A DNA stretch of 64,000 nucleotides from a virus (lineage: Duplodnaviria; Caudoviricetes). Position numbers and translations under genes: made by a program. This document shows, piece by piece, positions 1 through 64,000 of this stretch. Location of the stretch: IMG/VR virus record IMGVR_UViG_3300037067_015039, positions 32,001 through 96,000 of that record. The stretch is one strand, 5' to 3'. The notes under the pieces were generated by a model. It was not told the DNA's origin. It ran no database searches and worked only from the letters and a program-made list of their open reading frames with translations. Positions within the stretch are counted from its first letter, which is position 1. The number at the start of each line of letters is the position of its first letter.

Positions 1-907
1 TTTTTATAAGCGCATCTTCTTCTGTGGTGTGTTTGAAGTTCTCCGGCACGGCAATTGAGTAACCTGGCTCCCGGAACCACTCAATAAAGAGAAATTCCCA
101 CGGGAGATCTCCGGTTTCTGAATTCTTGCAGATCCGGTTCCAGAGGTTTCCGCGGCCACGTGCGGTAGATTCCATGATACCGATCGTCCCGGGGAGTTCT
201 GCCAGTGATCCGTAAATACCTTCTGTAATGGCATCGTCATTGCGGAACCTGGCTACTTCTGCCAGGTGGACGCCGAAGAGGGATTTAGAGTATGCGGCGC
301 CGGAGGGTTGGTTCGCAGATTCAAAGTAAATCTGGCTTTGCATCCCCTGGCTGCCGGCTCTATCGTCTGCCCGGGCGCGGTCAAACCCCAGACGTTTCCC
401 GAAAGCGTCATATCTCTTTTCAGGACGCATCCACCAGGGGAGATACTCATGGGCGGTTCGGGCCATGACAAAATTGACGTTTGTACGCTCTTCTTCATCG
501 GCCATTGTCAGGACATGTGCCATTGGGAAGAAAAATACCAGCCAGGCCATTAAAGCAACGCTGAGGGTGGTTAGCCCAAGCTGCCGGGCTTTCAATACAA
601 CAATGCGGATCGTACCGGATAATCTGTGCTGCCGTTCAAAGATCTCGAGAAACTTCTCCTGAGAATCCCAAAACGGCCAGACTGGTTTAAGTTCGAGTTT
701 TTTTGTTTTTATGAAGTAATAGTTTTCGAGGAAATAGCGAGGGCTGGCAAGACACTTCTCAACTTCACCGGAGATAAACTCCAGTTCCGTCGACGTAAGC
801 ATTTCAAAAGCTTTACTTAGATCCCCTTTGGCGTCTTCGACTAATCGAAAATCAAGGGCGTCTATCGCATCGCCAAGGTCAGGATTCTTTCTGAGAGGAC
901 CTGCCAA
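1..907 (-). CDS. terL: Terminase large subunit, N-terminal ATPase domain (partial, runs off left edge)
   Basis: Manual translation of an open minus frame not in the track: VLKARQLGLTT (Walker A), GVHLAEVARF (Walker B), IMESTARG (coupling motif); probable TTG start at 907 after in-frame TAA at 934-932. Confidence 0.85.
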   Translation of the reverse strand, partial: MAGPLRKNPDLGDAIDALDFRLVEDAKGDLSKAFEMLTSTELEFISGEVEKCLASPRYFLENYYFIKTKKLELKPVWPFWDSQEKFLEIFERQHRLSGTIRIVVLKARQLGLTTLSVALMAWLVFFFPMAHVLTMADEEERTNVNFVMARTAHEYLPWWMRPEKRYDAFGKRLGFDRARADDRAGSQGMQSQIYFESANQPSGAAYSKSLFGVHLAEVARFRNDDAITEGIYGSLAELPGTIGIMESTARGRGNLWNRICKNSETGDLPWEFLFIEWFREPGYSIAVPENFKHTTEEDALIK

Positions 908-924
908 TGTAGGTTCGCATTCTT

Positions 925-1281
925 CTACCCTTTATAGGTTACTCCGCCTTGGCGGATCTGCGCGGCAAGTTCTTTTTCGTCTTCTGCTGACATTTGTCCC
1001 ATTGCAGCTTTCGCCTTTCGAATCTCTTCGTCGACGGCAAGTTCTTCATCGGTATTAAACACAAAATCTCCATCCGTTGAAGGCTGACGACTTGCCAAAA
1101 CCTCACGCATCAATCCTGGATTGCCTGATTTAAGGTTTGGACGAAGAATGCATTCACGAATGACATTCAAATCAATGTGAATGGCCAATAGAAATTTATA
1201 ACCAACAAATATCAGAAGTGACAAAGCTCCAATAAATAGAGCACAGGCAAATACGAGCAAAGCGATATACAAATAAATCAT
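925..1281 (-). CDS. Hypothetical protein with N-terminal transmembrane helix
   Basis: Hydrophobic N-terminus; directly upstream of terL. Confidence 0.65.
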   Translation of the reverse strand: MIYLYIALLVFACALFIGALSLLIFVGYKFLLAIHIDLNVIRECILRPNLKSGNPGLMREVLASRQPSTDGDFVFNTDEELAVDEEIRKAKAAMGQMSAEDEKELAAQIRQGGVTYKG

Positions 1282-1339
1282 CGCCGACTCTTTCTTCTAC
1301 CCGTTTCGTTGACGGCAGTTGACGGCTACCCGGGAGGAA

Positions 1340-1624
1340 TTATAGAACCGAATTATCGGAGTTTACAACTGGAATTTCATATTCACTATCATCCCGCCCC
1401 AATTCCGGGACAATTCTAAACCCTAAAATCTGAGAAGCTTGCATATTCATGTAAGATTGGATGATACATTGCGGACCTAAATATCCATTCTTGTTATCTT
1501 GGGATCCAACACGACAATTAAAGGGGATTCTTGGATCAAGATCAATTATGATCTCGCCGGCCGATTCGATTACCGTATCTACGATTTTACCATCAGGCGC
1601 AAACGACTTAATGAAAATTTTCAT
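1340..1624 (-). CDS. Hypothetical protein
   Basis: ATGA overlap with upstream gene. Confidence 0.65.
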   Translation of the reverse strand: MKIFIKSFAPDGKIVDTVIESAGEIIIDLDPRIPFNCRVGSQDNKNGYLGPQCIIQSYMNMQASQILGFRIVPELGRDDSEYEIPVVNSDNSVL

Positions 1625-2433
1625 ATCACTTCCTCATTTTCCTTTGGATGCCTCAATTCGATATGTTCCTGAAGTCCTTTATCAGTATGGAACTTTTTAG
1701 AACAAACCGAGCATTTATGTTTTCCTCTGAAACTGGGAGCTGGTTCACCTGCGACTGGATGTAATAAAGCATTATGTGAATCAAGCGCAAGATAGGTTTT
1801 AAAGGTACAATGGCAGATTTCGCAAACATAATTTCTCTGGGAATATTTTTCAATTACATTCGGGGAAACTGGGCAAACCGGATCATCTGGTACGGGATTA
1901 GGGAATACGATCTTAACCTTATTGGGTGGATCTACGATGGGCGAAGGGGTATGGGATTGGGCAAATTTCTCGTTCAGTGAACCAGAATGCGCCTCTTTTG
2001 CTTTCTGTTTTCGCTTAATATCCTCTTCCCGTTTGCATACTTTACAGGTATTGGCGCGACCGCCGATGCACTGGGTGTGAAGTGGGAATTGATCAATCGG
2101 CCTTAAAGTCTTGCATCTATTGCAATATTTGACATCTGGCGATGGGTTGGCCGCGACATTCGGTATCGGTGCGGGACTCATTTCATTGTTCAATCTCTGA
2201 AGCACTGGGATGGCATCTTCAATATCTTTGAGTTTCTGCTTGATCAACTCTCGTCTCGTCATGAGTTCATCGATCGCCGGCTGCAAATTCATCATAGTTT
2301 TACCTGATATTTCCTCTTCCGTTGCTTGCCGGCGAATTCTACGTCCAGCTTCGTAATAAGTCACCCACCAAGTTCCAGTCTTGCGAATTTCTCCTGTGCC
2401 ACGATGCTTATATCTTGGGTGGTAGAGTCTCAA
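1621..2433 (-). CDS. Zinc-finger protein (CxxC pair plus two C2H2 fingers)
   Basis: CNRC..CKVC; CEICHCTFKTYLALDSHNALLH; CSVCSKKFHTDKGLQEHIELRH; start may be 2295. Confidence 0.7.
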   Translation of the reverse strand: MRLYHPRYKHRGTGEIRKTGTWWVTYYEAGRRIRRQATEEEISGKTMMNLQPAIDELMTRRELIKQKLKDIEDAIPVLQRLNNEMSPAPIPNVAANPSPDVKYCNRCKTLRPIDQFPLHTQCIGGRANTCKVCKREEDIKRKQKAKEAHSGSLNEKFAQSHTPSPIVDPPNKVKIVFPNPVPDDPVCPVSPNVIEKYSQRNYVCEICHCTFKTYLALDSHNALLHPVAGEPAPSFRGKHKCSVCSKKFHTDKGLQEHIELRHPKENEEVI

Positions 2434-2843
2434 TGATTAAACTTTTCAAATTGGATAAGATTGTCTAATTTTTCCATCACCATTTGGTGGCTCGCTTGGA
2501 TCAATGTCATTGGATTGAACTTTCTAAAGATAGCGATACGCTCATCTTCGTCCGTCATTTCACCTGACAGAAATGCCTTTGCGGCTTTCATGCGATCGCC
2601 ATATTTATCTGCTATTTGTTGGGCTGTGTAATTAATTACTTTATCCCATGGGAATACGGCGTCAAACCAATTTTTGACCTGCTCTCCTTCAAAAATATTC
2701 GTCTCGCAACATCTGAGATCCCCTTCACAGATGAAGCGCGCTTCCGCCATGTCTTTGGCCAGAACGAAATGAGTTGGCTGATGCACTAATTCCATAACGC
2801 TCACTTTATCTGGATTATTTTTGTATGCGATTAAAACCGACAT
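2430..2843 (-). CDS. Hypothetical protein
   Basis: AAGGAG RBS, colinear. Confidence 0.7.
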   Translation of the reverse strand: MSVLIAYKNNPDKVSVMELVHQPTHFVLAKDMAEARFICEGDLRCCETNIFEGEQVKNWFDAVFPWDKVINYTAQQIADKYGDRMKAAKAFLSGEMTDEDERIAIFRKFNPMTLIQASHQMVMEKLDNLIQFEKFNH

Positions 2844-2862
2844 TCTAAGTACTCCTTTGACT

Positions 2863-2938
2863 TGGTAGACCCAGGCAGATTCGAACTGCCGTCCGCGGAG
2901 CGAAAGTCCGCTATCCTAGACCGCTAGACGATGGGTCC
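2863..2938 (-). tRNA. tRNA-Glu(UUC)
   Basis: Full cloverleaf GGACCCA/UGGGUCU, anticodon loop CUUUCGC, T loop UUCGAAU, encoded ACCA. Confidence 0.93.
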
Positions 2939-2940
2939 CC

Positions 2941-3018
2941 GCCGGCAAATCCCACTAACAGGCGCGTACCAGATTCGCAATGTTCCGGTTTGCCACGCCT
3001 GCCGGAGGATCCGCCGGC
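2941..3018 (-). ncRNA. Long GC-rich hairpin immediately upstream of tRNA-Glu
   Basis: GCCGGC/GCCGGC, GGAUCC/GGAUUU, GGCAGGCGUG/CGCGCCUGUU, ACCGGA/UCUGGU nested pairings. Confidence 0.4.
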
Positions 3019-3031
3019 CCATAAAACATTT

Positions 3032-3469
3032 TTAATAAACAGGCATTATTGGGACATTCAATCCTCCAGCCTGACATATCTGAACAAATTCATTCCACTT
3101 CTGTTTTACTTCCTCTGGATGAGCTATCATCCAGGCGATAAGAACTAAGCTAGATAATCCCAAGCTTCCTTTAATGAAATTCTTAAAACTAGATAATAGA
3201 CCTTCACCTCCTCCTGGAAGTTCGCTGCCGGCAGGCCATGTGAACGGAGCCATAATGCCTGGGATTATAGGATCAAATGCTCCGGCTAGATAAGCGGCAT
3301 GAGGTTCCTGTTGTTCAGGAATTTCGCAAGTACCATCATGGAGGCATTGGCCTACTGTGAATGGTATCTCTCCAGCCGAATACATATCGTCAATCCAATC
3401 GGCTTTCGCTGTCGTGGGAACAATAACCAACAAAATGATGCTCACAATCAGACACAAAAGATTTTTCAT
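3032..3469 (-). CDS. Secreted/membrane hypothetical protein
   Basis: Signal peptide (AKA cleavage-like) and C-terminal hydrophobic helix; GGAG RBS. Confidence 0.7.
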   Translation of the reverse strand: MKNLLCLIVSIILLVIVPTTAKADWIDDMYSAGEIPFTVGQCLHDGTCEIPEQQEPHAAYLAGAFDPIIPGIMAPFTWPAGSELPGGGEGLLSSFKNFIKGSLGLSSLVLIAWMIAHPEEVKQKWNEFVQICQAGGLNVPIMPVY

Positions 3470-3512
3470 AAAAACTCTCCAGGAAAATTGTTTACTTCTA
3501 CGGACCCACTCT

Positions 3513-3600
3513 TGGCGGAGGGTGAGAGACTCGAACTCCCATGCCGTTTACGGCGTCGGGTTTCAGGCCCGAGGCGATACCAGTTCCGCTACAACCCTCC
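3513..3600 (-). tRNA. tRNA-Ser(UGA), atypical (C33)
   Basis: GGAGGGU/ACCCUCC-GCCA, long variable arm GCCGUAAACGGC, anticodon loop CCUGAAA. Confidence 0.85.
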
Positions 3601-3601
3601 G

Positions 3602-3802
3602 TTATTTTTCACTATCAATATCAGTCTTTTTGACAACTTCAGTTAAGCATACAATTGGGAATTCGTCATTCTGAGGCAGCATTCCCGAATTACACCAGAC
3701 GCATTTGGCGCGATCACCATTAACGATCCCTTCTATGGTCATAACGGGGCCGCCGCTGTTAAGTTGAACTGTTTTACCTACTTGTGCCACATTAGCTTCC
3801 AT
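3602..3802 (-). CDS. DUF2158/YodC-like protein
   Basis: VGKTVQLNSGGPVMTIE...CVW motif. Confidence 0.8.
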   Translation of the reverse strand: MEANVAQVGKTVQLNSGGPVMTIEGIVNGDRAKCVWCNSGMLPQNDEFPIVCLTEVVKKTDIDSEK

Positions 3803-3814
3803 TTAATTCCTCCT

Positions 3815-4132
3815 TTAAAGACCTTTTGTTAACCCGGGCTGCTTCATTTGGTCGGGATGTTCTTCGGTGAATTTATTAAATCGTTGGATAGCTTCGTCCA
3901 CCATCCTCATTTGATGATCGTTGCATCCATCTGCGATACAGATATCACGATAGGCTTGGATCCCTTTCACTGCATTCCAGTCTCGACCCCGGTAAATAAA
4001 AATAGGTTCTTCATCGAGAATAGGGATTCTGGTTGGAATTTTCACAATAGCAATACGAGTATTGATCGGAAGAGGTATTTCCGCTCCAGTGATTGTATCG
4101 ATTAATGCGACTTCATATTTCCCATCATTCAT
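3815..4132 (-). CDS. Hypothetical phage protein
   Basis: AAGGGA RBS before MNDGKY. Confidence 0.6.
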   Translation of the reverse strand: MNDGKYEVALIDTITGAEIPLPINTRIAIVKIPTRIPILDEEPIFIYRGRDWNAVKGIQAYRDICIADGCNDHQMRMVDEAIQRFNKFTEEHPDQMKQPGLTKGL

Positions 4133-4181
4133 AATTATTCCCTTCGTTGAACTACAGCCGTCTTCCTGGCCAGCGAAAATT

Positions 4182-4676
4182 TTATTCAATAACCAATTCC
4201 CTGAAATCATGCAGGGAAGATTGGTCTACAAACCAACATGGCGGCCGTCCATTCGGAGCCTCGTTTGATCCAGACTTCTTGCCTTCTTTCCCTAATATCC
4301 ATCCGATTATTTCGTAATTTCCGCATGATCCGATTACCAGAACGTACTTGTAGTCATCCCTGTCATTGGATCTTATAATAAGCCTCTTCCTCTTATTTCC
4401 CTTGTCGCTTACCCATCGGACCTCAATATCAGGGGGAACGTCAGCGCCACCCTTAAATTTGTCTACGCTAAAATCCCAATATCGATGAGATACCTTCGCT
4501 ACGGCTAGTTCGCAAATGGCACCCTCGATGTCAGTTGCCCATGTATCCATATCAACATCGTAGCCTCCAAACGGAGATACTCCCCTGGCAATTTGGTTTA
4601 ATTTTCTTCTGATGCCAATAATAGCCGCAGGCATCATCTCTCCGGGAGGTATTTTAATAGGAATTGATTTTGACAT
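4182..4676 (-). CDS. Hypothetical phage protein (possible nuclease-like fold)
   Basis: GAGG RBS; EGAICELAVAK...D...IEVRW pattern. Confidence 0.65.
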   Translation of the reverse strand: MSKSIPIKIPPGEMMPAAIIGIRRKLNQIARGVSPFGGYDVDMDTWATDIEGAICELAVAKVSHRYWDFSVDKFKGGADVPPDIEVRWVSDKGNKRKRLIIRSNDRDDYKYVLVIGSCGNYEIIGWILGKEGKKSGSNEAPNGRPPCWFVDQSSLHDFRELVIE

Positions 4677-4687
4677 TTTCCCTCATC

Positions 4688-4761
4688 TGGTTAGGGCGGC
4701 TGGATTCGAACCAGCGTACCCGGATCCAAAGTCCGGTGCCAGGCCGCTTGGCTACGCCCCA
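4688..4761 (-). tRNA. tRNA-Gln(UUG)
   Basis: UGGGGCG/CGCCCUA-ACCA, anticodon loop CUUUGGA. Confidence 0.93.
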
Positions 4762-4764
4762 ATA

Positions 4765-4983
4765 TTATTCATCTTCCCCTGAAGAAGCGACGTAAAAATT
4801 AGCTTCTCCTTTGGGACAGTTTTCTCTCATAAGAACGAGACAGCGCCTAACACTAGCTCCAGAGGTCCCAAAACTTTCCGTCTCATTCCCGCACCTAGAA
4901 CATGTAGCCGTGATACCATCAACTTCTATCCCCTCTTCATTTTCTAGGGTTGTCTCCTGGATGTCACATTCTACTTGAGCCAT
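4765..4983 (-). CDS. Small Cys-containing hypothetical protein
   Basis: GAGG RBS before MAQVEC; CSRC and C..C. Confidence 0.7.
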   Translation of the reverse strand: MAQVECDIQETTLENEEGIEVDGITATCSRCGNETESFGTSGASVRRCLVLMRENCPKGEANFYVASSGEDE

Positions 4984-5000
4984 AATTATCCTCGTCAATT

Positions 5001-5077
5001 TGGTAGGGGAGGCGAGATTTGAACTCGCGCATTTCATGATCCCAAATCATGAGCCTTCCCAACTTGGCCACTCCCCT
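5001..5077 (-). tRNA. tRNA-Pro(UGG)
   Basis: AGGGGAG/CUCCCCU-ACCA, anticodon arm CAUGA-UUUGGGA-UCAUG, T loop UUCAAAU. Confidence 0.9.
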
Positions 5078-5435
5078 ATGTTTCAATTTTTATTCTTCCT
5101 GAATGTATTTTCCTGTGACAATTTGAGCAAACAGGTATGCATTTATCTATTTCAGCTAAGATTCTCTCGATTCCCCACCCTTTAATAAAAACAATAGTTG
5201 ATATTTCCGCATCTTTTTTTGTTGGATCTTTGTGGTGAAATTCTATGCATTCAGGAGCAGACTCAGGACACAACTTGCAAATAAGACCGGATTTGTAATT
5301 CTTTATCCATTCCTTAAGTGCCCTTTTTCTTTTCATAGACTTAGCTATAGATACCTTTTGATTCCGATGATACCAATCCCTTCTATGCTTTCTAACTTTT
5401 TCCTGATTATTTTTTCTCCATAATTCAGTAGGCAT
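5076..5435 (-). CDS. HNH endonuclease
   Basis: CKLC...EFHHKDP...KCIPVCSNCHRKIH. Confidence 0.85.
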   Translation of the reverse strand: MPTELWRKNNQEKVRKHRRDWYHRNQKVSIAKSMKRKRALKEWIKNYKSGLICKLCPESAPECIEFHHKDPTKKDAEISTIVFIKGWGIERILAEIDKCIPVCSNCHRKIHSGRIKIET

Positions 5436-5443
5436 ATTTTATC

Positions 5444-5474
5444 ACCGGCGTTCTTCCAATTAAGCTACCTCCAC
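5444..5474 (-). pseudogene. Orphan tRNA 5' half
   Basis: GUGGAGG-UA-GCUU-AAUUGGA-AGAAC-G-CCGGU (acceptor strand + D arm); no 3' half before the HNH gene. Confidence 0.5.
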
Positions 5475-5478
5475 AGCA

Positions 5479-5712
5479 CTAATCCTTTGGCGCGGCTGGC
5501 AGAATATAGAAATTGCGCCATTCCCCGCAATTTACACCAAACAAAATATCTTGGTTTTTCCAGACTTCCAGCCGGCCATTAATTTCACTAACTGTAATCT
5601 GGTTTGCATGCGCAATTTCCTGCGAACTACCGTCTCGGAAAAAAATCCGAACTGCCTTATTCCCTTTAATCTGATATTCCCTTAAAAGCTTCGATTCTGA
5701 GATTTCGCTCAT
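5479..5712 (-). CDS. Hypothetical protein
   Basis: GGAGG RBS before MSEISE. Confidence 0.6.
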   Translation of the reverse strand: MSEISESKLLREYQIKGNKAVRIFFRDGSSQEIAHANQITVSEINGRLEVWKNQDILFGVNCGEWRNFYILPAAPKD

Positions 5713-6004
5713 CCATTGCCGCCTCCACGGCTTTCTCGACGTCCGCAAGTTGTCCAAGACGACGAGACACTTCCACCTTATGCCAATGTTTAAAAGTAAC
5801 AGAATTGACCATACGTTCTAATGCTGCTTTTTTGTTTTGAGCTTGAGATCTGAATTCGCGTCCTTCGCCAAAAGCGCCAGACGCTATATGCGTGATGCGG
5901 ACTCCGTTTTGATTGGAGTTTTGATGCTGGCCGCCAGGGCCACCTGTGCAGAAGGTGGCAATTTTGAAATCCTTTTTTGTCAGACTAAATAAAAGTTTTC
6001 TCAT
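5666..6004 (-). CDS. Class I release-factor-like GGQ protein (ArfB/PrfH-type peptidyl-tRNA hydrolase domain)
   Basis: TGGPGGQHQN..NGVRITHIASG...RSQAQNKKAA; no codon-recognition domain. Confidence 0.88.
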   Translation of the reverse strand: MRKLLFSLTKKDFKIATFCTGGPGGQHQNSNQNGVRITHIASGAFGEGREFRSQAQNKKAALERMVNSVTFKHWHKVEVSRRLGQLADVEKAVEAAMDERNLRIEAFKGISD

Positions 6005-6027
6005 AGGAGTAAACCCGGTTTACTATA

Positions 6028-6059
6028 GGCGGAGCCAACTGCAATTCATTGGCTCCGCC
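6028..6059 (-). terminator. 11-bp GC hairpin after Ro60 operon genes (terminator or processing site)
   Basis: GGCGGAGCCAA/TTGGCTCCGCC; weak U-tract. Confidence 0.4.
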
Positions 6060-6069
6060 GCGGTGAGGG

Positions 6070-6384
6070 TTACTGACCCTTGAGTTGCTCTTCAAGACGA
6101 GCGATTTCGTCCTTGAGAGCTTGACGCTTCTCTTCGGCAGGCAGAAGAGCTTCCAACCGGGATTTCTTTTCACGAAGCATCTTTTGCAACCGATCAGCCT
6201 GGCTCAGGGAGATTTCCTTACGGATATCACGCATCTTAGCATCGAGCCATTCAGGCTGCTCGACATTGAGGGTTTTGAACTCTTCCTGAATCATACGTCC
6301 GACTGCGGACAGAGTTACAAGATCCTCCAGGGCAAGACCCTCGGTTTCGAACTTCCGAATCTCGTCTATCAAATACATCGACAT
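6070..6384 (-). CDS. Helical/coiled-coil protein following Ro60-like gene
   Basis: AAGGAGG RBS before MSMYL; heptad-rich C-terminus. Confidence 0.75.
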   Translation of the reverse strand: MSMYLIDEIRKFETEGLALEDLVTLSAVGRMIQEEFKTLNVEQPEWLDAKMRDIRKEISLSQADRLQKMLREKKSRLEALLPAEEKRQALKDEIARLEEQLKGQ

Positions 6385-6400
6385 AATCTGACCTCCTTTC

Positions 6401-7927
6401 TTAGTCTTCTTGATTGCCATCACTGAACGCCTCCGACAATTTCAAAAGTGGAGTTGCCATAATCTCATCCACCAAAGAGTAGGGATTGGTCCGCATGCTT
6501 TGGACCAGGTTTGGTATACTGTAATAATCGATATCAATACCGAGTTCAAAAACTTGCAAATCAAACCCGTTCTTCTTCATGCTCTCGGCAAATTCCTGAT
6601 CTCCCCATCCCCTGTTTTCAGCCCCACAACGATAGAAATAAACGGGGATATCCTTATCTGCAACCTGCAAAAGGCGCCGGTATTCATCGGAAAAAAATGG
6701 AGGAGAATTCTCCAGACCATCTGAGACGATCGCAATTCCGTCAATCTCAATATGACTCAACATAGCCGATCTCAATCCGCAACCAATGGAAGTCCCTCCA
6801 TTAGCATTGACATTCCGGGTCTTCTTCAAAATTTCTTCATAGCCAAACCCGGTGACATCAATCATTAACGGAGTCTGATCGAAGAAAGTAAGGGTAACGC
6901 TTCCCTTAACCATCTTCGCCAAAGTTCCCGCCACATGTCTGGAAGCCTCGATGCATTGAGACATTGATCCCGACTTATCACCGAGAATCAGCCAATTGCC
7001 CTCAATGCTCATATTCTGAATCTGCTTCTCCTGGACTGCATGGAGCTTGGCTTTCAGTTTTTCATCCCCAATCGCTTCCGCGGCGCGGGTAGTCTTCAAG
7101 ACGTTTTTCTTAGAAACAGCCGCCCGTTTAAGAGCATCCTCAAAAGCAGCACGAAGCGCCGGAACTTCTTTGACGCCCAATTTCTCCAGCATTTTAGTGC
7201 TGGTGACGACTTCTGTCGGGCTCATACGCTCAATAAGCGCAAGAACTAAATCAGGATCCTTTATTTTATTTCCGAGCGCCCCATGTGCTATCAAGAACGG
7301 GATCTTCCGTTCAAGAATGGTTCCCGCGGCTTCTTTTGAACTCATATTCCGCAGGTTTGCGACTGCCTCAAAAATGCTTCCTTTAGGAAGAGGAGATCTG
7401 ACCGGCTGCCGGCCTTCCGCTTTTGCTTTCAATCTTTCTTCCAGGGTGTGTCCAAAGAGAACGATATTCACCCGATCAGAGCCAGGTTTGACATCAGCTA
7501 GGGAATAGAGTTCCTTGAGAACCGCACGGTGCTGGATCGCGGTGAAATCCCATTTCTTACCTTCCTTCATGTGGAGGTAATCCGCAATCACCCTTTTGAG
7601 TTGGCGAATATGGCCAAGCGGCCGGACATCCAGAGCGAATCGATACGCCTTCAACAACTCCCGTGGATTCAGGAAAGTCAAATGAGCAAGACTGTTCTCG
7701 ACAAGTTCTTGCGGAAATCCAGGAACCGTTAAACTGACGATAGGCAATGCCGCCTTCGCATCCCTAATCTGGCCATGGGTACGATCCCAAGCAATAAGAT
7801 GAGCCAGAAAATCAGGTTCATTCTGAGCCGCAAGCTGTCCTATTGCGAGGTATTCACGGAGTTTCCCATGAGGAGATTTCGTGAGTTCTGAGATAATTTG
7901 GTTCTTGGTTACTTTGACCTTTTCCAT
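6401..7927 (-). CDS. Ro60/TROVE-like RNA-binding protein (helical ring + C-terminal vWA)
   Basis: 508 aa; N-terminal helical region (EPDFLAHLIAWDRTHGQIRD), vWA MIDAS DKSGS, GGTSIG, IVSDGLEN; adjacent tRNA-like RNA array. Confidence 0.75.
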   Translation of the reverse strand: MEKVKVTKNQIISELTKSPHGKLREYLAIGQLAAQNEPDFLAHLIAWDRTHGQIRDAKAALPIVSLTVPGFPQELVENSLAHLTFLNPRELLKAYRFALDVRPLGHIRQLKRVIADYLHMKEGKKWDFTAIQHRAVLKELYSLADVKPGSDRVNIVLFGHTLEERLKAKAEGRQPVRSPLPKGSIFEAVANLRNMSSKEAAGTILERKIPFLIAHGALGNKIKDPDLVLALIERMSPTEVVTSTKMLEKLGVKEVPALRAAFEDALKRAAVSKKNVLKTTRAAEAIGDEKLKAKLHAVQEKQIQNMSIEGNWLILGDKSGSMSQCIEASRHVAGTLAKMVKGSVTLTFFDQTPLMIDVTGFGYEEILKKTRNVNANGGTSIGCGLRSAMLSHIEIDGIAIVSDGLENSPPFFSDEYRRLLQVADKDIPVYFYRCGAENRGWGDQEFAESMKKNGFDLQVFELGIDIDYYSIPNLVQSMRTNPYSLVDEIMATPLLKLSEAFSDGNQED

Positions 7928-7950
7928 GACGGTTCTCCCTTTTAGTTAAA

Positions 7951-8030
7951 TCACTGGAAGTCGATTGGCTTGTTATGCCGAAAAGCAGGCATCATGTGTT
8001 CAAGACATGTAAGCTAATCAGTACCAGTGA
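7951..8030 (-). ncRNA. Scaffold RNA unit 1 (Y-RNA-like), payload = anticodon-like hairpin (CUUGAAC) + second hairpin
   Basis: UCACUGG-UACUG-AUUAGCUU-ACAUG...AAGCCAAU-CGACUU-CCAGUGA. Confidence 0.75.
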
Positions 8031-8037
8031 AACTTTA

Positions 8038-8129
8038 TTGCGGAAAGTCGGTCGGCTCTTGGTTGACTAAGGACTTTACATCCTCCGCCTATGTTTTTAA
8101 GGAACATGTAAGCCAATCAGTATCCGCAA
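8038..8129 (-). ncRNA. Scaffold RNA unit 2, payload = two 7-nt-loop hairpins
   Basis: UUGCGGA-UACUG-AUUGGCUU-ACAUG...GAGCCGAC-CGACUU-UCCGCAA. Confidence 0.75.
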
Positions 8130-8137
8130 AACTTTTC

Positions 8138-8213
8138 GTCCCATGTGCTATAGGCGCTGCGTCGTTTTAGCCCTGTTATGCCTAATTTGGGCCACTCAGA
8201 CAGCACATGGGAC
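8138..8213 (-). ncRNA. Pseudoknot-capable structured RNA A
   Basis: Perfect 12-bp closing stem; inner GGCCC/GGGCU; loop UAGGC complementary to downstream GCCUA. Confidence 0.55.
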
Positions 8214-8217
8214 TTCC

Positions 8218-8291
8218 GATGGTCCCCACTACGGCTCTTATAGCCCCAATCCTCGAACCTTGGGTGGGTGTTGCCGGGCTATCCGACCATC
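8218..8291 (-). ncRNA. Pseudoknot-capable structured RNA B
   Basis: GAUGGUC/GACCAUC closing stem; AUAGCCC/GGGCUAU; loop GGC and CCCAC complementary to downstream GCC and GUGGG. Confidence 0.55.
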
Positions 8292-8298
8292 TAAAATC

Positions 8299-8433
8299 TG
8301 GCTGCAAAGTCGATTCCGGAGTTGTCATGTTGCCCTACCATTGGGCGAATCCGGCATAAGGTGGAGCCGGATTCTGGATTCGAACCAGAACACTCATTGC
8401 TGAGTTCATGTAACCGTTTTCAGTGTGCAGCCA
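8299..8433 (-). ncRNA. Scaffold RNA unit 3, YrlA-like permuted tRNA payload (T arm, acceptor, D arm)
   Basis: T arm UCUGG-UUCGAAU-CCAGA, acceptor AUCCGGC-UCCA-CCUUAU-GCCGGAU, D arm GCCC-AAUGGUA-GGGC inside scaffold. Confidence 0.85.
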
Positions 8434-8445
8434 TATAATTTGGGC

Positions 8446-8500
8446 GGGTGTCATTCATCCCCCCGGGGAGATTCCCACATGGCCAATGCAGTAGACACCC
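8446..8500 (-). ncRNA. Degenerate scaffold unit
   Basis: GGGUGUC/GACACCC stem, UACUG and CAUG retained, CGACUU lost. Confidence 0.4.
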
Positions 8501-8510
8501 ATAATTTTTC

Positions 8511-8666
8511 TGGCCTTTAAGTCGATCAGCCTATTTTTCTGCGCGTTTACCATTTACGCCATTGCCCCATAATAAAGTTAAGGCGGGGCAAGAAGGATTC
8601 GAACCTCCAATTTCGGTTTCCCGAAAACAGGACCCTAAGTCATGTAAGCTATTCAGTAAAAGGCCA
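8511..8666 (-). ncRNA. Scaffold RNA unit 4, permuted tRNA-Leu(UAG)-like payload
   Basis: GA-CUUAGGG-UCCUG, long variable arm, T arm, UUGCCCC...GGGGCAA acceptor, Leu-type D arm, then CAG. Confidence 0.85.
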
Positions 8667-8687
8667 TAATCTTTTCAAAGATCTGGA

Positions 8688-8808
8688 AGAGTCTGCAACG
8701 CCTTGGAGCCTGTAATATAATTCCGCAACTAATTCAGGATCCACGTTAGTCCGAATCGCTTGCTCTGGTAGCCAAGAGGCAGTGTGTTTTTACCTGGACT
8801 CAGACTCT
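8688..8808 (-). ncRNA. 121-nt multibranch structured RNA
   Basis: AGAGUCUG/CAGACUCU closing stem enclosing AGUCC/GGACU and AACG-UGGA-CCUG/CAGG-UCCA-CGUU arms. Confidence 0.5.
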
Positions 8809-8900
8809 ATAATCCGGGGGGCTCTTGGGACGCTATCCACTTTGAGCCCCTATTCAAAATGCCCTCAATATGGGCGTTTAGTATTTTATGGCTGTAAGCC

Positions 8901-8931
8901 GTTTCAATCCACGCCTCACAACGGAAGCGAC
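8901..8931 (-). CRISPR. Solitary type I-C-like CRISPR repeat (not an array)
   Basis: GTCGCTTCCGTTGTGAGGCGTGGATTGAAAC: GTCGC start, 6-bp hairpin, GCGTGGATTGAAAC end typical of I-C repeats. Confidence 0.7.
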
Positions 8932-9052
8932 TTGGCTGTAAGTCGAATGAGGATCATTTGTGTTCGATACCCATCGACCCCCCCATACTATTTTTGTGGA
9001 GGGGGGCGCCTGCGAGGCGCTACGCATGTAGCCTCAAAACAGTAACAGCCAA
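8932..9052 (-). ncRNA. Scaffold RNA unit 5, degenerate permuted tRNA/tmRNA-like payload
   Basis: UUGGCUGU-UACUG...CUACAUG...GCGCC hairpin, CCCCCUCCA-linker-GGGGGGG, UCGAU/AUCGA...CGACUU-ACAGCCAA. Confidence 0.7.
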
Positions 9053-9059
9053 ACTCTAA

Positions 9060-9242
9060 TCCCTGTGGTCCGGACAACTCACTCCCAAGTACCCCGGATT
9101 CCCGGATTGCAAGATCATAGTCAGAAAACAAAATCGGCTTGCCCCTTGGAGTCGGTCTCTTGCCAATTTCTGCTATGTGTATCCACGGGCGCTAATCCCT
9201 TGCTGTGTTGGGGCGATGGCTCTCACGCCAATGCCACAGGGA
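9060..9242 (-). ncRNA. 183-nt structured RNA directly downstream of HNH gene
   Basis: UCCCUGUGG/CCACAGGGA closing stem; inner CAUAG-CAGAAA/UUUCUG-A-CUAUG and UUGGC/GCCGA. Confidence 0.55.
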
Positions 9243-9246
9243 AAAT

Positions 9247-9819
9247 CTACTTGATTACCCGCTTTGCGAGATAATCAACAAACTTATTAGGATCCATCCC
9301 GCGCTCTGCGCACCAGATAAACGGATCCTGCGAACCTTTATCCTTGTTGCATGATTTGCAGGACGTCAGATAGTTCGAAGTATTATTCTTCTTTTCGTCC
9401 ATTTCGAGAGGGATGAAGTGATCAATCGTCATAAGAGCTTCACCCATCTTTTTCCCGCAATACATGCATTTGAAACCATCGGCCGCCCAAACCTTTTGTT
9501 GGATCGAGCCTGATATTTCATATCTCACCTTTCGTTGGAAGATCTTGGGGTTTCCAACAAGTATTTCCGGATCATCAGAGCGGTGAATGAAATCAGACCA
9601 TTCTTCTACTGTAAGTTCTCTCCATTCGCTATAAGCACATATATCCATGCCATTATTATTGGCTCGGTTAAGAACTCCAGGAAGGGCCAGAATCATGCTC
9701 GAACCACCCCCTGTAAGAAGAATGCCACTAATCTTAACCAGTGACCCGATATCCCCATACATAACCGGGCGATTTCGCATTTCCATCAAATAAAACCGAT
9801 CACCGCTACTCTTGGCCAT
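9247..9819 (-). CDS. HNH endonuclease with unknown N-terminal domain, embedded in RNA array
   Basis: DGFKCMYCG...LMTIDHFIP...NYLTSCKSCNKDKG; GAGG RBS. Confidence 0.85.
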   Translation of the reverse strand: MAKSSGDRFYLMEMRNRPVMYGDIGSLVKISGILLTGGGSSMILALPGVLNRANNNGMDICAYSEWRELTVEEWSDFIHRSDDPEILVGNPKIFQRKVRYEISGSIQQKVWAADGFKCMYCGKKMGEALMTIDHFIPLEMDEKKNNTSNYLTSCKSCNKDKGSQDPFIWCAERGMDPNKFVDYLAKRVIK

Positions 9820-9836
9820 CTCTACCTCTTAAAAAC

Positions 9837-9968
9837 TGGCGTCAAGTCGATATGCTTTATTTCGCGCTCTAACCAGACTGAGCTACCCGGACGCATACGC
9901 GCCCGGGGTTGGATTCGAACCAACGACCTCGGCATTGGAATTGCATGTAAGCCTACCAGTGAACGCCA
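9837..9968 (-). ncRNA. Scaffold RNA unit 6, permuted tRNA payload with UCC (Gly) anticodon loop
   Basis: GCA-AUUCCAA-UGCCG-AGGUC, T arm, CCCGGGC-GCGUAUGC-GUCCGGG, D arm GCUC-AGUCUGGUUA-GAGC, G, CG. Confidence 0.85.
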
Positions 9969-9982
9969 TTACTATAATTGCT

Positions 9983-10109
9983 GTTCCCTGAAAGTCGCTC
10001 AGCTTTTTAAGGATTGAATAATCGGATTTGAACCGATCACACACTGATTTAAATTCAGTTGCTCTACCAAATGAGCTATATTCATGTACGCTGAACAGTG
10101 TCAGGGAAC
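9983..10109 (-). ncRNA. Scaffold RNA unit 7, whole tRNA-like payload with UUA anticodon
   Basis: GAAUA-UA-GCUC-AUUUGGUA-GAGC-A-ACUGA-AUUUAAA-UCAGU-GUGUG-AUCGG-UUCAAAU-CCGAU-UAUUCAA inside scaffold. Confidence 0.85.
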
Positions 10110-10117
10110 GTATTTTA

Positions 10118-10525
10118 TTAATTTTGCTGGATCAAACACCATAACCCTTTTTTTCGCTCGACTCTCGGGGTTTTCCTTTTCGACTCTTTATGAAGTGTAC
10201 TATAAAGAGTTTGAATTGGGTTTTTCCCCTGGACCTGATGACCTGATTCAGTCAATCGGTCCAAAAGAGCCGGCGTCCTAATAGGGCCGCCTGTGCTTAT
10301 AATTTCGATGGCCGCGCCTATGATGGATATTGGTCCCTCAACTTTCGAATCAGGTCCCGGCTGCGGTACTGGCGTTTCCTGTGGAGATCGTTCCACGTCT
10401 GAAAGGAAATAATCGATCTCGGAGAGTAAAGCGCCAATGCGATTCTTCTCTTTAATCAGTTCTTCCTTTAGGGAGACTGCCTTCTCTTTTATTGCTGCCA
10501 TTCCTGAATTCGTAAGTGTCATCAT
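10118..10525 (-). CDS. Coiled-coil + winged-HTH protein (HARE-HTH-like)
   Basis: AAIEII...GPIRTPALLDRL...GKNPIQTLYSTL...GLWCL pattern. Confidence 0.6.
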   Translation of the reverse strand: MMTLTNSGMAAIKEKAVSLKEELIKEKNRIGALLSEIDYFLSDVERSPQETPVPQPGPDSKVEGPISIIGAAIEIISTGGPIRTPALLDRLTESGHQVQGKNPIQTLYSTLHKESKRKTPRVERKKGLWCLIQQN

Positions 10526-10549
10526 AACCGCTACCTTTTGAGCTTGACC

Positions 10550-10578
10550 AATTTACTTCTGGTTATATTCTATGTCAA
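10550..10578 (-). promoter_or_regulatory. Sigma70-type promoter upstream of wHTH / RNA array / Ro60 unit
   Basis: TTGACA-17 nt-TAAATT. Confidence 0.55.
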
Positions 10579-11021
10579 GCTTTTTTATCGAAGTTTCGGA
10601 AATATTTCGCTTTCGACATGGTTTCTTCGCGCTCATTGATTTTTTTTATGAGCTGGTATGCTTTCTCCCGGGAAAAGTTATACAAGGCATCCTTATCATC
10701 CCCTACTCCAGGAAAGGATTCAGCCCCCTGTTCATACCATTCCATATCTTCAAAATCTTTGGTGAAAGCCTGCTTAGCCCGGCCGATCGCAACTGATCGG
10801 GCGAGTTTTTTGTTAAACTGGTATCCCCATTCACAACGGCCGATCCCCCACGAGAGTTGGCCCATATAGACCATAACAACTACAGTGATCCCTCTGAGTC
10901 CGTTATGTAAACTGATTAAATTCGATAAATCGCCTTTTTTAGGTGGGACGTCATTCCGCAGATGGAACACAAAGGAACTCTGAGGAACGATGGCATGGAA
11001 CACTCTTTTTTTACTTAACAT
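10575..11021 (-). CDS. Hypothetical phage protein
   Basis: GIGRC...QFNKKLARSVAIGRA motif; AGGAG RBS. Confidence 0.65.
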   Translation of the reverse strand: MLSKKRVFHAIVPQSSFVFHLRNDVPPKKGDLSNLISLHNGLRGITVVVMVYMGQLSWGIGRCEWGYQFNKKLARSVAIGRAKQAFTKDFEDMEWYEQGAESFPGVGDDKDALYNFSREKAYQLIKKINEREETMSKAKYFRNFDKKA

Positions 11022-11245
11022 ACATCTCCTTGTTGTTGCTTATCCCACGGCCTGCCAGGCCGACGAGGATGAAGCTGTTTTACTTTGTCCCTATAATACT
11101 GCGTTGCTCGAGCCACGGAGCACTTTCGGCACACGCGGCGTTTCCTACCCTTTCTATCAATCACGATGATAAGATTAGGCTTTTGATAGGCATGCCCGTT
11201 CGGGCAATGAGTCTTCGCTCGGTTAGCCGATTTCACCTTGCTCAT
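11015..11245 (-). CDS. Small Zn-ribbon protein (KTHCPNGH...CRKC, HNH-associated type)
   Basis: Motif; ATGA overlap. Confidence 0.65.
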   Translation of the reverse strand: MSKVKSANRAKTHCPNGHAYQKPNLIIVIDRKGRKRRVCRKCSVARATQYYRDKVKQLHPRRPGRPWDKQQQGDVC

Positions 11246-11460
11246 ACTGAGGACACTGGTAAAAGCTCTTCTGTATTTCGAGTAGCTTCGATAATGAGAG
11301 CTTTATTTGCACCAGGAGCCATTTTTATGTTGATTCCCTTATTAAATACCATGATGTTTGCAAGGTTTGACTGATCAACACCACTGGAAGGCTCAAGTAT
11401 AATCTGAGCTTTAGTCTCTTCGAATCGGAATACTACTTTCATCGGTTTCCCTCCAAGCAT
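11242..11460 (-). CDS. Hypothetical protein
   Basis: Colinear; likely start at MKVVF with GGAGG RBS. Confidence 0.55.
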   Translation of the reverse strand: MLGGKPMKVVFRFEETKAQIILEPSSGVDQSNLANIMVFNKGINIKMAPGANKALIIEATRNTEELLPVSSV

Positions 11461-11487
11461 GCTATATACTATTTGCTTTGGGATTTG

Positions 11488-11706
11488 TCAAAGGGTTAGA
11501 TCAACTTTCTTTAATCCTATAGCACATCCATCAACATTAGTATCCCTATTGTCCACTTGTTGAGTGGATCCAAAACCACGGAACTCATAATGTTTTCCTG
11601 TAGTTCCTCCAACTATAGCCATATCTCCCTGGCCTTCCCATCTGAATACGGTAAAGCTTGGAACATACACCCCAATCGTTCTCCTCCGATCGCCACAGCA
11701 GCCCAT
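11488..11706 (-). CDS. Hypothetical protein
   Basis: Abuts upstream stop; GAGG RBS. Confidence 0.6.
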   Translation of the reverse strand: MGCCGDRRRTIGVYVPSFTVFRWEGQGDMAIVGGTTGKHYEFRGFGSTQQVDNRDTNVDGCAIGLKKVDLTL

Positions 11707-12249
11707 TTATGTTTCCTCAATAACAGGAGACTGATTTGCCTCTGGATCTCCCACTTTTGGAGTCTCCACTTCTGGTGCCGGATCCTTACTGACAGCCGCT
11801 ATTGGAGGAGTATCAGGTTTCTCGTATTTCTGCCCGGCAATACGTCTGGCCATACTTTTAGACGGAACCGGAGTTTCAGTCTTCCCTAAATCGATTATTT
11901 GGCCTGCGTCATATTGTCCGGCCGGGATTGGGGCTGAGGTTATTTTTGATTCAGCAACCTCCAAACCATCATCATCAATAAAAAATACATGAGGTTGCTG
12001 CCGGCCCATGTATTTATTGAGCGCCGGGATCATAGCAATAATCCCTTCCTGCATTTGCCAGTCAGGTCCCATATTTGTCATCGGCGGGGATACTTCCGGT
12101 TTAAAGGTAGGGGTCTGGATCTCAACCTTATGGAATCCCATCGTTACTGTGATCCGGACAAATAATCTTAATTGATCCACCCACTTCCATCCTCTTCGCG
12201 CCGCCATTGCTATTTGTCCAAAATTAGGTACTGTTTTTGCCATGGTCAT
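11707..12249 (-). CDS. Hypothetical protein
   Basis: Colinear. Confidence 0.65.
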   Translation of the reverse strand: MTMAKTVPNFGQIAMAARRGWKWVDQLRLFVRITVTMGFHKVEIQTPTFKPEVSPPMTNMGPDWQMQEGIIAMIPALNKYMGRQQPHVFFIDDDGLEVAESKITSAPIPAGQYDAGQIIDLGKTETPVPSKSMARRIAGQKYEKPDTPPIAAVSKDPAPEVETPKVGDPEANQSPVIEET

Positions 12250-12523
12250 TCCTTCCTGTAAGTTTTTCGATTACGACTACGGCGCCGGAAAGCGCCAACC
12301 AATTCACCAAGAATTGATTTATTGTTTTGCTGAACAATATTGCTGTGGGAAATGATACCCATATACTGAGGCAGTAAGGACAATCCATCAATTTCCCTCG
12401 CCAGCCATTGCCGGCTCTTTTTCTGATCCTTAAAATCAGATCACCAGGACCATCCTCAAAGGCTATCAAGTGTGAGACTCTATAAACCGCTAGACTGGCT
12501 ATTACCAACTGGGTCAGATCCAT
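12224..12523 (-). CDS. DUF1360-like membrane protein
   Basis: LAVYRVSHLIAFEDGP...LMDCPYCLSIWVS. Confidence 0.75.
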   Translation of the reverse strand: MDLTQLVIASLAVYRVSHLIAFEDGPGDLILRIRKRAGNGWRGKLMDCPYCLSIWVSFPTAILFSKTINQFLVNWLALSGAVVVIEKLTGRNDHGKNST

Positions 12524-12830
12524 TCATTTCCTCTGCGGATTTATAAATCAGTTCTTGAATGTCCTCTAGGGCTTTCTTGGCTATCGCGCCTATTTCCTTG
12601 ATCCTTTGCGTTTCTTCGTTGCGGCGCCAAACTAATGTCATGTTACGTATTTTACCGATGGTACTGATAGCAATCAAAAACGCCGCCCGAGTCTGAGCAA
12701 CTTCTATTTCCATGCTTTCACGGCACAAATGGCCTGGTTCTAACTGACCTCCACAATACGAGCATTGAGGATACGGCGGGTTGCCCTCATGGAGAGGAGG
12801 ATTTATTGAACCTGGAAGTGTTCCATCCAT
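12480..12830 (-). CDS. Hypothetical protein
   Basis: Colinear. Confidence 0.55.
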   Translation of the reverse strand: MDGTLPGSINPPLHEGNPPYPQCSYCGGQLEPGHLCRESMEIEVAQTRAAFLIAISTIGKIRNMTLVWRRNEETQRIKEIGAIAKKALEDIQELIYKSAEEMNGSDPVGNSQSSGL

Positions 12831-13081
12831 AAACCAGTCTCCTTAACGATGTTCGTGAACCCTTCGTAACTTACATTAGGCCCAAGCACAGTAAGAACCC
12901 CATAAACTCCTTTTTCGTTTGGAACCCCGACAAGCAATCCCAGGATCCTGAATTCAGGACAATTCGCTTCAACATCAGCTCTAAACTGCTTCATGCATTC
13001 ATTGAACGCATCCATTTGCTCAGGGCTTACTCCAAGCTTGGCGGCCGCCTGTTCAGATTTTGGAGTCAGATTGTTTCCCAT
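12803..13081 (-). CDS. Hypothetical protein
   Basis: GGAG RBS before MGNNL. Confidence 0.6.
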   Translation of the reverse strand: MGNNLTPKSEQAAAKLGVSPEQMDAFNECMKQFRADVEANCPEFRILGLLVGVPNEKGVYGVLTVLGPNVSYEGFTNIVKETGLWMEHFQVQ

Positions 13082-13331
13082 CCGCTTCTCCCTTTTCGGC
13101 ATCAGCCGGCGCAGTAACCCTTTCATATTTATATCCCCGCCGCAATTGAAGGTTTACAAACTTCCCTTTTGATGAAGCATGGAGTAATTCCTCCCAAACT
13201 TCCGGGGGAACGTCATGATAAACATAAACCTCATTGTTTTTCGTGAATTTTACAAAACAATCCCTACTCCCTTCATGATAGGCGATTGCAGACACAATGG
13301 ACGATCCGTATACTGGCTGATAATCAGGCAT
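13053..13331 (-). CDS. KTSC domain protein
   Basis: SSIVSAIAY...YVYHDVPPEVWEELLHASSKGKFVN. Confidence 0.85.
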   Translation of the reverse strand: MPDYQPVYGSSIVSAIAYHEGSRDCFVKFTKNNEVYVYHDVPPEVWEELLHASSKGKFVNLQLRRGYKYERVTAPADAEKGEADGKQSDSKI

Positions 13332-13522
13332 AAAGACTCCTTAATTAACTCGATTATGGATCCATATTTCCATACAGGTTTCATCGTTTTCCACTCGTTC
13401 ATCTAACTGAGGGCTACACCAGCATTTTGGATTTTGAGTATGTTCGGGTTCTCGCTCGGATTCAGGGAAAACATGGTATCGAATCAGTTTCTTATCAATC
13501 GGTTCGCTCATGGTTCCCCTTC

Positions 13523-13813
13523 TTATTGCATTCGACCTCTATTCCAGAGGCTCTTATAAGGACTCGTGGCTTCTGATTCCAGTTCCTCTTTGAATACAAT
13601 ATCCTTCGTCTTTTGTTTGATCATTGTAATAAAAACACTCATTAAGAGAAGAATAAAAAGAGTCCCGATCGCTCCGATCGCCCATGCCGGACAGTGATAT
13701 TTATCCATGTAAAGCCACGTCACAGCAACAAATAATATAAAACGACCCGGGCTATTAGGGATTCTTTTCCACGGCAATACCCAATGATCATCATTTTCTT
13801 TTTTTGGCGACAT
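13523..13813 (-). CDS. Membrane protein (2 TM)
   Basis: Two hydrophobic helices. Confidence 0.6.
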   Translation of the reverse strand: MSPKKENDDHWVLPWKRIPNSPGRFILFVAVTWLYMDKYHCPAWAIGAIGTLFILLLMSVFITMIKQKTKDIVFKEELESEATSPYKSLWNRGRMQ

Positions 13814-13833
13814 CCCAAACCTGCCTTTCTCGG

Positions 13834-14091
13834 TTAAGAGGCGAGAATAATCTCCTTTTTTCTGTTCATATGTTCCAAGGTGATTGAAGAACCATAATGA
13901 GCCATTTGTTTAAGTTCTTCTTCCGGGAAGAGCTTCCATTGTCCGTTATTCTGGAAAACCAGAAAACGCTGACAATCCTTGCAAAAAGCAATATCATTTT
14001 CGTTCGGTATGCCCTTCCCGGTTATACGATGAGCGCCCGGAATATCATTTTTGCAATTTGGACATACTCCAAGTGACTTCTGTTCCATCAC
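13834..14091 (-). CDS. Zn-ribbon hypothetical protein
   Basis: CPNC...CKDC. Confidence 0.6.
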   Translation of the reverse strand: MMEQKSLGVCPNCKNDIPGAHRITGKGIPNENDIAFCKDCQRFLVFQNNGQWKLFPEEELKQMAHYGSSITLEHMNRKKEIILAS

Positions 14092-14097
14092 CGCTCC

Positions 14098-14580
14098 TTA
14101 CTGCACAGCCGCTGGTTGCGGTGCTGATTTCAGATCTTCAAAATCGAACTTCTCCTGCATAGCCCGGCGAAGTTCTGGAAGAGGATTATGCCAACAACCA
14201 TGACGCTCGATAATGGAAATAAACTCCTCAAAATCATGGTCCTTGAGATAGAACCCTTTTTCATCAACAGCCAGATGGCAGAGTTCGTGATCAACAAGAG
14301 CTACCTGCTGCTCAAGGGTGAGAACGTCCCAATATACCTCGTCGACCTCGATTATGAAGTCGAAACCTGTGAGAGCGTGGTAAACCGGGTTTACTAATTT
14401 TGCCTTTGCCATTGCCGGATGTTTGCCCATTCGCGCCGGTGGTGGTGGGCCGTCGCTGTCCTCCGGAGCCAGTTTCATCATGTACGCAATCTTTGCGTGA
14501 GCTATATCCTGATGGTGCAGTAGGATTAGAGGCTCCGCCACTTCTTCTACCCTTTCTGAAGTTTCGTATTCTGCTGCCAT
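14098..14580 (-). CDS. Putative phage metallopeptidase
   Basis: DFIIEV...ALVDHELCH...HDFEEF...RHG. Confidence 0.8.
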   Translation of the reverse strand: MAAEYETSERVEEVAEPLILLHHQDIAHAKIAYMMKLAPEDSDGPPPPARMGKHPAMAKAKLVNPVYHALTGFDFIIEVDEVYWDVLTLEQQVALVDHELCHLAVDEKGFYLKDHDFEEFISIIERHGCWHNPLPELRRAMQEKFDFEDLKSAPQPAAVQ

Positions 14581-14780
14581 TATTGCTCTCCTTTGATTTT
14601 TGTTCGAATTTTTCCGGCCGGCAATTACGATTCTTGCACATGCTGGAATGAAGCAACATTGAAGCCGGTCCCACTTCAAATGTAGCCGCTTTGCTCATAA
14701 AAACCAGACCACCACATTTAAAGTGAACTAGCCATGGTCCAACATAATCCTTTTTTGTGGGTTTGTCTCTCCCTTTTCTA

Positions 14781-15005
14781 TTATGATCCTTGTTCAGGTG
14801 GTTTTTTGGTTTTGGTCTGATCTTCATTATTAAACCCCCTTAATATTGCCGCTCGACCGATTAAAGATACCCCAACCCTATCAGCTTCATCAGGAGTCAT
14901 TATTAAAGAATCTCCTATCTGATGATCAAAAACCATCTTTATGCAGCCTGCCTTTCGATCAATCCCAATTACTGATTCCAGTTTGACGTATTCTGATTCC
15001 GCCAT
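14781..15005 (-). CDS. Hypothetical protein
   Basis: Colinear, AAGGA RBS. Confidence 0.55.
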   Translation of the reverse strand: MAESEYVKLESVIGIDRKAGCIKMVFDHQIGDSLIMTPDEADRVGVSLIGRAAILRGFNNEDQTKTKKPPEQGS

Positions 15006-15007
15006 AA

Positions 15008-16276
15008 TTATTCCTTATTGATGACTTTATTAAGATGCGTATTCCCAAACGAAAGATACCTCACCGGAATCCCGGGCGCAATTTCCGACAAACCATTTAC
15101 CACAGAATTTGCCTGACGAAGCCCATAGGAATAATCCTTATGGTTTACCATAATTTCTTTGCTGATTTCGCGCAATTGTTCGAATGGCCGGCTTCGATAA
15201 CAATCAGCATAAATCCAGCGTTTTTGTTCTTTGAGAATATCCATATGGGTTATGGCCAATTCGTCCACTTTGCCAACAACACTGAGAGCGTATTTGAACG
15301 CTGGCACATCGAAATACCCTCTTCTCAAATCCCCCTGCCACTGATTATTTATGTTATGTTCCGGCTGCACATCAAATCCGTGGACATTCAGATCTTCGCT
15401 TTCTGTGACAAATGGGCCTGCGCCATGCCTGGTGAAATAGGTTCGAACCACCCCAATGGTTGTTATGTCTAATTTATCGGTCGCCCCATAGTGATTGATA
15501 ATCTCAAAGGCGTTATTGAACGTACAATCCGTCCAGGTGACGTGATTCCCAAACCCGTGGGTCTCGTCCAGCAGGACTCCCTGAGCGCCTTCAAAGACAA
15601 TTGCATTCGGCAAACTATTCCTGATGTCATAAAACGTGCCAACTTTAATTTGTTGGAGCCAATCTTTGTAGAAATTTCTAACGTCTACCGGAGTTTCATT
15701 CTGCATTAGATCGTAAAGATTTTGGGTTTCTTTGCTATTGATAAATTTCTTGCATTGCCGAAGTTTTGTTTCTTTTATCCATTCCAGTCTTTCAATCGAA
15801 TGAGGACATGGAATATCCGAGACCTCGAGAGATAGCCCATCTAACTGATCTGCCCGGGTTTCCCCAACTCCCATTCCGCAGGATCCGTGTCTATCTTTTC
15901 CTCGAGACATTTCTTTGAGTCTGTTTGCTCTCCAATGCCAGGGAGTGACAATAACACTCTTGGGGTTTATTAGTAGGCGCTCAAGCCCATCATAAACTCC
16001 ACTATGTTTCAGTACCACATTCTCAATGAGCATTGAGTAGGGTTCAATAAGCATATATTCCGATAAATAGGTCCGGCACCCGGGGATGAAGGTGCCGGAC
16101 CCAAATTGAGCAAAGGTGTGATGGAGTCCGTCAGGCAACACGACGTTATGCCCTGCCTGCGGACCTCCATTATATCGGACTACCCAATTGGCCTTGTGTT
16201 CCCGGCAAAGAAAATCAACCATCGTTCCTTTGCCCTCATCCCCGAAGGCCAAACCTGCGATAATGAATATTTGCAT
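15008..16276 (-). CDS. Adenylosuccinate synthetase-like protein (divergent PurA family)
   Basis: GDEGKG, RYNGGPQAGH, FEGAQG, RTYFTRHGAGPF; Asp-binding loop altered. Confidence 0.85.
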   Translation of the reverse strand: MQIFIIAGLAFGDEGKGTMVDFLCREHKANWVVRYNGGPQAGHNVVLPDGLHHTFAQFGSGTFIPGCRTYLSEYMLIEPYSMLIENVVLKHSGVYDGLERLLINPKSVIVTPWHWRANRLKEMSRGKDRHGSCGMGVGETRADQLDGLSLEVSDIPCPHSIERLEWIKETKLRQCKKFINSKETQNLYDLMQNETPVDVRNFYKDWLQQIKVGTFYDIRNSLPNAIVFEGAQGVLLDETHGFGNHVTWTDCTFNNAFEIINHYGATDKLDITTIGVVRTYFTRHGAGPFVTESEDLNVHGFDVQPEHNINNQWQGDLRRGYFDVPAFKYALSVVGKVDELAITHMDILKEQKRWIYADCYRSRPFEQLREISKEIMVNHKDYSYGLRQANSVVNGLSEIAPGIPVRYLSFGNTHLNKVINKE

Positions 16277-16292
16277 GGTTTCTCTCTAAGAT

Positions 16293-17330
16293 TTACAGTC
16301 TATCCACGCCACCGGCAGAGCCGGCGACAGATGGAAGATTTTCGGCTGAGTACCGGCTGATCTCTCCGGTAGCCTTCGATAAAGGAACAAGCGCCGAAGA
16401 AATACCGGCGTCGGCAACCCCATCGGCAACCAGATCATCAATCCCCACGTATTCCTCACAGATCGCTACCGCGGATACGATCGTTTCACAAATCTTGTTC
16501 GGATCTTGCAGTTTGATGACGTTCTGCTGGCCAAGGAGATTTACCCAGTACTTTTCCAGGCTCTTGTCGGCATAATGGGAAGTCATATTGGGAATGATGA
16601 AGAACACGTGATATTTCTCTTCGAGTTCCTTCAGGATATCTGAGAATTTCAGATCATCTTGAACAGTATCGCCGATAATATCACTTATTTTCTTTTTGGA
16701 GAGGACGTCATAGGCATGCTCGTCACCTATGAAAAATATATAACCCTTTCGGCCCCTCTTTTCGAAATGATCATGAGCGGTGTGCCGGGCCATGAAGTAG
16801 GCCGCCAATTCATATTCCTCTTCATAAGTTCCACCACCAAGGCCTGTAAGCCAGAGGTTTGTAAGGTTATCGTCTATTTCGATACCGGATTCAAACTGGC
16901 CAATCTGGAAGGTTCCAGCATGCCCGTTGGAACGCATAGCATCGTAATCATCAACGGCGCCGATCATGATAGCCGGATATCCATCTCCCAGGTATTTCTT
17001 CCCTGACGCCTTATCGTCCAGGAAATGCCCCATTAATTTACTGAGGGCCTTCTGGATCATCTTTGGAACTTCCTGCATTGACCCAGTGGTATCGGTGATG
17101 ACAGCGATCGGGACCGAAATCGGGTGCGCATCAGAGTCTCTTGCCTCTCTGATCTTAACGCCTTTGGGTTCAAGTGAAGGATGAACGGCTGCCGCGACGG
17201 TGCCGGTATCAATATCGTGACTATATTTAAATGTGGCCTTTTCTTCAGTGATTCCCATGGAATGCGCCAGGTTAATTCTTGCCGTAGTCCGTGACTTATA
17301 ATCCTCTGATGAATAACTACTTCCACCCAT
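16293..17330 (-). CDS. vWA domain protein
   Basis: ITDTTGSM MIDAS, GGGTYEEEYELAAYF, FFIGDE. Confidence 0.8.
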   Translation of the reverse strand: MGGSSYSSEDYKSRTTARINLAHSMGITEEKATFKYSHDIDTGTVAAAVHPSLEPKGVKIREARDSDAHPISVPIAVITDTTGSMQEVPKMIQKALSKLMGHFLDDKASGKKYLGDGYPAIMIGAVDDYDAMRSNGHAGTFQIGQFESGIEIDDNLTNLWLTGLGGGTYEEEYELAAYFMARHTAHDHFEKRGRKGYIFFIGDEHAYDVLSKKKISDIIGDTVQDDLKFSDILKELEEKYHVFFIIPNMTSHYADKSLEKYWVNLLGQQNVIKLQDPNKICETIVSAVAICEEYVGIDDLVADGVADAGISSALVPLSKATGEISRYSAENLPSVAGSAGGVDRL

Positions 17331-17343
17331 AAATGAACTCCTT

Positions 17344-18348
17344 TCAGTTCTTAGGCAAATTTAAAGCGAGAAATTTCGGGGAGCCATATTCCTCTTTAGC
17401 GAGATTGACCCACCGTTCTTGAATGCTCCAGGCATCGTCCGGCCGCGAAGCCGGAGATTCTGTCACACACCATTGAATAAGATCTCGGAAACGCTTTGGC
17501 ACGTTCCCTGCGATAATATTTATGGATTTCATCAACATATAAATATCCGTCCAGGGGCCGGCAGGTCTCTTTTTCATAACCTCTGGAGGGTAGTGCATTG
17601 AATAATCCCGCACAATCGCGGGGATCGATTGACCGGCAGTACAGGAATAACACCAGTCAACAAGCTTTAATCCGTGATCTTTCGGATCATAAAGAAGATG
17701 GCAGGGAAGAACGGCGCCATGAACAACGCCGGAATGATGCGCAAACCCTAAAACGCTGAGCGCCCGGTTCACCATCCAGACTATATGCCGGAAATCCAGG
17801 TTTTCCGCATGCAGGTCGACAATATCCTTGAGAGCGATAAAGGGCTGCTCATGGTGGAGAATATTCACGCGGCGCCCGGAAGCCTTTACTCCCTGAATAA
17901 ATACAGGAAGATACTTTCTGAAATTCTCAGGTTTAGCTTTCCACAGATGATCCAGGGCGATTTTCTCCCGATCCATCAAATCGTTGTCTTTGGGACCGCG
18001 AACGATCTTTAAAATAACATTCGGATCCTTCTCCGATTCAGCACAGTAAAGGTCGCAGATATCTCCCTTTGTAAGCGATTCCGTAACTACGCAGCCGGCT
18101 ATGACAACTTGTGGAGCTTTCGGTTTAGATGTAAACCCGGTGTACAACTCGTTGAGCTTTTTAAAAGCTTCTTCGGATCGTTTCCTATAATCCGGTGGAG
18201 CAACATCAGGGTGGCAGATTCGGGCATACCGGCGAAACCACTTGTCAGGATCCGCACCAGGGTCCAGGAGATCTTTATAGGTTTTGGCGGCTTCAATCGC
18301 TGTTAAATAAGTTTCTAAAGGTTCATGCTTGGCTTTGACGGCAGTCAT
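17344..18348 (-). CDS. J-domain (HPD) fused to protein-kinase-like domain
   Basis: RRYARICHPD; GDICDLY, VILK, HGAVLPCH, LVDW, YPPE, DIYM. Confidence 0.8.
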   Translation of the reverse strand: MTAVKAKHEPLETYLTAIEAAKTYKDLLDPGADPDKWFRRYARICHPDVAPPDYRKRSEEAFKKLNELYTGFTSKPKAPQVVIAGCVVTESLTKGDICDLYCAESEKDPNVILKIVRGPKDNDLMDREKIALDHLWKAKPENFRKYLPVFIQGVKASGRRVNILHHEQPFIALKDIVDLHAENLDFRHIVWMVNRALSVLGFAHHSGVVHGAVLPCHLLYDPKDHGLKLVDWCYSCTAGQSIPAIVRDYSMHYPPEVMKKRPAGPWTDIYMLMKSINIIAGNVPKRFRDLIQWCVTESPASRPDDAWSIQERWVNLAKEEYGSPKFLALNLPKN

Positions 18349-18805
18349 TAGTCCCCTTTCTTTGTTGTTTTTTCTCAAGATCGGCCTTCCTATCGAGTTC
18401 AATTTGATCCACTGTTGTTAATTCTATTTTTTGAATAAAGCTCAAATCGTGGGAAATGAACCAAGAATACATCGGAGCCATTAGCTTATAAACGTCTTTT
18501 TCCCAGATGGACATGGCTTCCACTTTTTTTCCAAGATCTACAACTTTATTCCGAAGGTTATTTATTGCGTCTTCATTTCTCAGGCACAGGGCTTTTAAAT
18601 TAATATTTTCAATCATAAGTTCTTCCATTAAAGGGTTGGGAGAACTACGTGAAGGAAGTCTGTCAATATACCAAGGCCGATTGCATTCTTGTTCCCATCG
18701 CATACGGTCATATCTCAATTTTTGCAATTCTTGATCATATCTCAATTTTTGCAATTCTTGATCATTCCTCTCCAATATCCCTAATGGACCCAATGGACCT
18801 GTCAT
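18323..18805 (-). CDS. Coiled-coil hypothetical protein
   Basis: AGGAG RBS; internal 27-bp duplication. Confidence 0.6.
   Translation of the reverse strand: MTGPLGPLGILERNDQELQKLRYDQELQKLRYDRMRWEQECNRPWYIDRLPSRSSPNPLMEELMIENINLKALCLRNEDAINNLRNKVVDLGKKVEAMSIWEKDVYKLMAPMYSWFISHDLSFIQKIELTTVDQIELDRKADLEKKQQRKGTNDCRQSQA
18708..18764. repeat. 27-bp tandem duplication (encodes DQELQKLRY x2)
   Basis: tcatatctcaatttttgcaattcttga twice. Confidence 0.8.
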
Positions 18806-18817
18806 AATGCATTCTCC

Positions 18818-19105
18818 TTATTGGCCTGAAGTAGCCGCATCAATTTTCCTCAACCTTCTCGCAATTTTCTCTGTCATTGGAACAGTCTTGCGCGGTTTAC
18901 GATTTTTCTTTATAGCGGATACTTTCGAAATATCCCTCGAAAGCCCTATCATAGCCTCAGACCAACCAAATGGCACTTCCCATTGACCTCCATCTTTTGT
19001 TTCCCAATGGACAACAGTCTCCCTGGTTACTCTAAGAGCGTCGGCAACTTCTGATTGTCTAAGCCCGGACCTTTTCCTCAAATCCCGAAATTCACAGCCC
19101 TTCAT
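18818..19105 (-). CDS. XRE-family HTH protein
   Basis: FRDLRKRSGLRQSEVADALRVTRETVVHWET. Confidence 0.85.
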   Translation of the reverse strand: MKGCEFRDLRKRSGLRQSEVADALRVTRETVVHWETKDGGQWEVPFGWSEAMIGLSRDISKVSAIKKNRKPRKTVPMTEKIARRLRKIDAATSGQ

Positions 19106-19184
19106 ACAACATCCTTCCCGATCGGGGCTTATTTCCTTTTTTTGGAAAACGGAGTTCTCTTTTGCTTGGTCTGTTAAAGATAAT

Positions 19185-19508
19185 TTATCCTTTCGAAACT
19201 ATGGCTTTATCCAGAACAGCCTCAGCCTGGGTGCCAAGAATTTTAAGAAGTTCGGCCGCCGCTTCCTTCTTCATATTCCTACCAAAACTAAGAATTATCT
19301 GATGAGCTCCAATATTAGAGTATTCACCCTGGATCTCTGCCATATCCACTAAAATGATACAGGCCATCTTGAAACCCATTTTGGATATAAATTTGTCAAA
19401 ATCCTCACACATGTCTCCACCAAGTTTTTGACGTTCTCCAGGCGGTACAGAATGAAGATGCCCACCAATTGTGTCATTAAGTTCTTCCCCGCAAATGGGA
19501 CAGTTCAT
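19185..19508 (-). CDS. Hypothetical protein
   Basis: ATGA overlap, AGGAG RBS. Confidence 0.6.
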   Translation of the reverse strand: MNCPICGEELNDTIGGHLHSVPPGERQKLGGDMCEDFDKFISKMGFKMACIILVDMAEIQGEYSNIGAHQIILSFGRNMKKEAAAELLKILGTQAEAVLDKAIVSKG

Positions 19509-19711
19509 TGGATTCTCCTCTTAAAAAATGAAGAATGGGGGCAGCAGCTTCGAAATCGAAGACAATGATCAAATTCGATCATATAACCTTCTTCGATACT
19601 GAATGACGCAGCAGTTATAGACATTCCGACAAGGGAATTTATAAACTCCTGTTCCTGTTCTTCTGTCCGGGTTTCCTCTGTTTCTTGGTTATTCTCTTCT
19701 GAATTTATCAT
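19505..19711 (-). CDS. Hypothetical protein
   Basis: Colinear. Confidence 0.5.
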   Translation of the reverse strand: MINSEENNQETEETRTEEQEQEFINSLVGMSITAASFSIEEGYMIEFDHCLRFRSCCPHSSFFKRRIQ

Positions 19712-20021
19712 TTCTTAACTCCATCCCGGGCGATAATTCGCGTTTTCTCCAACATCCTGATACTGGATCCCGCTCCATAAGGGCGAGTTCCTTACGTGTA
19801 ATCGGTACAGCTCCCCACCTGATAGCCAGGGCTCGTTTAGAAGCACAGATATCAAAATGCTCTTTTTTAGATTGCCCTGGATATTGCAGCCATTTCACGC
19901 GAACACCTATCTTCCTGGCCATCATGAGAAGTTCATCCGTTGTGTCGGCAATCATGTGGGACATACACATATTGCGATATTTTCCCATTGGGTATTTATA
20001 CATGTCGTCGACATAAACCAT
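19689..20021 (-). CDS. DUF4031 protein
   Basis: MVYVDD...MSHMIADTTDELLMMARKIG...EHFDICASKRALAI. Confidence 0.8.
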   Translation of the reverse strand: MVYVDDMYKYPMGKYRNMCMSHMIADTTDELLMMARKIGVRVKWLQYPGQSKKEHFDICASKRALAIRWGAVPITRKELALMERDPVSGCWRKRELSPGMELRNDKFRRE

Positions 20022-20022
20022 T

Positions 20023-20421
20023 TCAGTTGCACCCTTCGAGATAATTGGCCAATTTCCTAAGGATTGAAGAATTATCTTTGCAATGTCCAAGAATGAGGTT
20101 ACATCTATTGCAAATCCATCCTCTGAATTTCCCGGATGCATGGCAATGATCAAAGCATATCTTCCCTCCATTACCACAGACGGAGCACTCCAACGGTTTT
20201 TTGCTGCCAGTAATTGCCAGATGTTTTCGCACCATCCTTGTCTGATAACATCTACGAGCGGAAGAGTTTGCTTTATTTTTAAACTCTTCGGTATGCATAA
20301 CCTTTCGAAACCATCGGTTGCGGCTTTCCCTTCTTTTTAGTGGATCTGCTTTCAATCGGCTTTCCCTAACGCGATCCGGATATCGTTGTCTGTATCTGCG
20401 AACCGCTTCAAGATTGCTCAT
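20023..20421 (-). CDS. Endonuclease VII-family protein
   Basis: CSVC...FDHCHASGKFRGWICNRCNLILG..KDN. Confidence 0.85.
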   Translation of the reverse strand: MSNLEAVRRYRQRYPDRVRESRLKADPLKRRESRNRWFRKVMHTEEFKNKANSSARRCYQTRMVRKHLAITGSKKPLECSVCGNGGKICFDHCHASGKFRGWICNRCNLILGHCKDNSSILRKLANYLEGCN

Positions 20422-20636
20422 CTCTGAACTCCATCGCAGTGAGTGTGGTTCTTGCAATAATCCTTGTCTGGGCCATCCTTAATACTACACCGCGGACAGA
20501 TCGGAAGATCGCATGTCTTCCCGTTCGGAAGAAGCCAGTCACAAAGCAGGTTCGCCGGCTGTCCGCAGTGTGCGCAGTATTTCTGATTGCCTCTCCTAAC
20601 ACAAACTATCGCATTGCCCTTACGGAAGCATGGCAT
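20418..20636 (-). CDS. Cys-rich hypothetical protein
   Basis: CAHC...LCDW...TCDLPIC..C...DYC..H; GGAGG RBS. Confidence 0.6.
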   Translation of the reverse strand: MPCFRKGNAIVCVRRGNQKYCAHCGQPANLLCDWLLPNGKTCDLPICPRCSIKDGPDKDYCKNHTHCDGVQR

Positions 20637-21585
20637 TTTGCGCCTCCGGAAATTGAAGCCATTCCCGTCCATCCAGGAGGCGGCCGGCGGCTTTTTTGCC
20701 ACAACGGTACATCCACACATCTCCACCATCTGAAGAGTTAGCAAGATCGCTGCCATTATTACCTTTAATTGTTAGGCGATAAGTTTGCTGTTTTTCTTTT
20801 ACAGTTTCTTCACTTGCCCACCAGGCCCACTCCCCCCATTGTTTGAAATGGAACTTCACCCCCGCCGCCACGCACTGATCCCGCAGCGACCGTACCCAAT
20901 CCGGATGCATGGGCCGTGCACCAGGTCCGGATTCGCCGCCGACGATGAGCCAATCGATGCCGCGCTTAACTCCCACGAGGGGATGATTCCCTTTTATCCC
21001 GCCATCTTGATACCAAGCCGATAATCTAGGGCGCAAATATAATGCGTCAAATCGGATTGGCCCCAGCAACGGCTCCGCACTCACGAACCGCACCGCCGCC
21101 GGGATTCTAAGTAATATCGGTATCCGCTCGTTCGCAGCGGCCTGATTTTCGGCCGTCACTCCAACCCATACATTACGTGGCCATGAATTTTCCCACCTGG
21201 AAGGAATACTATTAACAGCATCCCAGGGTCTCTTTGTAAGCAACATCCAGATCAAATTAGGTGTCTGTTCGATCGTCCTCCAGAGACGTTCTTTCTCAAA
21301 ATATGAATCATTACGATCCTGGAAGATGTCACACATGGATCCACAAAAAACTCTGTACCGGGTATTGTGCTCTTCCGCCATACGGTCCCATTTAATCGGC
21401 TCAGCCCAATGTTTTTGGCCAAATAATCGCGCCGGCTTGCCGGGTCCGAAACAATCAAAGCCGGTCCTTTTTGCCAACGCTTTCGCATAGCAATTATCAC
21501 AGCCCGGAGAGATATGGTCACAACCCCAGTAGGGATTGAATGTCATATCAGCCCAACTAATTCCGTTTTCGTGCTGTTTTGCCAC
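20620..21585 (-). CDS. DUF5131 / phage Gp37Gp68 family protein (radical-SAM-like)
   Basis: TFNPYWGCDHISPGCDNCYA, VFCGSMCD, LLTKRP, FVSAEPLLG, WLIVGGESG. Confidence 0.88.
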   Translation of the reverse strand: MAKQHENGISWADMTFNPYWGCDHISPGCDNCYAKALAKRTGFDCFGPGKPARLFGQKHWAEPIKWDRMAEEHNTRYRVFCGSMCDIFQDRNDSYFEKERLWRTIEQTPNLIWMLLTKRPWDAVNSIPSRWENSWPRNVWVGVTAENQAAANERIPILLRIPAAVRFVSAEPLLGPIRFDALYLRPRLSAWYQDGGIKGNHPLVGVKRGIDWLIVGGESGPGARPMHPDWVRSLRDQCVAAGVKFHFKQWGEWAWWASEETVKEKQQTYRLTIKGNNGSDLANSSDGGDVWMYRCGKKAAGRLLDGREWLQFPEAQNAMLP

Positions 21586-21805
21586 GTTTCCCCCACCGCT
21601 GCGCGACGTTTTCTTGTCCCATGGCCCGAAGTCTATTTGCGCTCTTCGAGAGACCAAGCAGGTGTGCCTTGAATATGATTGATGATTCTTTGCGGCCGAT
21701 TAATTTTGAGATCTCGGCGTTGCTGTGATTACGATATAAGTTTTTAAGACCAACTACTTCTTCCTTCGTCCAACGAGGACGAACCAGCTTTTTGATCTTT
21801 TTCAT
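21557..21805 (-). CDS. Small HTH/Myb-like protein
   Basis: RWTKEEVVGLKNLY...AEISKLIGRKESSIIFKAHLLGL. Confidence 0.65.
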   Translation of the reverse strand: MKKIKKLVRPRWTKEEVVGLKNLYRNHSNAEISKLIGRKESSIIFKAHLLGLSKSANRLRAMGQENVAQRWGKRGKTARKRN

Positions 21806-22512
21806 AGTTTCTCTCCTTTTATTTGTTTAAATTCTACTACCCACACCCATGGGTTAGATTCCCAAGACCCACGTTTCCCATTTATTTTGTCCCATCCGGC
21901 TTTAAAACACATAATAGGAGTTGCCTGACCATATGGAGATTCATCCCCATATACGCCCTCCGCCAGGGCATCTTCTTCGCTGATTTCCTGCAACCTCTGG
22001 ACTCGGATCCCGAGAACTTCAAGTTGAATTCTGGAAGCCCACCGGGGCATGAAGATGGAGGGTCTCCATTTTCCCCCATATTTCTGGATTCCAAAGGTAG
22101 GAGCATATTTAAGATTTTTGACTACTTCTTGATAAGAAGGGGCTTGGAGAAGATATCCATGAGCCAACCATATCTTACCTCCTTCACCATCGCTTATCCA
22201 TGCTCCGCATTGTGAATCGGCAGCATAACCAACGATAGGTCTCTCCGGGCTGCACCAGGTTTCTCTCACCCAAAGCTGATCTCCGATAATTCCATAAGGG
22301 CATGAAAAATACTTTGTAGCTTGCTCATAATTGGCCCATCGGCATTTTCTTATATTCCGGCGATCCTTAGAACATGTCGTGTCAGCTAGAAGCGCGAGAG
22401 TATAACTAACGTCTGGAGGCTGGACCTGCATAATTCTTCGGGTTTGGCTCTTGCGACCTTCCTGAATTGCTCGGACCATTGGCCCACTGAACAGGATCGG
22501 GTGTTCTTTCAT
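21802..22512 (-). CDS. ASCH-related phage protein
   Basis: PILFSGPMVRAIQEGRKSQTRR, LWVRETW, WRPSIFMPRWASRI, NPWVWVVEF. Confidence 0.8.
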   Translation of the reverse strand: MKEHPILFSGPMVRAIQEGRKSQTRRIMQVQPPDVSYTLALLADTTCSKDRRNIRKCRWANYEQATKYFSCPYGIIGDQLWVRETWCSPERPIVGYAADSQCGAWISDGEGGKIWLAHGYLLQAPSYQEVVKNLKYAPTFGIQKYGGKWRPSIFMPRWASRIQLEVLGIRVQRLQEISEEDALAEGVYGDESPYGQATPIMCFKAGWDKINGKRGSWESNPWVWVVEFKQIKGEKL

Positions 22513-22513
22513 T

Positions 22514-22957
22514 TTAACTCTCCAGTGGTTTTATAGTAATATCGCATCCACAGTTGGCATTCTCAACGGCGTCATAATATTTGTAAAGATGCTCTATCAC
22601 AATCTGAGCATCATCATTCCAACAAAATCCTGTGAGCGCATCTTCAGCCGCCCTGGACAACTTCAATACATCCGGCTTTACTATTGGATATTTCGGAGAC
22701 GATTTTTTTATTACACCATGTTTACCGAAATGGCCTTTTGGACGTGGAAGATAAAACATAAAGGTGACTTCCAATGGACCTTCCAGAAGTGGTAAACCAG
22801 TCATTGCAATTTTAGCTTGCCATTGAACAGTTTTCCTCCAGCCGGGGCCTTTCTCGTTGTCGTCTTTGACAATGATTTTTTTGGTGTATCTATGCCTAAA
22901 CGCCTTTTTAGAACCGGCAGTCTGCGGAATTCCAGCAACAAAGAACTTAATCTGCAT
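22514..22957 (-). CDS. rusA: RusA-family Holliday junction resolvase
   Basis: KPDVLKLSRAAEDALTG..WNDDAQIV. Confidence 0.85.
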   Translation of the reverse strand: MQIKFFVAGIPQTAGSKKAFRHRYTKKIIVKDDNEKGPGWRKTVQWQAKIAMTGLPLLEGPLEVTFMFYLPRPKGHFGKHGVIKKSSPKYPIVKPDVLKLSRAAEDALTGFCWNDDAQIVIEHLYKYYDAVENANCGCDITIKPLES

Positions 22958-23141
22958 CGTCTTCCTCCTTCAAATCAGGAATTTCATTTTTCTTTTTCCT
23001 GGACTTTTTCAGGATGACTTTTTTGAGTTCATAAATACCGCATTCAGTTCCTTCAATAACATCCTCCGTATTATCTACAACAAGTAGGATTTCCGGTTCG
23101 TCCTCATCTTGAACGACAGTCACTTGTTTTGGAAAAGGCAT
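22947..23141 (-). CDS. Hypothetical protein
   Basis: GGAGG RBS. Confidence 0.55.
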   Translation of the reverse strand: MPFPKQVTVVQDEDEPEILLVVDNTEDVIEGTECGIYELKKVILKKSRKKKNEIPDLKEEDDAD

Positions 23142-23215
23142 TCATCCTCCATATCTGCCGCAGGCGGCCACACTAAAAAGGGGTTAGCGTGACCGTTCCC
23201 TGTCCCGCGGCATTG

Positions 23216-23539
23216 TCAAAGTCTTTTACGAGAATTCGAGTCACCAACATTAACTCGGAAAAAGGCGGCATCTTCTCCGAGTTTCTGAGCTTCTTGTTTC
23301 ATTTCCTGAATCACATGTTCGGCTTCCCTGCATCGTGAGCACCTTTCGGCGCCAAAACGAGGGTTCACCTTTAGATTTTCTAAGAAGACTCCGCACATGT
23401 TCTGCATCTGCCCATAATGGTCGCAGTTGCGGCAGTATTGGTTGCCGGTCCCGATCATAACAATTATTTTGTGTCTAGGGTTTCGGGCATACTTCTTTGC
23501 TGCTGACTCGGTTTTTGGCATTAGTCTCTCTCCATCCAT
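23216..23539 (-). CDS. Cys-rich hypothetical protein
   Basis: CRNC..C..RCSRC. Confidence 0.55.
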   Translation of the reverse strand: MDGERLMPKTESAAKKYARNPRHKIIVMIGTGNQYCRNCDHYGQMQNMCGVFLENLKVNPRFGAERCSRCREAEHVIQEMKQEAQKLGEDAAFFRVNVGDSNSRKRL

Positions 23540-23687
23540 TAATTATGTTCGCATAATGATCGGGTATGCGCTTTTTTCCCATGATCCATTTATAGACTGT
23601 CTCGGGCCGAACATTGAGCTTTTCAGCGGCGGCGATATAATATATATCCAGATCGGATAAAAGTGTTCTTAATCCGTGAGCTTCCAT
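23475..23687 (-). CDS. Small HTH protein
   Basis: AAAEKLNVRPETVYKWIMG. Confidence 0.65.
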   Translation of the reverse strand: MEAHGLRTLLSDLDIYYIAAAEKLNVRPETVYKWIMGKKRIPDHYANIINGWRETNAKNRVSSKEVCPKP

Positions 23688-23695
23688 ATTATCCT

Positions 23696-23986
23696 TTATT
23701 TCAATGCCGCATAGTCACCACAAACAACCCATGTGATCTTTTCTCCGGTCAGATAGGCATGGTCGCTTCCGTCATCTGACGTGCATTGTTCGAGCCTGCT
23801 ATTACAACGACCCTTTGCCACAAAGAATATTCGCCAGATTCCCTCAAGATATTGGACCTTAAAAAGGGTTCCATCCGAAAAGGCCAAATAGCAAGGCTTG
23901 TCGTCTGTAGAATAATGGTTGAATTCTTCTCCGATATCTCCTTCGACCTCGATCAGATCGTCACTTGCTCCGTATACTTCAATCAT
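23696..23986 (-). CDS. Hypothetical phage protein (YGASDDLIE motif)
   Basis: AAGGAG RBS. Confidence 0.7.
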   Translation of the reverse strand: MIEVYGASDDLIEVEGDIGEEFNHYSTDDKPCYLAFSDGTLFKVQYLEGIWRIFFVAKGRCNSRLEQCTSDDGSDHAYLTGEKITWVVCGDYAALK

Positions 23987-24001
23987 AAGCTCTCCTTAAC
24001 A

Positions 24002-24310
24002 TCATTGCATCCATTTCTTTGGCGTTTTAAGCCGACGAAGAAGAAACCGTTTCCACCAGTTCGGGCGCCGGCAAGGGTATTTCACCATCGGGATATTGAT
24101 ATCAGTGCAATCGCCCGGGTAAGTGTTTGAAGTCCATAGAACATAATCTCCCCCGGGGTAGCACATTTGGTCTCCGCGCTGGATCTCATCGGTTATTTCC
24201 ACTCTTTCGAGCATAATACCCCAGTTGTGATAAACAGGAGACCTGCACAATAACCATACCCTTGTTTTATAGAACTCTATTTCATCAACAGTTCCGTATA
24301 TCTTACCCAA
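24002..24310 (-). CDS. Hypothetical protein
   Basis: GGGGG RBS. Confidence 0.55.
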   Translation of the reverse strand: MGKIYGTVDEIEFYKTRVWLLCRSPVYHNWGIMLERVEITDEIQRGDQMCYPGGDYVLWTSNTYPGDCTDINIPMVKYPCRRPNWWKRFLLRRLKTPKKWMQ

Positions 24311-24348
24311 TATATAACCCCCTTTTCATAAAAGCAAATATCTTATTG

Positions 24349-24708
24349 CTATTTATAACCATTTATAAGCTTTTGTTCATCAATAACATTGTAATCTTCC
24401 GGTTTGATATCTATGATCGGCCCGGAGCCTGTATCGACATTTGGAGTTTTGGGCTGATTCCCAGGGATAAAGTTACTAATTGCACAAGATTCTAAAATTT
24501 CCTCGCCTATCTTGGCAACTATACTTAATAATGTTTCATCCAATTTGATTGCCGGATCAACGCGAACCTCCCATTTAGGACATTGTATATCCGTAAAGAC
24601 AATCGGTCCTGTAAATCTGCGCCCCATGTCAAAATAGGTTTTCGTCATTTTATATATCCCAGGATTTTTTCCACTCATAACCACATAGATCACAGCGAAA
24701 ATAAACAT
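24349..24708 (-). CDS. Hypothetical protein
   Basis: Colinear; start uncertain. Confidence 0.45.
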   Translation of the reverse strand: MFIFAVIYVVMSGKNPGIYKMTKTYFDMGRRFTGPIVFTDIQCPKWEVRVDPAIKLDETLLSIVAKIGEEILESCAISNFIPGNQPKTPNVDTGSGPIIDIKPEDYNVIDEQKLINGYK

Positions 24709-25048
24709 TATCGTCTCTAACCCTAGAGTCGATGAGGATGCAACCGGAACGATGGCATAACGGACAAGGGTTTATACTCGTATTATGAATGTCCATACAA
24801 GCATCCACCCCACTCTGTCCATATATTCTCCTGACTAATTCAATTTCCGCTTTTGAGATTATTCGAGGATTTATCCGCCGCCATTGCCTATTCGTACCAC
24901 TTTTCCCCACAAACCTTACAATGGCATTCCGCAATCCACGAACAACACGCCCGGCGCCCAACCAACCTGATTTCAACATCGCCATTCTCCCCGCAAATAG
25001 GACATACACGAATTTCGAGCTCTAGCCTCCATGGCCGGCGATTGGATG

Positions 25049-25603
25049 TTATTTCTTTTTTGACTGTTTGAGTTTGCACGATGCCTCCTTTTTAACGGCA
25101 TCCTCGGCTTGTTGAACAACTTCTTTCGCTCTTTCCCGAAGCTTCGAATATCCATATTTCATAACGCTCAGGAGATCCTTCACTTCAGCAAGATATATTT
25201 TGGCGAATTCCGGATCCCGCTCAGCGATCGACGAAGTGTTGGAAATAATATCTGCATACTTTATCGTCTGAGCTTCTCCTGATACCAATGCAAGCCGGTC
25301 TCTCTCAATCCTTTTACGAATATTGCGCTTAGCGTCCTCTGGTTTGGTTATATGAGTCACTTCCGCTACCAGGCTGGCTACGTGAGTATCCAATTGCCTC
25401 AAATCATCTAAAAGCAATGCAGTATCTTCAATTGTGTCGTGCAACCATCCAGCCGCAATCTGTTCCTTGCTGGCGTGATATTCTTTGAGAATTTCGGCGA
25501 CTTCCTTACAATGATTGATGTAAGGCTCTCCGGTATATTTCCGTACTTGTCCCATGTGCCAAATCGATGCCAGCAATTTAGCTTTTTCGATGATTGAGTT
25601 CAT
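25049..25603 (-). CDS. HD-domain hydrolase, SpoT/Mesh1 (small alarmone hydrolase)-like
   Basis: HMGQVRKYTGEPYINH, WLHDTIEDT, IKYADIISN. Confidence 0.8.
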   Translation of the reverse strand: MNSIIEKAKLLASIWHMGQVRKYTGEPYINHCKEVAEILKEYHASKEQIAAGWLHDTIEDTALLLDDLRQLDTHVASLVAEVTHITKPEDAKRNIRKRIERDRLALVSGEAQTIKYADIISNTSSIAERDPEFAKIYLAEVKDLLSVMKYGYSKLRERAKEVVQQAEDAVKKEASCKLKQSKKK

Positions 25604-25875
25604 TTTTCCTTTAACCATAGCTTTCGGCTTAGGTCCGTCATTTTGTCACATGCATCAATATATTTCTTTGAAACCGCTATAATTTCAGCATTGCACGTCT
25701 GGAGATTTTCCATAACTGCGTTTGCTCTTTTGGATAAAGCCCCTGACTTTTCGATTTCCACTAATATAAACTTTTCAAAATCAACAATAGATTTAGCCAA
25801 TTCATAAATCGAAAGAGATGACTTTACAAACATTTCCGCCCATTCCAATTCTAATGTTTCGTTATTCATAGCCAT
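25600..25875 (-). CDS. Hypothetical protein
   Basis: GGAGG RBS. Confidence 0.55.
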   Translation of the reverse strand: MAMNNETLELEWAEMFVKSSLSIYELAKSIVDFEKFILVEIEKSGALSKRANAVMENLQTCNAEIIAVSKKYIDACDKMTDLSRKLWLKEK

Positions 25876-26338
25876 TCCTCCAATTTACTGCTTTCCGACC
25901 CAGGACGCCGTTGGCCCCCCGCGCTCGTGATTTATGCGTATTTTCTTTCTTTTTCTCATTTTTGCCAGATTTTGCCTTAATTTTCTGACTTTTCGATGAA
26001 AATTCCGCATTTTTGAAGCGGTCCCGTGAGCGCACGAAATATGGATCCCAACTACCCTGTTTTGAAAAGTCGAAATCAAGAAGCTCTGCAACTGCATGAT
26101 GCAAATTTTGCGCTTTTTGCTGAATTTCCAGCCATTTTTTCTCTTTATAGGGGTCCGTGATCCCATAATAGAGCTTTAGGCGATATTTCACGACATCATC
26201 GCGCTTCAAACTGCATACTACTTCCGCAGAGGCTTTGGTAATAAACGCATTCCCGGTCGGACGCCAGGCGCCGCGGCTGAATTTCTCAATTACCCACACT
26301 CTTGGAGTCTTCATCGTTTTCCTTTTTCGGTGGAGCAA
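25862..26338 (-). CDS. Hypothetical protein
   Basis: Colinear. Confidence 0.5.
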   Translation of the reverse strand: MLHRKRKTMKTPRVWVIEKFSRGAWRPTGNAFITKASAEVVCSLKRDDVVKYRLKLYYGITDPYKEKKWLEIQQKAQNLHHAVAELLDFDFSKQGSWDPYFVRSRDRFKNAEFSSKSQKIKAKSGKNEKKKENTHKSRARGANGVLGRKAVNWRNGYE

Positions 26339-26543
26339 CCTCTCTCACGCCGACTAATTTGCAAATTCCCCACATCCGTAGGTCCAAGCCGGCCTTTTTA
26401 TAGCACTGATGCCAGATTGCCTCTTTTAGGATGCTTCCTGGAGACGGTACATTCAAAAGAGTTGGAGGTTCAGGGATTTCAATTGGCCCAACATCTTCAT
26501 TCTCTCCGCACAATGGACACGAATAAATCAGGAATGCTTGCAT
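26286..26543 (-). CDS. Hypothetical Zn-binding protein
   Basis: TAATG overlap; CPLC. Confidence 0.55.
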   Translation of the reverse strand: MQAFLIYSCPLCGENEDVGPIEIPEPPTLLNVPSPGSILKEAIWHQCYKKAGLDLRMWGICKLVGVREVAPPKKENDEDSKSVGN

Positions 26544-26842
26544 TATTCCCCATCAAAAGCGAAAAAGCGTTTAATCGATAGCCATATGCGCCAATACATT
26601 GGAGTCCTGGAAACCTGATAATTTAAAACAACGCCGAAAAGTTCATTTTCGTCGGCCATGACGGTGATTTTTACTTTATAAAAATTATCATCCACTTTTA
26701 CGGGATCACATCTTTTGTTCCAAATTATCTTACCGGCAGCGGATTCTCTCTCAACCAAACTTATTAATGCTGGTGGAAGCTTAATAAAGGCCGATTCGCC
26801 TGGATTGAGAATTGTATTGCGCCCTTGATCGATAATTTTCAA
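26543..26842 (-). CDS. Hypothetical protein
   Basis: AGGAG RBS. Confidence 0.55.
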   Translation of the reverse strand: MKIIDQGRNTILNPGESAFIKLPPALISLVERESAAGKIIWNKRCDPVKVDDNFYKVKITVMADENELFGVVLNYQVSRTPMYWRIWLSIKRFFAFDGE

Positions 26843-26851
26843 TTGCCACTC

Positions 26852-27265
26852 CTACTGGATTGTAGTTTTTCCCATCCCATGTTGCTTCTTGCCCAACTCA
26901 GCTTGCTTAGCCATTTGGGACCAGAAATCGGCCAGAATATGATAAGTGGACGCCTGGGCTTCCAGGGACATGATCTGAAGAAATAAAGGATCAATAAGAG
27001 TCATAAAACTTACCTCTCCCGATTTCTTCAATTCCTTTATAGTGGTCATGGCAAAGTAATCACCCAGTTTTGGAGACATATGTTCATGCCATTTCTGTTT
27101 GAACTCATTCATGAATTGGTTTCTTCCCGGGTCTTTGTCTTTGCCGGGTTGCATTCCAGCGCATTCTTCCCAAAACCGCTTATTATTCTCGATCTGCGGC
27201 ATTTTGAGACTCTCTTTCTTTCTGGTATGAAACTTATCCTTCATGAATTTGACCAATTTAAACAT
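26852..27265 (-). CDS. Hypothetical protein
   Basis: GGGAG RBS. Confidence 0.6.
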   Translation of the reverse strand: MFKLVKFMKDKFHTRKKESLKMPQIENNKRFWEECAGMQPGKDKDPGRNQFMNEFKQKWHEHMSPKLGDYFAMTTIKELKKSGEVSFMTLIDPLFLQIMSLEAQASTYHILADFWSQMAKQAELGKKQHGMGKTTIQ

Positions 27266-27800
27266 TCAGTTTCTCCCTTTGCCCTTCGGCAATCAATTTG
27301 GCAATGAACTTGCCGGCGTCTTCATAACTCCAGGCGTGAATGAAATTTTTTCCAACCGTGCTCGTTGCATCCGGGAAGATCGTTTTCCCTTCGCCTTTTA
27401 CGATTGTTTCCGACCAGTCGATATTGATCACGTGGCTTCGCCACCCGATGATGAATCGGCCAATAGAAGTCGTCACTTTGAACCATGGCTTGTCCTGGCA
27501 ACACCAATCGGAACAATAACCATTCGGAATCTCCTCAACGTAGATTGGTTTCGGAAAGAGATTGATAATTTCCGATCGTTCAATTTTTCTAGTTTCTGCA
27601 CGTTGCGGATCCCGGCTGACAGTCTCCTTGGCGATAATTTTCTTGAGTTCATCACACTTATTGCTAATTTCCCTGGTCTCATAGGGAGTGAGTTCTCGTC
27701 CGGTTCTAACAAATACCTTGAAGCCTATAACACCAAAAGATGAAACAGACTCCTGATAATGAACCAGTTTATAATCTACTAGAGAATTTCTATCATCCAT
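27258..27800 (-). CDS. Hypothetical phage protein
   Basis: NGYC...PWFKVTTSIGRFIIGWRSHVINIDW. Confidence 0.7.
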   Translation of the reverse strand: MDDRNSLVDYKLVHYQESVSSFGVIGFKVFVRTGRELTPYETREISNKCDELKKIIAKETVSRDPQRAETRKIERSEIINLFPKPIYVEEIPNGYCSDWCCQDKPWFKVTTSIGRFIIGWRSHVINIDWSETIVKGEGKTIFPDATSTVGKNFIHAWSYEDAGKFIAKLIAEGQREKLNV

Positions 27801-27802
27801 GC

Positions 27803-28426
27803 TTAGTTCTCCCTAATATTTGGGGCGTCGGTGATTTTCTGTTCAACCCGATCAATTTTCTCTGCCGCAGCCCCGCCGATCTCTGTTCTGATTGTGTAAA
27901 GCTCCTGGAAGAGGTAGATTGCCATTTCAACAACAGTGACCGGCTTCTTCCCGGCCTGATTCACATGTTGATCTAATTCGCCGAAATGGTTCCCATGCTC
28001 GAAAGTATAACCGTTCGGGGTTTCAACAAACTCCGTTTTTTCTACCTCGAAGACGTCCGGGAAGAGTTCACGAATAGAGTTTTCAATCTCTAAAAATTGG
28101 TTATACATGACATAGTTAGCGTCTTCTAAATTGCTCAATTCCTGCTGCAATTCAGAATTTCTGTTCTCAACCTTCATTTTTTCGACAGTTAATTTACTGA
28201 TTTCAGCGTCTTTTTGAGCGGCTAATTCCCGCCATTTGCCGAAATATCGCATAGCGCCATCCATTTTGATGACTATAGCTCTAAACTTTTCCGGATCTGA
28301 TTTCTCAAAAGCCTTTCCAACTTCTTCTGAAATTTTGTATCTCAAATTAACCTCCAGAACTTCCGAACCCATCAGCCCCGCGGTTAGTGGGTTCGAGTTT
28401 ATTGACTTCTTCCAGGACTGCTTCAT
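27803..28426 (-). CDS. Coiled-coil hypothetical protein
   Basis: Colinear; start uncertain. Confidence 0.55.
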   Translation of the reverse strand: MKQSWKKSINSNPLTAGLMGSEVLEVNLRYKISEEVGKAFEKSDPEKFRAIVIKMDGAMRYFGKWRELAAQKDAEISKLTVEKMKVENRNSELQQELSNLEDANYVMYNQFLEIENSIRELFPDVFEVEKTEFVETPNGYTFEHGNHFGELDQHVNQAGKKPVTVVEMAIYLFQELYTIRTEIGGAAAEKIDRVEQKITDAPNIREN

Positions 28427-28790
28427 AAATCGGTTGAATCAGCATTTGTGCAATGCGATCGCCTTTATGGATTATGAGCGGGACGGCAGTATCGTTATTT
28501 TGAAGGGTGACAAAGACCTCTCCGATGTAGTTGGAGTCGACGACGCCGCCCAACACATCAATCCCTTTACTTGTCGCCAGTCCGGAACGGCTCCAAATGA
28601 GTCCGACATATCCGGCAGGAATCTTCAAGGCGATTCCAGTTCTGACTTTCAGGCGCAGGCCGGCCGGGACGATTCCTTCCTCGAGAGCATACAGGTCCAT
28701 TCCGGCGTCACCGTGTCTCCCGTAAGTCGGGAGAATGGCTTCGTTCATAAGCTTCATAATCTGAACAAGAAGTCTGTAAGGTTTATCCAT
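28347..28790 (-). CDS. dut: Trimeric dUTPase
   Basis: AGMDLYA, SRSGLA, GGVVDSNYIGE, GDRIAQ, RGADGFGSSG. Confidence 0.95.
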   Translation of the reverse strand: MDKPYRLLVQIMKLMNEAILPTYGRHGDAGMDLYALEEGIVPAGLRLKVRTGIALKIPAGYVGLIWSRSGLATSKGIDVLGGVVDSNYIGEVFVTLQNNDTAVPLIIHKGDRIAQMLIQPIYEAVLEEVNKLEPTNRGADGFGSSGG

Positions 28791-29058
28791 GGAAGACCTC
28801 CTTTTGTTTGTATTCGTCAATAAGCCGATGTTGATTTTCGATCACCATTGCCACAAAAGCCACATCCTGTCCGAGTTCCGGGTCCGGGAAGATCTGGAGG
28901 CCCATTCCCAATTTATTGATGATCTTCCGTAATCCGACATGATTTCTGTCGTAACATTCTGTCCGTGTTTTTTTAATCAGAACGCACATCCCCAAGCCAC
29001 AGAGATAACAAAATAAGCCCCAAAGTCCGAATAAAACCTCGCCTGTGATCTCACCCAT
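28783..29058 (-). CDS. Membrane hypothetical protein
   Basis: N-terminal TM. Confidence 0.55.
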   Translation of the reverse strand: MGEITGEVLFGLWGLFCYLCGLGMCVLIKKTRTECYDRNHVGLRKIINKLGMGLQIFPDPELGQDVAFVAMVIENQHRLIDEYKQKEVFHG

Positions 29059-29060
29059 TT

Positions 29061-29288
29061 TTATTCTCCAATTATCATTTTGACAATCACCCAGAAAAAG
29101 ATGATCCCAATTGCCATACAGGCCAGCATTTCAATGGCGCCGAAAGCCAGAATCAGAAACCACGTGATTCCCCATCCGTTATCGTCCGAATTTGATTTTT
29201 TCGTCGATTTGCATGGTTTCGTACCGGGTTCGGTATTTGTACCTTGGCTTATATCCAACTTGCCGCGCTTTCTGAAATTCCGTCTCAT
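29061..29288 (-). CDS. Membrane hypothetical protein
   Basis: C-terminal TM. Confidence 0.5.
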   Translation of the reverse strand: MRRNFRKRGKLDISQGTNTEPGTKPCKSTKKSNSDDNGWGITWFLILAFGAIEMLACMAIGIIFFWVIVKMIIGE

Positions 29289-29476
29289 ATTTGCTCAACC
29301 TTTCCTGATCAGCGCAAAGAGGACACTTTCCGGAGTCGAAATGCACTTTGAGTTCAGAACCATGTTTTTCACAGATCGTCATTTGCTCGATCTCCAGCCT
29401 TCGAGCAAAATATCGAGTAAGATCATGGCAATTACCGCAACCAGGATCACAGCGCCAAGATGATTCTCGATTGAAG

Positions 29477-29842
29477 TTAAGAATTGTTCCATTGCACATC
29501 CTCAAAAGGAGTTATGGCAATTTGCCGGTAAGAAAACCATCTCTTTTTCTCATGGAAGGCCCGAAGTTCGAATATATCTCCATCAACAGTCAAGAATTGA
29601 GGAAGCATATTTGTGGAAGATGGAATATATAGGCTTCTCAAAAGACATCCATCAAACCTGAAAAATTTAACTAACCGATCGCCCTCGGGTGCCAATCCCA
29701 CGCTTTTATGCCAATCCGGATCCTCTTCATCATCCCATAGTATTGGCGTCCAGTTCATCGTTCCCACTGTTATGTCAGGGCCAAGTCGGGTTCCAACCCT
29801 GCCGGATCTATCCCACCCTTCCTTAATCATCATCTTCATCAT
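29477..29842 (-). CDS. Hypothetical protein
   Basis: GAGG RBS. Confidence 0.55.
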   Translation of the reverse strand: MMKMMIKEGWDRSGRVGTRLGPDITVGTMNWTPILWDDEEDPDWHKSVGLAPEGDRLVKFFRFDGCLLRSLYIPSSTNMLPQFLTVDGDIFELRAFHEKKRWFSYRQIAITPFEDVQWNNS

Positions 29843-30089
29843 GGATTCCTCACACTTTCATCGGCCATATAGCCCCTCGCATATTTTCGACTTCCCGTTG
29901 CACCGGAGGTTCCTTATAAAACCCATTCCGCGGATCGTCCAACCGTTGCACCCGGTTGTTGTGCTGAGGGGCTATAAAGCCGATCAAGTTCACTTTTTGA
30001 CCACAAGAGCGTTCACTTTTTGAAGTCTCCAGCCGGGGATTTGAGGCATTTCTTTCACTTTTTGCCCTGACCCCCACTACATATTGTGG

Positions 30090-30341
30090 TCATGAATCCT
30101 TTTTAATGTCCTTCTGATCCTTCAACCGTTCTTTCATGAGCAGTGAGATCACTTCCGTATGCCCTTTTATCTCCAATTCCATTCCTCTGATATATGAACC
30201 AAGGCGTTCAATATCCTCCTGCTTTAATGTCCGCTCGGCTTTCACCTTCTTTATTTCGGCTTCAAGTTCTCTAACCCTGCTGTAAAGTGTGTTTCCCGCC
30301 TGGGTTGCCGTCACAGAATCCATATCACTCCTTTGTGCCAC
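30090..30341 (-). CDS. Coiled-coil hypothetical protein
   Basis: Colinear. Confidence 0.5.
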   Translation of the reverse strand: MAQRSDMDSVTATQAGNTLYSRVRELEAEIKKVKAERTLKQEDIERLGSYIRGMELEIKGHTEVISLLMKERLKDQKDIKKDS

Positions 30342-30375
30342 GTGAAACTACGTTGTCCATGGACATCTATCCTTA

Positions 30376-30846
30376 TTAAGGCTTTTTGAAATATTCATGC
30401 GCTTTACAATAAAGGCACCATTCTTCAGGATCATCGATCCCCAGAGTGCAGGACTCATTCACGGAAGAATTCATGCAATGAGAGTGGGTAACAATAAACT
30501 TCAGCACTTTTTCAGCATCCTGGAGGCGATTAGTTTTCTCGGCCGCCGACATTGCGATGTTGTAACCTATTTCGTTTCCAAGGCCATATTGATAATTCAA
30601 GCCGGCGATTACGTAGGGTGAGTCTACCTTCACATCGACCAATTTTCTCTCATGATACCCTTTTCTCCATCCGGCATTGTATGCTTCCATGGATTCAATT
30701 TTCATTTTAAGCAGATTGATTTTGGCCTGTTGCCACACGGACCACTTGCAATCGCAAAATAAGCAGATTCGGTATTGCGGGTCCACATGGAAAGCCGCAT
30801 TCTCACCAGGCTCGGGATTAATGGCACCGCACTTCGGACAGTTCAT
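30376..30846 (-). CDS. Zn-ribbon hypothetical protein
   Basis: MNCPKCG; GGAGG RBS. Confidence 0.6.
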   Translation of the reverse strand: MNCPKCGAINPEPGENAAFHVDPQYRICLFCDCKWSVWQQAKINLLKMKIESMEAYNAGWRKGYHERKLVDVKVDSPYVIAGLNYQYGLGNEIGYNIAMSAAEKTNRLQDAEKVLKFIVTHSHCMNSSVNESCTLGIDDPEEWCLYCKAHEYFKKP

Positions 30847-31064
30847 TTATTCCTCCACATCAAGCCGTATCCCCAACCTTTTACAAATATAATTACAATT
30901 GTTCCTGGAATACCGAGGACTGCAAATAGAGCGGAAAATCTACGATCTATTGATCTATTTTCATCGGCTATTGTCGGAAAGCTTTTTTGGAAAAAGGCGT
31001 ATGTCCACCCATAATTCAAAACACCGCAGATTATCCAAACCGCCAAAATAATATAAATGAACAT
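30843..31064 (-). CDS. Membrane protein (2 TM)
   Basis: Hydrophobic helices. Confidence 0.55.
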   Translation of the reverse strand: MFIYIILAVWIICGVLNYGWTYAFFQKSFPTIADENRSIDRRFSALFAVLGIPGTIVIIFVKGWGYGLMWRNK

Positions 31065-31075
31065 CTTACCCTCAC

Positions 31076-31618
31076 TTATGGAAGAGTCGCTCCCACTACT
31101 TCCAGCATTGCGCGGACAGCCCGGACAGTATCAGGATTGGTGATGGAAAGACCCCGGAAACGCTCAGCAAAGTTATTTATTTCACTGATTTCCCATTTTT
31201 TCAGGTTCGCCGAACAGTCGTTCTCTATGATCGGCGCCACTGGAAGTCTTCCTTGATTCCATTGTTTGTAAGTTTGCAGCCAGGCATTCGCCTGCGCAGT
31301 GTCACAGTCTTCGATCTTTCTTTTGCAATGCTCGGCGCACGATTTTGGAAAACCAGGACAGTTTAAAATCGTCATTTGCATTATTCGTTCGGCTTCCTGA
31401 ACCATCATGATCAGGGCCGCCTCCGTCGTCTTATCAGATTGTGCAGCCTTTCGATTCACCTCAAATTCCAACTCCGCAACACGTTTCTCACATTCGAGGA
31501 TCTGCGCATCCGCGGCAGCTATATTATCCTGACTGTGTTTACGCGCAACCTGGGTCTCCTCGAGTACACGCTTCAACCGCTCGATTTCCGTCAACAGAAC
31601 TCCTTGAGCTAATGACAT
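31076..31618 (-). CDS. Coiled-coil hypothetical protein
   Basis: G-rich RBS. Confidence 0.6.
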   Translation of the reverse strand: MSLAQGVLLTEIERLKRVLEETQVARKHSQDNIAAADAQILECEKRVAELEFEVNRKAAQSDKTTEAALIMMVQEAERIMQMTILNCPGFPKSCAEHCKRKIEDCDTAQANAWLQTYKQWNQGRLPVAPIIENDCSANLKKWEISEINNFAERFRGLSITNPDTVRAVRAMLEVVGATLP

Positions 31619-31655
31619 AATCCCCCCCCCGTAATAATTTAAGAAAGCGGCGCCG

Positions 31656-31919
31656 TCACTTGTCCAGGACTTCCACTTCTCCGTGATGAAGCAGTTGCGG
31701 CTGGATCGGGCTTCCGAACGTCATCAAATCCAAATACACCCTTCCCGTGAACAACACCCGAAGCCGGTCGCGCAACCCAAACGCCCAACAACTCCGCACC
31801 GTCCCGGACTCATCACCCATCCTTAGCGCCGGCAGCGGCAAGTATTCCGGCTGCTGAGATCCATATATGATCAGATTAGCCCCTTTTGGCCATGGCTTCG
31901 GTGGCTGAATTATCTTCAT
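31656..31919 (-). CDS. Hypothetical phage protein (QPEYLPLPA motif)
   Basis: AAGGAG RBS. Confidence 0.7.
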   Translation of the reverse strand: MKIIQPPKPWPKGANLIIYGSQQPEYLPLPALRMGDESGTVRSCWAFGLRDRLRVLFTGRVYLDLMTFGSPIQPQLLHHGEVEVLDK

Positions 31920-31953
31920 ATCTCGGCTCCTTTTATGAAATCCTCAAAGAAAC

Positions 31954-32238
31954 TCATATTGTCTTCAATTCCTTGCCGTCTGGTTTGCCCAACAGTCCAT
32001 CGAGAATATTCCTCTCTTCTTCTTCATAGAGAGATTTCGGCCACTCACCCCTTACGAGATTGAAATATGCCTCAATTATATCCTTGCGAATATCTCCACC
32101 ATCTGAAGAGTACCAACCCACCTTCCCAGTTACTTTTCTAAATGCCTCATCAAGTTCGTTTCGAAGCACTCCAATCCGCTGGTTCACTCGCTTTTTTGCC
32201 TCTTCCTGAACCTTTTTAATAAATTCTTGCTGATTCAT
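31954..32238 (-). CDS. Hypothetical protein
   Basis: AAGGAG RBS identical to that of the next gene. Confidence 0.65.
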   Translation of the reverse strand: MNQQEFIKKVQEEAKKRVNQRIGVLRNELDEAFRKVTGKVGWYSSDGGDIRKDIIEAYFNLVRGEWPKSLYEEEERNILDGLLGKPDGKELKTI

Positions 32239-32331
32239 ATCTCGGCTCCTTTGTGAAAATGTGAACGTATATGTGAATATAAGTCACATTCTCAGTTTGT
32301 CAACTATTTTTTATGTGAAAATTATTAACTT

Positions 32332-32910
32332 CTACCGAATTTTCATCCCAAATCGATGTTTGGCGAACTTTCCGATCATTTTATACCCCAATTTCTCCAT
32401 TTCCGCCTTCGTTCTGGTATGCGGCCCGGCCTTGCGCGAAATCATTCGTCCATGGACATCTATCCAAGTAGCCTCCGGATTCGTCTTCCCCAAATAATCC
32501 CAATTCGTCGCCCGGTATATCGCCCCGCTATGCCCCTGCCGCTCATCCGCATACGTCAAAAGATACTCCCACCGCCGATCCTGCCGGATCAACCGCACCG
32601 ATTGCATGATCAAATACGACGCCGCATTCTTCGGAACCCCCGGATCTATCACCAACCTCGACAATACCAGCACCCCCCTCCAATTCTCCGGGTAATTCGC
32701 CTGCGCCGCCGCCTTCGTGGGAGGTATCCACCACGCTATCCCGATACACTCCTCCATGGACTTCACACAATATAGCCCATGCCGGAACACCGCCGTATTG
32801 CTCCCGCCCCCCGCATAATGATATAGCCTCACCTTCTCTTGACACACCGCCAGCGCCACTTCCCGAACCTCGTACTCCCCCCGCCGCAGCACTTCTCCAG
32901 CCGGCTTCAT
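32332..32910 (-). CDS. Mom-family (GNAT-like) DNA adenine modification protein
   Basis: YHYA, LSRLVI...PKNAASYLI, LLTYADERQGHSGAIYRATNWDYLG. Confidence 0.8.
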   Translation of the reverse strand: MKPAGEVLRRGEYEVREVALAVCQEKVRLYHYAGGGSNTAVFRHGLYCVKSMEECIGIAWWIPPTKAAAQANYPENWRGVLVLSRLVIDPGVPKNAASYLIMQSVRLIRQDRRWEYLLTYADERQGHSGAIYRATNWDYLGKTNPEATWIDVHGRMISRKAGPHTRTKAEMEKLGYKMIGKFAKHRFGMKIR

Positions 32911-33167
32911 CGAAACTCAACACTCCCGCCCAAAAAACTGTCCCCACGAGCCTTCACCCGCCGCCCCCGCCGCCCCTCCCTCAATACCTTCACCCGCTCA
33001 ACATCCTGGATAAGCCTCAAAAACCCCTCTTCCACCACTTTGCTGATCCCACTTACCCCCCGCTCCCACCGGCTCACAGTCTCCGCACTCACCCCAAGCT
33101 CACCCGCAACCTCTTTCCCCAAAAGCCCAACCCCAACCCGCAACGATTTCATCCAAAGACCTTCCAT
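32907..33167 (-). CDS. XRE-family HTH protein
   Basis: LRVGVGLLGKEVAGELGVSAETVSRWERG. Confidence 0.75.
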   Translation of the reverse strand: MEGLWMKSLRVGVGLLGKEVAGELGVSAETVSRWERGVSGISKVVEEGFLRLIQDVERVKVLREGRRGRRVKARGDSFLGGSVEFR

Positions 33168-33220
33168 CCCTCACCCCCACACCTTCACAAAATAATCATA
33201 TGTCAGCTATATTACGAGCG

Positions 33221-33384
33221 GAGACAACATTATGTCAAGAATTCAACAACCATAGTGAAGTCAAAGAAAGAACTCTCAGCCCATTATCTAGAAATATGCC
33301 CCGGAGTTCTTTTAATAAACCGCAAAGGCAAAGGAAAGGCAAAAATGCTCCAAAACACGGGGTCTAGACAACATATTGTCAAGA
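33221..33384. promoter_or_regulatory. Two near-identical operator-like boxes overlapping minus-strand TTGACA
   Basis: AGACAACATTATGTCAAGA (33221) and AGACAACATATTGTCAAGA (33366). Confidence 0.5.
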
Positions 33385-33587
33385 AAAGTAGGGGATGAAA
33401 AAAATTGAGCACGTACATATCGACACTAGATACTATACTCTCGGGGTGCCCGGCCGCGGGTCCGACACCTACCCGGCACCCCTCGTCGATCGTGCCGCGG
33501 CCGTTTTCCCTCGCCGTTGTTTTCCCTGCCTCGTTTGTTGTGGCTGTATCTCATTGTGACCATTACACTTCCTGTCTTTTGCGCGAT

Positions 33588-33801
33588 CCAAGTTTACAAA
33601 AGGGCATTTTGTAAACTTGGCAGGAGTGGCGCTTTCTAGGGCAGAAAATGAGCTCTTAATTCATATCACAAACATGTCTTTCTCCACTTTTGGGTTTAGT
33701 GCCGAGTGGTACAAAATGTATCACTTTAAGTCCCTGGACAAATCGACACCTTACCGAATTGCGCTTTCAGGATTGTTGGGCGACTGATACATTTTGTACC
33801 A
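33588..33801. repeat. Two perfect inverted repeats in non-coding switch region
   Basis: 14-bp arms 33588-33601/33607-33620; 17-bp arms 33707-33723/33785-33801. Confidence 0.8.
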
Positions 33802-34019
33802 GTTTGGGTGCATCCGGTTGTGTGTTATGTGCGGTTTTGCATCATCGGTTTGGGCGTAGCCAGGACGAAATTGCTCTATAAGTGAAGTTCTTTCACGTGC
33901 TTTTGATTTTCGGGGTATTAGGGTAAGGACATTCTACAATTCGTTGCTCCTGGTGGATTATACGAGGGTTTTCTCTGTGTGATTTCGGTGTTAATCATGG
34001 TTTACAGCCCTTCTGTCGA

Positions 34020-34994
34020 TTAAGCGGAATAATCCTTTAAAGTATCGTATGCCTTAACATTGTAGGATATTTTCCTTTTAAGTTGTTCCACTCTTTCCAG
34101 TACCTCATCAGGAGTGTTATAGGTCTTTAGCCTGGTAGGATCTTCTAGGGTTTTGTCATTAGGGTTTGGTCCGCAGTACTTCTCATAAATATCATTTGCA
34201 ATTGCGTCTGCCTGGGCGGTTGCTTCCTCCTGGTCTTGAGGTTTTGGTTCTTTGGTTTCTTCTGGGAGAAGCTGATAGGCGTCTTGGATTTCTGGATCGG
34301 GTATGATAGCGATAGCCTGTCTCGGTTCCTTTGGTTCCCATGGCAGGTTAGCCATGACCTTTTGCGAGTCTATGATTACGGGATGTGTTTCGATTTCCCT
34401 TTCGGCACCAGGCGGCTGTTTCCCTTCGAGCTCCGCTATTTCATCTAATACCGATTGCCTTAGAGAGTTTCGGTTAATGGCTAATTTCCCCTGCCAATGA
34501 GGATTCTCGTTTGGGTTTCGTGCCATGTATGCATCCCTCGCCGGTCTGTATTCCTCTGCATACTTTTTCCTGATCGGAGCATTGGCTGCTTTGAGAGCCC
34601 GATATGTGGATCGGCCCGGATTGAATAGCGCCTGTAATATCGCTGGCCTTTGCGGGATTCCATTTCTCTCTCTCCAGGCGCTGGCTCTTCCCTTTCGGCT
34701 GTACTTTACTGTCCATCGTCCGAATCCTGCAATTGTCGCTACTGCTTGTGTCTCTTCTGGGATATCTCTTATCATTGATTCCAGCCAGGTGGATAATGCC
34801 AGGCATACAGCATTGATTGCATTTTGCGCTTCCCGGCTGCTCATCCCTGTAATCTCCTGCATCCTGATTGCCATTTGCTCCTTGTTTAGCCTTGCGATTG
34901 TCGGTAGTGTTTTTGCCCTTACCATGCCTTGCGCTCCTTTGTAAACCCGGTTTACTCGATCCTCGATGCTCTCATTTATATATGCGTTATCCAT
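34020..34994 (-). CDS. HU/IHF-like domain with long acidic C-terminal extension
   Basis: LNKEQMAIRMQEITGMSSREAQNAINAV...IAGFGRWTV...FNPG. Confidence 0.65.
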   Translation of the reverse strand: MDNAYINESIEDRVNRVYKGAQGMVRAKTLPTIARLNKEQMAIRMQEITGMSSREAQNAINAVCLALSTWLESMIRDIPEETQAVATIAGFGRWTVKYSRKGRASAWRERNGIPQRPAILQALFNPGRSTYRALKAANAPIRKKYAEEYRPARDAYMARNPNENPHWQGKLAINRNSLRQSVLDEIAELEGKQPPGAEREIETHPVIIDSQKVMANLPWEPKEPRQAIAIIPDPEIQDAYQLLPEETKEPKPQDQEEATAQADAIANDIYEKYCGPNPNDKTLEDPTRLKTYNTPDEVLERVEQLKRKISYNVKAYDTLKDYSA

Positions 34995-35043
34995 GGATAT
35001 TCAATATATTTTATTTTTCTTGTGAAATATATTCACTTTTTTC

Positions 35044-35073
35044 TTGACAGTATTTCTCAATTCGTGTTATAAA
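35044..35073 (+). promoter_or_regulatory. Sigma70-type promoter for rightward region (probably leaderless transcript)
   Basis: TTGACA...TG-T-TATAAA; ATG 7 nt downstream at 35080. Confidence 0.6.
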
Positions 35074-35079
35074 AAAGTT

Positions 35080-35328
35080 ATGAGTTCCACCAAATCATCC
35101 CGGCTGCAAGGAACAATCGAAAGATTAGGATTCAATTGCTACAAGTCTATGGCATGGGAACAGCCCTTTGCTGTCATTGCCCTAGCTAATGGTACGAAGG
35201 CTTATTGGTGGTTTACCGATGAAGAATTATTTAACTCTCTTCGCATCGGTCAGGAAATTACCGCCTTTGTTTATCCCTCTGATTATTATGGACAAACTTG
35301 CAGACGTGTTAAAAGGATAATCCCATGA
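35080..35328 (+). CDS. Hypothetical protein
   Basis: First gene after promoter. Confidence 0.55.
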   Translation: MSSTKSSRLQGTIERLGFNCYKSMAWEQPFAVIALANGTKAYWWFTDEELFNSLRIGQEITAFVYPSDYYGQTCRRVKRIIP

Positions 35329-35549
35329 AATACGGAATCTTCGTAATGGTAAGAGTTTTACCACTTGCATCAACTGAATTTGATTATCTCTCGGAACAAG
35401 TTTCCATCCGTACCAATAAGCGGGAAGCTCTCTCCTGGGTTCGTGAGCTTTCCGCTTCTCATCCCGATTATAGATATTATGTGAAAACTGGTGGCAATAT
35501 TATTGCCTCTGCTAAATCCGGCCGTGTTTCCCATTTTACCCAATATTGA
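35325..35549 (+). CDS. Hypothetical protein
   Basis: ATGA overlap, AAGGA RBS. Confidence 0.6.
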   Translation: MKYGIFVMVRVLPLASTEFDYLSEQVSIRTNKREALSWVRELSASHPDYRYYVKTGGNIIASAKSGRVSHFTQY

Positions 35550-35559
35550 GAGGATCAAT

Positions 35560-35946
35560 ATGTATACCTGGATTGTCTTACAACAAGATTTTTTGGTCCG
35601 ATCTTGCGGTTTTTGTGGCTTTAAATATTTTGCTTCCTGTCCTTCTATGAGAGAACACCTCGGCTACCTTATGGGAATGTGTGAGGATTTTTACAAGGAT
35701 GCTGATCCTATTCCTCAGCTTAGCCTTTATGACAATTTGAAAATACATGGGATCAATACCGATCATCACGAAAGCGATCTGTATTTTCCTCTTACCGTCC
35801 AAACTACTGCAATTCTGGAGCAATATCCTGTCCATAGCCACAATGCGACAATTTTTACTCATGTAGAATATGGGTTTCCCTGGTACGACGTTCCCTTTGC
35901 TTTCACTCCCTGGTGGGAAAATAAACAACGGAGATTAATCCTATGA
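35560..35946 (+). CDS. Hypothetical phage protein
   Basis: GAGG RBS; HHESDLY...WYDVPFAFTPWWE. Confidence 0.65.
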   Translation: MYTWIVLQQDFLVRSCGFCGFKYFASCPSMREHLGYLMGMCEDFYKDADPIPQLSLYDNLKIHGINTDHHESDLYFPLTVQTTAILEQYPVHSHNATIFTHVEYGFPWYDVPFAFTPWWENKQRRLIL

Positions 35947-36203
35947 CTACATATCTGAAGGACAATCCGATGAAAACAGCAAAATCAATTCGCCCGAAAA
36001 CCTTCAATATTACAAACCGTTTTGGGATTACTACAAATGATTTTTTTGTTCTTAATCCCGATGATAATGTTCCTCAAGTTTATTATAACGTAGGCTCACG
36101 TCAAAAGTTTTTTATGAGCTTATACCAGTTTTCGGAACTGCTAGATGCTCAGGACATCCACATTACTTGTGAAAATTCCATACTCGCAGAAAACCGGAGA
36201 TAA
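35943..36203 (+). CDS. Hypothetical protein
   Basis: ATGA overlap. Confidence 0.55.
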   Translation: MTTYLKDNPMKTAKSIRPKTFNITNRFGITTNDFFVLNPDDNVPQVYYNVGSRQKFFMSLYQFSELLDAQDIHITCENSILAENRR

Positions 36204-36205
36204 AT

Positions 36206-36601
36206 ATGCCCACATATCTGCAAGAAGCTTTCAATCAAATCTGTAAAGAATCGGTTAAACCTCAAGGTTTTTATGTTTCCCTTATGGAAAATGTTCCGTT
36301 CTATGGTGGCCCAGAAGAAGGTGGTTGGTGGGGTCATGATACACGGATTGTGGCTTATCAGCGTTTCCCAAGCCTGGAGCAAGCTGAAATTGCAAAGGTA
36401 CAAGTGGAAGCCTACGCCGTCGAAATTAACAGCCAGGCTCTCAAAGAATATGGCAATCAATGCATCAGGGAAACGGAATGGTTAGAAGCTCGTGGTCTTG
36501 ATGATTCATTCTTTCCCGAGCCAGACGGAGAATCACATTTTTATGTAGTCGTTTCCGAAGGATTGCCAGAAGAAACCACAGGCGATCGACATTACGAATA
36601 A
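36206..36601 (+). CDS. Hypothetical phage protein (YGGPEEGGWW motif)
   Basis: GGAG RBS. Confidence 0.7.
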   Translation: MPTYLQEAFNQICKESVKPQGFYVSLMENVPFYGGPEEGGWWGHDTRIVAYQRFPSLEQAEIAKVQVEAYAVEINSQALKEYGNQCIRETEWLEARGLDDSFFPEPDGESHFYVVVSEGLPEETTGDRHYE

Positions 36602-36613
36602 GGAGATAATTCC

Positions 36614-36823
36614 ATGCGTTTTCAAGTTAAATGGTTTGATGTCATAACTCATAAACTTACACAAGCCGAAAACTATGGCAATACTCGCTACATTGAGGCA
36701 ATTGTAGCGGCAAAGACAAAATATCCCGAATGCTTCGCCATTCTTTATGATTCTAAGCTTGGCGTCTATCGCGCAATCAATGGCCAGGATGGTATGGCTG
36801 TGCATCTTGAAAGGAGATCTTAA
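36614..36823 (+). CDS. Hypothetical protein
   Basis: AAGGAG RBS. Confidence 0.6.
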   Translation: MRFQVKWFDVITHKLTQAENYGNTRYIEAIVAAKTKYPECFAILYDSKLGVYRAINGQDGMAVHLERRS

Positions 36824-36854
36824 CCATGGCAATCGAAGTTAAAGAACTTAGACA

Positions 36855-37121
36855 ATGGAGGATTCTCTAATGCCTCAATATAAATATCCCAATGGCCGAA
36901 CAATGCACGAAGCAATCGAAGCTCAAGATTCTTATGCCGTAGATGTCGCCGGCTTCGCTTCTCCTTTCTGGGCTCCTGGTACGTCAGGAACTACTGAAGC
37001 AATTCGAGCGTTTAAATCCATTTTTCCTAATGAACATGGAGATTTTCAACTGCTCCGTGTTTTGAAAGGTTCATCTATCGGCTGTATGTGTTACGAGGAA
37101 ACCATAACCATTAAATTTTAA
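36855..37121 (+). CDS. Hypothetical protein
   Basis: Colinear. Confidence 0.55.
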   Translation: MEDSLMPQYKYPNGRTMHEAIEAQDSYAVDVAGFASPFWAPGTSGTTEAIRAFKSIFPNEHGDFQLLRVLKGSSIGCMCYEETITIKF

Positions 37122-37132
37122 AAGGGGAAACT

Positions 37133-37651
37133 ATGAAGGTTTTAGTCGCCACAAAAAAATGTCAGGGAATGCGATTAAATGATTTTTCCTACACTACCGA
37201 TGGAGAATTAGTCCGATATGGTTTTGATTGTGACGGAGAAACAATTGACGGTAGTTGCGGGTGTTTGCGCTCATTGATCGGGTTTGATTCCCTGAAAGGC
37301 ACTACGACATTTCGAATTGCCGAACAAGATTTAAGTATGCAGAAGATTACCGGATTGATTCGACAATCGCTTATTAAATCGGGGTACATTTCGAAAACTT
37401 TAACCAAAGACGATAAAGACATTTTATCGATTACTGTCAAAGAAACCTTAAACTTATGGAAATTATTCGATCCTTACCCAATTGGCGCTGTCCTAGAACG
37501 TCGTGGAGATTCCTTTTCTTCTCGTATACCTGAAACTGGCTTGTGTCCCATTTGCGGAGAGAAAATTAAGCTCATAGGGAAAACAGTGGATGGAAGGCCC
37601 ATTGGATCATGCCAGGATGCTTTCACCTTTAAGCAATGGCTTGCTGACTGA
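37133..37651 (+). CDS. Hypothetical protein (MKVLVATK..QG..DF; CGC motif)
   Basis: AGGGG RBS. Confidence 0.7.
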   Translation: MKVLVATKKCQGMRLNDFSYTTDGELVRYGFDCDGETIDGSCGCLRSLIGFDSLKGTTTFRIAEQDLSMQKITGLIRQSLIKSGYISKTLTKDDKDILSITVKETLNLWKLFDPYPIGAVLERRGDSFSSRIPETGLCPICGEKIKLIGKTVDGRPIGSCQDAFTFKQWLAD

Positions 37652-37724
37652 TTCCGGATTTAATCGAGTAAACCGGGTTTACTCGATTATACCTTGAATC
37701 ACAAGGGGAAAGAGAGAACCAACA

Positions 37725-38183
37725 ATGGAAGCGATTACCATTGGAACAGCAATTAAGGAAGTTCAGATAAAATACATTACACGGCAGAAAATAGGAGAAA
37801 CGCGAAGAATCTCCAATAGTAGGGAAGTTTTCGAAATATTTTACCCGATCCTCAATGCTGAACGAGTGGAGGTTTTTATTTGCGTTATGCTCACTACAAA
37901 AAATCGGGTATTAGCCTATGAGGTTGTAAGCCGAGGGAGCCTTAATGAATCTGTTGTCCATCCTCGGGAAGTATTTTCGTCTCCGGTAAGATTACAGGCT
38001 GCCGCTGTTCTTTTCCTGCATAATCATCCATCAGGAGATCCGACGCCAAGCCAAGCAGATCAAGATTGTACGCAGAAGTTAATGGCAAGCGCCAAAACCT
38101 TGCAGTTTAGAGTATTAGACCACATTATTATCGGCGAATCTGATTATTACAGTTTTGCCGATGCTGGCAAGATGCCTTCTTAA
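37725..38183 (+). CDS. radC: RadC-like JAB domain protein
   Basis: GSLNESVVHPREVF, HNHPSGDPTPSQAD, VLDHIII. Confidence 0.92.
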   Translation: MEAITIGTAIKEVQIKYITRQKIGETRRISNSREVFEIFYPILNAERVEVFICVMLTTKNRVLAYEVVSRGSLNESVVHPREVFSSPVRLQAAAVLFLHNHPSGDPTPSQADQDCTQKLMASAKTLQFRVLDHIIIGESDYYSFADAGKMPS

Positions 38184-38255
38184 TTCTGGATTTCGTCTGC
38201 TAATAATCCCATTGGCGGACGATACCTTGAATTAATCAAGGGGAAAGAGAAAACC

Positions 38256-38693
38256 ATGAAAATACTCAAATCTGCTCTCGTGAAGAACATTGAAGCTTTT
38301 CGGGCTGACAAGCTGAAAGAATTAGGAAAAGCGGAGAAGGAAAAAGACCATTACTTAAAGCTTTTAGCCCGGTGGGAAACAGACCGGCGGGATTGTGCTC
38401 TTAATCTCATTGCCAAGAACTCCGAAAAACTATACGTCGATTTCGGGCACGTCTGGCAGGAAAAAGGCATGACAGAAATTACCGTCAAGCTGAAAATTAC
38501 AACGGCAACAATACCGCTACCATTGCGGAATGAGCTTCGACATCCTACCGATGTAGACAAGCTTTTAGACCAGATTAAATCAGCAGAGGAGCAACTGGCT
38601 CTCCTGAAAATGTGTCCCGAAGAAATGATTGTAATCAATTCAAAGCTTGATCGGGATGCAATACAGCCCTACATCAATTATCAGGCCCATTAA
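38256..38693 (+). CDS. Hypothetical protein
   Basis: Leader element upstream. Confidence 0.7.
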   Translation: MKILKSALVKNIEAFRADKLKELGKAEKEKDHYLKLLARWETDRRDCALNLIAKNSEKLYVDFGHVWQEKGMTEITVKLKITTATIPLPLRNELRHPTDVDKLLDQIKSAEEQLALLKMCPEEMIVINSKLDRDAIQPYINYQAH

Positions 38694-38769
38694 TCGGCGA
38701 TTTCGCAGGCCAGGCTTTTGCTTGGCCTCCGATACCGCTAATTATGCGGGGAAAGAGAGAACTAACATT

Positions 38770-39225
38770 ATGGCATTAGTAAATTTAAGGACCAGCGCAC
38801 GATCAAAAGACCGGCTTTTCTATTATCGAAATCCTATAGGCCAAACCATCAAGATCGAGGTTTATTATACCAAGGGCGGCACAAGCATATTTACCTCAAG
38901 GCAAATATCACGTGGCGTCTTTGTGTCAATCACTCCGGTAAAAGTGGAGTTATCTGAATCGGGGTTTTCCTCAGAATCATTCCTTGTGTTTTCCGGCGGG
39001 AAAGCACTATTGTGCGAACTCAAACGCTTTAGCCTGAATACCCTTCTGGAAGTGGGCGCTAAAATTGATGCAATCCTACCAAAGGTTGCAGCAAACCTTA
39101 GCCATGAAGCGACAAATAATGATTTTGCCGCTTCTGCAAAATACATTCGCGATTGCTTCCAAAATCCGGCGCTCATAGAAACCGAACCACCAAAGCCAGA
39201 AATAAAGGAGGTTTTAAATGGATAA
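38770..39225 (+). CDS. Hypothetical protein
   Basis: Leader element upstream; VYYTKGG motif. Confidence 0.7.
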   Translation: MALVNLRTSARSKDRLFYYRNPIGQTIKIEVYYTKGGTSIFTSRQISRGVFVSITPVKVELSESGFSSESFLVFSGGKALLCELKRFSLNTLLEVGAKIDAILPKVAANLSHEATNNDFAASAKYIRDCFQNPALIETEPPKPEIKEVLNG

Positions 39226-39781
39226 GGTTAAAAAGGTAAAGCCTCAATTATATTTGAGTTTTATCCTAAGACAGGACAACGATCTTCCACTTCCTGGGCA
39301 TGGGGATCAGGCAATAATCATTGTATCGGTGATTTACAATGATTTCGAACATGGCGGAACTCTTTCTGCTCCTAAATGGAAAAATTATTCCTCCCTGGGC
39401 GGCAATCGGCAATATGAAAACCTCGAATTGAGAGGGTATCTGTCTCAAGATATTGTTGATGCTTATGGTCATACATTGGCTTATTGGGATTTACACGAGG
39501 TTATGTCTAAACGTGCCGAGATTATGGCCAAAACCCTCAAAATGATCGAAAAGAAATTCAAATCTTATGACAATTTTGAAGGCTATTATGGCAATTTTGG
39601 CGCCATGACAAACCGCTTATGCCGAGCAATCGGAGCAGAAGGCATGATCGAATGGCAAGCGCCTTTTTGTAATTATGACGATTGCCCTAATATGAAATGG
39701 GAAATCGGGCAAATCCCTAATATTGTCAATGGTCGGATTGAAGCTTGGCACACTGCACACCCGTTAAAAGAAAACGCATAG
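39218..39781 (+). CDS. Hypothetical protein
   Basis: AAGGAGG RBS. Confidence 0.7.
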   Translation: MDKVKKVKPQLYLSFILRQDNDLPLPGHGDQAIIIVSVIYNDFEHGGTLSAPKWKNYSSLGGNRQYENLELRGYLSQDIVDAYGHTLAYWDLHEVMSKRAEIMAKTLKMIEKKFKSYDNFEGYYGNFGAMTNRLCRAIGAEGMIEWQAPFCNYDDCPNMKWEIGQIPNIVNGRIEAWHTAHPLKENA

Positions 39782-39854
39782 CTTGGATTTCAAGGCATAA
39801 GTTTCTGCTTATGCCTTGATACCTTAGCTAATGTAAGGGGAAAGAGAGAAATCA

Positions 39855-40052
39855 ATGCCTAGAGTCTTTGACCTCAGCGAAACGGATATTGTACCGCAGC
39901 ATCATAAACGCAATCGGGCGCCAGGAGGCAAAAGTTTCTGCAATGCTGGCAGGCGGCGCTATCCCTGTCCTACGTGCCATAAACCAAACCAACTAACAGA
40001 GCTGGATTCCCTTGAGGGTTTTCAATGCTCTCATTGTTCGAGGAAACAATAA
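39855..40052 (+). CDS. Small Zn-ribbon protein
   Basis: CPTC...CSHC; leader element. Confidence 0.65.
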   Translation: MPRVFDLSETDIVPQHHKRNRAPGGKSFCNAGRRRYPCPTCHKPNQLTELDSLEGFQCSHCSRKQ

Positions 40053-40054
40053 CC

Positions 40055-40417
40055 ATGAATCTTGACTGGAATAGAGAACCACAAATGGACGCTGGAAAAA
40101 AACCGTCAATCGAAACCAAAGGCTACACAACAAAGGCTCCACACCTTATGACAAAAGAAGAGAGAAATACTCTTTTCGAATGCCTGGAAACGGAATTGCA
40201 ATTGCAAAAGCTTCCGACATCCTATGGATTGCCCCGTATTGCCCATGCTGACGAATTTATGATAATGCACACCACAGAAGAGGGAATCATAGGATTCAAG
40301 CACATTTGCACCCGCAACTATGTTTTCCTGATCCCTTCGGAAAGCCAGAACCGGGAATATGACCTTTACGTTCCTGTATCAAAAGAATATTTCATGAGGG
40401 GTCAATTCGACGAATAA
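40055..40417 (+). CDS. Hypothetical protein
   Basis: GAGG RBS. Confidence 0.6.
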   Translation: MNLDWNREPQMDAGKKPSIETKGYTTKAPHLMTKEERNTLFECLETELQLQKLPTSYGLPRIAHADEFMIMHTTEEGIIGFKHICTRNYVFLIPSESQNREYDLYVPVSKEYFMRGQFDE

Positions 40418-40492
40418 TCGGCGATTTCGCAGGCCAGGCTTTTGCTTGGCCTGCGATACCGCTAATTATGCGGGGAAAGAGAGCAAACCTTT

Positions 40493-40687
40493 ATGTTAGA
40501 AAATATAATCACGAAAATTGACGAACAGAATAATCGGCTCATTATCAGCTTGGCCTTGCAGGCTCCGATTGCTTCGGCAAGTGGAAAAACCCTCGTAGTG
40601 GCTTCCACTCGCGGCAACGTGAAAAGCGGAGTTATGATCAATGGCAAAGAAGTAACAATCGGCTGCAATGCCTACATAAAGCCCTAA
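40493..40687 (+). CDS. Small phage protein (SASGKTLVVASTRGN)
   Basis: Leader element upstream. Confidence 0.7.
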   Translation: MLENIITKIDEQNNRLIISLALQAPIASASGKTLVVASTRGNVKSGVMINGKEVTIGCNAYIKP

Positions 40688-40768
40688 TGAACTCCTGAAA
40701 GGCGATTTCACGGGCTGCATCCCTTTGTGGCCCGTGATACCGCTTCTTAGCGGGGAAAGAGAGAAACT

Positions 40769-41026
40769 ATGAGCAAACCAAAAAACGATAAACCAGCATT
40801 CGATAATCCAGTAATCCGGCAGGCATTCAAGAATCTCGTAAATCAAGCAGTGCATCATCAATGCAAAGTTTGGAATACGATCGGAGAAATTGAGGGATTG
40901 TTTGGTAAAGACATCAACAATCTCGATGAACTGGTCGTTGACCTTGCAGCAGCTATCGATGACGGTTTGACTGATGACAGCCAGACGCAACTATTTTTTA
41001 ATCGCCTGAAATTCACGGAGGACTAA
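40769..41026 (+). CDS. Hypothetical protein
   Basis: Leader element upstream. Confidence 0.65.
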   Translation: MSKPKNDKPAFDNPVIRQAFKNLVNQAVHHQCKVWNTIGEIEGLFGKDINNLDELVVDLAAAIDDGLTDDSQTQLFFNRLKFTED

Positions 41027-41030
41027 CCCA

Positions 41031-41936
41031 ATGATGCAAACCTTAACTGACTGGCAGCCGGAAAGAATACCAATAAGCCACCAATTGCCTTCCATGCCGC
41101 ACGAAGGATGCTGTCAAATACCGCAAGAATGTGAATCGGGATGGGAACAATTGCCCCGTGCGGAGGAACCTGAGACTGTAGAAAAACTGAAAATCGACAA
41201 ATCCGAATGTCTCATTAAAAAAAAGGGCATACTGGCTTATTTCAAAGGGAACGATAAAACCGGCTATATCTGCTATCCGCCATGGATGAAATTATTCGAA
41301 CCCTATGATCCACCGAAATGCCCGGCGCCGCCGATCGATAAGAAGGTGGAAACTACCATCGAGAGGCTAACCAAAAATATTCAGAAGGCTTACGCCAAGT
41401 TACTCCCGGAAAGCCATAATCACAGGCAATGCGATAATTTTATTGGCTCCAGAACGAAAGATTACGAATATGAATGTGTCGCAACTGACACGCATAGAGC
41501 TTTACTTGTGCGGCAAAAGAAGGTCAAGAAAACCGTCAATGGGGTTTGCGTCTGGAGTCTATGGAACGTCAATGAAGTTCCAAATCTTGACGCCCCATCG
41601 CTAACCCTGGAGGATCCTGGCATTTTCCTTGCAATTAAACGCCTTTCAACAATTCTGGAAGATGATAAGTATTTCTTTATTGCTTTGACCTGGAACCATA
41701 AGTCAGGCCAATTAATTATTTCTGCCGAAAACTCATTTAAGGAAGAAGGGATTGAATCATTTGCCTGTAAAGCTACTTATTCCGGCAGGATTGCGTTAGA
41801 TCCTCGGTATGTTCTTCCTGCACTCGGAACCTGGCCATTAGTCATGTATCAGGAAGGGAAAGATAGACCGGCTGTCTTTATGCCGGACACAAAGAAACGT
41901 GAATTTATGTACGTGCTCATGCCAATGAAACAATAA
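41031..41936 (+). CDS. Protein with beta-clamp-like C-terminal region
   Basis: VATDTHRA, IALDPRYVLPAL, PAVF...YVLMPMK. Confidence 0.55.
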   Translation: MMQTLTDWQPERIPISHQLPSMPHEGCCQIPQECESGWEQLPRAEEPETVEKLKIDKSECLIKKKGILAYFKGNDKTGYICYPPWMKLFEPYDPPKCPAPPIDKKVETTIERLTKNIQKAYAKLLPESHNHRQCDNFIGSRTKDYEYECVATDTHRALLVRQKKVKKTVNGVCVWSLWNVNEVPNLDAPSLTLEDPGIFLAIKRLSTILEDDKYFFIALTWNHKSGQLIISAENSFKEEGIESFACKATYSGRIALDPRYVLPALGTWPLVMYQEGKDRPAVFMPDTKKREFMYVLMPMKQ

Positions 41937-42013
41937 GAATCGAGGTCTTGCCGTGTAAACCCGGTTTACATGGCTGGACTCCGCTTCTTAGCGGAGAAAG
42001 CAGGCAAACGCTT

Positions 42014-42337
42014 ATGAATATTAAAGGGCTCAAAAAGGAAGCAGTATTGGCAGCTTTATACAATGCCTCAAAACTTCAAGGTATGGGATTTTTACATTAC
42101 AATCCTAAACCTATGACGGAAGCGGAGGCCGCCGAGCTTTTAAAAAGATATGAGGCAAATCCTTATTTCGATTATCTGTATGGTCGCGTCATGAAAATTG
42201 AAATCTCGGGCGATGAATTGGATACCGGCCTTTATAACCGGGACAATGGCATAGATGCGGCGGAAAAGGTTGATCGATCATATTTGGGACGAAGAGCACA
42301 AAGAGAACCAAAAAGAACTTTTGTCATAAGACTATAA
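42014..42337 (+). CDS. Hypothetical phage protein
   Basis: AVLAALYNAS..QGMGFL...YFDYLYGRVMK. Confidence 0.7.
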   Translation: MNIKGLKKEAVLAALYNASKLQGMGFLHYNPKPMTEAEAAELLKRYEANPYFDYLYGRVMKIEISGDELDTGLYNRDNGIDAAEKVDRSYLGRRAQREPKRTFVIRL

Positions 42338-42542
42338 CCAGTGCTATAACTATATGGGAGAATTATAGACCATGGGCATGAAAGAAAACCTGTTCGAAGA
42401 AGACCAGAAACCAACCAAACGGAAAAGGCCAAATTTTGGGAAAAGATATATACCCAAAAAGAAGACCCCTTTACCCATAAAAGATTATATTGATGCGTTC
42501 GGCCAGCGGAAGGATCGACATGAAGACCAAAAATAAAGGAAT

Positions 42543-43223
42543 CTATTCGTCAGGATCGGGAATGACATCTTCATCTTCTTCTTCGGGGATGTCATCAACA
42601 GAGGCAGTCTCTTCTTCCACCGGGGTTGCCTCAGCGTCAATAATCGTTTCATTATTTTGGGGGATTTGAGCTTGAGTATTCGCAGCATTCATTTTATCCA
42701 TTACGGCTCGAAGAAGATCTTCAGAACTCCTGATCCCGGACTGCTGGCGGGATTCGCCTCCACCAATATTCAAACTCTGCTGGTTGACGCTGACGTTAAT
42801 GGCTCCCGGCTTCTCCGTCATTCCAACCGCCTCGCGGTATTCTTTCAATGGACTCGTGGGTGTCAGCCCGGCCGCCAGGAATTGTTCGGCTTTAATGTCC
42901 AAGGCTTCGCCCAAGAGGCGCCGATATTTCTGACCCTCGGCGCGTTGGATCAGAAGACGGTTTCGATCATTTTCATGAGCAATAAGAGTTCTGGTGGGGT
43001 GAAGGCTCTTGACATGCTGGAGGTCACACTCAATGTCCGTAAGGTTGCATTCTTCACCATTCCGATTAAGAAATGCGACGATTTCCTCTTCCGTGAATCC
43101 GGAAATGTAATGGTTGTAGACCGTGACCGCCCGATCGTGCGAAGGGTAGTCGCTTTTAGCGCCTCGCTTTATATGCGGCGGGACATCGCTTTTGGTGATG
43201 GCCCATTCGAAACCCTGTTTCAT
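42543..43223 (-). CDS. HTH protein, possible terminase small subunit
   Basis: N-terminal HTH, INVSVNQQSLNIG, acidic IIDAEATPVEEE tail. Confidence 0.4.
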   Translation of the reverse strand: MKQGFEWAITKSDVPPHIKRGAKSDYPSHDRAVTVYNHYISGFTEEEIVAFLNRNGEECNLTDIECDLQHVKSLHPTRTLIAHENDRNRLLIQRAEGQKYRRLLGEALDIKAEQFLAAGLTPTSPLKEYREAVGMTEKPGAINVSVNQQSLNIGGGESRQQSGIRSSEDLLRAVMDKMNAANTQAQIPQNNETIIDAEATPVEEETASVDDIPEEEDEDVIPDPDE

Positions 43224-43337
43224 AATAGCCTCATTCTATAACAAAAGGGTCGTTATGCAAAAAGAAACCTTAGAAATGATCGTTCAGTATAAAAAAGCCA
43301 TTGCCCTGGTTGAGGGCTGGTTGAAAGCCCAAAAACG

Positions 43338-43925
43338 ATGAGCCACCTATTTCTCGATGAAGCAAAAATCCATATCCTCCTGGAGTCTGCTAAAGAGAAT
43401 CTTCGGGACTATGCGCTGCTCCACATGGCGGCAAGCACAGCTTTGCGAGGATCCGACCTTCTCAGAATCACTCTCGAAGACATGGTGGATAGAAACGGCG
43501 AAATCATCCGGTTGCTCCGGTTAAAAATGAAGAAGACCGCCCAATGGATCGAACGGCCGCTTCGGGATGACTGCCGGCAAGCTGTTTATACCTGGATCAA
43601 TAGCCGAAGAGACAAAAACCCTTATCTCTTCATTTGCCTTGGGAATGAAGGGAAGAAAAGAAGAACACCATTATCCAGGATGGGGTACGATAAAATTATT
43701 AAAAAATATCTGTCAATGCAGTATCACGAATCCGTCTTGCAGGGATGTTCCACTCATACCCTGCGGAGATCCGTGGCGAAGCTGGTCTATAAGAAGACCG
43801 GCGAAATTGCGGCGGCTCAATCGCTCCTTGGACACAGTTCTCCTATCAATACCATCAAATATATCGATCCAAGTGAGATTAGAGAAAAAGCGAATAAAGT
43901 GGTTTTGGAAGATCTGAAATGGTGA
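43338..43925 (+). CDS. Tyrosine recombinase/integrase (catalytic domain only)
   Basis: TALRGSDL, KMKKT, STHTLRRS, LLGHSS, IKY. Confidence 0.9.
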   Translation: MSHLFLDEAKIHILLESAKENLRDYALLHMAASTALRGSDLLRITLEDMVDRNGEIIRLLRLKMKKTAQWIERPLRDDCRQAVYTWINSRRDKNPYLFICLGNEGKKRRTPLSRMGYDKIIKKYLSMQYHESVLQGCSTHTLRRSVAKLVYKKTGEIAAAQSLLGHSSPINTIKYIDPSEIREKANKVVLEDLKW

Positions 43926-43930
43926 AATCC

Positions 43931-43959
43931 TTGCAATTTCAAAAGACAGGTTTTATATT
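43931..43959 (+). promoter_or_regulatory. Sigma70-type promoter for tRNA-like gene
   Basis: TTGCAA-17 nt-TATATT. Confidence 0.5.
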
Positions 43960-43965
43960 ATCGTT

Positions 43966-44033
43966 TGCGGGTGATCTGAGATCAATTGAGACTCATAATC
44001 TCGAAAAGCAGGGTTTGATTCCCTGACCCGCCA
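43966..44033 (+). tRNA. tRNA(CAU)-like gene with shrunken D arm
   Basis: GCGGGU/ACCCGC, GAUC-UGA-GAUC, UGAGA-CUCAUAA-UCUCG, CAGGG-UUUGAUU-CCCUG; no encoded CCA. Confidence 0.6.
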
Positions 44034-44128
44034 TTGAGACTCTTGACACATTAATCAATATCCGGTTAGAATCATTTTGCTTGGTTTCTCTCGGGGGGTT
44101 CGCTTGATCGGGGCAGCCCCCCATTCCT

Positions 44129-44338
44129 TTATCTGCCAGTCAATTCAAAAAATATCCCAATAAAACCTCGAGACATAGCCCAGGATTGAGCAGCCGAGAA
44201 TCCATTGTTTTTAAGTATTCGTCTGATTTTATGACGAGGATAGGTGTTTGCGTAGTAACGGGCAATTTGGGTTTTTCTTCGTCCAAGATGACGAACCTTT
44301 GCCGCGCCTTTTTTGGGTTTTTTCGAGAGATCTCCCAT
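44129..44338 (-). CDS. Small basic protein
   Basis: AAGGAG RBS. Confidence 0.5.
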   Translation of the reverse strand: MGDLSKKPKKGAAKVRHLGRRKTQIARYYANTYPRHKIRRILKNNGFSAAQSWAMSRGFIGIFFELTGR

Positions 44339-44671
44339 GATTTAAGCTCCTTTGAAAATCTAAAGTGCTGTAGTCATGGAAGACCTCCCTTGTGCCTGAG
44401 TGATGTCGAATGATCACCATAAATAACTAAGAGACGCTTCCATAATAATATTTTTATTCCTGGTGTCAACCGAATTTTGTTATACTCCCGGAAATGGCCA
44501 AGCGTTGCGATCACAACGAAAACTATGTATGTCAAGCTTGCGGCGAGTGCTATCCATGCCAGCATACTCAGGAAGAGTTTAATGGTTATATTTGGTGGAA
44601 GTGTCGATTTGAGAACCGAGTTCATAGAACCAATTGTATGGGTAAAATAATCGAATGGGTGGGAAACAACA

Positions 44672-45784
44672 ATGGACGGATTAAATAAAATCTATTACCT
44701 CATTGGCACGACAGCCACCGGGAAAACAACAACAGCTAAAAAACTTGCTAAACTTCTAAATGCGGTGCTTATCGAATCCGACCTGGTTTATAGAGAGCTG
44801 GACATCAGATTTGATAAGCTAATCGGTCCTCAGCGACCGGCAACAGTGGATCCGGACAGCTTCGCAAAGCTTTCGCCTCAAGCTCAATTATTCTACCACC
44901 AAGCTCAAAAAGACATTTATCGTGAACTCTTCGACCTTGGGCTGAAAGAAAATCCTGGCGCTACCTGTATTCTTGTCGAAGGCGCTTGTTGCAGCCTTTT
45001 ATCCGATCGAGCTGCACTGCTTTCAATTACAGGGTGGCTCACACGCGAAGTATTCCTTCTTCTGGATCTACCATTCAATCAGTGGCTGGAATTCCTTGCC
45101 CAAAAGACCGGAGAAAATATAAGGGTACTCTTAGAAAACCAAACTTTATGGATGGGACAATATGAGCGATTCAGAGCCAAAATTGTTATTCCTCCTGAAA
45201 CATTACGGTTCTGTCACCCTGATTTGACCCTTCTTCCAGAGCCAAGTATTTATCAGAGGGCCGGGCTAACAGACGAAAAATGGAAGCTTTTTGATATGCC
45301 GGCCAGCATCGAAGGATGCACAGTAGCAGACTTGGGATGTAATGAAGGAATGATCGGTAAGTTTTGCTTGGATAGGGGCGCAAAACAGGTTTTAGGAATC
45401 GATGTGAATTGGAGGTTATTAGACAAAGCCCGGGATAAAGGAATCAAGGTTATGCTTTATGACCTTAATAATCCTTTTTCGCACCTTGGGCAATTCGATT
45501 ATATCTTTTCTCTCTCAATGATCCATTACATTCGTGATATGGAATTATTCATCAGAACCATTTCATACTTAACCCGTAAAGAATTTATCCTCGAGGCGCC
45601 GATCGCGCAGAACGGGCAGGATTACGAAGAAAAACCAGGATCATTCTGCGGGAGAGCGGCGTCCAAGGATTTAATAGAGAAATGGCTTCATGCTTATTTT
45701 GCTGACGTCAAATATATTGGAGAGTCAATATCTCCTGATGCTTATACAAAAAGAGCGATCTGGAAGGCGACCCCATGTCTATAA
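44672..45784 (+). CDS. P-loop kinase fused to SAM-dependent methyltransferase
   Basis: GTTATGKTT; VADLGCNEG...VLGID. Confidence 0.8.
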   Translation: MDGLNKIYYLIGTTATGKTTTAKKLAKLLNAVLIESDLVYRELDIRFDKLIGPQRPATVDPDSFAKLSPQAQLFYHQAQKDIYRELFDLGLKENPGATCILVEGACCSLLSDRAALLSITGWLTREVFLLLDLPFNQWLEFLAQKTGENIRVLLENQTLWMGQYERFRAKIVIPPETLRFCHPDLTLLPEPSIYQRAGLTDEKWKLFDMPASIEGCTVADLGCNEGMIGKFCLDRGAKQVLGIDVNWRLLDKARDKGIKVMLYDLNNPFSHLGQFDYIFSLSMIHYIRDMELFIRTISYLTRKEFILEAPIAQNGQDYEEKPGSFCGRAASKDLIEKWLHAYFADVKYIGESISPDAYTKRAIWKATPCL

Positions 45785-46401
45785 GAGAATCCTGGATTAA
45801 AGAACTTCCATCTGAGATTAAATTTTGGGAAGATTGGCTTGGAAAACGAAAAAGCCTGGCTGTTGCTAAATATTATCATGAGCTGATTAACGTCGATCTG
45901 ATTAAAAAAATCATAACTGACATTGAAGAACCTGTGAAGATTTTAGATGTGGGACCAGGCGTAAGTTCTTTCCTTTCCTACATCGATTTTGGGAAAAAGA
46001 TCGAACTCTATTCGATTGACGCATTAGCCGACGAATATACAAAACTCTGCCAGAATATTGACCGTATCGACATCCCAATCCAATGCGAAGCTGAGTATAT
46101 GGATATCCTTTGGCCGGATGGATTTTTTGATTTCATCCATATCAGAAATTCTCTGGATCACTGCTTTGACCCAATAATGATTTTGCAGAAAGCTTTACTT
46201 TTGCTCAAAAAAACCGGCACACTCTATCTCGGGCATGTTCCAAATGTGAAACGATGCTCCGGATATACGGGTCTCCATTTTTGGGATATTGACGCCATTG
46301 ATGGACAACTCACAATAGATGGTCAGCCAGTCGGTCTTGATTGCGAGATAAAACTCCTGCCGCGGCGGAATATTTTGGTTGAATTTCTTTTAAATAAATG
46401 A
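45775..46401 (+). CDS. SAM-dependent methyltransferase
   Basis: ILDVGPG, FDFIHIRNSLDH. Confidence 0.8.
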   Translation: MSIRESWIKELPSEIKFWEDWLGKRKSLAVAKYYHELINVDLIKKIITDIEEPVKILDVGPGVSSFLSYIDFGKKIELYSIDALADEYTKLCQNIDRIDIPIQCEAEYMDILWPDGFFDFIHIRNSLDHCFDPIMILQKALLLLKKTGTLYLGHVPNVKRCSGYTGLHFWDIDAIDGQLTIDGQPVGLDCEIKLLPRRNILVEFLLNK

Positions 46402-46407
46402 GGTTTT

Positions 46408-46935
46408 ATGTATCCGGAAGTGCAACCGTCTTACGACTTGAGACTTAAGCTGGTTCCTGAATATCTTACCGTTCTTAATGTTGGCATTGGCAAAATCATT
46501 CCGAGCCTCTTGGCTAGGCAGTTGCCCTTGCTGCCTTTTAAAAGGCTTGATCATTTGGAATGCTATGAACCATATATTGACCTCGCTAAAACCTTTGAAT
46601 GGGCCTGCAAAGATGTAAGATACATTTTAGGCAATGCTGAAGAATTCACTGGGTACGCTGATTATGACCTAGTTCTACTGTTTGATGTCCTCGAGCATAT
46701 GAAAAAAGAGGAAGGAATACGAATCCTTGAGCGATGTCCTCATGCCCTTGTCTTCGGACCTGTCGATACTATGATATCCGAAGCTCATGAAGAAAACCCT
46801 GAAGGCGATCCCCATGCCAGGCATATCAGTTTATGGGAGCCTGCTGATTTTGGAATCGGTTGGGAGGTTGAAGTCCTCAAGGATTTTCACGACTTTGGAT
46901 GGAGGAAAATGGATGCCTTATGGGCAATGAAATGA
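46408..46935 (+). CDS. SAM-dependent methyltransferase-like protein
   Basis: VLNVGIG, YDLVLLFDVLEHM. Confidence 0.75.
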   Translation: MYPEVQPSYDLRLKLVPEYLTVLNVGIGKIIPSLLARQLPLLPFKRLDHLECYEPYIDLAKTFEWACKDVRYILGNAEEFTGYADYDLVLLFDVLEHMKKEEGIRILERCPHALVFGPVDTMISEAHEENPEGDPHARHISLWEPADFGIGWEVEVLKDFHDFGWRKMDALWAMK

Positions 46936-48722
46936 TTAGCGTTGTCATCCCGATCTTTGATCGGACTTGGATGCTTCGAGAATCAATTGAATCAATTCTT
47001 TCTCAAACTCACCAGAACTTTGAACTCATTCTCGTAACAGACGGTTCTCCAGCAGATACCCTCGAAGTAGTAAAACAATACGAAAAGCACCCAAAAATCA
47101 GGGCATTCTACTACCCAACTAATAGTGGGTCCCCTTGTCGCGGTCGCAATAAAGGAATCCTGGAGGCTAGAGGGGAATATATCGCCTTCCAAGACAGTGA
47201 CGATATTGCGACTCCACGGCGCCTGGAAATCTCACTTAGGGAAGCAAAGGCTCACCAGGCTGACGTTGTATATGGAAACTGGCGATCTAAAGTAGACCAT
47301 CCAGGACATCAGTCAGGGATAGCTGATGGAACAGAAGTTCATTGTCCTCCGTTGCGCCCTGGGTTGCTGAAGGAAATGAATGTACTTTGTCAGGGAACCG
47401 TCATGGTTCGCAGAAAAATACTTATTCAAGCTGGCGGGGTAAACTCCAAGTTTGGTTATCTCGAAGACTGGGAACTCTGGTTAAGACTTGAATATTGCGG
47501 CGCCCGATTTATAGCGGTTCCAGAAGTACTTACAAACCTAAGATTGCACGATTCTAATAGCGAATCCATAAAATGCAAAGAGATCGAGAAGTGGAAAACC
47601 TTAATGTTTCAGGAATATGACAAACTACCGAGGTTCCCAATGAAAATTGCCTACTTGCTACCAGGAACAGGTATTAGCGGAGGAGTCGGCGTTATCCTCC
47701 AGCATACAAACAGGCTCATGGAAAGAGGCCATGAGGTCATACTTATATTAACGTCAGGTCAGGACTCTTGGGATCTTTCCTGGTTTCCCAATAATAAAGT
47801 TCCAGTGCTTTCTTACCACACCCCTTATCAATATCGTTTCCATAACATTGATCATCTGGTCGCCACCGGCTGGCAAACCGTAGAGTATTTATGCAGGATT
47901 GATGCAAAGAATAAGTATTATTTTGTCCAATCCGATGAAAGAAGATTCAGCGAAGATCTTGAATTTAAATCTGTCGTCGACAAAACTTACCGATCCCCAG
48001 TCAATTACATAACCGAAGCAATTTGGATCCAGAAATGGTTGGCAAGTGAATACGGTCATTATGCCACATGGGTCCCAAATGGTCTGGATATAAATATATT
48101 TCACCCTGTACAAGTGCAGCCACATCGCCCTAGAGTCCTCATTGAAGGTCCAATATCTATTCCCTTTAAAGGTGTGGCTGATTGCATTAAAGCTATTGCC
48201 GGCATCGGCTGCGAAGTATGGATGGTTAGTAATGCAGGAACCCCTGACCCTTCCTGGAAAATTGATAAGTTTTTCTCTAAAGTCCCTATGGATAAAATGA
48301 GAGAAATTTATTCAGATTGCGATGTTCTGCTAAAAATGAGCCAAGTTGAGGGGTTTTTTGGGCCTCCAATGGAAGCTATGGCCTGCGGTTGTGCTGTAGT
48401 TTGCTCGAAAGTCACAGGCTATTCTGAATATATCGATCATGAAAAGAATGCTTTAGTTGTCGAATCAGGAGATATTGCAGGGGCTCGGGCGGCCGTTGTG
48501 AAAATACTTGCTGATCCTTTTTTAAAAAACAGTCTGGTGCTTAATGGCTATAATACTGTAAAACAATGGCCTTGGGCGCCTTCTATTGACCGACTTGAAT
48601 ACCTCTTTGGATCAACTCAATGTACGGAATTGTCATTCCAAACCGATATAGCGAAATTATCAAACCTCTCATTACCAGTATTGATGAGCTTATTCCAAGA
48701 CCTTTGCCAGTCACTTTCTTAA
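46932..48722 (+). CDS. GT2 + GT4 glycosyltransferase fusion
   Basis: ISVVIP...FQDSDD (GT-A); EGFFGPPMEAMACG (GT-B). Confidence 0.88.
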   Translation: MISVVIPIFDRTWMLRESIESILSQTHQNFELILVTDGSPADTLEVVKQYEKHPKIRAFYYPTNSGSPCRGRNKGILEARGEYIAFQDSDDIATPRRLEISLREAKAHQADVVYGNWRSKVDHPGHQSGIADGTEVHCPPLRPGLLKEMNVLCQGTVMVRRKILIQAGGVNSKFGYLEDWELWLRLEYCGARFIAVPEVLTNLRLHDSNSESIKCKEIEKWKTLMFQEYDKLPRFPMKIAYLLPGTGISGGVGVILQHTNRLMERGHEVILILTSGQDSWDLSWFPNNKVPVLSYHTPYQYRFHNIDHLVATGWQTVEYLCRIDAKNKYYFVQSDERRFSEDLEFKSVVDKTYRSPVNYITEAIWIQKWLASEYGHYATWVPNGLDINIFHPVQVQPHRPRVLIEGPISIPFKGVADCIKAIAGIGCEVWMVSNAGTPDPSWKIDKFFSKVPMDKMREIYSDCDVLLKMSQVEGFFGPPMEAMACGCAVVCSKVTGYSEYIDHEKNALVVESGDIAGARAAVVKILADPFLKNSLVLNGYNTVKQWPWAPSIDRLEYLFGSTQCTELSFQTDIAKLSNLSLPVLMSLFQDLCQSLS

Positions 48723-49297
48723 TTGCCGATGGGCACGATCGCCAATATAGCGGAATAACCACCTTGCTTTACAAGGACCCTTTGTTCGTCTTTGCTAAAG
48801 CAGTGAATATGGGGATTAAAGCTCTTCTCACTAAAGATGTCATTCTTGTCAACGATGACTGCCAGGTAATTCAGCCGGATTTCTTCCGAAAACTTGCCAC
48901 TTATGCGGCTTTCCACCCGGATATTGGCATACTCAGCTCTTTAATTAGAGGGAAAGTCGGTAACGATCTTCAAAGATGGACCCCAAAAACACGTGAATGC
49001 CTCTTTGAATATGAGAATGCCATTGGGATCTGCTTCCCATGCGTCTTCCTTCGTCGCAAAATGATTAACCAGATTGGCCTTTTAAACGAGGGGTTTGTCG
49101 ATTATGGCGGTGAAGATACTGAATACTGCACTCGCGCCCGGGCGGCCGGCTGGAGAACTGCGGTTGTGACAAATCTTGTCATCCAACACGGAGACGACGC
49201 ATCCCCTCTATCGCCATCTTTCAATAAGCGCTGGTGGCGCCGAGGAAAACCAACCGATCAGGAGATCGAACTCTATTTCATGCGTAATAAGTTGTAA
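48620..49297 (+). CDS. GT2 glycosyltransferase
   Basis: FAKAVNMG, LVNDD, YGGEDTEYC. Confidence 0.82.
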   Translation: MYGIVIPNRYSEIIKPLITSIDELIPRPLPVTFLIADGHDRQYSGITTLLYKDPLFVFAKAVNMGIKALLTKDVILVNDDCQVIQPDFFRKLATYAAFHPDIGILSSLIRGKVGNDLQRWTPKTRECLFEYENAIGICFPCVFLRRKMINQIGLLNEGFVDYGGEDTEYCTRARAAGWRTAVVTNLVIQHGDDASPLSPSFNKRWWRRGKPTDQEIELYFMRNKL

Positions 49298-49464
49298 ACC
49301 GGGTTTACTTTTTACAACTTATTACATCCAACTTTCACTTTTTTTACTCTCGTGTAATGCCCCAGGATCAACGAACTCCCCTTATGAGCTATCTCGGTAT
49401 CCATTAAAACAAGATAATTAGGCAGATCTGGCATCCGCAAGCGCCATTGGATGTTTTAATTATG

Positions 49465-49854
49465 TCAGGATCCCTTAATTTCAGAAAAAAGAGAAGCCTG
49501 GCTTTTTATCTTCTCTTTTTTCTGAATAAGCTTGTCGCTTATAATGCGGTTTTGTTCTCTTAGGCGGTTTCTTGATGCTGCCATTCTTTGAAATTCCAGG
49601 CGTTCCTGGGCGGCATCATAAAGCCATTTACTAAATAAGCCCGGGATTCTTTCAATTGCCTTTTCCATATCTCGCCGCCTGCCGATTCTGGTTTTAACAT
49701 TCCCATTACAAAAGCAACCGGGATCATACCCTAGAGAGCCATCACGGAAGAAAAAGAATCCCCGCACCCAATTACATCTAGGGCATTTATGCACCTCAAG
49801 CTTATAGCCAGTAGAATAGGCTCTTTTCAGTTTTTCATAATCTTCATCTGTCAT
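49465..49854 (-). CDS. Hypothetical Cys-containing protein
   Basis: Overlaps dnaB end; GGAG RBS. Confidence 0.55.
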   Translation of the reverse strand: MTDEDYEKLKRAYSTGYKLEVHKCPRCNWVRGFFFFRDGSLGYDPGCFCNGNVKTRIGRRRDMEKAIERIPGLFSKWLYDAAQERLEFQRMAASRNRLREQNRIISDKLIQKKEKIKSQASLFSEIKGS

Positions 49855-51193
49855 ACCATTTCTCCGGACTTTCAGGGGAGTCCTGATATAGATCATCGAA
49901 AGATGTATATTCTCCGATGTAAGCCATTTGGAAGCTTCCAGTTGCGCCACTTCGTTGTTTGCCGATGATTACTTCTGCTGATCCTTGGGTTTCCTCCTGA
50001 TTTTCTGCGGGTCGATGGAGAAGAACAACTAAGTCAGCATCTTGTTCGATCTGACCGGATTGCCGGAGATCTGAAATTTTTGGACTGGAGTCCTTGCGAT
50101 TTTCAGTACCACGATTAAGCTGAGCGGCTGCCACGACAGCAATATCCATGGATTTGGCCATACCTTTCAGACTCATGGAAATGTTGCTGATTTTCTCAAC
50201 ATCATTGCGGCTTTGTAGATGTTTTGGTGGAGCAATAAGCTGTAAATAATCAATCAAAATAATTGGGATAGTGCTTCGCAGGCGCCGAACCCGGGAGCGC
50301 ATATCGGCAACCGTCAAAGAAGAACTATCATCAATCCAGATCGGCATTTGGGCTAGAGCACCGGCTGCTCTAGCAATTTTATTCCAATCCTCTTTGTTCA
50401 GATAACCAGTATTTAACCTGACAAGAGAAACTCTTCCTAATTCTGCAATCATCCGCATAATTAACTGCGGCGCCGCCATTTCCAGGGAAAAGACAGCCTG
50501 GTGGATTCCTTTAGCTCCCATACGACGGCACATCCCCATAAGTAGCGAAGTTTTGCCGGAACCAGGTCTACCGGCAATAATATTTAATTCTTTTTTCTGG
50601 AAACCGCGGTGAACAATACGATCAAAATCAGCATAACCTGTATGGAATCCTCCAGATTCCTTCCGATCGCTGATTTCCTCGATCGTTTTATAGGTTTGAC
50701 TGACAATTTCTGAAATATGGACTAATCCAGATTTGCGATTTATTCTCCCCAATTCCTCGTCAATTCCAGAAAAGGTGTCCGATATGATCTCTGTGAATTT
50801 TTCCTGAGCGTCATAACATCTGCCCATCAAATCACTGCCGATTCTAATGCCTTGCCGCAGAGCTCTATATTCTCGGAGTATGTCTATATACTGCTGTGAC
50901 AGAGCTTCATGATAATTTGGAAACCAATCGGTAAGGCTGGCCAGGTAAGCGGCTCCCCCACAAGCATTCAACTCGTTATTTTGAACCAATTTATCTTTTA
51001 CTGTTATGAGATCAGGTCCGGTCCCCTCATCAACTAGATCCTTAATGGCTTTCCAAATTCTTCGGTTTGACTCCAAATAAAAGTCATCAGCTTCGAGATC
51101 AGCCTCCAGCCGACCGTTCGCAAGGGTATATCCCAAAACAAATCGTTCAACTTCCAAGTTAGTTGGAATTGTCTTTTCAAGAGATATATCCAT
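49844..51193 (-). CDS. dnaB: Replicative DNA helicase
   Basis: AGRPGSGKT, FSLEM, IDYLQL, QLNR, DLRQSGQIEQDAD, KQRSG. Confidence 0.95.
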   Translation of the reverse strand: MDISLEKTIPTNLEVERFVLGYTLANGRLEADLEADDFYLESNRRIWKAIKDLVDEGTGPDLITVKDKLVQNNELNACGGAAYLASLTDWFPNYHEALSQQYIDILREYRALRQGIRIGSDLMGRCYDAQEKFTEIISDTFSGIDEELGRINRKSGLVHISEIVSQTYKTIEEISDRKESGGFHTGYADFDRIVHRGFQKKELNIIAGRPGSGKTSLLMGMCRRMGAKGIHQAVFSLEMAAPQLIMRMIAELGRVSLVRLNTGYLNKEDWNKIARAAGALAQMPIWIDDSSSLTVADMRSRVRRLRSTIPIILIDYLQLIAPPKHLQSRNDVEKISNISMSLKGMAKSMDIAVVAAAQLNRGTENRKDSSPKISDLRQSGQIEQDADLVVLLHRPAENQEETQGSAEVIIGKQRSGATGSFQMAYIGEYTSFDDLYQDSPESPEKWYDR

Positions 51194-51960
51194 TAGCGTT
51201 CTCCTACAACGTCGCAGATTTCTTCCAGTCGTCGCGTAAGAGCTTCGCCATAAGATTCTCGGAATAATTCCAAATTATAATTTGTCGCTAAGCTGAGACG
51301 AACAATATCCGGATTCATATAGCAGAAATCTATGACTTCGAAAAATTTAGAGAAAGAATACTCTGTATCGCCTAACTTGCCACATTCATCAATAAACAAA
51401 TGCGCCGGGCTTTGGCTGTTATTTTTTTCAAAATCAGAGACGCTGAAGCCTTCAAGGCAGTTTGGATTGAATTCATCCAATTTCATTTTACGGATCATTT
51501 CCGAGCACGTCATATAAAGCGCATTCCGGCCGGCATAAACAGCTTCCTTGTAAAGCGCCCACATAAGATAGGTTTTACCAGTGGAAGTTGCTCCACAGAA
51601 AAAATAACCTCCAAGAGGATTTTTATTTAAGGCTTTAATAATTTCCGTCTGAAGCTTTACATCCAGCGTAACAAACTTGCTTGGTTTTATATCTTTAAGC
51701 CTTGGCTCTATTCGATATCTTCCAGGAACAAATTTTTCAATCACTTTTTCCACTCTCTGGAATTCCCGGCACCAGCAAGCCCGGCACCTGGTCCTTTCCG
51801 GGTTCCAAATCACTCCCTCGTCCTGACACTTTTCGCATTTTGGCGGGGGTGATGGCAAAAGAAGTTCCGGATGTTCCGCCCAATTCTTTTCCATCCTTTC
51901 CCGGATACTCGCCAGAACCTCCTCGATTTTTCCGTTTACGGGCTTCAGTTCGTTCGTCAT
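51193..51960 (-). CDS. DnaC/IstB-like helicase loader ATPase
   Basis: CEKC...CWC Zn motif, GATSTGKT, LFIDE, ATN. Confidence 0.8.
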   Translation of the reverse strand: MTNELKPVNGKIEEVLASIRERMEKNWAEHPELLLPSPPPKCEKCQDEGVIWNPERTRCRACWCREFQRVEKVIEKFVPGRYRIEPRLKDIKPSKFVTLDVKLQTEIIKALNKNPLGGYFFCGATSTGKTYLMWALYKEAVYAGRNALYMTCSEMIRKMKLDEFNPNCLEGFSVSDFEKNNSQSPAHLFIDECGKLGDTEYSFSKFFEVIDFCYMNPDIVRLSLATNYNLELFRESYGEALTRRLEEICDVVGER

Positions 51961-53155
51961 GTTGGCTTCTCCCAAAGTCGTGTTGATAAGTTCCCGCCAG
52001 CACGGAGTTAATTCGGCCAAGATCTTTAGCCAGCCATACCGGCGACATATAATGCCTGTTTGTATAATGCGTTGTTGATCCAAGAGTGCGAACGAATTCA
52101 GCCCATTTCTCTTCCGGGCCTATTCCGTTCTCTCTTCCCATTTCATTAAACACTTCGACCAATTCTGTTACTTTTGAATATTCTTTTACAACCGCTGTCG
52201 GAAGTGGTCCTCTATTTTCTTCCCAAATTTCAAAGAGTCTGATTTTTGTAAGGGGGGTAGGGGGGATCCTTCCTTCTTCTGTTTTTCTTTCTTTTGTTTC
52301 CCCTTCTTTAATACCTTCTTCTGTCTGTGCTACATTGACCGCTACATTGACCGCTACACTCCCCGCTACACTCCCCGCTACAAGTTCACTTTTTTGTGCT
52401 TGATAATCATCGTATTTACATATAGTTACAATCGACCCTGCCGCTACAAGCCCCGCTACATTGACCGCTACATTGACCGCTACACTCCCCGCTACATAAA
52501 TTCCGTTCTTGAAATAGATTGTCTTAATGTCCACCATCCCTTCATTTTCAAGCTTTTGCAGCCAATAATGCATCATTCTTGGTGATTGATCGTATTCAAT
52601 TGCGAGGTCACGTTCTGAAATAATATATTGACCTCTTTGAAGCATTATTTTGGTTTTTTTCCATTCAACTTCATGCTCTTTCCAGGCAGCGTCGAGGCAT
52701 AATTGAATGAATAAAAGTTTTACCCAGGCTGGCTTTTTTTTAAACCAAGGGTGATGACGGATGGATCTGTAGAGGAAAATAAAATTGTTTTTTCCGTTAG
52801 TGGCGAAGGGAGTCTCAGATTGAGGCTCCCCCGGTTTTTCGCCTTCTTCTTCGCGTAATGGAGTCTTTGCAGACGAGTCAGTTCCTTTTTTATCACTTCC
52901 CGATGAAGGTTTCAAGCAGGAATAAAGAAACTCGTAGCCAGCACGTTTTTTAAACGTGGCCTCAAGCGCCTCTATAATTACATCAGGATCTCTGCCAGCT
53001 TTTTCCCATGCCTCGTCTGCTATTGCATGCAGATCAGGATCATCATTTTTATGCTTGAATAATCTTGATTTGAGAGCTTTTTTTAGTAAATCGCTGACAT
53101 CCCGAGACCCTTTAGGGATTAAACTCCCCACAAGGCTATTCCAAGTTTCTCCCAT
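51737..53155 (-). CDS. Phage replication initiator (lambda O-like)
   Basis: FIFLYRSI...W...LQRGQYIISERDLA wHTH; internal iterons; upstream of loader and helicase. Confidence 0.75.
   Translation of the reverse strand: MGETWNSLVGSLIPKGSRDVSDLLKKALKSRLFKHKNDDPDLHAIADEAWEKAGRDPDVIIEALEATFKKRAGYEFLYSCLKPSSGSDKKGTDSSAKTPLREEEGEKPGEPQSETPFATNGKNNFIFLYRSIRHHPWFKKKPAWVKLLFIQLCLDAAWKEHEVEWKKTKIMLQRGQYIISERDLAIEYDQSPRMMHYWLQKLENEGMVDIKTIYFKNGIYVAGSVAVNVAVNVAGLVAAGSIVTICKYDDYQAQKSELVAGSVAGSVAVNVAVNVAQTEEGIKEGETKERKTEEGRIPPTPLTKIRLFEIWEENRGPLPTAVVKEYSKVTELVEVFNEMGRENGIGPEEKWAEFVRTLGSTTHYTNRHYMSPVWLAKDLGRINSVLAGTYQHDFGRSQHDERTEARKRKNRGGSGEYPGKDGKELGGTSGTSFAITPAKMRKVSGRGSDLEPGKDQVPGLLVPGIPESGKSD
52329..52496. 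repeat. Iterons: two blocks of five GCTACA-core repeats at 12-bp period (putative origin)
   Basis: GCTACATTGACC / GCTACACTCCCC repeats at 52329-52382 and 52443-52496. Confidence 0.85.
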
Positions 53156-53161
53156 AAAACC

Positions 53162-53407
53162 CTACTTGTGAATACGATCGGTATATTCGTCTTTGCGCCG
53201 ATGACAATCCGCACAAAGACCTTGAGCGTTTGGGCGCTCATCCCCTCCTAATTGAGACCTTTTCCGTTTATGGTCCCGGGTCAGAGGCATTATTCGACCA
53301 CAGTCGAGGCAATGACCATCCTGAGAATCAAAAATATCCTCACGTTGAGCAGTATAATCACGCTTCGATAGTTTGACCCGCTTGACCTTCCAATTTGGTT
53401 CCGGCAT
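53162..53407 (-). CDS. HNH endonuclease
   Basis: CLDC...TRDH..KRSQLGGD...NAQGLCADCH. Confidence 0.8.
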   Translation of the reverse strand: MPEPNWKVKRVKLSKRDYTAQREDIFDSQDGHCLDCGRIMPLTRDHKRKRSQLGGDERPNAQGLCADCHRRKDEYTDRIHK

Positions 53408-54170
53408 TCCTCCCTGCCTCCACCCACGTTGCCAGTTGAGATATTAGCCGATCATAAATGTGGGCCTGGTTTCTGTCTATCTGTTCATAGCACCTTTGGA
53501 TTACACCCATTAAAAAGGAGTTTCTGTTCTGTAATCGGCCGGCGCCATCATCCCTATATCCGGAAAGAAATTCCCGAAAGATCATGCATATTGCTTCGGT
53601 TTTCTTTTCAATGCCGGTTTCCATCTGGACCACTCTCAGAGCTTCGGTGAAGTCAAAATATTGGCTGCCGACAAAAGAAAGCATTTCGACAATGACTTCT
53701 TCTTGAGGATCTCTTTGCGCAGTAACGCCTTCCGTGATTGCAGATTTCACCCGCCGATGGAAAGTATCCCTGTCTTCTTCCAGAGCATGCGCAAAATAAT
53801 TATTTGGGATTACGCCGAAATGATTGTGGATTTTAACCAGGTCCCGGCATTTTGTAGGACCAATTTCACTTAAAACCTTATGATCGCAGTATCCAAGAGT
53901 CTGACCAATTCGAATCAGATCGTAATAATATTGCCTTGAGTGCGAGAATGTAGCCTCAACATATTGGCTTTCATCTTCGAACCCACGAATCTTCCAATAT
54001 CGATTCCGATGAGCTTCAAGCAGATTTAAGCAGAGAAGCATCATATTTTTCTCTACCGTCTGTTCTGCCTTGGCTTTCCATTCGAGAAGGCGATCAATTT
54101 CTTGAAGAACCTGATTGGCTCTGACTGGATCTATTACTTCTACCAGGGATTGTTCTTGGGCTTCTTCCAT
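53358..54170 (-). CDS. Hypothetical protein
   Basis: Colinear in replication operon. Confidence 0.7.
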   Translation of the reverse strand: MEEAQEQSLVEVIDPVRANQVLQEIDRLLEWKAKAEQTVEKNMMLLCLNLLEAHRNRYWKIRGFEDESQYVEATFSHSRQYYYDLIRIGQTLGYCDHKVLSEIGPTKCRDLVKIHNHFGVIPNNYFAHALEEDRDTFHRRVKSAITEGVTAQRDPQEEVIVEMLSFVGSQYFDFTEALRVVQMETGIEKKTEAICMIFREFLSGYRDDGAGRLQNRNSFLMGVIQRCYEQIDRNQAHIYDRLISQLATWVEAGRNAGTKLEGQAGQTIEA

Positions 54171-54681
54171 CGGGCGGTATCCCTTCCAGTAATTGTTCTA
54201 AACTTGGCAATGATAGCTTCTTTTGAAGCACATATTTTTCATAAGCCTTGGCTTCACTCAGAAATCCGAAAACCGGATCTCCTACTTTCCCCCGGCTGCG
54301 CCAACTGATTATGTGGAGCCGGGCAATTTCGCAATTTATTCCCACCATATCGCACAATACTTTAAACCATTGCTCTCCAAAAAGAACCCTTTTGGCATCC
54401 ATGCGAAGCTTGGCAGGGGTTTCTTTACAGAGATAATCTTTCTCTGCCCTTCTTACTATGTCGATCAGAATCCGGACCCTATGCGGAGTATCCAGATCAA
54501 GATCAAAAGGGAATGTCGTCGTCTGTGATAATTGGTCTTCCTGCTTTATCGAAGAGTTCGTCTGGTGTCCGAGTATCGGGTTTGATAGGAGAAGACTCTT
54601 TCGGGTATCTGTAGCCACCGGGATCGGCTGGCTGTGAATCGTATTGGCTTGGCGCTCCACCTTCATTTGCTGGTTGGGCAT
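54094..54681 (-). CDS. Hypothetical protein (true start probably near 54500)
   Basis: Fills gap between ssb and next gene. Confidence 0.45.
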   Translation of the reverse strand: MPNQQMKVERQANTIHSQPIPVATDTRKSLLLSNPILGHQTNSSIKQEDQLSQTTTFPFDLDLDTPHRVRILIDIVRRAEKDYLCKETPAKLRMDAKRVLFGEQWFKVLCDMVGINCEIARLHIISWRSRGKVGDPVFGFLSEAKAYEKYVLQKKLSLPSLEQLLEGIPPDGRSPRTIPGRSNRSSQSQSGSSRN

Positions 54682-55030
54682 CTTGTGACGGCCTTGCTCC
54701 GCCAGGGGCGGTGATTTCTCTTACGACAATCTCCGTGGCTGTTTTTTCGGATCCATCCCTTCCGGTATATTTCCGTACTTGGATTTCCCCTTGCACCACA
54801 ATAAACTGACCTTTTTTAAGATACTGATAACAGAATTCCGCCACTCTGTCAAAGCAAACGCAATTGATCCATGTCGTACTCTCTTTTGTTTCTCCTTCAG
54901 CATTTGCATAATTCCTGTTCACCGCAATGCTGAATGTTGCTCGGGATTTCTTCCCGGGCGCCGCCGCGCTCCCTTCCGGATCCCGGCCAAGGTGTCCTGT
55001 ACCAAACCATCTATTCTGATCGTTTGCCAT
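54503..55030 (-). CDS. ssb: Single-stranded DNA-binding protein
   Basis: GHLGRDPE, FSIAVNR, YLKKG, C-terminal DDDIPF. Confidence 0.95.
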   Translation of the reverse strand: MANDQNRWFGTGHLGRDPEGSAAAPGKKSRATFSIAVNRNYANAEGETKESTTWINCVCFDRVAEFCYQYLKKGQFIVVQGEIQVRKYTGRDGSEKTATEIVVREITAPGGARPSQDAQPANEGGAPSQYDSQPADPGGYRYPKESSPIKPDTRTPDELFDKAGRPIITDDDIPF

Positions 55031-55039
55031 TTTTATCTC

Positions 55040-57220
55040 CTATAGAATTTCCACAGTTCCATTTACAATATTAATCCTGCTATCGGCAAGATCCTTTAGC
55101 CTATCCTGGTGTGCAATAAAATACACTTTCAGGAAATGACCAATCTCTCGGGCGCGGCGAAGCATTTGGACATACCGCGGTGCGTTTTCATCATCTAAGG
55201 GGCCGGTAGTTTCATCCCGGAAAAGAGTCTGCCAAGCAATCCCCGATTTCATTTTATTGAAAATAGCAATTGCAAGGCTTACAGATTCAGCAATGACGAC
55301 TTGTTCGCCTCCTGAATATCCATCAATGCTTCCTTCCCGGCCTTTCTCGGAATCGATAACGATAATATCAAACTCGTCTTTATAGCTCACCCCATCATCT
55401 TTAAGCATTTGCGTAACAAATTTGATACTAAATCTTGGGCCAAAACAGGAGAACAAAAGATCATTGGCAATCCCGCTTACCGTGGGGCCAGCAGCGTCTA
55501 TCTCGAGTGATTGAATCCCATTTGGACCAAAGGCTTCAATAAGGAGATTCCAATCCTTTTGATCTGCCTCAAGATCGGCAATTGCTACTTTAACCGGGAT
55601 TAATTTTTTCTGATTATCTTCGATAGTTTTTTTGAGAGATTCCGCTTGGGTTATTTCTCTATTAATTCGGCTGATGTCGGATTCCAGTTTGCTTTTAGAG
55701 GACTTGGCAGTATCAAGATCCAATTGAACTTTAGTGAGTTCTCTCTGCGCCGTCGTCACCATTGCCCCTTCAGCCCTAGCGGCCGTTATAGCTGTTTCCG
55801 CCTGGCGCAAACCTTCTTCTGCTGCGATTATCTGTTCTTTTATTTCTTCCAGTTTGGCTTTTGCCTGTTCAATTTGTCCGGCATCCGCAGTTATATTTTC
55901 GAGGGCTTTAATCCTTTCATCAATAATGGATATGTTACCTTCCAATTCCCTGATTGGGGCATCGTAATTAGTCAGAGCTTCGATGTTTGGTTTAGGAATA
56001 AGCTTTTGGTCATCCTGAATCTTAAGCATGGCTTGTCTTATATTAAGAGAATCCACATTCAATTTATCAAGATTTTCTTTCGCTTCGATGGCGCGAATAA
56101 GGAACTGGCAGTTTGCGAAATCGCCTTCCGCTTTGCATGGAACCTCATCGATAGTGGAGGCAGCTATTTGGGAATCGGCAATTGATTTATCGCAAAGCTT
56201 TTTATTGCCTTGATGCTTTAACCATTGCTCCCGAAGAGTATTTACTTGCTTATCGTATTCCTCTTTCTGTAATTGCAATTCACGGCGCTGGACTGTGGCT
56301 TGAGTTAAAATTTTTCTAACCTGCTGTTGCTCTGCGCGTTTATCCTCAAATTCCTTTGCAGCCGTCGCTACTTTGTCTTGATTTTCGAGGAGTATATTAT
56401 TTGCTTTCAACCTTGATTTCAGGACCGCAAGTTTATCTGTAAACCCGGTTGACTTTGCAGTTTCTTGTAAAATCCGATCTTGAATAGGTTTTTGATTAGC
56501 TACTTTAGTTTTAAGTATTCCAAGCAGCTCCAAAAGTCTGGTCATTTCTTTATCGAAATTGAGGTACGAAGCTTCATAAGCAGTCAAACATTCCTTTAAT
56601 TGATTAATATCGGGAATGTCCCTTTTCATTTGATCTTCGATCGCGCTGGCCTCAGCCCTCTTGGTTGCGAGTTCATTGCTGCATTTCTTATATTCCTTGC
56701 GGAATTCCTCTGTAACAACTTGGAGGAGAGCCAGGTTGAGCATTTCAATGAATAGGGATTTACGATCGATCTTGGCTAATTTAATAAAACTGCCTCGCTT
56801 ATTTTGAGACGCAAAAGAACTTGCTAAGATCATGCTGGCATTGCCAAAAAGCTTTTCTGCCACGGCATCAAAATCTTTTGTCTTTCCTGTAATTCCTGGA
56901 AGTGGATTGTGTTGGCCATCATAAAGGAAGGCTTCCATCTTCGAATAAACCGAGTCAATATTCACTACCGCTTCATAAGGCTGATTGTGCCAATCGAATT
57001 TAAAATCGACCATAGCATCCCGGCCGACGCAGAATTCGTAAACGGCCGGCCTCGATGGGAACATCCGGTAAAGGGAGAGGTATATTGATTCCATAAGGGA
57101 CGTTTTCCCCTGCCCATTCTTCCCGGTAATGGCAATTAGATTCCCAGGTATTGCCTTGAAATCCACACAAACATCTTTGAGGACAGTGACGCCCCGGACT
57201 TTTAATTCAACTGGTATCAT
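55040..57220 (-). CDS. sbcC: SbcC/Rad50-like ATPase
   Basis: GKNGQGKT, coiled coil, YSGGE, LFRDE, IAH. Confidence 0.9.
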   Translation of the reverse strand: MIPVELKVRGVTVLKDVCVDFKAIPGNLIAITGKNGQGKTSLMESIYLSLYRMFPSRPAVYEFCVGRDAMVDFKFDWHNQPYEAVVNIDSVYSKMEAFLYDGQHNPLPGITGKTKDFDAVAEKLFGNASMILASSFASQNKRGSFIKLAKIDRKSLFIEMLNLALLQVVTEEFRKEYKKCSNELATKRAEASAIEDQMKRDIPDINQLKECLTAYEASYLNFDKEMTRLLELLGILKTKVANQKPIQDRILQETAKSTGFTDKLAVLKSRLKANNILLENQDKVATAAKEFEDKRAEQQQVRKILTQATVQRRELQLQKEEYDKQVNTLREQWLKHQGNKKLCDKSIADSQIAASTIDEVPCKAEGDFANCQFLIRAIEAKENLDKLNVDSLNIRQAMLKIQDDQKLIPKPNIEALTNYDAPIRELEGNISIIDERIKALENITADAGQIEQAKAKLEEIKEQIIAAEEGLRQAETAITAARAEGAMVTTAQRELTKVQLDLDTAKSSKSKLESDISRINREITQAESLKKTIEDNQKKLIPVKVAIADLEADQKDWNLLIEAFGPNGIQSLEIDAAGPTVSGIANDLLFSCFGPRFSIKFVTQMLKDDGVSYKDEFDIIVIDSEKGREGSIDGYSGGEQVVIAESVSLAIAIFNKMKSGIAWQTLFRDETTGPLDDENAPRYVQMLRRAREIGHFLKVYFIAHQDRLKDLADSRINIVNGTVEIL

Positions 57221-57498
57221 AGTTCTCTCCTTGTAACCTTCCCATTATCTTCCGGATACCAGAAGACAAAATCCGGGCCTATTGATTCTTGGATTCGTTC
57301 TATATCTTTCATGAAAAAGCCATTCCTTAATCCGATCAGTCTGGCATATCCCCATACAACAACTTTGTCTCCGTCTTCTTCGTAATATCCCCCCGACCTC
57401 CCACAATCACAGAACCGTCGATCCGGTTTACCATCACGAAAACTACGGAGCTTTATAACGTCATGGCATTTTTGGCAGAATATGAGTTTCATCGGCAC
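57217..57498 (-). CDS. Hypothetical phage protein
   Basis: CQKC...CDCG; ATGA overlap. Confidence 0.65.
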   Translation of the reverse strand: MPMKLIFCQKCHDVIKLRSFRDGKPDRRFCDCGRSGGYYEEDGDKVVVWGYARLIGLRNGFFMKDIERIQESIGPDFVFWYPEDNGKVTRREL

Positions 57499-58637
57499 CT
57501 TTGCTCAATAATTGACAATTTGTTTTTCATTCTAATAACTGTGGCTTCATCAGGAAGCTTATTTGTGGCCTTCCAGAAGACATCAAGCTTCTCCTCGAGG
57601 GATTCAGCTTTAGAGATCTCAACAGAACGGACCAATTCTTTGGGCCTCACCTGTGGATCGATTTTTACTTCAAGGGCGCCAGCCTCTAGGAGAATCTTTT
57701 CAAGTTCTTCCTTGGCATGAGCGAGGTTGGCTCCCTCTTCAATTTGCAAAAGAGCACGGACCCGGGCACCTTTGGCCCTGGTTTTCATTTCCCCGTATTG
57801 CTCTGGAGTCATTGATAGTTGGAGTGGCCAAATGCATTCGATGCTGAACCTGTCCACAGTCTGAAGTTTATACCATTCCGTGCAGCCGGTCATAGTATCG
57901 AGAATAGCGCAGAATTTATCTGGATTTTCCCCATAATCCATGGCGGCCGGAGATCCAGGATAGAAGAACCTGTTTGTCGCATCGAGGTTTTGACCAAGAT
58001 GAATATGTCCGAAAATGCCGGCATAAAGTCCAGATTCAGTGAGATCGTATTGCCCGAAGCTTATTCCTTCTCCTATGAGAGGCTGATGATTCTGAGCCAA
58101 AGCTCCCTCAACCAGGAGATGACTTATCAGGATATTTTTGACGTTCGGATTTTTGGCCTTTTCAAGAATCACATTGTTTTTCACATACTGCAAAGCCATT
58201 TGGGAAACAGTTTTGTCTCCCTCTTCTTTAGACGCCCCAATGTGATGAGACTGCCACGTGGCTTTCGTAAACCAGGGCAAAAGGTGGAATGTTATTTGTT
58301 CGAATTGCGGATCTTGTGGAGGCCAATGGATATAAGGCTTATCCACTAATATTATCCCGTTTTTAAGATCAAGATGGCCAAAGATATTGAGATCGCCAGG
58401 CTGATCATGATTTCCTGTGCAGGCGACCACCGGAGCGACGGTACACATCTCCTGTATAAGCATTCGCAAGAGATTGCGACCGTCTGCCGCGCTTTTATGG
58501 TCAAAGAAATCCCCCGGGAGGGCGATATAATCAACTTTCTGCTCCCGGAAAATTTTCACAATTTGTAGAACTGAGGCTTCGATATCGGCGTCCATACCGT
58601 CACCAATATGCCAGTCTGCTGTTGAACCAATCCTCAT
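57489..58637 (-). CDS. sbcD: SbcD/Mre11-like metallophosphoesterase nuclease
   Basis: ADWHIG, GDFFD, GNHD, GHIH, YPGS. Confidence 0.9.
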   Translation of the reverse strand: MRIGSTADWHIGDGMDADIEASVLQIVKIFREQKVDYIALPGDFFDHKSAADGRNLLRMLIQEMCTVAPVVACTGNHDQPGDLNIFGHLDLKNGIILVDKPYIHWPPQDPQFEQITFHLLPWFTKATWQSHHIGASKEEGDKTVSQMALQYVKNNVILEKAKNPNVKNILISHLLVEGALAQNHQPLIGEGISFGQYDLTESGLYAGIFGHIHLGQNLDATNRFFYPGSPAAMDYGENPDKFCAILDTMTGCTEWYKLQTVDRFSIECIWPLQLSMTPEQYGEMKTRAKGARVRALLQIEEGANLAHAKEELEKILLEAGALEVKIDPQVRPKELVRSVEISKAESLEEKLDVFWKATNKLPDEATVIRMKNKLSIIEQRCR

Positions 58638-59008
58638 AATTTTCTTGCCTCTGCGAATTGTTCATCGGTGAGAAATTGCCTAAATGTCAATGATGGATAA
58701 GCATCGGCAATTTCAAGAAAAGTCGTATACCTGCGTTGTGATTTTGTTCTTGCGGGGCGTCTAGGTCTATTGATAATTGCCCACTCCCTACCAGTTTTAG
58801 TAACGGAAAACAAACGGTCTTTACTATCGAAACATTTGGGAGTTGGAAATTCCTCCATCATCCCCATAGCTACTAACTCTAATATTTCAGGCATATCAGA
58901 ATGGCCGTCACCTGCAACGAAGTGATTTCTGTAAGGCTCAACAATATCATCCCTATCCAGTCCAAGAGCATGTAAAACTATGTGTAATTTGTTATCCGAA
59001 CTGCCCAT
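58634..59008 (-). CDS. Hypothetical phage protein
   Basis: HALGL...YRNHFVA; ATGA overlap. Confidence 0.7.
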   Translation of the reverse strand: MGSSDNKLHIVLHALGLDRDDIVEPYRNHFVAGDGHSDMPEILELVAMGMMEEFPTPKCFDSKDRLFSVTKTGREWAIINRPRRPARTKSQRRYTTFLEIADAYPSLTFRQFLTDEQFAEARKL

Positions 59009-59034
59009 TATTCCCCTCTTTATATACTAACTTC

Positions 59035-59283
59035 CTAATTGTTCTTCTTTTTTGCGGCGCATTTGCTCTCAACTATGCCCACTCTTTCCAATAATAATAA
59101 TGCGAAGTTACGCGCTTGAGCCGGTGAAAAAATGATATGTCCAACTCCGTTTTCATCTGGATGAAGATCAGGATGGTTGATGACAATCTCACCATTTTCG
59201 TTATGTCCGACTTCCAAAACTCCTTCAAGTTTATCAACCATTTTATCCTCCAGGTTAGTTTCTTTTTTCCCATTGGCGCACAA
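59035..59283 (-). CDS. Hypothetical protein (likely start MVDKLE)
   Basis: GGAGG RBS. Confidence 0.55.
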   Translation of the reverse strand: MCANGKKETNLEDKMVDKLEGVLEVGHNENGEIVINHPDLHPDENGVGHIIFSPAQARNFALLLLERVGIVESKCAAKKKNN

Positions 59284-59326
59284 CTGTCCTTACTTTATCG
59301 GACGCCATATAAGACTCTAAAAAATA

Positions 59327-60379
59327 TTACTGAATATCAGGAAGATTGGAGAAAGCATCTTCGATGGCTTGCAATTCACCATCATTAAGCTCTGAGAGTC
59401 CAGGGCGCCCAGGAGACAATTCCTCTCGGGGTTTGCCTTTTTTAGAAAGGTAGAGCTTGGCGATTCTCTCAACTTGAGCATCACGCTGTTTCCAATATTC
59501 TCTCTCTGCTATTTCATCGGGTTCCAATTCATCAAGTGGGACCGTGTTTGCAGGTGGAAGCGCAACTGGAGGCATCGGCTCCGGCAGTTGAGGATTTTGC
59601 GCGGCTTCAATGGCGCTGGCAGTATCGGCCTCCAGCTTCATGACTTTAAACAATTCGTTCTCAATGCCCATCTGCTTTGCAGCCATGATGGTAAGCAATT
59701 TGTTTTTAATGGCGGGATCGATCGCATCAATATTGAACGCCATGCGTAAAACTACGAAAGGCTTATCCAGTTCCTCTGGATAATAGCTGGTTTGGACTCC
59801 GAGAAGTCCTCGAAGAACACGCAGTTTAGCCTTCGTCATTGTCTGCTGTTCGATATTTTGGCGTAGTTTTGCTAATTGATCCGGATGGCTTATCATTCCC
59901 AAAACCTGGGGGGAATCTTCGCGGAGATCATAACCAAATCCATCACTCTGAGACCGGATTTGACCATCGATGTCACGAATATAACCCGTTGCCTGATACC
60001 GGCATACGTGGGAATCTTTCCCATCATCCACTCGATGAATTGTTGAGGATCCAGTTTTAGGATCTTCCCAGGAAACGCCGGCAAGTTGTTCCAGGCGCCA
60101 TAATCCAATCTTTGTCAGACCAACTTTCCTGGTTCCTTTGATCGGATAAAGTTCCTGGTCTACATATTCTCCCTTGTCGTTTTGTTTTCTACTGATCGTG
60201 TAGGAATGAATAAAAACATTCCATCCCTGCGGAAGATAAGGAACAGCAGATCGACAAAAAGGAGTTAAGATGTGGGCTCTATCCCGGGCTGCCATGAGTT
60301 CTTGTTGAACTGTTTCTAGATCGTGGGTGACAATACTGCGGAGTGCTAAAGACTGATTTACTGCCATAATACCCTCCAA
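59327..60379 (-). CDS. Hypothetical protein, possible ssDNA-annealing recombinase
   Basis: First gene of the SbcCD/SSB operon; function inferred from position. Confidence 0.5.
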   Translation of the reverse strand: MEGIMAVNQSLALRSIVTHDLETVQQELMAARDRAHILTPFCRSAVPYLPQGWNVFIHSYTISRKQNDKGEYVDQELYPIKGTRKVGLTKIGLWRLEQLAGVSWEDPKTGSSTIHRVDDGKDSHVCRYQATGYIRDIDGQIRSQSDGFGYDLREDSPQVLGMISHPDQLAKLRQNIEQQTMTKAKLRVLRGLLGVQTSYYPEELDKPFVVLRMAFNIDAIDPAIKNKLLTIMAAKQMGIENELFKVMKLEADTASAIEAAQNPQLPEPMPPVALPPANTVPLDELEPDEIAEREYWKQRDAQVERIAKLYLSKKGKPREELSPGRPGLSELNDGELQAIEDAFSNLPDIQ

Positions 60380-60438
60380 TTGAATGCTTCTATTATTCTC
60401 CAGGGACTTCCATAATCTCCAGAGGGCTTTGATGAGTC

Positions 60439-60468
60439 ACTATAGATTTTTAGTTATGATAATGTCAA
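60439..60468 (-). promoter_or_regulatory. Sigma70-type promoter for recombination/replication operon
   Basis: TTGACA-18 nt-TATAGT. Confidence 0.55.
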
Positions 60469-60470
60469 TG

Positions 60471-60527
60471 CAAAAAAATGCCGCTCTCCGGATTCGGGCG
60501 AGGACCAGAGAGCGGCTCTACGGGTTC
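60471..60527 (-). terminator. Rho-independent terminator
   Basis: GCCGCTCTC/GAGAGCGGC stem followed by U-tract on minus strand. Confidence 0.55.
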
Positions 60528-60575
60528 AATGAAACACAAAGAAATAATTATAACCCAATCATAACTTATGGCACA

Positions 60576-60622
60576 AATAAAAAAGCCCGTTCAATCACAT
60601 TCTGGTAAGATTGAACGGGCTT
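60576..60622 (-). terminator. Rho-independent terminator
   Basis: AAGCCCGTTCAATC/GATTGAACGGGCTT stem, U-tract. Confidence 0.7.
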
Positions 60623-60643
60623 CCCCGAAACGAACCACTATTA

Positions 60644-60970
60644 TTACAGTGGTTCGACTGGTTCGGTCTGAACTGGATTATCGACATCTGAAATCTGAGA
60701 GGCTACTTGCGCCAACGATGCCACTCGAACTTTCAGAGCGTTCATCGCCTCAAGTACTTCCGCTGGAGTCTCAGTGCTCTGAGCTTTAATTCTTTCGATA
60801 TCGGCCTGAATTTCGGTCAGCTCCGTTCCGATGGTGTCCAAACCGGCGTTTACTGTGGTTTTAAATTCATTAAAATCTTCCGTTAATCCCATAAGGCGCT
60901 CCTTAATTTCGTTAATTTCAGAAGATATTTTACCAGAAAATATCTCAATAAGATTCTTAAAAAATTTCAT
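60644..60970 (-). CDS. Coiled-coil hypothetical protein
   Basis: ATG directly abuts CRISPR-like repeat. Confidence 0.65.
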   Translation of the reverse strand: MKFFKNLIEIFSGKISSEINEIKERLMGLTEDFNEFKTTVNAGLDTIGTELTEIQADIERIKAQSTETPAEVLEAMNALKVRVASLAQVASQISDVDNPVQTEPVEPL

Positions 60971-61003
60971 ATTTCAATCCACGCTCCCAGATAGGGAGGC
61001 GAT
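60971..61003 (-). CRISPR. Solitary type I-C-like CRISPR repeat
   Basis: ATCGCCTCCCTATCTGGGAGCGTGGATTGAAAT. Confidence 0.7.
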
Positions 61004-61010
61004 ATAAAAT

Positions 61011-61613
61011 CTACTTCGTATTAAATGAACGGAGGGTACTTTCGATGGTTTTATCTCCGCACCCGCTTTGAGCTTTATAAAAATAATGTGTCCTGGGAGC
61101 CAATCCGGAAATTACGGCCAAGTGATCTGTCGTTCCAAGATTATTCGCCTTCACCGCGAACAATCGAGCCGGCTCGGTCCCATAAAGTACCGTGCCACTG
61201 CAATCAACCGTTGTCACCCAAACGATTGTGGCTGTCGTTGCGGTCACAGAAGAAACTGACAGTTGGGTAATGTCTGGTCCGGAATTTATGACTAAATTAA
61301 CCGATTGGGTGCCGGATTGAATCGTTGCGGCCACTTCATTTGAGAAGTCGCTCTCCTCGCCAGCGTCATTTGTTGCGGTAACAGCGAAATAATAGGCTCC
61401 GGGAGCCAGCCCGGTTACTGTGTAAGTGGTTTGATTGGGGATCGTGATTGGTCCGCTATAAGTGCGAGGGGCCTGACCTACATAAACTTTGTAGCCAGAA
61501 ACGTCGGGGGATGCACTGGGGTCCCAGGCCAGTGAAACCTCGGCGCAGAAAGCCATGGGAAGTAAGCAGGACAACAAAATAAGGGCGATCAAACTTCTCA
61601 TGGCTTTATGCAT
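61011..61613 (-). CDS. Secreted protein with two fibronectin type III domains
   Basis: Signal peptide; LAWDPS...GYKVY...VTGLAPG.YYFAVTA; ISGLAPRTHYFY. Confidence 0.85.
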   Translation of the reverse strand: MHKAMRSLIALILLSCLLPMAFCAEVSLAWDPSASPDVSGYKVYVGQAPRTYSGPITIPNQTTYTVTGLAPGAYYFAVTATNDAGEESDFSNEVAATIQSGTQSVNLVINSGPDITQLSVSSVTATTATIVWVTTVDCSGTVLYGTEPARLFAVKANNLGTTDHLAVISGLAPRTHYFYKAQSGCGDKTIESTLRSFNTK

Positions 61614-61614
61614 A

Positions 61615-61830
61615 TTACGCTCCCGGATGATCTTTATGCCATTGTTCAATCTCTGCGAGATTTTCGGCAAAGGCATCGCCAGCTTGCATCTGGAAATCTC
61701 CGATTGTCATATTCGGATCGGCATCTTTGAGCATGTTAATTATTTTCAAGATGCCCGGTAATGCTGTGCTGGCAAAATTGAGGACATCCAGCGTCATTTG
61801 CATCGAGTCTTTCGGTTGTCCGATTGTCAT
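61615..61830 (-). CDS. Hypothetical protein
   Basis: AGGAGG RBS. Confidence 0.6.
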   Translation of the reverse strand: MTIGQPKDSMQMTLDVLNFASTALPGILKIINMLKDADPNMTIGDFQMQAGDAFAENLAEIEQWHKDHPGA

Positions 61831-61831
61831 A

Positions 61832-62284
61832 TCAGCCTCCTGATACCTGAGAGATTACCACAATTGAAGATATTGTAGTCCTCAGCAGAATGAATCCGCC
61901 CTCAATTTTCTGTTTTAGCGCCGGATCTTTTATGGCCAGTACGAATTCAATTTTTGTCGGATCCAGAGAATCGCTTACAGGTATCAATAGGGCCATGATT
62001 TTCTTCCGGCTTTCAGGGTCAAGCTTCTGGATGGCACCCAGGACCGAATTAACTTGCTGGCCTGCCACGTTGGCCCGAGCGCATATGTCCAGCGCCTTGC
62101 CGGCGTTTTCCTCCGAAATGAATTTCGCCTTTTCGGCTGCTATAATATTTTTCTGCACTTCAGTCAATGTGGTCGCATAGATCGCCATCGACTTAGACAC
62201 TTTCAACAGGTCGTTGTCGCTGCATGCTGACATGCACAGGACAAGACTCATGATCAAAACAGCCATTGTTGCGTTACGTCTCAT
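61832..62284 (-). CDS. Lipoprotein (possible spanin)
   Basis: Signal peptide with lipobox MSAC; lysis-region context. Confidence 0.65.
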   Translation of the reverse strand: MRRNATMAVLIMSLVLCMSACSDNDLLKVSKSMAIYATTLTEVQKNIIAAEKAKFISEENAGKALDICARANVAGQQVNSVLGAIQKLDPESRKKIMALLIPVSDSLDPTKIEFVLAIKDPALKQKIEGGFILLRTTISSIVVISQVSGG

Positions 62285-62295
62285 ACCTATTCTCC

Positions 62296-62577
62296 TTATT
62301 CTTGATTAATACTTGGTTTGACTGATTCTACCACAGGAGGCTTCGGATTTTGAGTATTAGGATCGGATTCATTTGTGACTCCAGTCCCAAATATCCCAAT
62401 ATTTTTGATCATATTCGCAAACACATTGTTTGCGAGTCCTAAGAATAATCCACCGATCGCGGCCGGAGTTAAGGCAACGCCCCAATTACCAAGAGTCATG
62501 CACCATGCTCCTATAGAGAGGCACAGAGACATGATAAAGAGGAGTTTCCTTCGATCGGACAGGAGTTGAGCTTTCAT
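62296..62577 (-). CDS. Holin-like membrane protein
   Basis: 2 TM, GGAGG RBS, lysis context. Confidence 0.5.
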   Translation of the reverse strand: MKAQLLSDRRKLLFIMSLCLSIGAWCMTLGNWGVALTPAAIGGLFLGLANNVFANMIKNIGIFGTGVTNESDPNTQNPKPPVVESVKPSINQE

Positions 62578-62963
62578 AATTTCCTCCAGACAAACCGGAT
62601 AGTCCAATACGAATCGACATAATCCCGTCGAACCCCAAGGGCAAACAGTTTCTTGCCCTTGGTTAAGAGCGCGAAATGGATTGGCCAGCTAAGGCACCAT
62701 GTACCGGGTACAGGAACGTCTTGATGATGATCTTTAGGATTAGATCCCATCAATTGTGCCGGCTCTCGGCCGCCGACAAAAGCGGTAAGCCTCCTTGAAA
62801 TCCATCGCAGAAACGGCCACCAGTCGGCATGGGTTTGCCGCAGAATGAGTGGAAGGTTACTTTTTGGAACCAGCACTGCCCATTTGAGTCCCCAGGTGAT
62901 CAGGGAGAGCGCAAACAGCAGAACGAGGAACCCAATAATCAAAAGCGTTATTCCGATAAACAT
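62574..62963 (-). CDS. Membrane-anchored hypothetical protein
   Basis: N-terminal TM; ATGA overlap. Confidence 0.55.
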   Translation of the reverse strand: MFIGITLLIIGFLVLLFALSLITWGLKWAVLVPKSNLPLILRQTHADWWPFLRWISRRLTAFVGGREPAQLMGSNPKDHHQDVPVPGTWCLSWPIHFALLTKGKKLFALGVRRDYVDSYWTIRFVWRKL

Positions 62964-62970
62964 AAAGATC

Positions 62971-63375
62971 CTATTCTTCGATGATCAGATAGAACTGATC
63001 TAGGTTGCCGTACTTCTTCATAAACTCATCAAACCCGCCGCCATTTCCGCAGTGTAGGATCGCCGGCGCACCATCCATCACTCCGAATTCCTCTCCAACC
63101 GCGATACATCCATCCAGTTGCATTTCCTTGTTGGCCTTGTGGAATAATATCCGGTCGTGGCCTTCGACCTGGATCTCAAATGTTGGATAGCCACCTTTAT
63201 TGTAAAAGTCTTTTTTACAAAGAACCCGAACTCCTACAGGAATCTTTGTGATCTGCTTCCCATCCACTAAATATGTCCGCTCCAATGTGAGGGCAAAGGG
63301 AATGCGATCTTCCCCCATCATGACGCCGAAGGCACCCGGATCCACTACGGACACATGCTTTATAAAAAGGTCCAT
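62971..63375 (-). CDS. DUF5675-family protein (putative endolysin)
   Basis: TLER...IPVG...RILFHKAN..QLDGCIAVG. Confidence 0.75.
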   Translation of the reverse strand: MDLFIKHVSVVDPGAFGVMMGEDRIPFALTLERTYLVDGKQITKIPVGVRVLCKKDFYNKGGYPTFEIQVEGHDRILFHKANKEMQLDGCIAVGEEFGVMDGAPAILHCGNGGGFDEFMKKYGNLDQFYLIIEE

Positions 63376-63383
63376 GATATCCC

Positions 63384-63857
63384 CTATTTAGTAATTTTAT
63401 CTGCGTTCAAAAGGATGAGATTGCCTATAGCACTCAACACCAGGCCCACTGCCACCCATATCAACGGCCGTATTATACCCCACCACTTTTCCGAATCCTT
63501 TTTCGCTGCTACCTGGGTGGTGATTTCCAGTTTAATTTTTTCCAATTCTTGCCTGACTGTTATTGGCACAGGGAAATTACCAGCCGCTAAGGCATTCGCA
63601 AATTCCTGTACTTTATCCTTAACAGGGCATTCTATCTTATGATTCCTGATTTCATCCTTATTTTGTTCAGTTCTTAGATATAGTTCTTTGACCGATCCAT
63701 TTAACTTTGCCAAATGATCAATCACATGTTTTTGACCGACATCGAGAGTATTTGTTGAGAGCTTGATTTCTACCTGTCCTTTATCTAAAGAAATTATAGA
63801 GGTTCTCAATTCATTAAGTTCGTTACACACATGGACTTGAAATTCATCAGGAGTCAT
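63384..63857 (-). CDS. Coiled-coil protein with C-terminal TM (holin/lysis-associated)
   Basis: HLAKLNGSV motif, C-terminal hydrophobic helix. Confidence 0.55.
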   Translation of the reverse strand: MTPDEFQVHVCNELNELRTSIISLDKGQVEIKLSTNTLDVGQKHVIDHLAKLNGSVKELYLRTEQNKDEIRNHKIECPVKDKVQEFANALAAGNFPVPITVRQELEKIKLEITTQVAAKKDSEKWWGIIRPLIWVAVGLVLSAIGNLILLNADKITK

Positions 63858-64000
63858 ACGTAGAGATCCTATAAAAAAAGCATATTGCATGGGAAGAGCT
63901 CCAAAAACATGTTGTCCGATACTTCAACATCTTTTAAGCTCCACTTAGTCTTCTGGAGGTTCCGGAAGACTTCCGCTTGTATCATCAGGTGGAGACTGCA

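What the first reader, a model, noticed from the sequence alone, without database searches (positions are those of the whole stretch)
6070..10578. Ro60/TROVE-like gene with an array of seven constant-scaffold, variable-payload RNAs
Seen: on the minus strand, upstream of and co-oriented with a 508-aa helical+vWA protein, seven units (7951-8030, 8038-8129, 8299-8433, 8511-8666, 8932-9052, 9837-9968, 9983-10109; degenerate eighth at 8446-8500) share: variable 7-9 bp outer stem, YACUG, imperfect inner stem, UACAUG, payload, A-rich linker, inner stem, CGACUU, outer stem. Stems differ in sequence between units but stay complementary (covariation), while the YACU/GACUU internal loop and UACAUG are invariant. 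Payloads are all different and mostly tRNA-derived. Established: Ro60/Rsr binds Y RNAs via a conserved terminal helix, and YrlA RNAs carry a T-acceptor-D tRNA mimic. Inference: a modular RNP system in which one phage protein displays a library of interchangeable tRNA mimics; the scaffold 5' strand differs from the GGUCCGA Y-RNA consensus and an array this size with mixed payload architectures is unfamiliar to me. A TTGACA-17-TAAATT promoter (10578-10550), a wHTH gene, an HNH gene and a coiled-coil gene complete a plausible single transcription unit.
Basis: partly seen in the sequence, partly recalled or inferred. Interest (0 to 1): 0.95.

Follow-up and report, generated by a model that had tools for sequence, protein, structure and literature searches.

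The report
Phage Ro60-like gene with Y-RNA array
An uncultured 109-kb phage carries a distant relative of the Ro60 RNA-binding protein, and just upstream lie seven small RNA genes that share one stem "handle" but each carry a different tRNA look-alike, which is a bigger and more varied form of the known Ro60-Y RNA partnership.

Summary
Seven units on the minus strand (7951-10109) share an outer stem, YACUG, an imperfect inner stem, UACAUG, a payload, the inner stem again, CGACUU and the outer stem. A regex scan and a covariance model (R1) find only these seven in the window, and R1 finds none elsewhere in the 109-kb genome.

The 508-aa protein has no Pfam TROVE hit. Its family profile does hit solved Ro60 structures (E 3.9e-11) and aligns end to end with a bona fide bacterial Ro60 (hhalign 96%). 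The vWA half carries that signal; the helical half alone is only suggestive.

In 71 related viral loci, R1 gives 173 hits. All are on the gene's strand, 168 are upstream, and 58 of 71 loci have at least one, up to seven per locus. The stems covary strongly.

No unit reaches Rfam's YrlA threshold, and 0 of 148 units carry YrlA's GNCGAAN0-1G motif. Payloads present tRNA in several topologies, with hypervariable anticodons and encoded N-CCA loops.

A coiled-coil gene and an HNH nuclease gene are conserved partners.

Verdict: a new variant of the Ro60-Y RNA system. Binding and function are untested. This scan's first readers noted the same stretch before; their follow-ups were withheld.

The parts
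10550..10578 (-). Promoter-like site TTGACA-17-TAAATT at the head of the block
   Evidence: 10 of 12 matches, but site counts in the region are not above shuffles; a TTGAC box stands at the corresponding place upstream of the first ORF in L001, L002, L004 and L005 (4 of 4 examined); the -10-like TAnnnT box about 17 nt on is my reading of the printed sequence.
10118..10525 (-).
   Evidence: Only a weak HARE-HTH hit (E 0.046). Relatives in 6 of 71 loci.
9983..10109 (-). Unit A: the scaffold encloses a normally ordered tRNA-like cloverleaf (D arm, anticodon arm with UUA, T arm, 6-7 bp acceptor)
   Evidence: R1 46.9 bits. Rfam tRNA 57.1 bits at 10013-10085. ARAGORN calls anticodon tta. Fold z -5.18. 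In the 24 same-order units aligned, the anticodon triplet is hypervariable while the neighbouring loop positions, which I read as U33 and purine 37, are kept.
9837..9968 (-). Unit B: YrlA-type payload (T arm, closed acceptor-like hairpin, D arm)
   Evidence: Rfam YrlA RF02553, full length, 42.7 bits (gathering 69), E 3.7e-07. R1 37.2 bits.
9247..9819 (-). 190-aa protein: conserved N-terminal domain of about 100 aa plus an HNH nuclease domain; a conserved partner inside the array
   Evidence: Pfam HNH 7.2e-10. Invariant cysteine, aspartate, histidine and asparagine positions across 35 relatives (C118, C121, D133, H134, N149, C154, N158). tblastn hits in 33 of 71 loci, by my reading of the list about 28 of them at 46% identity or more. 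From the HNH side, 25 of 28 viral loci also carry the Ro60-like gene.
9053..9246 (-). Non-coding stretch, mostly an insertion (about 9068-9250) relative to relative L001; a closing stem CCCUGUGG/CCACAGGG
   Evidence: blastn breakpoints. Fold z -1.26, not distinctive.
8932..9052 (-). Unit C: hairpin, then an acceptor-like stem C6-U-CCA...G7, then a hairpin (resembles the tRNA top half)
   Evidence: R1 27.1 bits. Folds. Counterparts in L001, L002, L004, L005, L010, L017 and L026 with, by my reading, covarying hairpins. N-CCA loop class.
8901..8931 (-). 31-nt stretch that looks like a type I-C CRISPR repeat, directly after unit C; not part of the scaffold system
Evidence: Sequence read. Its end motif occurs in 3 of the 71 related loci, L001, L005 and L019 (L005 and L019 carry identical sequence), plus L072, which is this genome's own copy. 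The type I-C assignment is from memory, not from a call; Rfam gave no CRISPR-DR hit at E<=10.
8511..8666 (-). Unit D: two hairpins, T arm, closed acceptor-like stem, D-like arm
   Evidence: R1 39.5 bits. Fold. T-arm motif.
8446..8500 (-). Remnant of an eighth unit (closing stem plus UACUG only)
   Evidence: Read. Not found by R1. Fold z -0.49. L001 has a full unit at the matching place, 5200-5337.
8299..8433 (-). Unit E: variable-arm hairpin, T arm, acceptor stem with a U-CCA loop, D arm; CAUG of UACAUG pairs with a 3' CAUG
   Evidence: R1 19.9 bits. Partial YrlA match, 20.4 bits. Fold z -4.05..
8130..8298 (-). Non-coding gap with a long hairpin; unassigned
   Evidence: Fold z -2.53. No Rfam or R1 hit.
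8038..8129 (-). Unit F: scaffold with two small hairpins, no tRNA motifs
   Evidence: R1 63.8 bits (it is in the training set). Fold z -3.27.
7951..8030 (-). Unit G: minimal unit ending 23 nt before the Ro60-like start codon, so it lies in the gene's 5' leader
   Evidence: R1 64.8 bits (it is in the training set). Fold z -3.90. A unit ends within 40 nt of the gene in 13 of 71 loci.
6401..7927 (-). 508-aa Ro60-like protein: helical N-terminal half of about 300 aa plus a Ro60-type vWA domain with a MIDAS motif
   Evidence: Invariant D317, S319, S321, T379 and D403 in 61 diverse relatives. No Pfam TROVE hit.
6070..6423 (-). Small coiled-coil protein (117 aa from GTG, or 104 aa from the ATG at 6384 behind AAGGAGG); a conserved downstream partner
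   Evidence: tblastn hits in 50 of 71 loci; the 40 hits printed all lie just downstream of the gene. No family found.
6028..6059 (-). 11-bp stem-loop after the coiled-coil stop codon; a possible end of the unit, with no U tail
   Evidence: Read. Not called by the terminator scan.

Best explanation
This is a phage version of the Ro60-Y RNA ribonucleoprotein. The block is probably transcribed from the promoter-like site at 10578. Tightly packed units would then be cut apart at short A/U-rich spacers.

Each small RNA closes its 5' and 3' ends into the same handle: an outer helix, an internal loop (YAC opposite ACUU), an imperfect inner helix, and UACAUG. The 508-aa Ro60-like protein binds that handle.

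The variable payloads play the part of the effector module of known Y RNAs. They present tRNA shapes in several ways: a whole cloverleaf; the YrlA order T-acceptor-D; in relatives, further circular permutations; and an acceptor/CCA mini-helix. These shapes would bring tRNA-recognising proteins to the ring or titrate them. Candidates are host enzymes and, possibly, the co-encoded HNH nuclease and coiled-coil protein.

Because the module sits inside the phage's tRNA gene island, its likely job is to manage tRNA or structured-RNA turnover during infection. Unit G in the gene's leader may let the protein regulate its own synthesis.

Shown here: homology of the vWA half to Ro60; collinearity with Ro60 over the full length; the scaffold structure and its covariation; strict same-strand co-occurrence; the payload anatomy; and the conserved partners.

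Inferred: binding, processing, the effectors, and the biological role.
For: Protein. The family profile hits Ro60 chains as the top five PDB hits, E 3.9e-11 to 9.9e-05. hhalign against a bacterial protein that itself scores TROVE 2e-37 and vWA_Ro60 6.5e-65 gives 95.95% probability, E 5e-09, aligning 35-469 with 91-532. 7 of 61 relatives hit PF25045 vWA_Ro60. ESM Atlas neighbours include TROVE clusters at 0.95-0.97.

RNA. Unit B aligns over the full length of Rfam YrlA at E 3.7e-07, and that alignment places the 3' ACUU and the UA-containing motif opposite their YrlA counterparts. Covariation is strong.

Linkage. 173 of 173 R1 hits are on the gene's strand, 168 upstream and 5 downstream, in 58 of 71 loci. 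Weaker hits appear in 3 more of the viral loci. There were 0 hits in 660 kb of control loci and none elsewhere in the genome.

Processing. 53 of 91 neighbouring unit pairs are at most 20 nt apart, and their spacers are 75% A+U against 49% for the units.

Payloads. A simple regex finds a T-arm hairpin in 84 of 148 distinct units. N-CCA opens an acceptor-like loop in 32 of 148, against a shuffled mean of 4.6 and maximum of 8. In the 24 same-order units aligned, the loop positions either side of the anticodon are conserved while the triplet varies freely.

Context. Free tRNA genes flank the gene in 54 of 71 loci, and 421 of 435 are on the gene's strand.

Precedent. Y RNAs are modular, with a Ro-binding stem plus an effector module. 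YrlA mimics tRNA and lies within 4 kb of Ro60 on the same strand (PMC4201824 and bioRxiv 10.1101/312249, passages read). Thermus phage phiLo Ro60 binds two upstream Y-like RNAs and host PNPase (PMC12135203, abstract and passages read).
Against: Pfam TROVE finds nothing in the protein or in the whole genome at E<=10, although the control genomes respond. None of 61 relatives hits TROVE at E<=0.01.

The N-terminal 300 aa alone give no PDB hit at E<=10 and only 7-8% hhalign probability (P 0.004-0.005), though in the same register. The ring fold is therefore unproven.

The 5' strand that Ro60 contacts in known Y RNAs (GGUCCGA or GNCGAAN0-1G) is absent in 0 of 148 units.

13 of 71 loci have no R1 hit at E<=0.01; 2 of them have almost no upstream DNA.

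No expression or binding data exist for this system. The phage encodes no RtcB, CCA-adding enzyme or RNA ligase, so no known Ro60-linked repair partner is at hand.

The reverse co-occurrence test was weak. Only 6 exact-pattern matches were found in IMG/VR, 4 on contigs with the gene and 2 on 2.7-2.8 kb fragments without it.
Confidence: 0.7

Rival explanations
1. Anti-defence decoys. The units are stable tRNA look-alikes that soak up host tRNA-targeting defence nucleases such as anticodon nucleases. The Ro60-like protein would merely stabilise or protect them. The hypervariable anticodon loops would track different host nucleases.
For: In the 24 same-order units aligned, the anticodon triplet is the most variable part of the tRNA-like body, while the neighbouring loop positions, which I read as U33 and purine 37, and the D and T arms are kept. 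The module sits among phage tRNA genes. Encoded N-CCA ends are enriched. That phage tRNAs counter tRNA-cleaving defences is my recollection; no paper on this was read here.
Against: By the regex, 49 of 148 units, including F and G, have none of the three tRNA motifs. No defence nuclease or target is identified. The idea does not explain the conserved HNH and coiled-coil partners. It overlaps the main reading rather than excluding it.
Confidence: 0.15
2. tRNA production cassettes. The scaffold is a processing or maturation signal, and the payloads are released as working tRNAs, including permuted ones and an ochre suppressor.
For: Unit A's payload scores as a full tRNA at 57.1 bits. ARAGORN calls tRNAs inside 22 units across the 71 loci. 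Seven payloads in 11 related loci match the Rfam tRNA model from position 1 to 71. M. smegmatis YrlA is cut by RNase P and receives CCA (PMC4201824, passage read).
Against: Near-identical bodies carry unrelated anticodons: UUA here, UGA in L001 and L004, GAA in L002, UUC in L005. UGA comes without the long variable arm that tRNA-Ser needs (recalled knowledge). Several counterparts lack an acceptor stem, with Rfam matches covering only 5-66 or 7-64 of 71 positions. Most units are closed-loop permutations or have no tRNA features. The window's genes read normally under table 11, so a suppressor has no evident use.
Confidence: 0.07
3. Coincident neighbours. The scaffold is bound by something else or is only an RNA-processing or stability element of the tRNA island. 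The vWA protein would then be an unrelated helical-plus-vWA protein that happens to be syntenic.
For: The helical half is not significantly TROVE-like on its own. The known Ro-contact motif is absent. 13 of 71 loci lack R1 hits.
Against: The vWA domain is about nine orders of magnitude closer to Ro60 than to any other solved vWA domain. One unit is recognisably YrlA-like. All 173 hits are on the gene's strand, and most lie within about 2.4 kb of the gene. The last unit abuts the gene's ribosome-binding site in 13 loci.
Confidence: 0.08

Closest known systems
Bacterial and mycobacteriophage Rsr (Ro60) with YrlA/YrlB Y RNAs (Chen et al. 2014, PMC4201824; Rfam RF02553)
   Same: A Ro60-type protein with small RNAs encoded just upstream on the same strand. 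A terminal stem made by the 5' and 3' ends, carrying an internal loop. A tRNA-like effector module in the order T arm, closed acceptor hairpin, D arm (units B, D, E). A conserved 3' ACUU and a UA-containing motif that line up with YrlA.
   Different: No unit reaches the Rfam threshold; the best scores 42.7 of 69 bits. GNCGAAN0-1G is replaced by YACUG (0 of 148 units carry it). There are up to 7 units per locus, where the passages read describe 'at least two' in Salmonella and M. smegmatis and four small RNAs in D. radiodurans. Payloads also include whole cloverleaves with anticodon arms, other permutations and non-tRNA hairpins, whereas YrlA 'lacks the anticodon loop' and 'lacks a free CCA end' (bioRxiv 10.1101/312249). 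The protein is not recognised by Pfam TROVE.
Thermus phage phiLo Ro60 with Yrl1 and Yrl2 (PMC12135203; PDB 9KOP, 9L5Y)
   Same: A phage-encoded Ro60 homologue with Y-like RNAs upstream. It is among the PDB hits of this family's profile at E 1.4e-07.
   Different: phiLo has two RNAs, which were found through a CGAA motif. This locus has seven units with a different motif, plus conserved HNH and coiled-coil partners.
Deinococcus radiodurans Rsr-Yrn1-PNPase (RYPER)
   Same: The working model: the Y RNA stem binds the ring, and the other module tethers a nuclease.
   Different: PNPase is a host exoribonuclease and is not operon-linked. Here the linked nuclease candidate is an HNH protein whose role and substrate are unknown. 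Rsr is only a weak hit (2nvo, 9.9e-05).
Phage tRNA gene arrays
   Same: Tandem, same-strand, closely spaced tRNA-shaped genes within a tRNA island. HNH endonuclease genes inside phage tRNA clusters are known (recalled, not from a call).
   Different: Each unit is enclosed in a covarying constant scaffold. Most are closed-loop permutations. Anticodons are not conserved between counterpart units.

Membership tests
Ro60 / TROVE protein family | Match to the Pfam TROVE domain (PF05731) | tested here: not met
   No hit at E<=0.1 for the protein. 0 of 61 relatives hit at E<=0.01. A six-frame search of the whole 109-kb genome finds nothing at E<=10, while the D. radiodurans and B. thetaiotaomicron controls respond.
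Ro60 / TROVE protein family | C-terminal Ro60-type vWA domain with a MIDAS motif | tested here: met
   The C-terminal block alone against a bacterial Ro60: hhalign 95.2%, E 2.7e-08. PF25045 vWA_Ro60 is hit by 7 of 61 relatives, best 2.1e-05. D317, S319, S321, T379 and D403 are invariant. In the printed alignment DxSxS lines up with Ro60's DVSASM.
Ro60 / TROVE protein family | Full-length collinear similarity to solved or bona fide Ro60 | tested here: met
   The profile matches 9nen over 89-434 against 122-513 at E 3.9e-11, and the top five PDB hits are all Ro60. hhalign 95.95% over 394 columns.
Ro60 / TROVE protein family | N-terminal HEAT-repeat (TROVE) half recognisable on its own | tested here: inconclusive
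   The N-terminal profile A5 gives no PDB hit at E<=10. hhalign gives 8.3% (E 0.0041) and 7.2% (P 0.005), but in the same register as the full-length alignment.
Ro60 / TROVE protein family | Ring-shaped fold with a central cavity | not testable with these tools
The ESM Atlas holds no model of this protein.
YrlA (Rfam RF02553) | Score at or above the Rfam gathering threshold (69 bits) | tested here: not met
   Unit B scores 42.7 bits and unit E 20.4 bits (partial); the other five units have no hit at E<=10. No YrlA hit at gathering in 11 related loci, 127,780 bases.
YrlA (Rfam RF02553) | 5' motif GNCGAAN0-1G (Chen et al. 2014) | tested here: not met
   0 of 148 distinct units carry it in their first 30 nt.
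YrlA (Rfam RF02553) | tRNA-like module in the order T arm, closed acceptor stem, D arm | tested here: met
   Met for units B, D and E. Not met for A (normal tRNA order), C, F or G.
YrlA (Rfam RF02553) | Encoded within 4 kb of the Ro60 gene on the same strand | tested here: met
   All 7 units lie 24-2182 nt upstream of the gene on its strand. 173 of 173 hits in relatives are on the gene's strand.
Y RNA (general definition) | [quoted passage not shown] | tested here: met
   Covariation. Folds.
Y RNA (general definition) | Bound by Ro60 in vivo or in vitro | not testable with these tools
   This needs RIP or EMSA.
tRNA (unit A payload) | Cloverleaf above the Rfam tRNA threshold with a decoding identity that is conserved among counterparts | tested here: not met
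   The cloverleaf scores 57.1 bits against a gathering score of 29. The anticodon differs in nearly every counterpart unit, and several counterparts lack the acceptor stem.

The most novel reading that the evidence does not exclude
A widespread module of uncultured soil phages may be a new kind of RNP platform. A Ro60-like ring, a dedicated HNH nuclease and a coiled-coil partner would use a library of up to seven interchangeable tRNA-mimic adaptors: every circular permutation of tRNA, encoded CCA ends and fast-changing anticodon loops. The adaptors would capture tRNA-directed host enzymes or defence nucleases, or aim the nuclease at particular tRNAs. That would be tRNA mimicry used as a modular, evolvable targeting or decoy system rather than a single Y RNA tether.
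Probability: 0.2. Interest if true: 0.85.

Novelty: new variant of a known kind. Interest (0 to 1): 0.7.

Why it matters
What bacterial and phage Ro60-Y RNA particles do is still largely open, and the effector that recognises the tRNA-like module of YrlA is unknown (bioRxiv 10.1101/312249, passages read).

This family offers a natural experiment. It has one constant handle, many different tRNA presentations that are conserved as slots across phages, and two genetically linked candidate partners, an HNH nuclease and a coiled-coil protein.

The protein family is large: at least 874 proteins and 545 clusters at 50% identity. Pfam TROVE does not recognise it. GenBank phages hold only 2 weak tblastn matches among 50,697 records. 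Current annotation therefore misses a whole branch of Ro60 biology.

The scaffold model also gives a handle for annotating these RNAs in metagenomes. At present they are partly miscalled as tRNAs, including 'suppressor' tRNAs.

Tried and rejected
I used sequence profiles instead.
- The single protein and the closer-relative profile A1 gave no Ro60 hit in the PDB. Only the diverse profile A3 did.
- The N-terminal-only profile failed.
- A second bacterial TROVE protein (L201) aligned only over the vWA region, at 85%.
- The 595-kb uncultured phage hit (LR756511) is a member of the same family (hhalign 100%) and also lacks a TROVE hit, so it is no bridge to canonical Ro60.

Suppressor tRNA. I rejected this reading of unit A because the anticodon is not conserved between counterpart units.

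RNA repair context. None was found: RtcB, PF01743 and PF09414 are absent from the genome.

Neighbouring ORFs. Pfam scans of 20 neighbouring ORFs gave nothing that bears on the RNP.

Reverse co-occurrence. This serves as a specificity control only. The stricter pattern gave just 6 stretches.

Other dead ends.
- The gaps between units have no Rfam or R1 hit and only modest fold z-scores.
- The coiled-coil protein has no family and no Atlas hit.

Literature. Seven searches found no paper that describes Ro60-linked arrays of this size, this scaffold motif, or a TROVE-HNH linkage. The two Sim/Wolin reviews were not held.

Full report
WHAT IS THERE

The window is part of a 109,212-base virus record that CheckV rates complete. 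On the minus strand between 10578 and 6028 lies a compact block. In order it holds:
- a promoter-like site;
- a 135-aa ORF;
- units A and B;
- a 190-aa HNH protein;
- about 190 nt of non-coding DNA;
- unit C;
- about 265 nt of non-coding DNA;
- unit D, a remnant, and unit E;
- about 170 nt of non-coding DNA;
- units F and G;
- a 508-aa protein;
- a small coiled-coil protein, and a stem-loop.

A regex for the shared motifs, run on both strands, returns exactly the seven units. Each has its own complementary 7-9 bp closing stem. The hexamers alone are not enriched in the window.

THE SCAFFOLD IS A REAL, CONSERVED RNA STRUCTURE

I built covariance model R1 from 16 short units. Two came from the window and 14 from related loci. 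It models 16 base pairs: the outer helix, the U-G and G-C pairs formed by the UG of YACUG with the CG of CGACUU, and the inner helix.

R1 finds all seven window units, five of which it had never seen, and nothing else in 64 kb at E<=10. Nothing outside the array turns up in the whole genome (that pipeline found 5 of the 7).

Covariation is strong.
- In the 16 training units the outer helix has 7 of 7 pairs with changes on both sides and 96.4% of cells paired. 0 of 500 shuffles reach the observed score, and slid controls pair at 48% or less.
- In 148 distinct units, 90.5% of cells pair, against 56.0% in shuffles and at most 49.4% when slid. 755 cells show a change on both sides, against 222 in shuffles. 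That alignment was fitted to the model, which favours the structure.

The single-stranded letters are nearly invariant among the 148 units: A of YAC in 148/148, UACA in 148/148, then U in 124 and C in 24, then G in 147. On the 3' side the counts are C 134, G 143, A 147, C 134, U 131 and U 114. These units were selected by the model.

THE PROTEIN

Alone, the protein matches nothing but a weak vWA family, plus a weak hit to PHROG 850, 'RNA-binding protein' (E 0.0026).

It belongs to a large family of proteins about 490-510 aa long: 874 hits among the 8000 candidates scored, and 545 clusters at 50% identity.

A profile of 61 diverse relatives hits Ro60 as its five best PDB matches:
- human 9nen, 3.9e-11;
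- Xenopus 1yvp, 3.8e-09;
- Thermus phage phiLo 9l5y and 9kop, 1.4e-07;
- Deinococcus Rsr 2nvo, 9.9e-05.
The alignment covers 346 profile positions. The next hit is an unrelated vWA domain at 0.012.

Against a bacterial protein that is itself a clear Ro60 (TROVE 2e-37, vWA_Ro60 6.5e-65), hhalign gives 95.95% probability, E 5e-09, over 394 collinear columns.

Splitting the profile shows where the signal lies. The vWA half alone gives 95.2% (E 2.7e-08). The helical half alone gives 7-8% (P about 0.005), though in the same register, and it has no PDB hit at E<=10.

Pfam's TROVE model sees nothing in this protein, in 61 relatives, or in the six-frame genome. The MIDAS residues are invariant.

I therefore call it a Ro60-like protein whose vWA domain is demonstrably of the Ro60 type. 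Its helical half is probably, but not provably here, a divergent TROVE ring.

LINKAGE OF RNA AND PROTEIN

I fetched 71 IMG/VR loci that encode relatives at 38-88% identity. R1 gives 173 hits there at E<=0.01.
- All 173 are on the gene's strand.
- 168 are upstream and 5 are downstream; all 5 downstream hits are in L065.
- 58 of 71 loci have at least one hit.
- Loci by number of hits: 0 hits, 13 loci; 1 hit, 12; 2 hits, 16; 3 hits, 12; 4 hits, 7; 5 hits, 6; 7 hits, 5.
- Some of the 71 loci are duplicates. After I dropped 8 duplicate loci, 50 loci plus the window gave 148 distinct units.

Of the 13 loci without a hit, 2 have almost no upstream DNA, and 3 more (L054, L037, L015) show weaker same-strand upstream hits. 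Two of five MAG loci also have strong same-strand upstream hits (L074 and L076); a third (L073) has only weak ones.

As a control, 80 unrelated viral loci (659,890 bases) that contain the linear motif string gave 0 R1 hits.

A stricter exact pattern found 6 stretches in all of IMG/VR. Four lie on contigs that carry the gene. Two lie on 2.7-2.8 kb fragments with weak 15-bit hits and no gene. This reverse test is small.

RELATION TO KNOWN Y RNAs

Unit B aligns over the whole Rfam YrlA model (42.7 bits, E 3.7e-07), below the gathering score of 69. Unit E aligns in part (20.4 bits). The other five units have no Y-RNA-family hit at E<=10. In 11 related loci, nothing reaches the YrlA or Y_RNA gathering scores.

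In the alignment, the 3' ACUU and the outer stem line up with YrlA's. The UAC of UACAUG falls at YrlA's conserved CUAc. Chen et al. describe a conserved YUAY there, and Wang et al. describe a conserved UA that kinks the stem (PMC4201824 and bioRxiv 10.1101/312249, passages read). Mapping our UA onto theirs is my inference.

The published 5' motif GNCGAAN0-1G is absent from all 148 units. So these are relatives of YrlA-type Y RNAs with a different protein-facing 5' strand, matching a divergent protein.

PAYLOADS

In the window:
- A encloses a cloverleaf in normal order, with anticodon UUA.
- B is in the YrlA order: T arm, closed acceptor hairpin, D arm.
- C is a hairpin, then an acceptor-like C6-U-CCA...G7 stem, then a hairpin.
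- D and E are in the YrlA order with extra hairpins. E's acceptor loop begins U-CCA.
- F and G have two small hairpins and no tRNA motif.

By my reading of the sequences, relatives add further orders: T-acceptor-D-anticodon arm (for example L001 5350-5493) and anticodon arm-T-acceptor (L001 5200-5337). The scaffold can thus replace, in turn, the acceptor end, the anticodon loop, the variable region or the D arm.

A simple regex finds a T-arm hairpin in 84 of 148 distinct units. 49 units have none of the three motifs sought. My D-arm pattern was too strict.

Hairpins with at least 6 bp whose loop starts N-CCA occur in 32 of 148 units, against a mean of 4.6 and a maximum of 8 in 50 payload shuffles. 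CCA is the commonest triplet at that place.

In 24 normal-order units, the D arm, the T loop and the loop positions that flank the anticodon (by my reading U33, purine 37 and A38) are conserved, while the anticodon triplet is almost random. The acceptor stem is present in some units and absent in others (partial tRNA matches). That argues against decoding tRNAs and for mimicry.

Published YrlAs 'lack a free CCA end' and 'lack the anticodon loop' (bioRxiv 10.1101/312249), so these payload classes go beyond what is described there.

ORGANISATION AND PARTNERS

Units are often packed closely. 53 of 91 neighbouring pairs are at most 20 nt apart, and their spacers are 75% A+U with 7% C, against 49% A+U in the units. 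This fits co-transcription and endonucleolytic separation, which is an inference.

Unit G ends 23 nt before the start codon, just ahead of AAGGGAG. A unit ends within 40 nt of the gene in 13 of 71 loci. This suggests, but does not show, autoregulation.

The coiled-coil protein has tblastn hits in 50 of 71 loci, and the 40 hits printed all lie directly downstream of the Ro60-like gene. The HNH protein is found on the same strand upstream in 33 of 71 loci; by my reading of the list about 28 are at 46% identity or more, and the HNH identities track those of the Ro60-like protein. The 135-aa ORF, the 148-aa ORF and the RF-1-domain protein are each found in only 6 of 71 loci.

The HNH family is conserved over its whole length, including an N-terminal domain of about 100 aa with no known family. 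It has 212 proteins at E<=1e-10.

Starting from the HNH side, 28 viral loci encode full-length relatives.
- 22 are contigs already in the Ro60-like set.
- 3 of the 6 new ones have a Ro60-like gene just downstream.
- 3 have none within 5 kb.
- In total, 25 of 28 carry the gene.

A resident homing endonuclease, of the kind known from phage tRNA clusters (my recollection), remains an alternative for the HNH gene.

The module sits in a tRNA island. 54 of 71 loci have free tRNA genes within the flanks, and 421 of 435 are on the gene's strand. The window has four tRNA genes just downstream.

The phage has no RtcB, CCA-adding enzyme or RNA ligase.

WHO CARRIES IT

Among 50,697 GenBank phage records, only 2 give a tblastn match, both at about 26% identity. 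One of them, a 595-kb uncultured phage, encodes a true family member.

In GTDB genomes the gene appears on 5 MAG contigs labelled Acidobacteriota (3), Terrimicrobiaceae (1) and Clostridia (1). This hints at soil hosts, but binning of phage contigs is unreliable.

MECHANISM AND VERDICT

The best reading, at about 0.7, is a Ro60-Y RNA particle in which the constant handle binds the ring and the payloads are effector modules that mimic tRNA.

The rivals are pure decoys, tRNA production cassettes, and coincidental synteny. They are weighed in their own sections.

Phage Ro60 with Y-like RNAs is already known: 22 phages in Chen et al. 2014, and phiLo with two RNAs and PNPase binding (PMC12135203). 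So this is not a new kind of system. It is a new variant, for five reasons:
- a large, unannotated, divergent protein branch;
- a different scaffold motif;
- arrays of up to seven units;
- several tRNA topologies, with variable anticodons and encoded CCA;
- two linked partner genes.

Seven literature searches found no description of these features. Two reviews and all supplementary tables could not be read.

Earlier first-reader notes of this scan on the same stretch exist.

Noticed in passing
window 8889-8947 (minus strand): Directly after unit C lies a 31-nt stretch (8931-8901) that resembles a type I-C CRISPR repeat; that resemblance is from memory. It is followed by a near-copy of unit C's 3' strand (GGCTTACAGCCA against GACTTACAGCCA). 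The same arrangement is in L001. A similar repeat end is in L005 and L019, which carry identical sequence. That makes 3 of the 71 related loci, plus L072, this genome's own copy. No CRISPR-DR Rfam hit. The lead came from earlier notes.
   Followed up: partly
window 9068-9250: About 184 nt are present here but absent from the closest relative, L001, where the alignment jumps from 4619 to 4628. The stretch is closed by CCCUGUGG/CCACAGGG, and its fold z is only -1.26. It may be an inserted small element or a further RNA.
   Followed up: partly
window 5666-6004 (minus strand): A 112-aa RF-1-domain protein (Pfam 2.3e-15, PHROG 3122 5.2e-21), resembling a stand-alone peptidyl-tRNA hydrolase or rescue-factor domain. 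It lies just downstream of the module, and relatives are in only 6 of 71 loci.
   Followed up: partly
window 2863-5077 (minus strand) and the 71 related loci: The Ro60-like module lies inside phage tRNA islands. The window has four tRNA genes here (Glu, Ser, Gln, Pro). The related loci hold 435 free tRNA genes, 421 of them on the gene's strand. ARAGORN also 'tRNAs' inside scaffold units, including Stop, SeC and odd anticodons, which would be mis-annotations.
   Followed up: yes
L035 2069-2358: A phage-encoded permuted tmRNA (Rfam RF04321, 101.2 bits against a gathering score of 47) lies a few kb upstream of that locus's Y-like array.
   Followed up: no
window 15008-16276 (minus strand): A 422-aa adenylosuccinate-synthetase-family protein (Pfam 2.3e-56). 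In a phage this could be a PurZ-type enzyme; that idea is from memory. Nearby are a phage metallopeptidase (14098-14679) and a weak protein-kinase-like ORF (17344-18402).
   Followed up: no
L162 1626-1712 and L196 1544-1630: Two short viral contigs (2.7-2.8 kb) match the exact scaffold pattern but score only about 15 bits with R1. They have no Ro60-like gene in the little DNA available. It is unclear whether they are diverged units or chance matches.
   Followed up: partly
L198 (GenBank LR756511.1, 282714-290216): A 595-kb uncultured phage encodes a distant member of the same protein family (hhalign 100%, 28% identity). It has two tRNA-model hits about 1 kb upstream and no YrlA hit. R1 was not run on this locus.
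   Followed up: partly

What the first reader, a model, noticed from the sequence alone, without database searches (positions are those of the whole stretch)
8511..10109. Joining payload ends (ACAU|G ... N|AAA) exactly rebuilds tRNA helices: permuted or circular tRNAs
Seen: define each payload as the G after ACAU through the base before the A-run. Unit 4 (8641->8539): end CAG + start GA gives anticodon stem CAGGA/UCCUG with loop CU-UAG-GG, a complete Leu-type tRNA with long variable arm. Unit 6 (9944->9863): end CG + start GCA gives CGGCA/UGCCG with loop AU-UCC-AA. Unit 7 (10083->10009): end UU + start GAAUA gives a perfect 7-bp acceptor UUGAAUA/UAUUCAA. The break falls at three different tRNA positions (29/30, 28/29, 2/3), yet always at the same scaffold junctions, and the joined strand pairs better than the scaffold's own CAU. 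Units 3, 4 and 5 have NCC(A/U) plus an AU-rich linker ending UAU before G+1, like trailer+leader. Established: permuted tRNA genes in red algae and archaea mature through a circular intermediate at BHB motifs, then acceptor-loop removal. Inference: the scaffold is a non-BHB cut-and-ligate (back-splicing) signal giving circular RNAs or mature tRNAs; alternatively it is just a branch inserted at a coaxial nick. Unit 3 does not obey the rule cleanly.
Basis: partly seen in the sequence, partly recalled or inferred. Interest (0 to 1): 0.92.

Follow-up and report, generated by a model that had tools for sequence, protein, structure and literature searches.

The report
Phage Y-RNA array with tRNA heads
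Seven small RNA genes beside a phage Ro60-like protein share one "handle", and several carry complete but rearranged tRNA copies whose helices re-form across that handle; this is best read as a branch on an intact Ro60-partner RNA, not as evidence that the RNAs are cut and re-joined into circles or working tRNAs.

Summary
The joined sequences score as well as the phage's own tRNAs. In related phage loci, 25 of 33 comparable units do the same, with 14 different helix sequences (0 of 10,000 shuffles reach this). Unit 7's UU|GAAUA pairing is real in the sequence but is not kept in any homologue, so it is probably chance.

The "scaffold" is a Y-RNA-type handle. The neighbouring 508-aa protein folds as Ro60, and unit 6 matches Rfam YrlA below threshold. 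Across relatives the same handle leaves the tRNA body at several places: the acceptor end, D loop, anticodon stem or variable region. About half of the payloads are not tRNAs at all, and many acceptor stems are sealed by tetraloops. No RNA ligase or splicing endonuclease was found in this phage, and no RtcB in ten relatives.

I favour an intact (or RNase P-nicked) Ro60 particle that displays a full tRNA mimic. Cut-and-ligate is unsupported but not excluded, because no RNA data exist. The scan has met this kind of array before in many other genomes. It is a new variant of a known kind.

The parts
9983..10109 (-). Unit 7: handle plus a normally ordered tRNA-like head (D, anticodon and T arms; anticodon UUA). 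The acceptor helix is closed by the handle's own U.
   Evidence: ARAGORN and Rfam tRNA hit at 10011/10013-10085, 57.1 bits. Handle motifs.
9833..9969 (-). Unit 6: handle plus a permuted class-I tRNA copy (anticodon hairpin, T arm, sealed acceptor, D arm). The anticodon stem is split 2+3 across the handle; loop AUUCCAA.
   Evidence: Rfam YrlA 42.7 bits, E 1.6e-7, below the gathering score of 69. Unique best circular join at 9944->9863, score 121.6.
9247..9819 (-). 190-aa HNH protein inside the array, with a conserved N-terminal domain of unknown fold.
   Evidence: Pfam HNH 7.2e-10. Found in 31 of 69 related loci, mostly directly upstream of Ro60. Catalytic D-H, N and two CxxC motifs are invariant in 22 sequences.
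8932..9052 (-). Unit 5: handle plus a degenerate tRNA-like head. It has a G7/C6U acceptor with CCA and a linker, flanked by two hairpins that replace the T and D arms.
   Evidence: same type in L004, L005, L007, L008, L013, L019, L028. No tRNA is found when it is circularised.
8511..8666 (-). Unit 4: handle plus a permuted class-II tRNA copy with a long variable arm. The anticodon stem is split 3+2 across the handle; loop CUUAGGG. The acceptor loop is GCCU plus an AU-rich linker ending UAU.
   Evidence: Unique best circular join at 8641->8539, score 126.7. Enforcing the cross-junction stem costs only 0.7 kcal/mol over the MFE.
8300..8432 (-). Unit 3: handle plus a YrlA-like head (self-contained GCAA-capped hairpin, T arm, acceptor with UCCA plus linker, D arm). 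There is no split anticodon stem.
   Evidence: Rfam YrlA partial hit, 20.4 bits. Layout. The joined form scores only 96.9 with a 6-nt loop.
8038..8129 (-). Unit 2: handle plus a short payload that is not a tRNA.
7952..8029 (-). Unit 1: handle plus a short payload. The handle's own CAUG forms the 5' strand of a 5-bp hairpin with the 7-nt loop CUUGAAC.
   Evidence: same hairpin type in L004, L007, L015.
6401..7927 (-). 508-aa divergent Ro60-like protein (helical ring domain plus vWA domain), directly downstream of the array.
   Evidence: AlphaFold model, pLDDT 80.6. The Foldseek top 10 are all Ro60/TROVE structures over about 500 columns, probability 1.00. There is no Pfam TROVE hit, only a weak VWA_CoxE hit. 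More than 870 relatives.
6070..6423 (-). 117-aa helical protein directly downstream of Ro60; a conserved partner gene.
   Evidence: tblastn hit in 47 of 69 related loci, always just after Ro60.

Best explanation
This is an array of seven Y-RNA-type genes (YrlA/Yrn1 kind), probably co-transcribed with a divergent phage Ro60.

Each RNA has two modules. The first is a constant handle: basal stem, YACUG/CGACUU internal loop, a second stem, and a UACAU/A-rich loop. It most likely binds the Ro60 ring. The second is a variable head.

In units 4 and 6 the head is a complete tRNA replica whose chain order is circularly permuted. The handle leaves the tRNA at a nick in the 5' strand of the anticodon stem. 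The upper and lower halves of that stem then stack on the continuous 3' strand, giving a three-way junction. The RNA works as this intact chimera. Where the acceptor loop carries NCCA plus a linker, it may work as a two-piece molecule after RNase P cutting and 3' trimming, as shown for M. smegmatis YrlA.

The tRNA-shaped head, anticodon loop included, serves as bait or tether for a tRNA-recognising factor. Candidates are a host tRNA enzyme, a host nuclease, or the conserved HNH or helical partner proteins.

Shown here: the handle and its covariation, the Ro60 fold, the cross-junction helix with covariation, the variable graft sites, and the absence of a ligase.

Inferred: Ro60 binding, stability as a particle, RNase P opening, and the bait role.
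For: - The neighbouring protein has the Ro60 fold.
- Unit 6 aligns end to end with Rfam YrlA, E 1.6e-7. Its anticodon hairpin appears as a 13-nt insertion into the model's short closing stem.
- The handle's basal stem has 6 of 6 pairs with double compensatory changes in 13 sequences. The second stem also co-varies, and UACAU+G is invariant in 67 units.
- The cross-junction anticodon stem is perfect in 24 of 42 candidates. It uses 13 distinct helices, split 2+3 in 17 units and 3+2 in 7. None of 10,000 shuffles reaches the observed count.
- The loops look like tRNA loops: U33 in 22 of 24, a purine at 37 in 24 of 24, and G36 followed by G37 in 13 of 14.
- The same handle is grafted at the acceptor end or position 9 or below (14 units), the anticodon stem (10), the variable region (6) and the D loop (4). 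Another 33 of 67 payloads are not tRNAs.
- The D loop and the variable region are the places where natural tRNAs vary in length (established tRNA knowledge).
- Published precedent: YrlA is a crystallographically proven tRNA mimic with a closed acceptor (10.1101/312249). M. smegmatis YrlA is cut by RNase P and gains CCA, and both halves co-precipitate with Rsr (PMC4201824).
- NCCA opens 18 of 44 long acceptor loops, against about 1 expected by chance.
Against: - Nothing has been measured on RNA: no RNA run holds this stretch.
- Ro60 binding to this handle is inferred only from gene neighbourhood and analogy.
- The published GNCGAA motif is absent, and Rfam YrlA is not reached at its gathering score.
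- A decoy or tether does not obviously need so faithful a tRNA copy: a full 7-nt anticodon loop, the G36-G37 rule, and NCCA plus an RNase P-type leader. This fidelity would be expected if a working tRNA were the end product.
- RNAfold's minimum-energy fold does not choose the cross-junction stem, although enforcing it costs only 0.7 kcal/mol (unit 4) and 2.9 kcal/mol (unit 6).
Confidence: 0.68

Rival explanations
1. Cut-and-ligate maturation. An endonuclease cuts after UACAU and before the A-rich strand. A ligase, necessarily the host's (for example RtcB), joins the payload ends into a circle. RNase P and 3' trimming then open the acceptor loop to give a real tRNA.
For: - The joined units 4 and 6 score as high as genuine tRNAs, and the best join falls exactly at the handle boundary.
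- The tRNA parts on the two sides of the handle are exactly contiguous in many homologues.
- NCCA plus an AU-rich linker ending UAU before G+1 is enriched.
- The phage has only four ordinary tRNAs.
- An HNH nuclease is a conserved neighbour.
- Permuted pre-tRNAs of this order exist in algae and archaea (cited in 10.1101/312249).
Against: - No RtcB, Rnl2-type ligase, 2H ligase, splicing endonuclease or CCA enzyme was found in this phage. No RtcB was found in 10 related near-complete phage genomes.
- There is no bulge-helix-bulge motif and no known ribozyme.
- Half of the payloads on the same handle are not tRNAs.
- 17 of the 24 best units have sealed acceptor loops of 3-8 nt without CCA.
- Units with a self-contained hairpin (unit 3, L028) or a variable-region graft would give 9-20 extra bases when joined.
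- Anticodons differ freely between otherwise near-identical orthologous heads.
- By my reading against textbook rules, the identity elements do not fit the anticodon. Unit 6 lacks U73 and C2-G71 for Gly. Unit 4 has G73, not A73, for Leu.
Confidence: 0.07
2. Caged pre-tRNA. The handle is a paired leader and trailer. Ordinary RNase P and 3' processing remove it from normally ordered units such as unit 7, releasing a standard tRNA without any ligation. Ro60 binding would regulate that release.
For: - Several homologous normal-order units end in a 6-7-bp acceptor, a discriminator base and CCA directly at the handle boundary (L029, L066 units, L005 unit 1).
- Unit 7 is called as a full tRNA at 57 bits.
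Against: - Unit 7 has an A1:A72 mismatch and UCCU instead of NCCA.
- Other members of the same class have no acceptor stem at all, only a GNRA-capped 3-4-bp hairpin (L004, L008, L011, L019, L046).
- Anticodons at this array position vary (UUA, UGA, GAA, UUC, UGU, AAU), and here the anticodon would read a stop codon.
- This reading cannot explain the permuted units.
Confidence: 0.1
3. The same particle acting as a decoy. The Ro60-bound heads soak up or misdirect host factors that attack tRNA anticodon loops (anticodon nucleases, tRNA-modifying toxins). This would explain why full anticodon loops are kept while the triplets change quickly.
For: - The anticodon loop shape is conserved but the triplets are diverse.
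- Array content differs at about 3 of 7 positions from a relative whose Ro60 is 88% identical, as expected in an arms race.
- A solitary CRISPR-repeat-like element sits in the same array.
- In Salmonella the Ro60/YrlA operon responds to tRNA damage (PMC7790460, listed).
Against: This is purely inferential. No target is known and the host is unknown. Triplet turnover could equally mean that the triplet is unconstrained.
Confidence: 0.25

Closest known systems
YrlA-type bacterial and phage Y RNAs with Ro60/Rsr (Rfam RF02553; Chen et al. 2014, PMC4201824; Wang et al. 2018, bioRxiv 10.1101/312249, PDB 6CU1)
   Same: - Encoded next to Ro60 and on the same strand, often several per locus.
- A 5'/3' stem handle plus a tRNA-like domain in the order T arm, loop-closed acceptor, D arm.
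- The M. smegmatis member has a 7-bp acceptor that is cut by RNase P and gains CCA.
- Already described as resembling circularly permuted tRNA.
   Different: - Published YrlA is stated to lack an anticodon loop. Here a full 5-bp stem with a 7-nt loop forms across a three-way junction.
- The handle motifs differ: YACUG/CGACUU and UACAU instead of GNCGAA.
- The Rfam score is below the gathering threshold.
- The Ro60 is too divergent for the Pfam TROVE model.
- The arrays have seven units.
- The handle is also grafted at the D loop, variable region and acceptor end.
D. radiodurans Yrn1 (Y RNA with D, anticodon-like and T elements in normal order; PMC4201824)
   Same: Unit 7 and its homologues have the handle at the acceptor end and the D, anticodon and T arms in normal order.
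   Different: Yrn1 has a 6-nt 'anticodon' loop, no variable arm and a doubtful D arm. Unit 7 is a near-perfect cloverleaf (57 bits).
Circularly permuted tRNA genes of Cyanidioschyzon merolae and Thermofilum (Soma 2007, Chan 2011, as cited in 10.1101/312249)
   Same: - Gene order: 3' half, CCA or linker, 5' half.
- The termini pair with each other.
- The break can lie in the anticodon stem or other positions.
   Different: Those genes use a bulge-helix-bulge motif, the archaeal/eukaryal splicing endonuclease and a ligase, and a circular intermediate has been demonstrated. Here there is no such motif, no such enzymes in the phage, a Ro60 partner instead, and many non-tRNA payloads on the same termini.
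Thermus phage phiLo Ro60 with Yrl1/Yrl2 (PMC12135203; PDB 9KOP, 9L5Y)
   Same: A phage Ro60 with Y-like RNAs encoded upstream. It is the top structural match of the 508-aa protein.
   Different: The phiLo RNAs are stem-bulge-stem with a CGAA motif, and no tRNA-like head is reported.

Membership tests
YrlA (Rfam RF02553) | Encoded within about 4 kb of a Ro60 orthologue, on the same strand | tested here: met
   The array lies at 7952-10109 (minus strand) and the Ro60-fold gene at 6401-7927 (minus strand).
YrlA (Rfam RF02553) | tRNA-like domain in the order T arm, loop-closed acceptor stem, D arm, closed by a 5'/3' stem | tested here: met
   Units 3, 4 and 6. Units 1, 2, 5 and 7 do not have this layout.
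YrlA (Rfam RF02553) | Reaches the family's gathering score (69 bits) | tested here: not met
   The best hit is 42.7 bits (unit 6), then 20.4 bits (unit 3).
YrlA (Rfam RF02553) | GNCGAAN(0-1)G motif near the 5' end (proposed Rsr contact) | tested here: not met
   The conserved handle motifs are YACUG (5' strand) and CGACUU (3' strand). No conserved GNCGAA is present.
YrlA (Rfam RF02553) | Bound by Ro60/Rsr in vivo | not testable with these tools
   No RNA or binding data are available. The complex predictor takes proteins only.
Ro60 / TROVE protein family | Ring of HEAT-like repeats followed by a vWA domain | tested here: met
   The Foldseek top 10 are all Ro60/TROVE entries (9kop, 9nen, 9l5y, 1yvr, 2nvo), about 500 aligned columns, TM about 0.55.
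Ro60 / TROVE protein family | Sequence match to the Pfam TROVE model or to solved Ro60 sequences | tested here: not met
   Pfam gives only a weak VWA_CoxE hit. phmmer against PDB finds no Ro60. PHROG 850 'RNA-binding protein' scores only E 0.0026.
Permuted tRNA genes matured through a circular intermediate | 3' half, linker, 5' half order that gives a complete tRNA when the ends are joined | tested here: met
   Units 4 and 6. Not units 3 and 5.
Permuted tRNA genes matured through a circular intermediate | Bulge-helix-bulge motif at the junction (two 3-nt bulges separated by 4 bp) | tested here: not met
   The two would-be cut sites face each other at the mouth of a three-way junction. The adjoining handle is a U-A pair, a 3x3 internal loop (ACA opposite A-rich), another U-A pair, then a 7-8-bp stem.
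Permuted tRNA genes matured through a circular intermediate | Splicing endonuclease and RNA ligase available | tested here: not met
   None was found in the phage. No RtcB was found in 10 related phages. The host is unknown, so a host RtcB cannot be excluded. The Rnl1 search was uninformative because its control was silent.
Permuted tRNA genes matured through a circular intermediate | Circular RNA intermediate or mature joined tRNA detected | not testable with these tools
   No RNA run is listed for this stretch.
Ordinary tRNA gene | Contiguous cloverleaf with a free 7-bp acceptor end | tested here: inconclusive
   Only unit 7 is contiguous (57.1 bits). It has an A1:A72 mismatch, no CCA, and both ends run into the handle.

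The most novel reading that the evidence does not exclude
The Ro60-type handle is a non-BHB excision signal. After cutting at UACAU|G and before the A-rich strand, a host ligase such as RtcB joins the ends. The phage would then make circular RNAs or real tRNAs from permuted genes. This would be the first permuted-tRNA maturation pathway in the bacterial/phage world, with Ro60 as its platform.
Probability: 0.07. Interest if true: 0.92.

Novelty: new variant of a known kind. Interest (0 to 1): 0.58.

Why it matters
What the tRNA-like module of bacterial Y RNAs does has been open since 2014. This phage family offers a natural experiment with four useful features:
- One handle is grafted at four different tRNA positions.
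- Full anticodon arms are kept by covariation.
- The acceptor ends come in two forms, "openable" (NCCA plus linker) and "sealed".
- The Ro60, HNH and helical-protein gene trio is conserved.

These features make concrete hypotheses testable: tRNA bait for a host factor, RNase P-opened two-piece mimics, or true maturation. They also show that the published YrlA model, which has no anticodon loop, is incomplete. If the heads act as decoys for tRNA-directed defence, this would be a new class of phage counter-defence RNA.

Tried and rejected
- RNA evidence: no RNA holder is listed for 7900-10150. Only DNA metagenome contigs hold it, so I did not lay reads.
- Known ribozymes or other RNA families in 7700-10300: none at E up to 10 apart from tRNA and YrlA.
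- Sequence-level identification of Ro60 failed. Only the fold search worked.
- Unbiased seam scan around every T arm: it recovers ACAU|G as the best seam for most anticodon-split units. It is noisy because of tandem ordinary tRNAs and window-edge solutions, and it sometimes prefers a seam one base off. I replaced it with the direct pairing count.
- MAFFT plus RNAalifold on short-payload units recovered only the basal stem. I counted the second stem by anchoring on the motifs.
- Thermodynamic folding alone does not pick the cross-junction stem. Enforcing it costs 0.7 and 2.9 kcal/mol. My first constraint for unit 4 was misplaced and was redone.
- HNH protein: the AlphaFold model has a poor N-terminal domain (pLDDT below 50 for residues 1-28). 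Foldseek finds only generic HNH (Cas9 HNH domain) and PADLOC only generic PtuB-like HNH. There is no clue to a substrate.
- Rnl1 family search: the control genomes were silent, so the result is uninformative.
- Rejected, units as decayed tRNA pseudogenes: the covariation in both handle and heads argues against it.
- Rejected, unit 7's UU|GAAUA as part of the rule: it is not conserved in the 7 comparable homologues.
Full report
WHAT IS THERE. The window is part of a 109-kb phage record. On the minus strand, from about 10109 to 7952, lie seven units with one architecture. In order, each unit has a basal stem, YACUG, a second stem of 7-8 bp, UACAU followed by G, a payload of 40-120 nt, an A-rich strand, the partner of the second stem, CGACUU, and the partner of the basal stem. 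Directly downstream is a 508-aa gene (6401-7927). A 190-aa HNH gene sits inside the array (9247-9819). No terminator-like site separates the units on that strand, so one long precursor is likely.

THE PROTEIN. Sequence methods do not name the 508-aa protein. Its AlphaFold model (pLDDT 80.6) matches Ro60/TROVE structures over its whole length. The ten best Foldseek hits are all Ro60, including the Thermus phage phiLo protein. It belongs to a large family of more than 870 relatives, mostly on phage contigs of about 100 kb. I fetched 69 related loci.

THE RNA FAMILY. Unit 6 aligns end to end with Rfam YrlA (42.7 bits, E 1.6e-7, below the gathering score of 69). In that alignment the 13 nt after UACAU are an insertion into the model's short closing stem. 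YrlA RNAs are the Ro60-bound Y RNAs of bacteria and mycobacteriophages. Their tRNA-like domain runs T arm, loop-closed acceptor, D arm (PMC4201824). The crystal-structure paper states that YrlA lacks an anticodon loop, resembles a circularly permuted tRNA and might conceivably be processed further (10.1101/312249).

CHECK OF THE OBSERVATION. I circularised each payload at all combinations of 7 start and 21 end offsets and scored them with ARAGORN.
These are as good as or better than the phage's four ordinary tRNAs, which score 105-122.
- In unit 4 the 5' strand of the anticodon stem is made of 3 nt from the payload's end plus 2 nt from its start. In unit 6 the split is 2 plus 3.
- Unit 3 gives a poor solution and unit 5 gives none.

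- Among 42 non-redundant class-I units in the related loci, 24 have a perfect 5-bp stem across the junction. They use 13 distinct helix sequences, split 2+3 in 17 units and 3+2 in 7.
- Restricting to 33 clean units, 25 have a fully complementary far end. Shuffling the far ends among units gives 11.9 on average, with a maximum of 22 in 10,000 shuffles. Counting distinct helices, 14 of 22 are complementary against 4.9 expected. Sliding the register by one base leaves 1-4.
- The class-II relatives of unit 4 co-vary in the same way.
- The loops are tRNA-like: 7 nt, U33 in 22 of 24, a purine at 37 in 24 of 24, and G37 after G36 in 13 of 14.
- The anticodon arm across the handle is therefore real and under selection.
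- Unit 7's claim fails this test. In all 7 normal-order homologues with an acceptor stem, the handle's own U pairs with the base after the acceptor's 3' strand. The joined ends add pairs only in this window.

WHAT THE COMPARISON SHOWS ABOUT THE MECHANISM. Of 67 units found with a strict handle pattern, 34 give a tRNA when circularised. The handle leaves them at four kinds of place (sequences):
- the acceptor end or position 9 or below: 14 units;
- the 5' strand of the anticodon stem: 10 units;
- the variable region: 6 units;
- the D loop just before G18-G19: 4 units.

The other 33 payloads are not tRNAs (20 short hairpins, 13 longer). A handle that carries any cargo and sits at helix ends or at the two length-variable tRNA loops fits a modular display platform. 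It does not fit a dedicated tRNA-splicing signal.

Several further points argue against obligatory ligation:
- Variable-region grafts would leave 9-20 extra bases after joining.
- Units with a self-contained hairpin (unit 3, L028) would gain extra bases between the D and anticodon arms.
- 17 of the 24 best units have acceptor loops of 3-8 nt without CCA.
- Anticodon triplets differ among nearly identical orthologous heads.

One point argues the other way. NCCA opens 18 of 44 long acceptor loops, against about 2% each by chance, and 13 of 44 end in UAU before G+1. This matches the M. smegmatis precedent of RNase P cutting and CCA addition on a Y RNA, both halves of which co-precipitate with Rsr.

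ENZYMES. I found no RtcB, Rnl2-type ligase, CCA-adding enzyme, splicing endonuclease or 2H ligase in the phage. The Rnl1 search was uninformative. There is no RtcB in ten related near-complete phage genomes. A host ligase cannot be excluded, because the host is unknown. The junction is not a bulge-helix-bulge, and no known ribozyme matches.

STRUCTURE. The basal stem has double compensatory changes at all six pairs, and the second stem co-varies. UACAU and the A-rich strand can form U-A, three non-canonical positions, then U-A. One or two A residues stay unpaired before the tRNA helix. This gives a three-way junction with the two anticodon-stem halves stacked. Enforcing that stem costs 0.7 kcal/mol (unit 4) and 2.9 kcal/mol (unit 6) over the minimum-energy fold.

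CONTEXT.
- The HNH protein is present in 31 of 69 loci and the 117-aa helical protein in 47 of 69. Both lie next to Ro60.
- The HNH catalytic and zinc-binding residues are invariant. Its N-terminal domain could not be assigned.
- No RNA data exist for this stretch.

VERDICT.
- Observation: confirmed for units 4 and 6, and general in the family. Not supported for unit 7.
- Interpretation: the permuted, complete tRNA copies are real. The back-splicing reading is unsupported, at about 7%.
- Literature: I found no description of anticodon arms formed across the handle, of multi-site grafts, or of such arrays.
- Earlier work in this scan: notes report the same kind of array in at least 96 other genomes, with similar conclusions.
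- Novelty: a new variant of a known kind.

Noticed in passing
window 8901-8931 (minus strand), directly after unit 5; L004 about 3755-3790: A 31-nt element resembles a solitary type I-C CRISPR repeat: a 6-bp stem followed by GUGGAUUGAAAC. It is followed by a second copy of the handle's 3' half. The 88% relative L004 keeps it with compensatory changes in the stem. It could be a phage solitary-repeat (RNA anti-CRISPR-like) element riding on the Y-RNA array. Earlier scan notes flagged it.
   Followed up: partly
window, all seven units (for example 8646-8642, 9949-9945): The invariant handle pentad UACAU is, from memory, the recognition sequence reported for MazF/EndoA toxins of Bacillus and Staphylococcus. 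This may be coincidence. I did not test it and the host is unknown.
   Followed up: no
window 9247-9819, 6401-7927, 6070-6423 (minus strand); loci L004-L072: A conserved gene trio: a 190-aa HNH nuclease, Ro60 and a 117-aa helical protein. The HNH gene is in 31 of 69 loci and the helical-protein gene in 47 of 69, both adjacent to Ro60. The HNH protein is therefore a probable partner rather than a stray homing endonuclease.
   Followed up: partly
window 5666-6004 (minus strand): A 112-aa protein that is little more than an RF-1/GGQ domain (Pfam 2.3e-15). It lies downstream of Ro60 and next to four ordinary tRNA genes (Glu, Ser, Gln, Pro at 2863-5077). It is found in 6 of the 69 loci.
   Followed up: no
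window 7997-8012 (unit 1); L004, L007, L015: In the unit nearest Ro60, the handle's own CAUG forms the 5' strand of a 5-bp hairpin with a conserved 7-nt loop (CUUGAAC, CUUUAAC). It looks like an isolated anticodon-arm-like hairpin without a tRNA body.
   Followed up: partly
window 8135-8300 (minus strand): The non-coding stretch between units 3 and 2 has no handle motifs but folds unusually well (z -2.65; 2 of 200 shuffles fold as well). The stretch 9050-9246 is closed by a 9-bp long-range stem but is not exceptional (z -1.16).
   Followed up: partly
window array compared with L004 (Ro60 88% identical): Array content turns over quickly. L004 has a D-loop-split unit and a variable-region-split unit with anticodon CAU where this window has units 3 and 2. 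Its first unit also lacks an acceptor stem.
   Followed up: partly
window 10011-10085 (minus strand): Unit 7's head carries the anticodon UUA, which would read the UAA stop codon. Homologous units at this array position carry UGA, GAA, UUC, UGU or AAU instead, so a conserved suppressor function is unlikely.
   Followed up: partly

What the first reader, a model, noticed from the sequence alone, without database searches (positions are those of the whole stretch)
8851..8947. Solitary type I-C CRISPR repeat inside the RNA array whose downstream spacer matches an adjacent TTC-PAM site
Seen: GTCGCTTCCGTTGTGAGGCGTGGATTGAAAC (8931->8901) starts at the base after unit 5. The following sequence GGCTTACAGCCA (8900->8889) matches 11/12 to GACTTACAGCCA (8944->8933), which is preceded by TTC. 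About 20 nt on lies a possible degenerate repeat (hairpin GCCC/GGGC then ATTTTGAATA). No cas genes in the window. Established: I-C repeats are cut by Cas5d, the I-C PAM is TTC, solitary repeat units in phages can act as RNA anti-CRISPRs (Racr), and short-complementarity crRNA-like RNAs (CreA/CreR) steer Cascade to repress transcription. Inference: either a Racr decoy, a host-Cas5d processing site for the array, or a Cascade-sensing switch. The duplicate could instead be an alternative pairing partner for unit 5's closing stem.
Basis: partly seen in the sequence, partly recalled or inferred. Interest (0 to 1): 0.8.

Follow-up and report, generated by a model that had tools for sequence, protein, structure and literature searches.

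The report
Lone CRISPR repeat in phage RNA array
A 109-kb phage carries one genuine copy of a bacterial type I-C CRISPR repeat inserted behind one unit of its Ro60-associated small-RNA array; it is most likely another example of the known phage trick of using a lone repeat as an RNA decoy against host CRISPR immunity, though in an unusual place.

Summary
A 31-nt type I-C repeat sits at 8931->8901 on the minus strand. It is solitary in the 109-kb phage genome and is followed by an 11/12 copy of the 12 nt that precede it.

The "RNA array" is a tandem set of YrlA-like Y RNAs upstream of a Ro60-fold gene.

Relatives show that the repeat plus the duplicate is one clean 43-44-nt insertion. An 88% relative has it; relatives at 79%, 66% and 65% have the same Y unit without it.

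- The TTC "PAM" exists only in this phage.
- The supposed degenerate second repeat is an older hairpin, also present where no repeat exists.
- The self-targeting and CreA-like readings are therefore not supported.

Three other lineages of the same phage clade carry different solitary I-C repeats at other sense-strand intergenic sites. None of 49 more distant Ro60-phage records does. All changes between the two copies spare the Cas5c recognition features.

Best reading: a Racr-type RNA anti-CRISPR (confidence 0.45).

Caveats:
- The host is unknown and expression is untested.
- In this phage, unlike its relative, an alternative fold is predicted to hide the repeat hairpin.

The scan has noted solitary repeats in phages many times on other DNA.

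The parts
8901..8931 (-). Solitary type I-C CRISPR repeat: GU, then stem CGCUUC/GAGGCG with loop CGUUGU, then 11-nt tail UGGAUUGAAAC. The predicted Cas5c cut lies between 8912 and 8911.
   Evidence: [quoted passage not shown]
8888..8900 (-). Downstream copy of the duplication (GGCTTACAGCCAT). It can form a 4-bp/3-nt-loop hairpin, or in this phage pair with repeat nt 10-17.
8932..8944 (-). Upstream copy (GACTTACAGCCAA). It comprises the end of the conserved CGACUU motif plus the 3' closing strand of Y-like unit 5.
8945..8947 (-). TTC trinucleotide (looks like the I-C PAM). It is specific to this phage and overlaps the conserved CGACUU motif.
8932..9052 (-). Y-like RNA unit 5, with terminal stem UUGGCUGU/ACAGCCAA, then UACUG ... 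UACAUG ... CGACUU. Homologs are present in all four other lineages examined (L001, L126/L127, L128/L129, L130).
8852..8877 (-). It starts 24 nt after the repeat.
   Evidence: L126, which has no repeat, has UGCCA-AAAUGA-UGGCA at the same place.
7951..10109 (-). Array of about 8 Y-RNA-like units, interrupted by an HNH gene at 9247-9819. It is the presumed transcription unit that carries the repeat.
   Evidence: Rfam YrlA hit at 9833-9969, 42.7 bits (below the gathering score of 69), and a partial hit at 8332-8390. Shared scaffold motifs. Promoter-like site at 10578->10550.
6401..7927 (-). Ro60/Rsr-like protein (TROVE + vWA fold), 508 aa, immediately downstream of the array.
   Evidence: AlphaFold2 pLDDT 80.5. 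Foldseek top hits are Ro60/TROVE structures (9kop, 9l5y, 2nvo, 1yvp; E 2.5e-10 to 1e-7; TM about 0.6). Sequence profiles alone find only a weak vWA match.

Best explanation
The element is a solitary repeat unit (SRU) copied from a host type I-C CRISPR array. It is carried on the sense strand of the phage's Y-RNA/Ro60 operon and so is presumably transcribed with it.

Proposed mechanism, inferred by analogy with tested Racrs including RacrIC1: the RNA offers host Cas5c an authentic stem base, the UGG trinucleotide and the 11-nt handle. Cas5c, and possibly Cas7/Cas8c, are then drawn onto a phage RNA that cannot form a useful Cascade. The upstream product is a tightly folded Y RNA ending in the repeat hairpin. 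The downstream product is a handle followed by structured RNA. Host crRNAs lose in the competition for Cas proteins.

Shown here:
- It is a true I-C repeat.
- It is a derived insertion shared by two phages.
- Sister lineages acquired other I-C repeats independently.

Inferred, not shown:
- Transcription and Cas5c binding or cleavage.
- Inhibition of CRISPR immunity.
- That the host has a type I-C system.
For: 1. Repeat identity and geometry.

2. Conservation in L001/L218. The four differences lie in the loop or change U.G to C-G in the stem. GU, the stem base, UGG and the tail are identical. Only 0.5% of random 4-substitution sets, or 2.8% if the three adjacent loop changes count as one event, spare all these features. 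These are the features Cas5c needs, while the loop is tolerant (PMC8524198).

3. Four independent I-C SRUs occur in the clade with at least 60% Ro60 identity, each with a different stem and site and all sense-strand and intergenic: this one; G003 between ORFs; G004/G005 right after a TTGACA promoter; G006 with a terminator about 80 nt on. None of 49 more distant Ro60-phage records has the tail motif. In IMG/VR3, SRUs occur in about 0.1% of viral genomes (2,103 in 2.3 million, PMC10651486).

4. RacrIC1 is experimentally validated, and 83% of prophage SRUs match the host's CRISPR subtype (PMC10651486).

5. The element is co-oriented with a multi-unit ncRNA operon that has a promoter-like site upstream.
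Against: - The host is unknown. About 2,200 spacers from I-C arrays with this repeat type do not match the phage, and a 300-genome search found no spacer either.
- No acr-like neighbours were found.
- The closest sibling lineage, G002 (a complete genome), does without any such repeat.
- In this phage the stem is weakened (U.G). An alternative hairpin between repeat nt 10-17 and the duplicate is predicted to be 4.4 kcal/mol more stable than the canonical fold, leaving the canonical stem probability near 0. In L001 it is above 0.9. This copy may therefore be caged or decaying.
- Only two independent sequences carry this insertion, so the selection tests are weak.
- The decoy idea does not explain the 13-nt duplication.
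Confidence: 0.45

Rival explanations
1. One-guide mini-CRISPR. The repeat turns the sequence that follows it into a crRNA-like guide loaded into host I-C Cascade. It would act either against sibling phages that have the uninterrupted site (a selfish, homing-like cassette) or, Cracr/CreA-style, to repress a host cas or toxin promoter.
For: - The insertion can equally be described as [13 nt + repeat] placed exactly between TTC and the G of CGACUU. The RNA after the handle then reads the uninterrupted 'empty-site' sequence, while the phage's own site is interrupted after 13 nt. This is the only reading that explains the duplication.
- Self-recognition is disabled in both carriers by different routes: a position-2 mismatch in the window and loss of the PAM in L001.
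- A hairpin starts 24 nt after the handle, and short pseudo-spacers plus a terminator are typical of viral Cracrs (bioRxiv 10.1101/2024.10.29.618823).
- An empty-site sibling co-occurs with a carrier in sample 3300037067.
Against: - No sibling has TTC plus a matching 35 nt. The empty sites available have TGC, GTC or GCC, and the match to L126 breaks after 12 nt.
- The window's guide has a seed mismatch at position 2, inside the invariant CGACUU motif, so it fits no conceivable Y unit perfectly.
- There is no second repeat to define the 3' end.
- No host promoter match could be sought because the host is unknown. The 11-mer hits in I-C loci are at chance level.
- The other three SRUs of the clade show neither a PAM nor a duplication.
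Confidence: 0.2
2. Functionless scar: a fragment of a host CRISPR array captured by illegitimate recombination in a recombination-prone, modular ncRNA array, drifting neutrally.
For: - The array is highly modular, with units and an HNH gene gained and lost between relatives.
- The insertion is young (two close lineages only), and the nearest sibling lacks it.
- The repeat differs at 13% and the duplicate at 23% between the two carriers, against 5-6% for the flanks.
- The canonical hairpin is predicted to be lost in the window copy.
Against: - The substitutions avoid every Cas5c determinant (p about 0.005-0.03).
- Four independent sense-strand acquisitions in one clade, against none in 49 other records.
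- Direct repeats flanking the insert should favour its loss, yet two lineages keep it.
Confidence: 0.22
3. RNA-processing or Ro60-coupled device. Host Cas5c cutting is used to mature or release unit 5 or the downstream ncRNA. Alternatively, the repeat/duplicate alternative fold acts as a switch that senses Cas5c.
For: - The repeat abuts the closing stem of unit 5 with 0-1 nt between them.
- The window copy has two mutually exclusive folds.
- The duplicate's A.C mismatch was repaired to G-C in one lineage and to A-U in the other (p about 0.003, post hoc).
Against: - The other junctions, and all relatives outside the two carriers, manage without a repeat.
- The alternative fold is not conserved in L001.
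- Dependence on a host defence enzyme for an RNA maturation step is unprecedented.
Confidence: 0.08

Closest known systems
Viral solitary repeat units / RNA anti-CRISPRs (Racr; Camara-Wilpert et al. 2023, PMC10651486), especially RacrIC1
   Same: A single CRISPR-repeat mimic on a phage with no cas genes and no second repeat. It is non-coding, sense-oriented in a transcription unit, of the I-C type, and keeps the stem and handle.
   Different: It is not promoter-proximal or next to an acr gene. It is embedded in a Ro60-associated Y-RNA array, fused to the 3' end of a Y-like RNA and flanked by a 13-nt duplication. Activity is untested and the host is unknown. In RacrIF1 the active part lies upstream of the cut and supports a Cas7 filament, whereas here the upstream part is a tightly folded RNA.
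Viral crRNA-like regulators (Cracr) and host CreA/CreR (bioRxiv 10.1101/2024.10.29.618823)
   Same: One good repeat, a short stretch (22-24 nt), then a hairpin. A PAM-proximal match of about 12 nt to a PAM-flanked site.
   Different: The only match found is to the phage's own adjacent sequence and is a duplication. The PAM is not conserved. The hairpin predates the repeat. No host cas or toxin promoter target could be identified.
Virus-borne mini-CRISPR arrays used in inter-viral conflict (as cited in PMC10651486 and PMC11656645)
   Same: A repeat followed by sequence identical to a sibling's locus would make a guide against siblings.
   Different: There is a single repeat only. No sibling with a PAM and a full match was found, and the seed is mismatched in this phage.
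Bacterial and phage Ro60/Y RNA (YrlA) modules (Chen et al. 2014, PMC4201824; phage phiLo Ro60, PMC12135203)
   Same: The context: a Ro60-fold protein with adjacent tRNA-mimicking Y RNAs.
   Different: In the papers read here I did not see a CRISPR repeat linked to Y RNAs.

Membership tests
Type I-C CRISPR repeat | Conserved termini GTCGC ... GCGTGGATTGAAAC and near-identity to repeats of real arrays | tested here: met
   29/33 identical (window) and 30/32 (L001) to repeats present in 3 to 118 copies in bacterial arrays.
Type I-C CRISPR repeat | 2-nt 5' overhang, stem of about 7 bp, loop of 4-6 nt, 11-nt 3' tail (the Cas5c substrate geometry, PMC8524198) | tested here: met
   the isolated repeat folds as 2 + 6 bp + 6-nt loop + 11. 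In its context in this phage an alternative fold is predicted to dominate.
Type I-C CRISPR repeat | Part of an array with spacers and adjacent cas genes | tested here: not met
   It is solitary in the 109-kb genome. No cas hits were seen among the ORFs scanned.
SRU / Racr | A repeat match with no full or partial repeat within 100 bp, in non-coding DNA of a virus | tested here: met
   The nearby hairpin is not repeat-derived. The overlapping ORFs are broken by an indel in L001.
SRU / Racr | The host carries a CRISPR-Cas system of the same subtype | not testable with these tools
   The host was not identified. The only support is indirect, from recurrent I-C SRUs in the clade.
SRU / Racr | Expressed as RNA, bound or processed by the Cas endoribonuclease, and inhibits interference | not testable with these tools
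Only a promoter-like site at 10578 is available.
SRU / Racr | Frequent neighbourhood of acr genes | tested here: not met
   Pfam and PHROGs scans of the neighbours give HNH, RF-1 or nothing. This is a weak test, because most acr genes are unannotated.
Cracr / CreA-like crRNA-like regulator | At least 9 PAM-proximal nt of the pseudo-spacer match a host cas or toxin promoter next to a PAM | tested here: inconclusive
   No host is known. Matches in the I-C loci held are at chance level. The only good match is the phage's own duplicated sequence, whose TTC is not conserved.
Virus one-guide / mini-CRISPR against siblings | The guide matches a PAM-flanked site in related viruses that lack the cassette | tested here: not met
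   The empty sites in L126/L223/L224, L128 and L130 have TGC, GCC and GTC, and match only about 12 nt. Closer siblings were not sampled.
Y RNA (YrlA-like), context only | Adjacent Ro60 gene, a terminal stem with a conserved internal motif, and a tRNA-like module | tested here: met
   Ro60 fold. Rfam YrlA hit of 42.7 bits, below the gathering score. Shared YACUG / UACAUG / CGACUU scaffold and complementary termini in all units.

The most novel reading that the evidence does not exclude
The Y-RNA/repeat fusion works as one device. Unit 5 docks on the phage Ro60 (and its nuclease partner) while its 3' repeat captures host Cas5c/Cascade subunits, so that Ro60 stabilises the decoy or delivers CRISPR components or crRNA precursors for degradation. 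A related variant is that the cassette (13 nt + repeat), inserted exactly at a PAM, is a protein-free selfish element that uses host Cascade to attack empty-site siblings and spread by repair.
Probability: 0.1. Interest if true: 0.8.

Novelty: new member of a known kind. Interest (0 to 1): 0.42.

Why it matters
If active, it adds a type I-C RNA anti-CRISPR from an uncultured clade of roughly 100-kb phages. It would also show that such decoys can ride inside a highly structured ncRNA operon rather than beside acr genes.

The recurrent, independent gain of I-C repeats in sister lineages is a useful natural replicate. It also predicts that the unknown host uses type I-C CRISPR.

The pair of variants, with the canonical fold in L001 and a caged fold here, offers a ready-made test of how much repeat structure a decoy needs.

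As it stands this is an ordinary member of a class with thousands of predicted examples.

Tried and rejected
- Chance resemblance of the repeat to the Y-RNA 5' strand (ACUGAAAACGGUUACAUG against AUUGAAACGGCUUACAG). Rejected, because the relative's copy is 30/32 identical to natural I-C repeats.
- Degenerate second repeat at 8877-8852, or at the CGTGGATCCTGAA motif at 8745. Rejected on alignment, on distance, and on the hairpin's presence without the repeat in L126.
- Alternative closure of unit 5 by the duplicate. It appears in the window's minimum-energy fold but is not conserved in L001.
- Spacer-protospacer recombination with excision between repeats as the origin. It predicts full-length (about 35-nt) duplications, not 13 nt.
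- Cas1-Cas2 off-target integration. It predicts repeat-length duplications.
- Host search. Spacers from 120+5 I-C array loci against the phage and 70 relatives gave no real hits. A 300-genome Anaerolineae-class search gave only gene-level similarity and one 26-nt match inside a coding region, not an array. The nearest cultured phages are about 39% identical in DnaB.
- Phage-collection DNA search of the array: no match.
- Exact repeat in IMG/VR and GTDB genomes: none.
- Camara-Wilpert supplementary tables as held (truncated): these contigs and sequences are not listed.
- Coding potential of the ORFs overlapping the repeat (8782-9045 on the plus strand, 8878-9027 on the minus strand). Rejected because of a 1-nt indel in L001 and the 43-nt indel in L126.

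Full report
**What is there**

On the minus strand, 8931->8901 reads GTCGCTTCCGTTGTGAGGCGTGGATTGAAAC. It is unique in the window at up to 3 mismatches. It is also unique as a repeat-like element in the whole 109,212-bp virus record from which the window comes. The only other exact GTGGATTGAAAC lies inside a long ORF and has no hairpin.

A genome-collection scan for the same stem family returned more than 120 bona fide I-C arrays in many phyla. The window copy is 29/33 identical to natural array repeats, and its relative's copy is 30/32 identical.

The isolated sequence folds as 2-nt overhang, 6-bp stem, 6-nt loop and 11-nt tail.

**Context**

The repeat lies in a non-coding stretch made of tandem units. 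Each unit has complementary termini and the motifs YACUG, UACAUG and CGACUU.
- One unit hits Rfam YrlA at 42.7 bits, below the gathering score. Another hits it partially, through its permuted tRNA-like module.
- The 508-aa gene just downstream (6401-7927) has no Pfam TROVE hit. Its predicted structure (pLDDT 80.5) matches Ro60/TROVE proteins over its full length, including a Thermus phage Ro60 and Deinococcus Rsr.

The array is thus a Ro60/Y-RNA operon, as earlier notes of this scan also say. The repeat begins at the base after the closing stem of unit 9052-8932.

**Comparative anatomy**

Relatives were found through the Ro60 protein.
- L001 (88% protein identity), and an identical metagenome contig L218, carry the repeat at the same place. 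It reads GTCGCCTCCAGCGTGAGGCGTGGATTGAAAC and is followed by GACTTGCAGTCAT.
- L126/L127 (79%), L128/L129 (66%) and L130 (65%) have the same Y unit but neither the repeat nor the duplicate.
- L126 reads CGACTTACAGCCAAG|AAGATATT, so the window has a clean 43-44-nt insertion made of the repeat plus a 12-13-nt copy of the preceding sequence.

With three lineages lacking it, a single gain in the ancestor of the two carriers is the simplest history. Loss by recombination between the direct repeats cannot be excluded.

The "spacer matching an adjacent TTC-PAM site" is this duplication.
- The TTC is found only in this phage. The others have GCC, TGC, GTC and GCC.
- Its C belongs to the conserved CGACUU motif.
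- The two copies have not co-evolved. The upstream copy is identical in three lineages, while the downstream copy changed at position 2 in the window and at positions 6 and 10 in L001.
- The "degenerate repeat" hairpin 24 nt downstream also exists in L126, with a compensatory change (GCCC/GGGC against GCCA/UGGC) and a different tail. It therefore predates the repeat.

**Evidence for function**

1. Substitution pattern.
   - The four differences between the two copies are three adjacent loop positions and one U.G-to-C-G change in the stem.
   - Only 0.5% of random 4-substitution sets keep GU, all stem pairs and the tail. The figure is 2.8% if the loop block is treated as one event.

2. Recurrence in the clade.
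   - Whole-record searches of relatives found three more solitary I-C repeats with different stems at different sites, all sense-strand and intergenic.
   - G003 has one between two ORFs.
   - G004/G005 have one directly behind a TTGACA promoter.
   - G006 has one after a small ORF, with a terminator about 80 nt on.
   - These lineages are all within the clade closest to the window (Ro60 identity at least 60%). None of the other 49 Ro60-phage records searched has the tail motif.
   - Solitary repeats occur in about 0.1% of viral genomes overall, and one I-C example (RacrIC1) has been shown to inhibit I-C immunity (PMC10651486).
   - Recurrent independent gain argues for selection and for hosts with type I-C systems.

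**Evidence against, and open points**

- The host is unknown. About 2,200 spacers from arrays with this repeat type do not match the phage or its relatives. A 300-genome search gave nothing relevant.
- There are no expression data and no recognisable acr neighbours.
- The window copy may be impaired.
  - Its loop changes make repeat nt 10-17 (GUUGUGAG) complementary to the duplicate (CUUACAGC). The resulting alternative hairpin scores -15.8 kcal/mol, against -11.4 for the canonical fold.
  - The canonical stem has a predicted probability near 0 here but above 0.9 in L001.
  - Co-transcriptional folding and protein binding could still favour the canonical hairpin. Even so, this copy may be caged, switchable or decaying.
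- The duplicate's ancestral A.C mismatch became G-C in the window and A-U in L001 (p about 0.003, post hoc). This hints at selection for a small hairpin after the handle. With two sequences, and with competing pairings also possible in L001, it is only suggestive.

**An alternative raised by earlier notes of this scan**

Earlier notes on other phages suggested a different reading. The insertion can be described as [13 nt + repeat] placed exactly between TTC and the target-like sequence. The RNA after the handle then reads the uninterrupted empty-site sequence.

That would make a one-guide cassette against siblings, and it is the only idea that explains the duplication. I could not find a sibling with TTC and a full match. 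The window's guide is also mismatched at seed position 2 within an invariant motif. I therefore keep this reading as a rival rather than the lead.

**Verdict**

This is a genuine solitary type I-C repeat and a derived insertion. It is most likely a Racr-type RNA anti-CRISPR carried in an unusual ncRNA context, at moderate confidence. It is a new member of a known class.

Noticed in passing
L200 1501-1531 (-); L134 131-163 (+); L201 1501-1529 (-): Three sister lineages of this phage clade each carry a different solitary I-C repeat at a different intergenic site. One lies between two ORFs, one directly after a TTGACA promoter, and one is followed by a terminator about 80 nt on.
   Followed up: partly
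window 8886-8931 (-): Window-specific loop substitutions create an 8-bp helix between the repeat (nt 10-17) and the duplicate. This helix is predicted to outcompete the canonical repeat hairpin, and it is absent in L001.
   Followed up: partly
window 8739-8745, 8907-8913, 9181-9187 (-): The heptamer CGTGGAT occurs three times within 450 nt on one strand, against 7 in the whole window on both strands. The copy at 9181-9187 lies in an element that L126, which lacks the repeat, also has. The copy at 8739-8745 lies in an element present only in the two repeat carriers (the window and L001). These may be tRNA D-loop-like GUGGAUA motifs rather than CRISPR-related.
   Followed up: partly
window 9060-9240 (-): A structured element of about 180 nt, closed by CCCTGTGG/CCACAGGG, lies between the HNH gene and unit 5. 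It is present in L126 but absent from L001, and it is not of the Y type.
   Followed up: no
window 8135-8290 (-) and 8680-8814 (-): Two further conserved non-coding blocks lie between Y units. The first is shared with L001 and partly with L126. The second is shared only with L001. Neither has an Rfam match.
   Followed up: no
window 9983-10109 (-): A Y-scaffold unit encloses a normally ordered tRNA-like cloverleaf with anticodon UUA, which ARAGORN calls tRNA-Stop. The relatives have other anticodon loops at the same place.
   Followed up: no
window 5666-6004 (-): A small RF-1-domain protein (PrfH/ArfB-like) is conserved next to the Ro60 gene in at least three related lineages, alongside several tRNA genes and HNH endonuclease genes.
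   Followed up: no
L001 and L131/L223 (both from IMG sample 3300037067): A repeat-carrying phage and an empty-site sibling occur in the same metagenome.
   Followed up: no
L122 892-922 (+); L123 14513-14544 (-): Unrelated high-GC viral contigs also carry solitary I-C repeats of the same stem family in intergenic positions.
   Followed up: no
window 8945-8947 and the homologous positions in L001, L126, L128 and L130: The trinucleotide before GACUU of unit 5 differs between lineages (TTC, GCC, TGC, GCC, GTC), whereas the neighbouring unit keeps ATC or GTC. The numbers are too small to call this diversifying selection.
   Followed up: no
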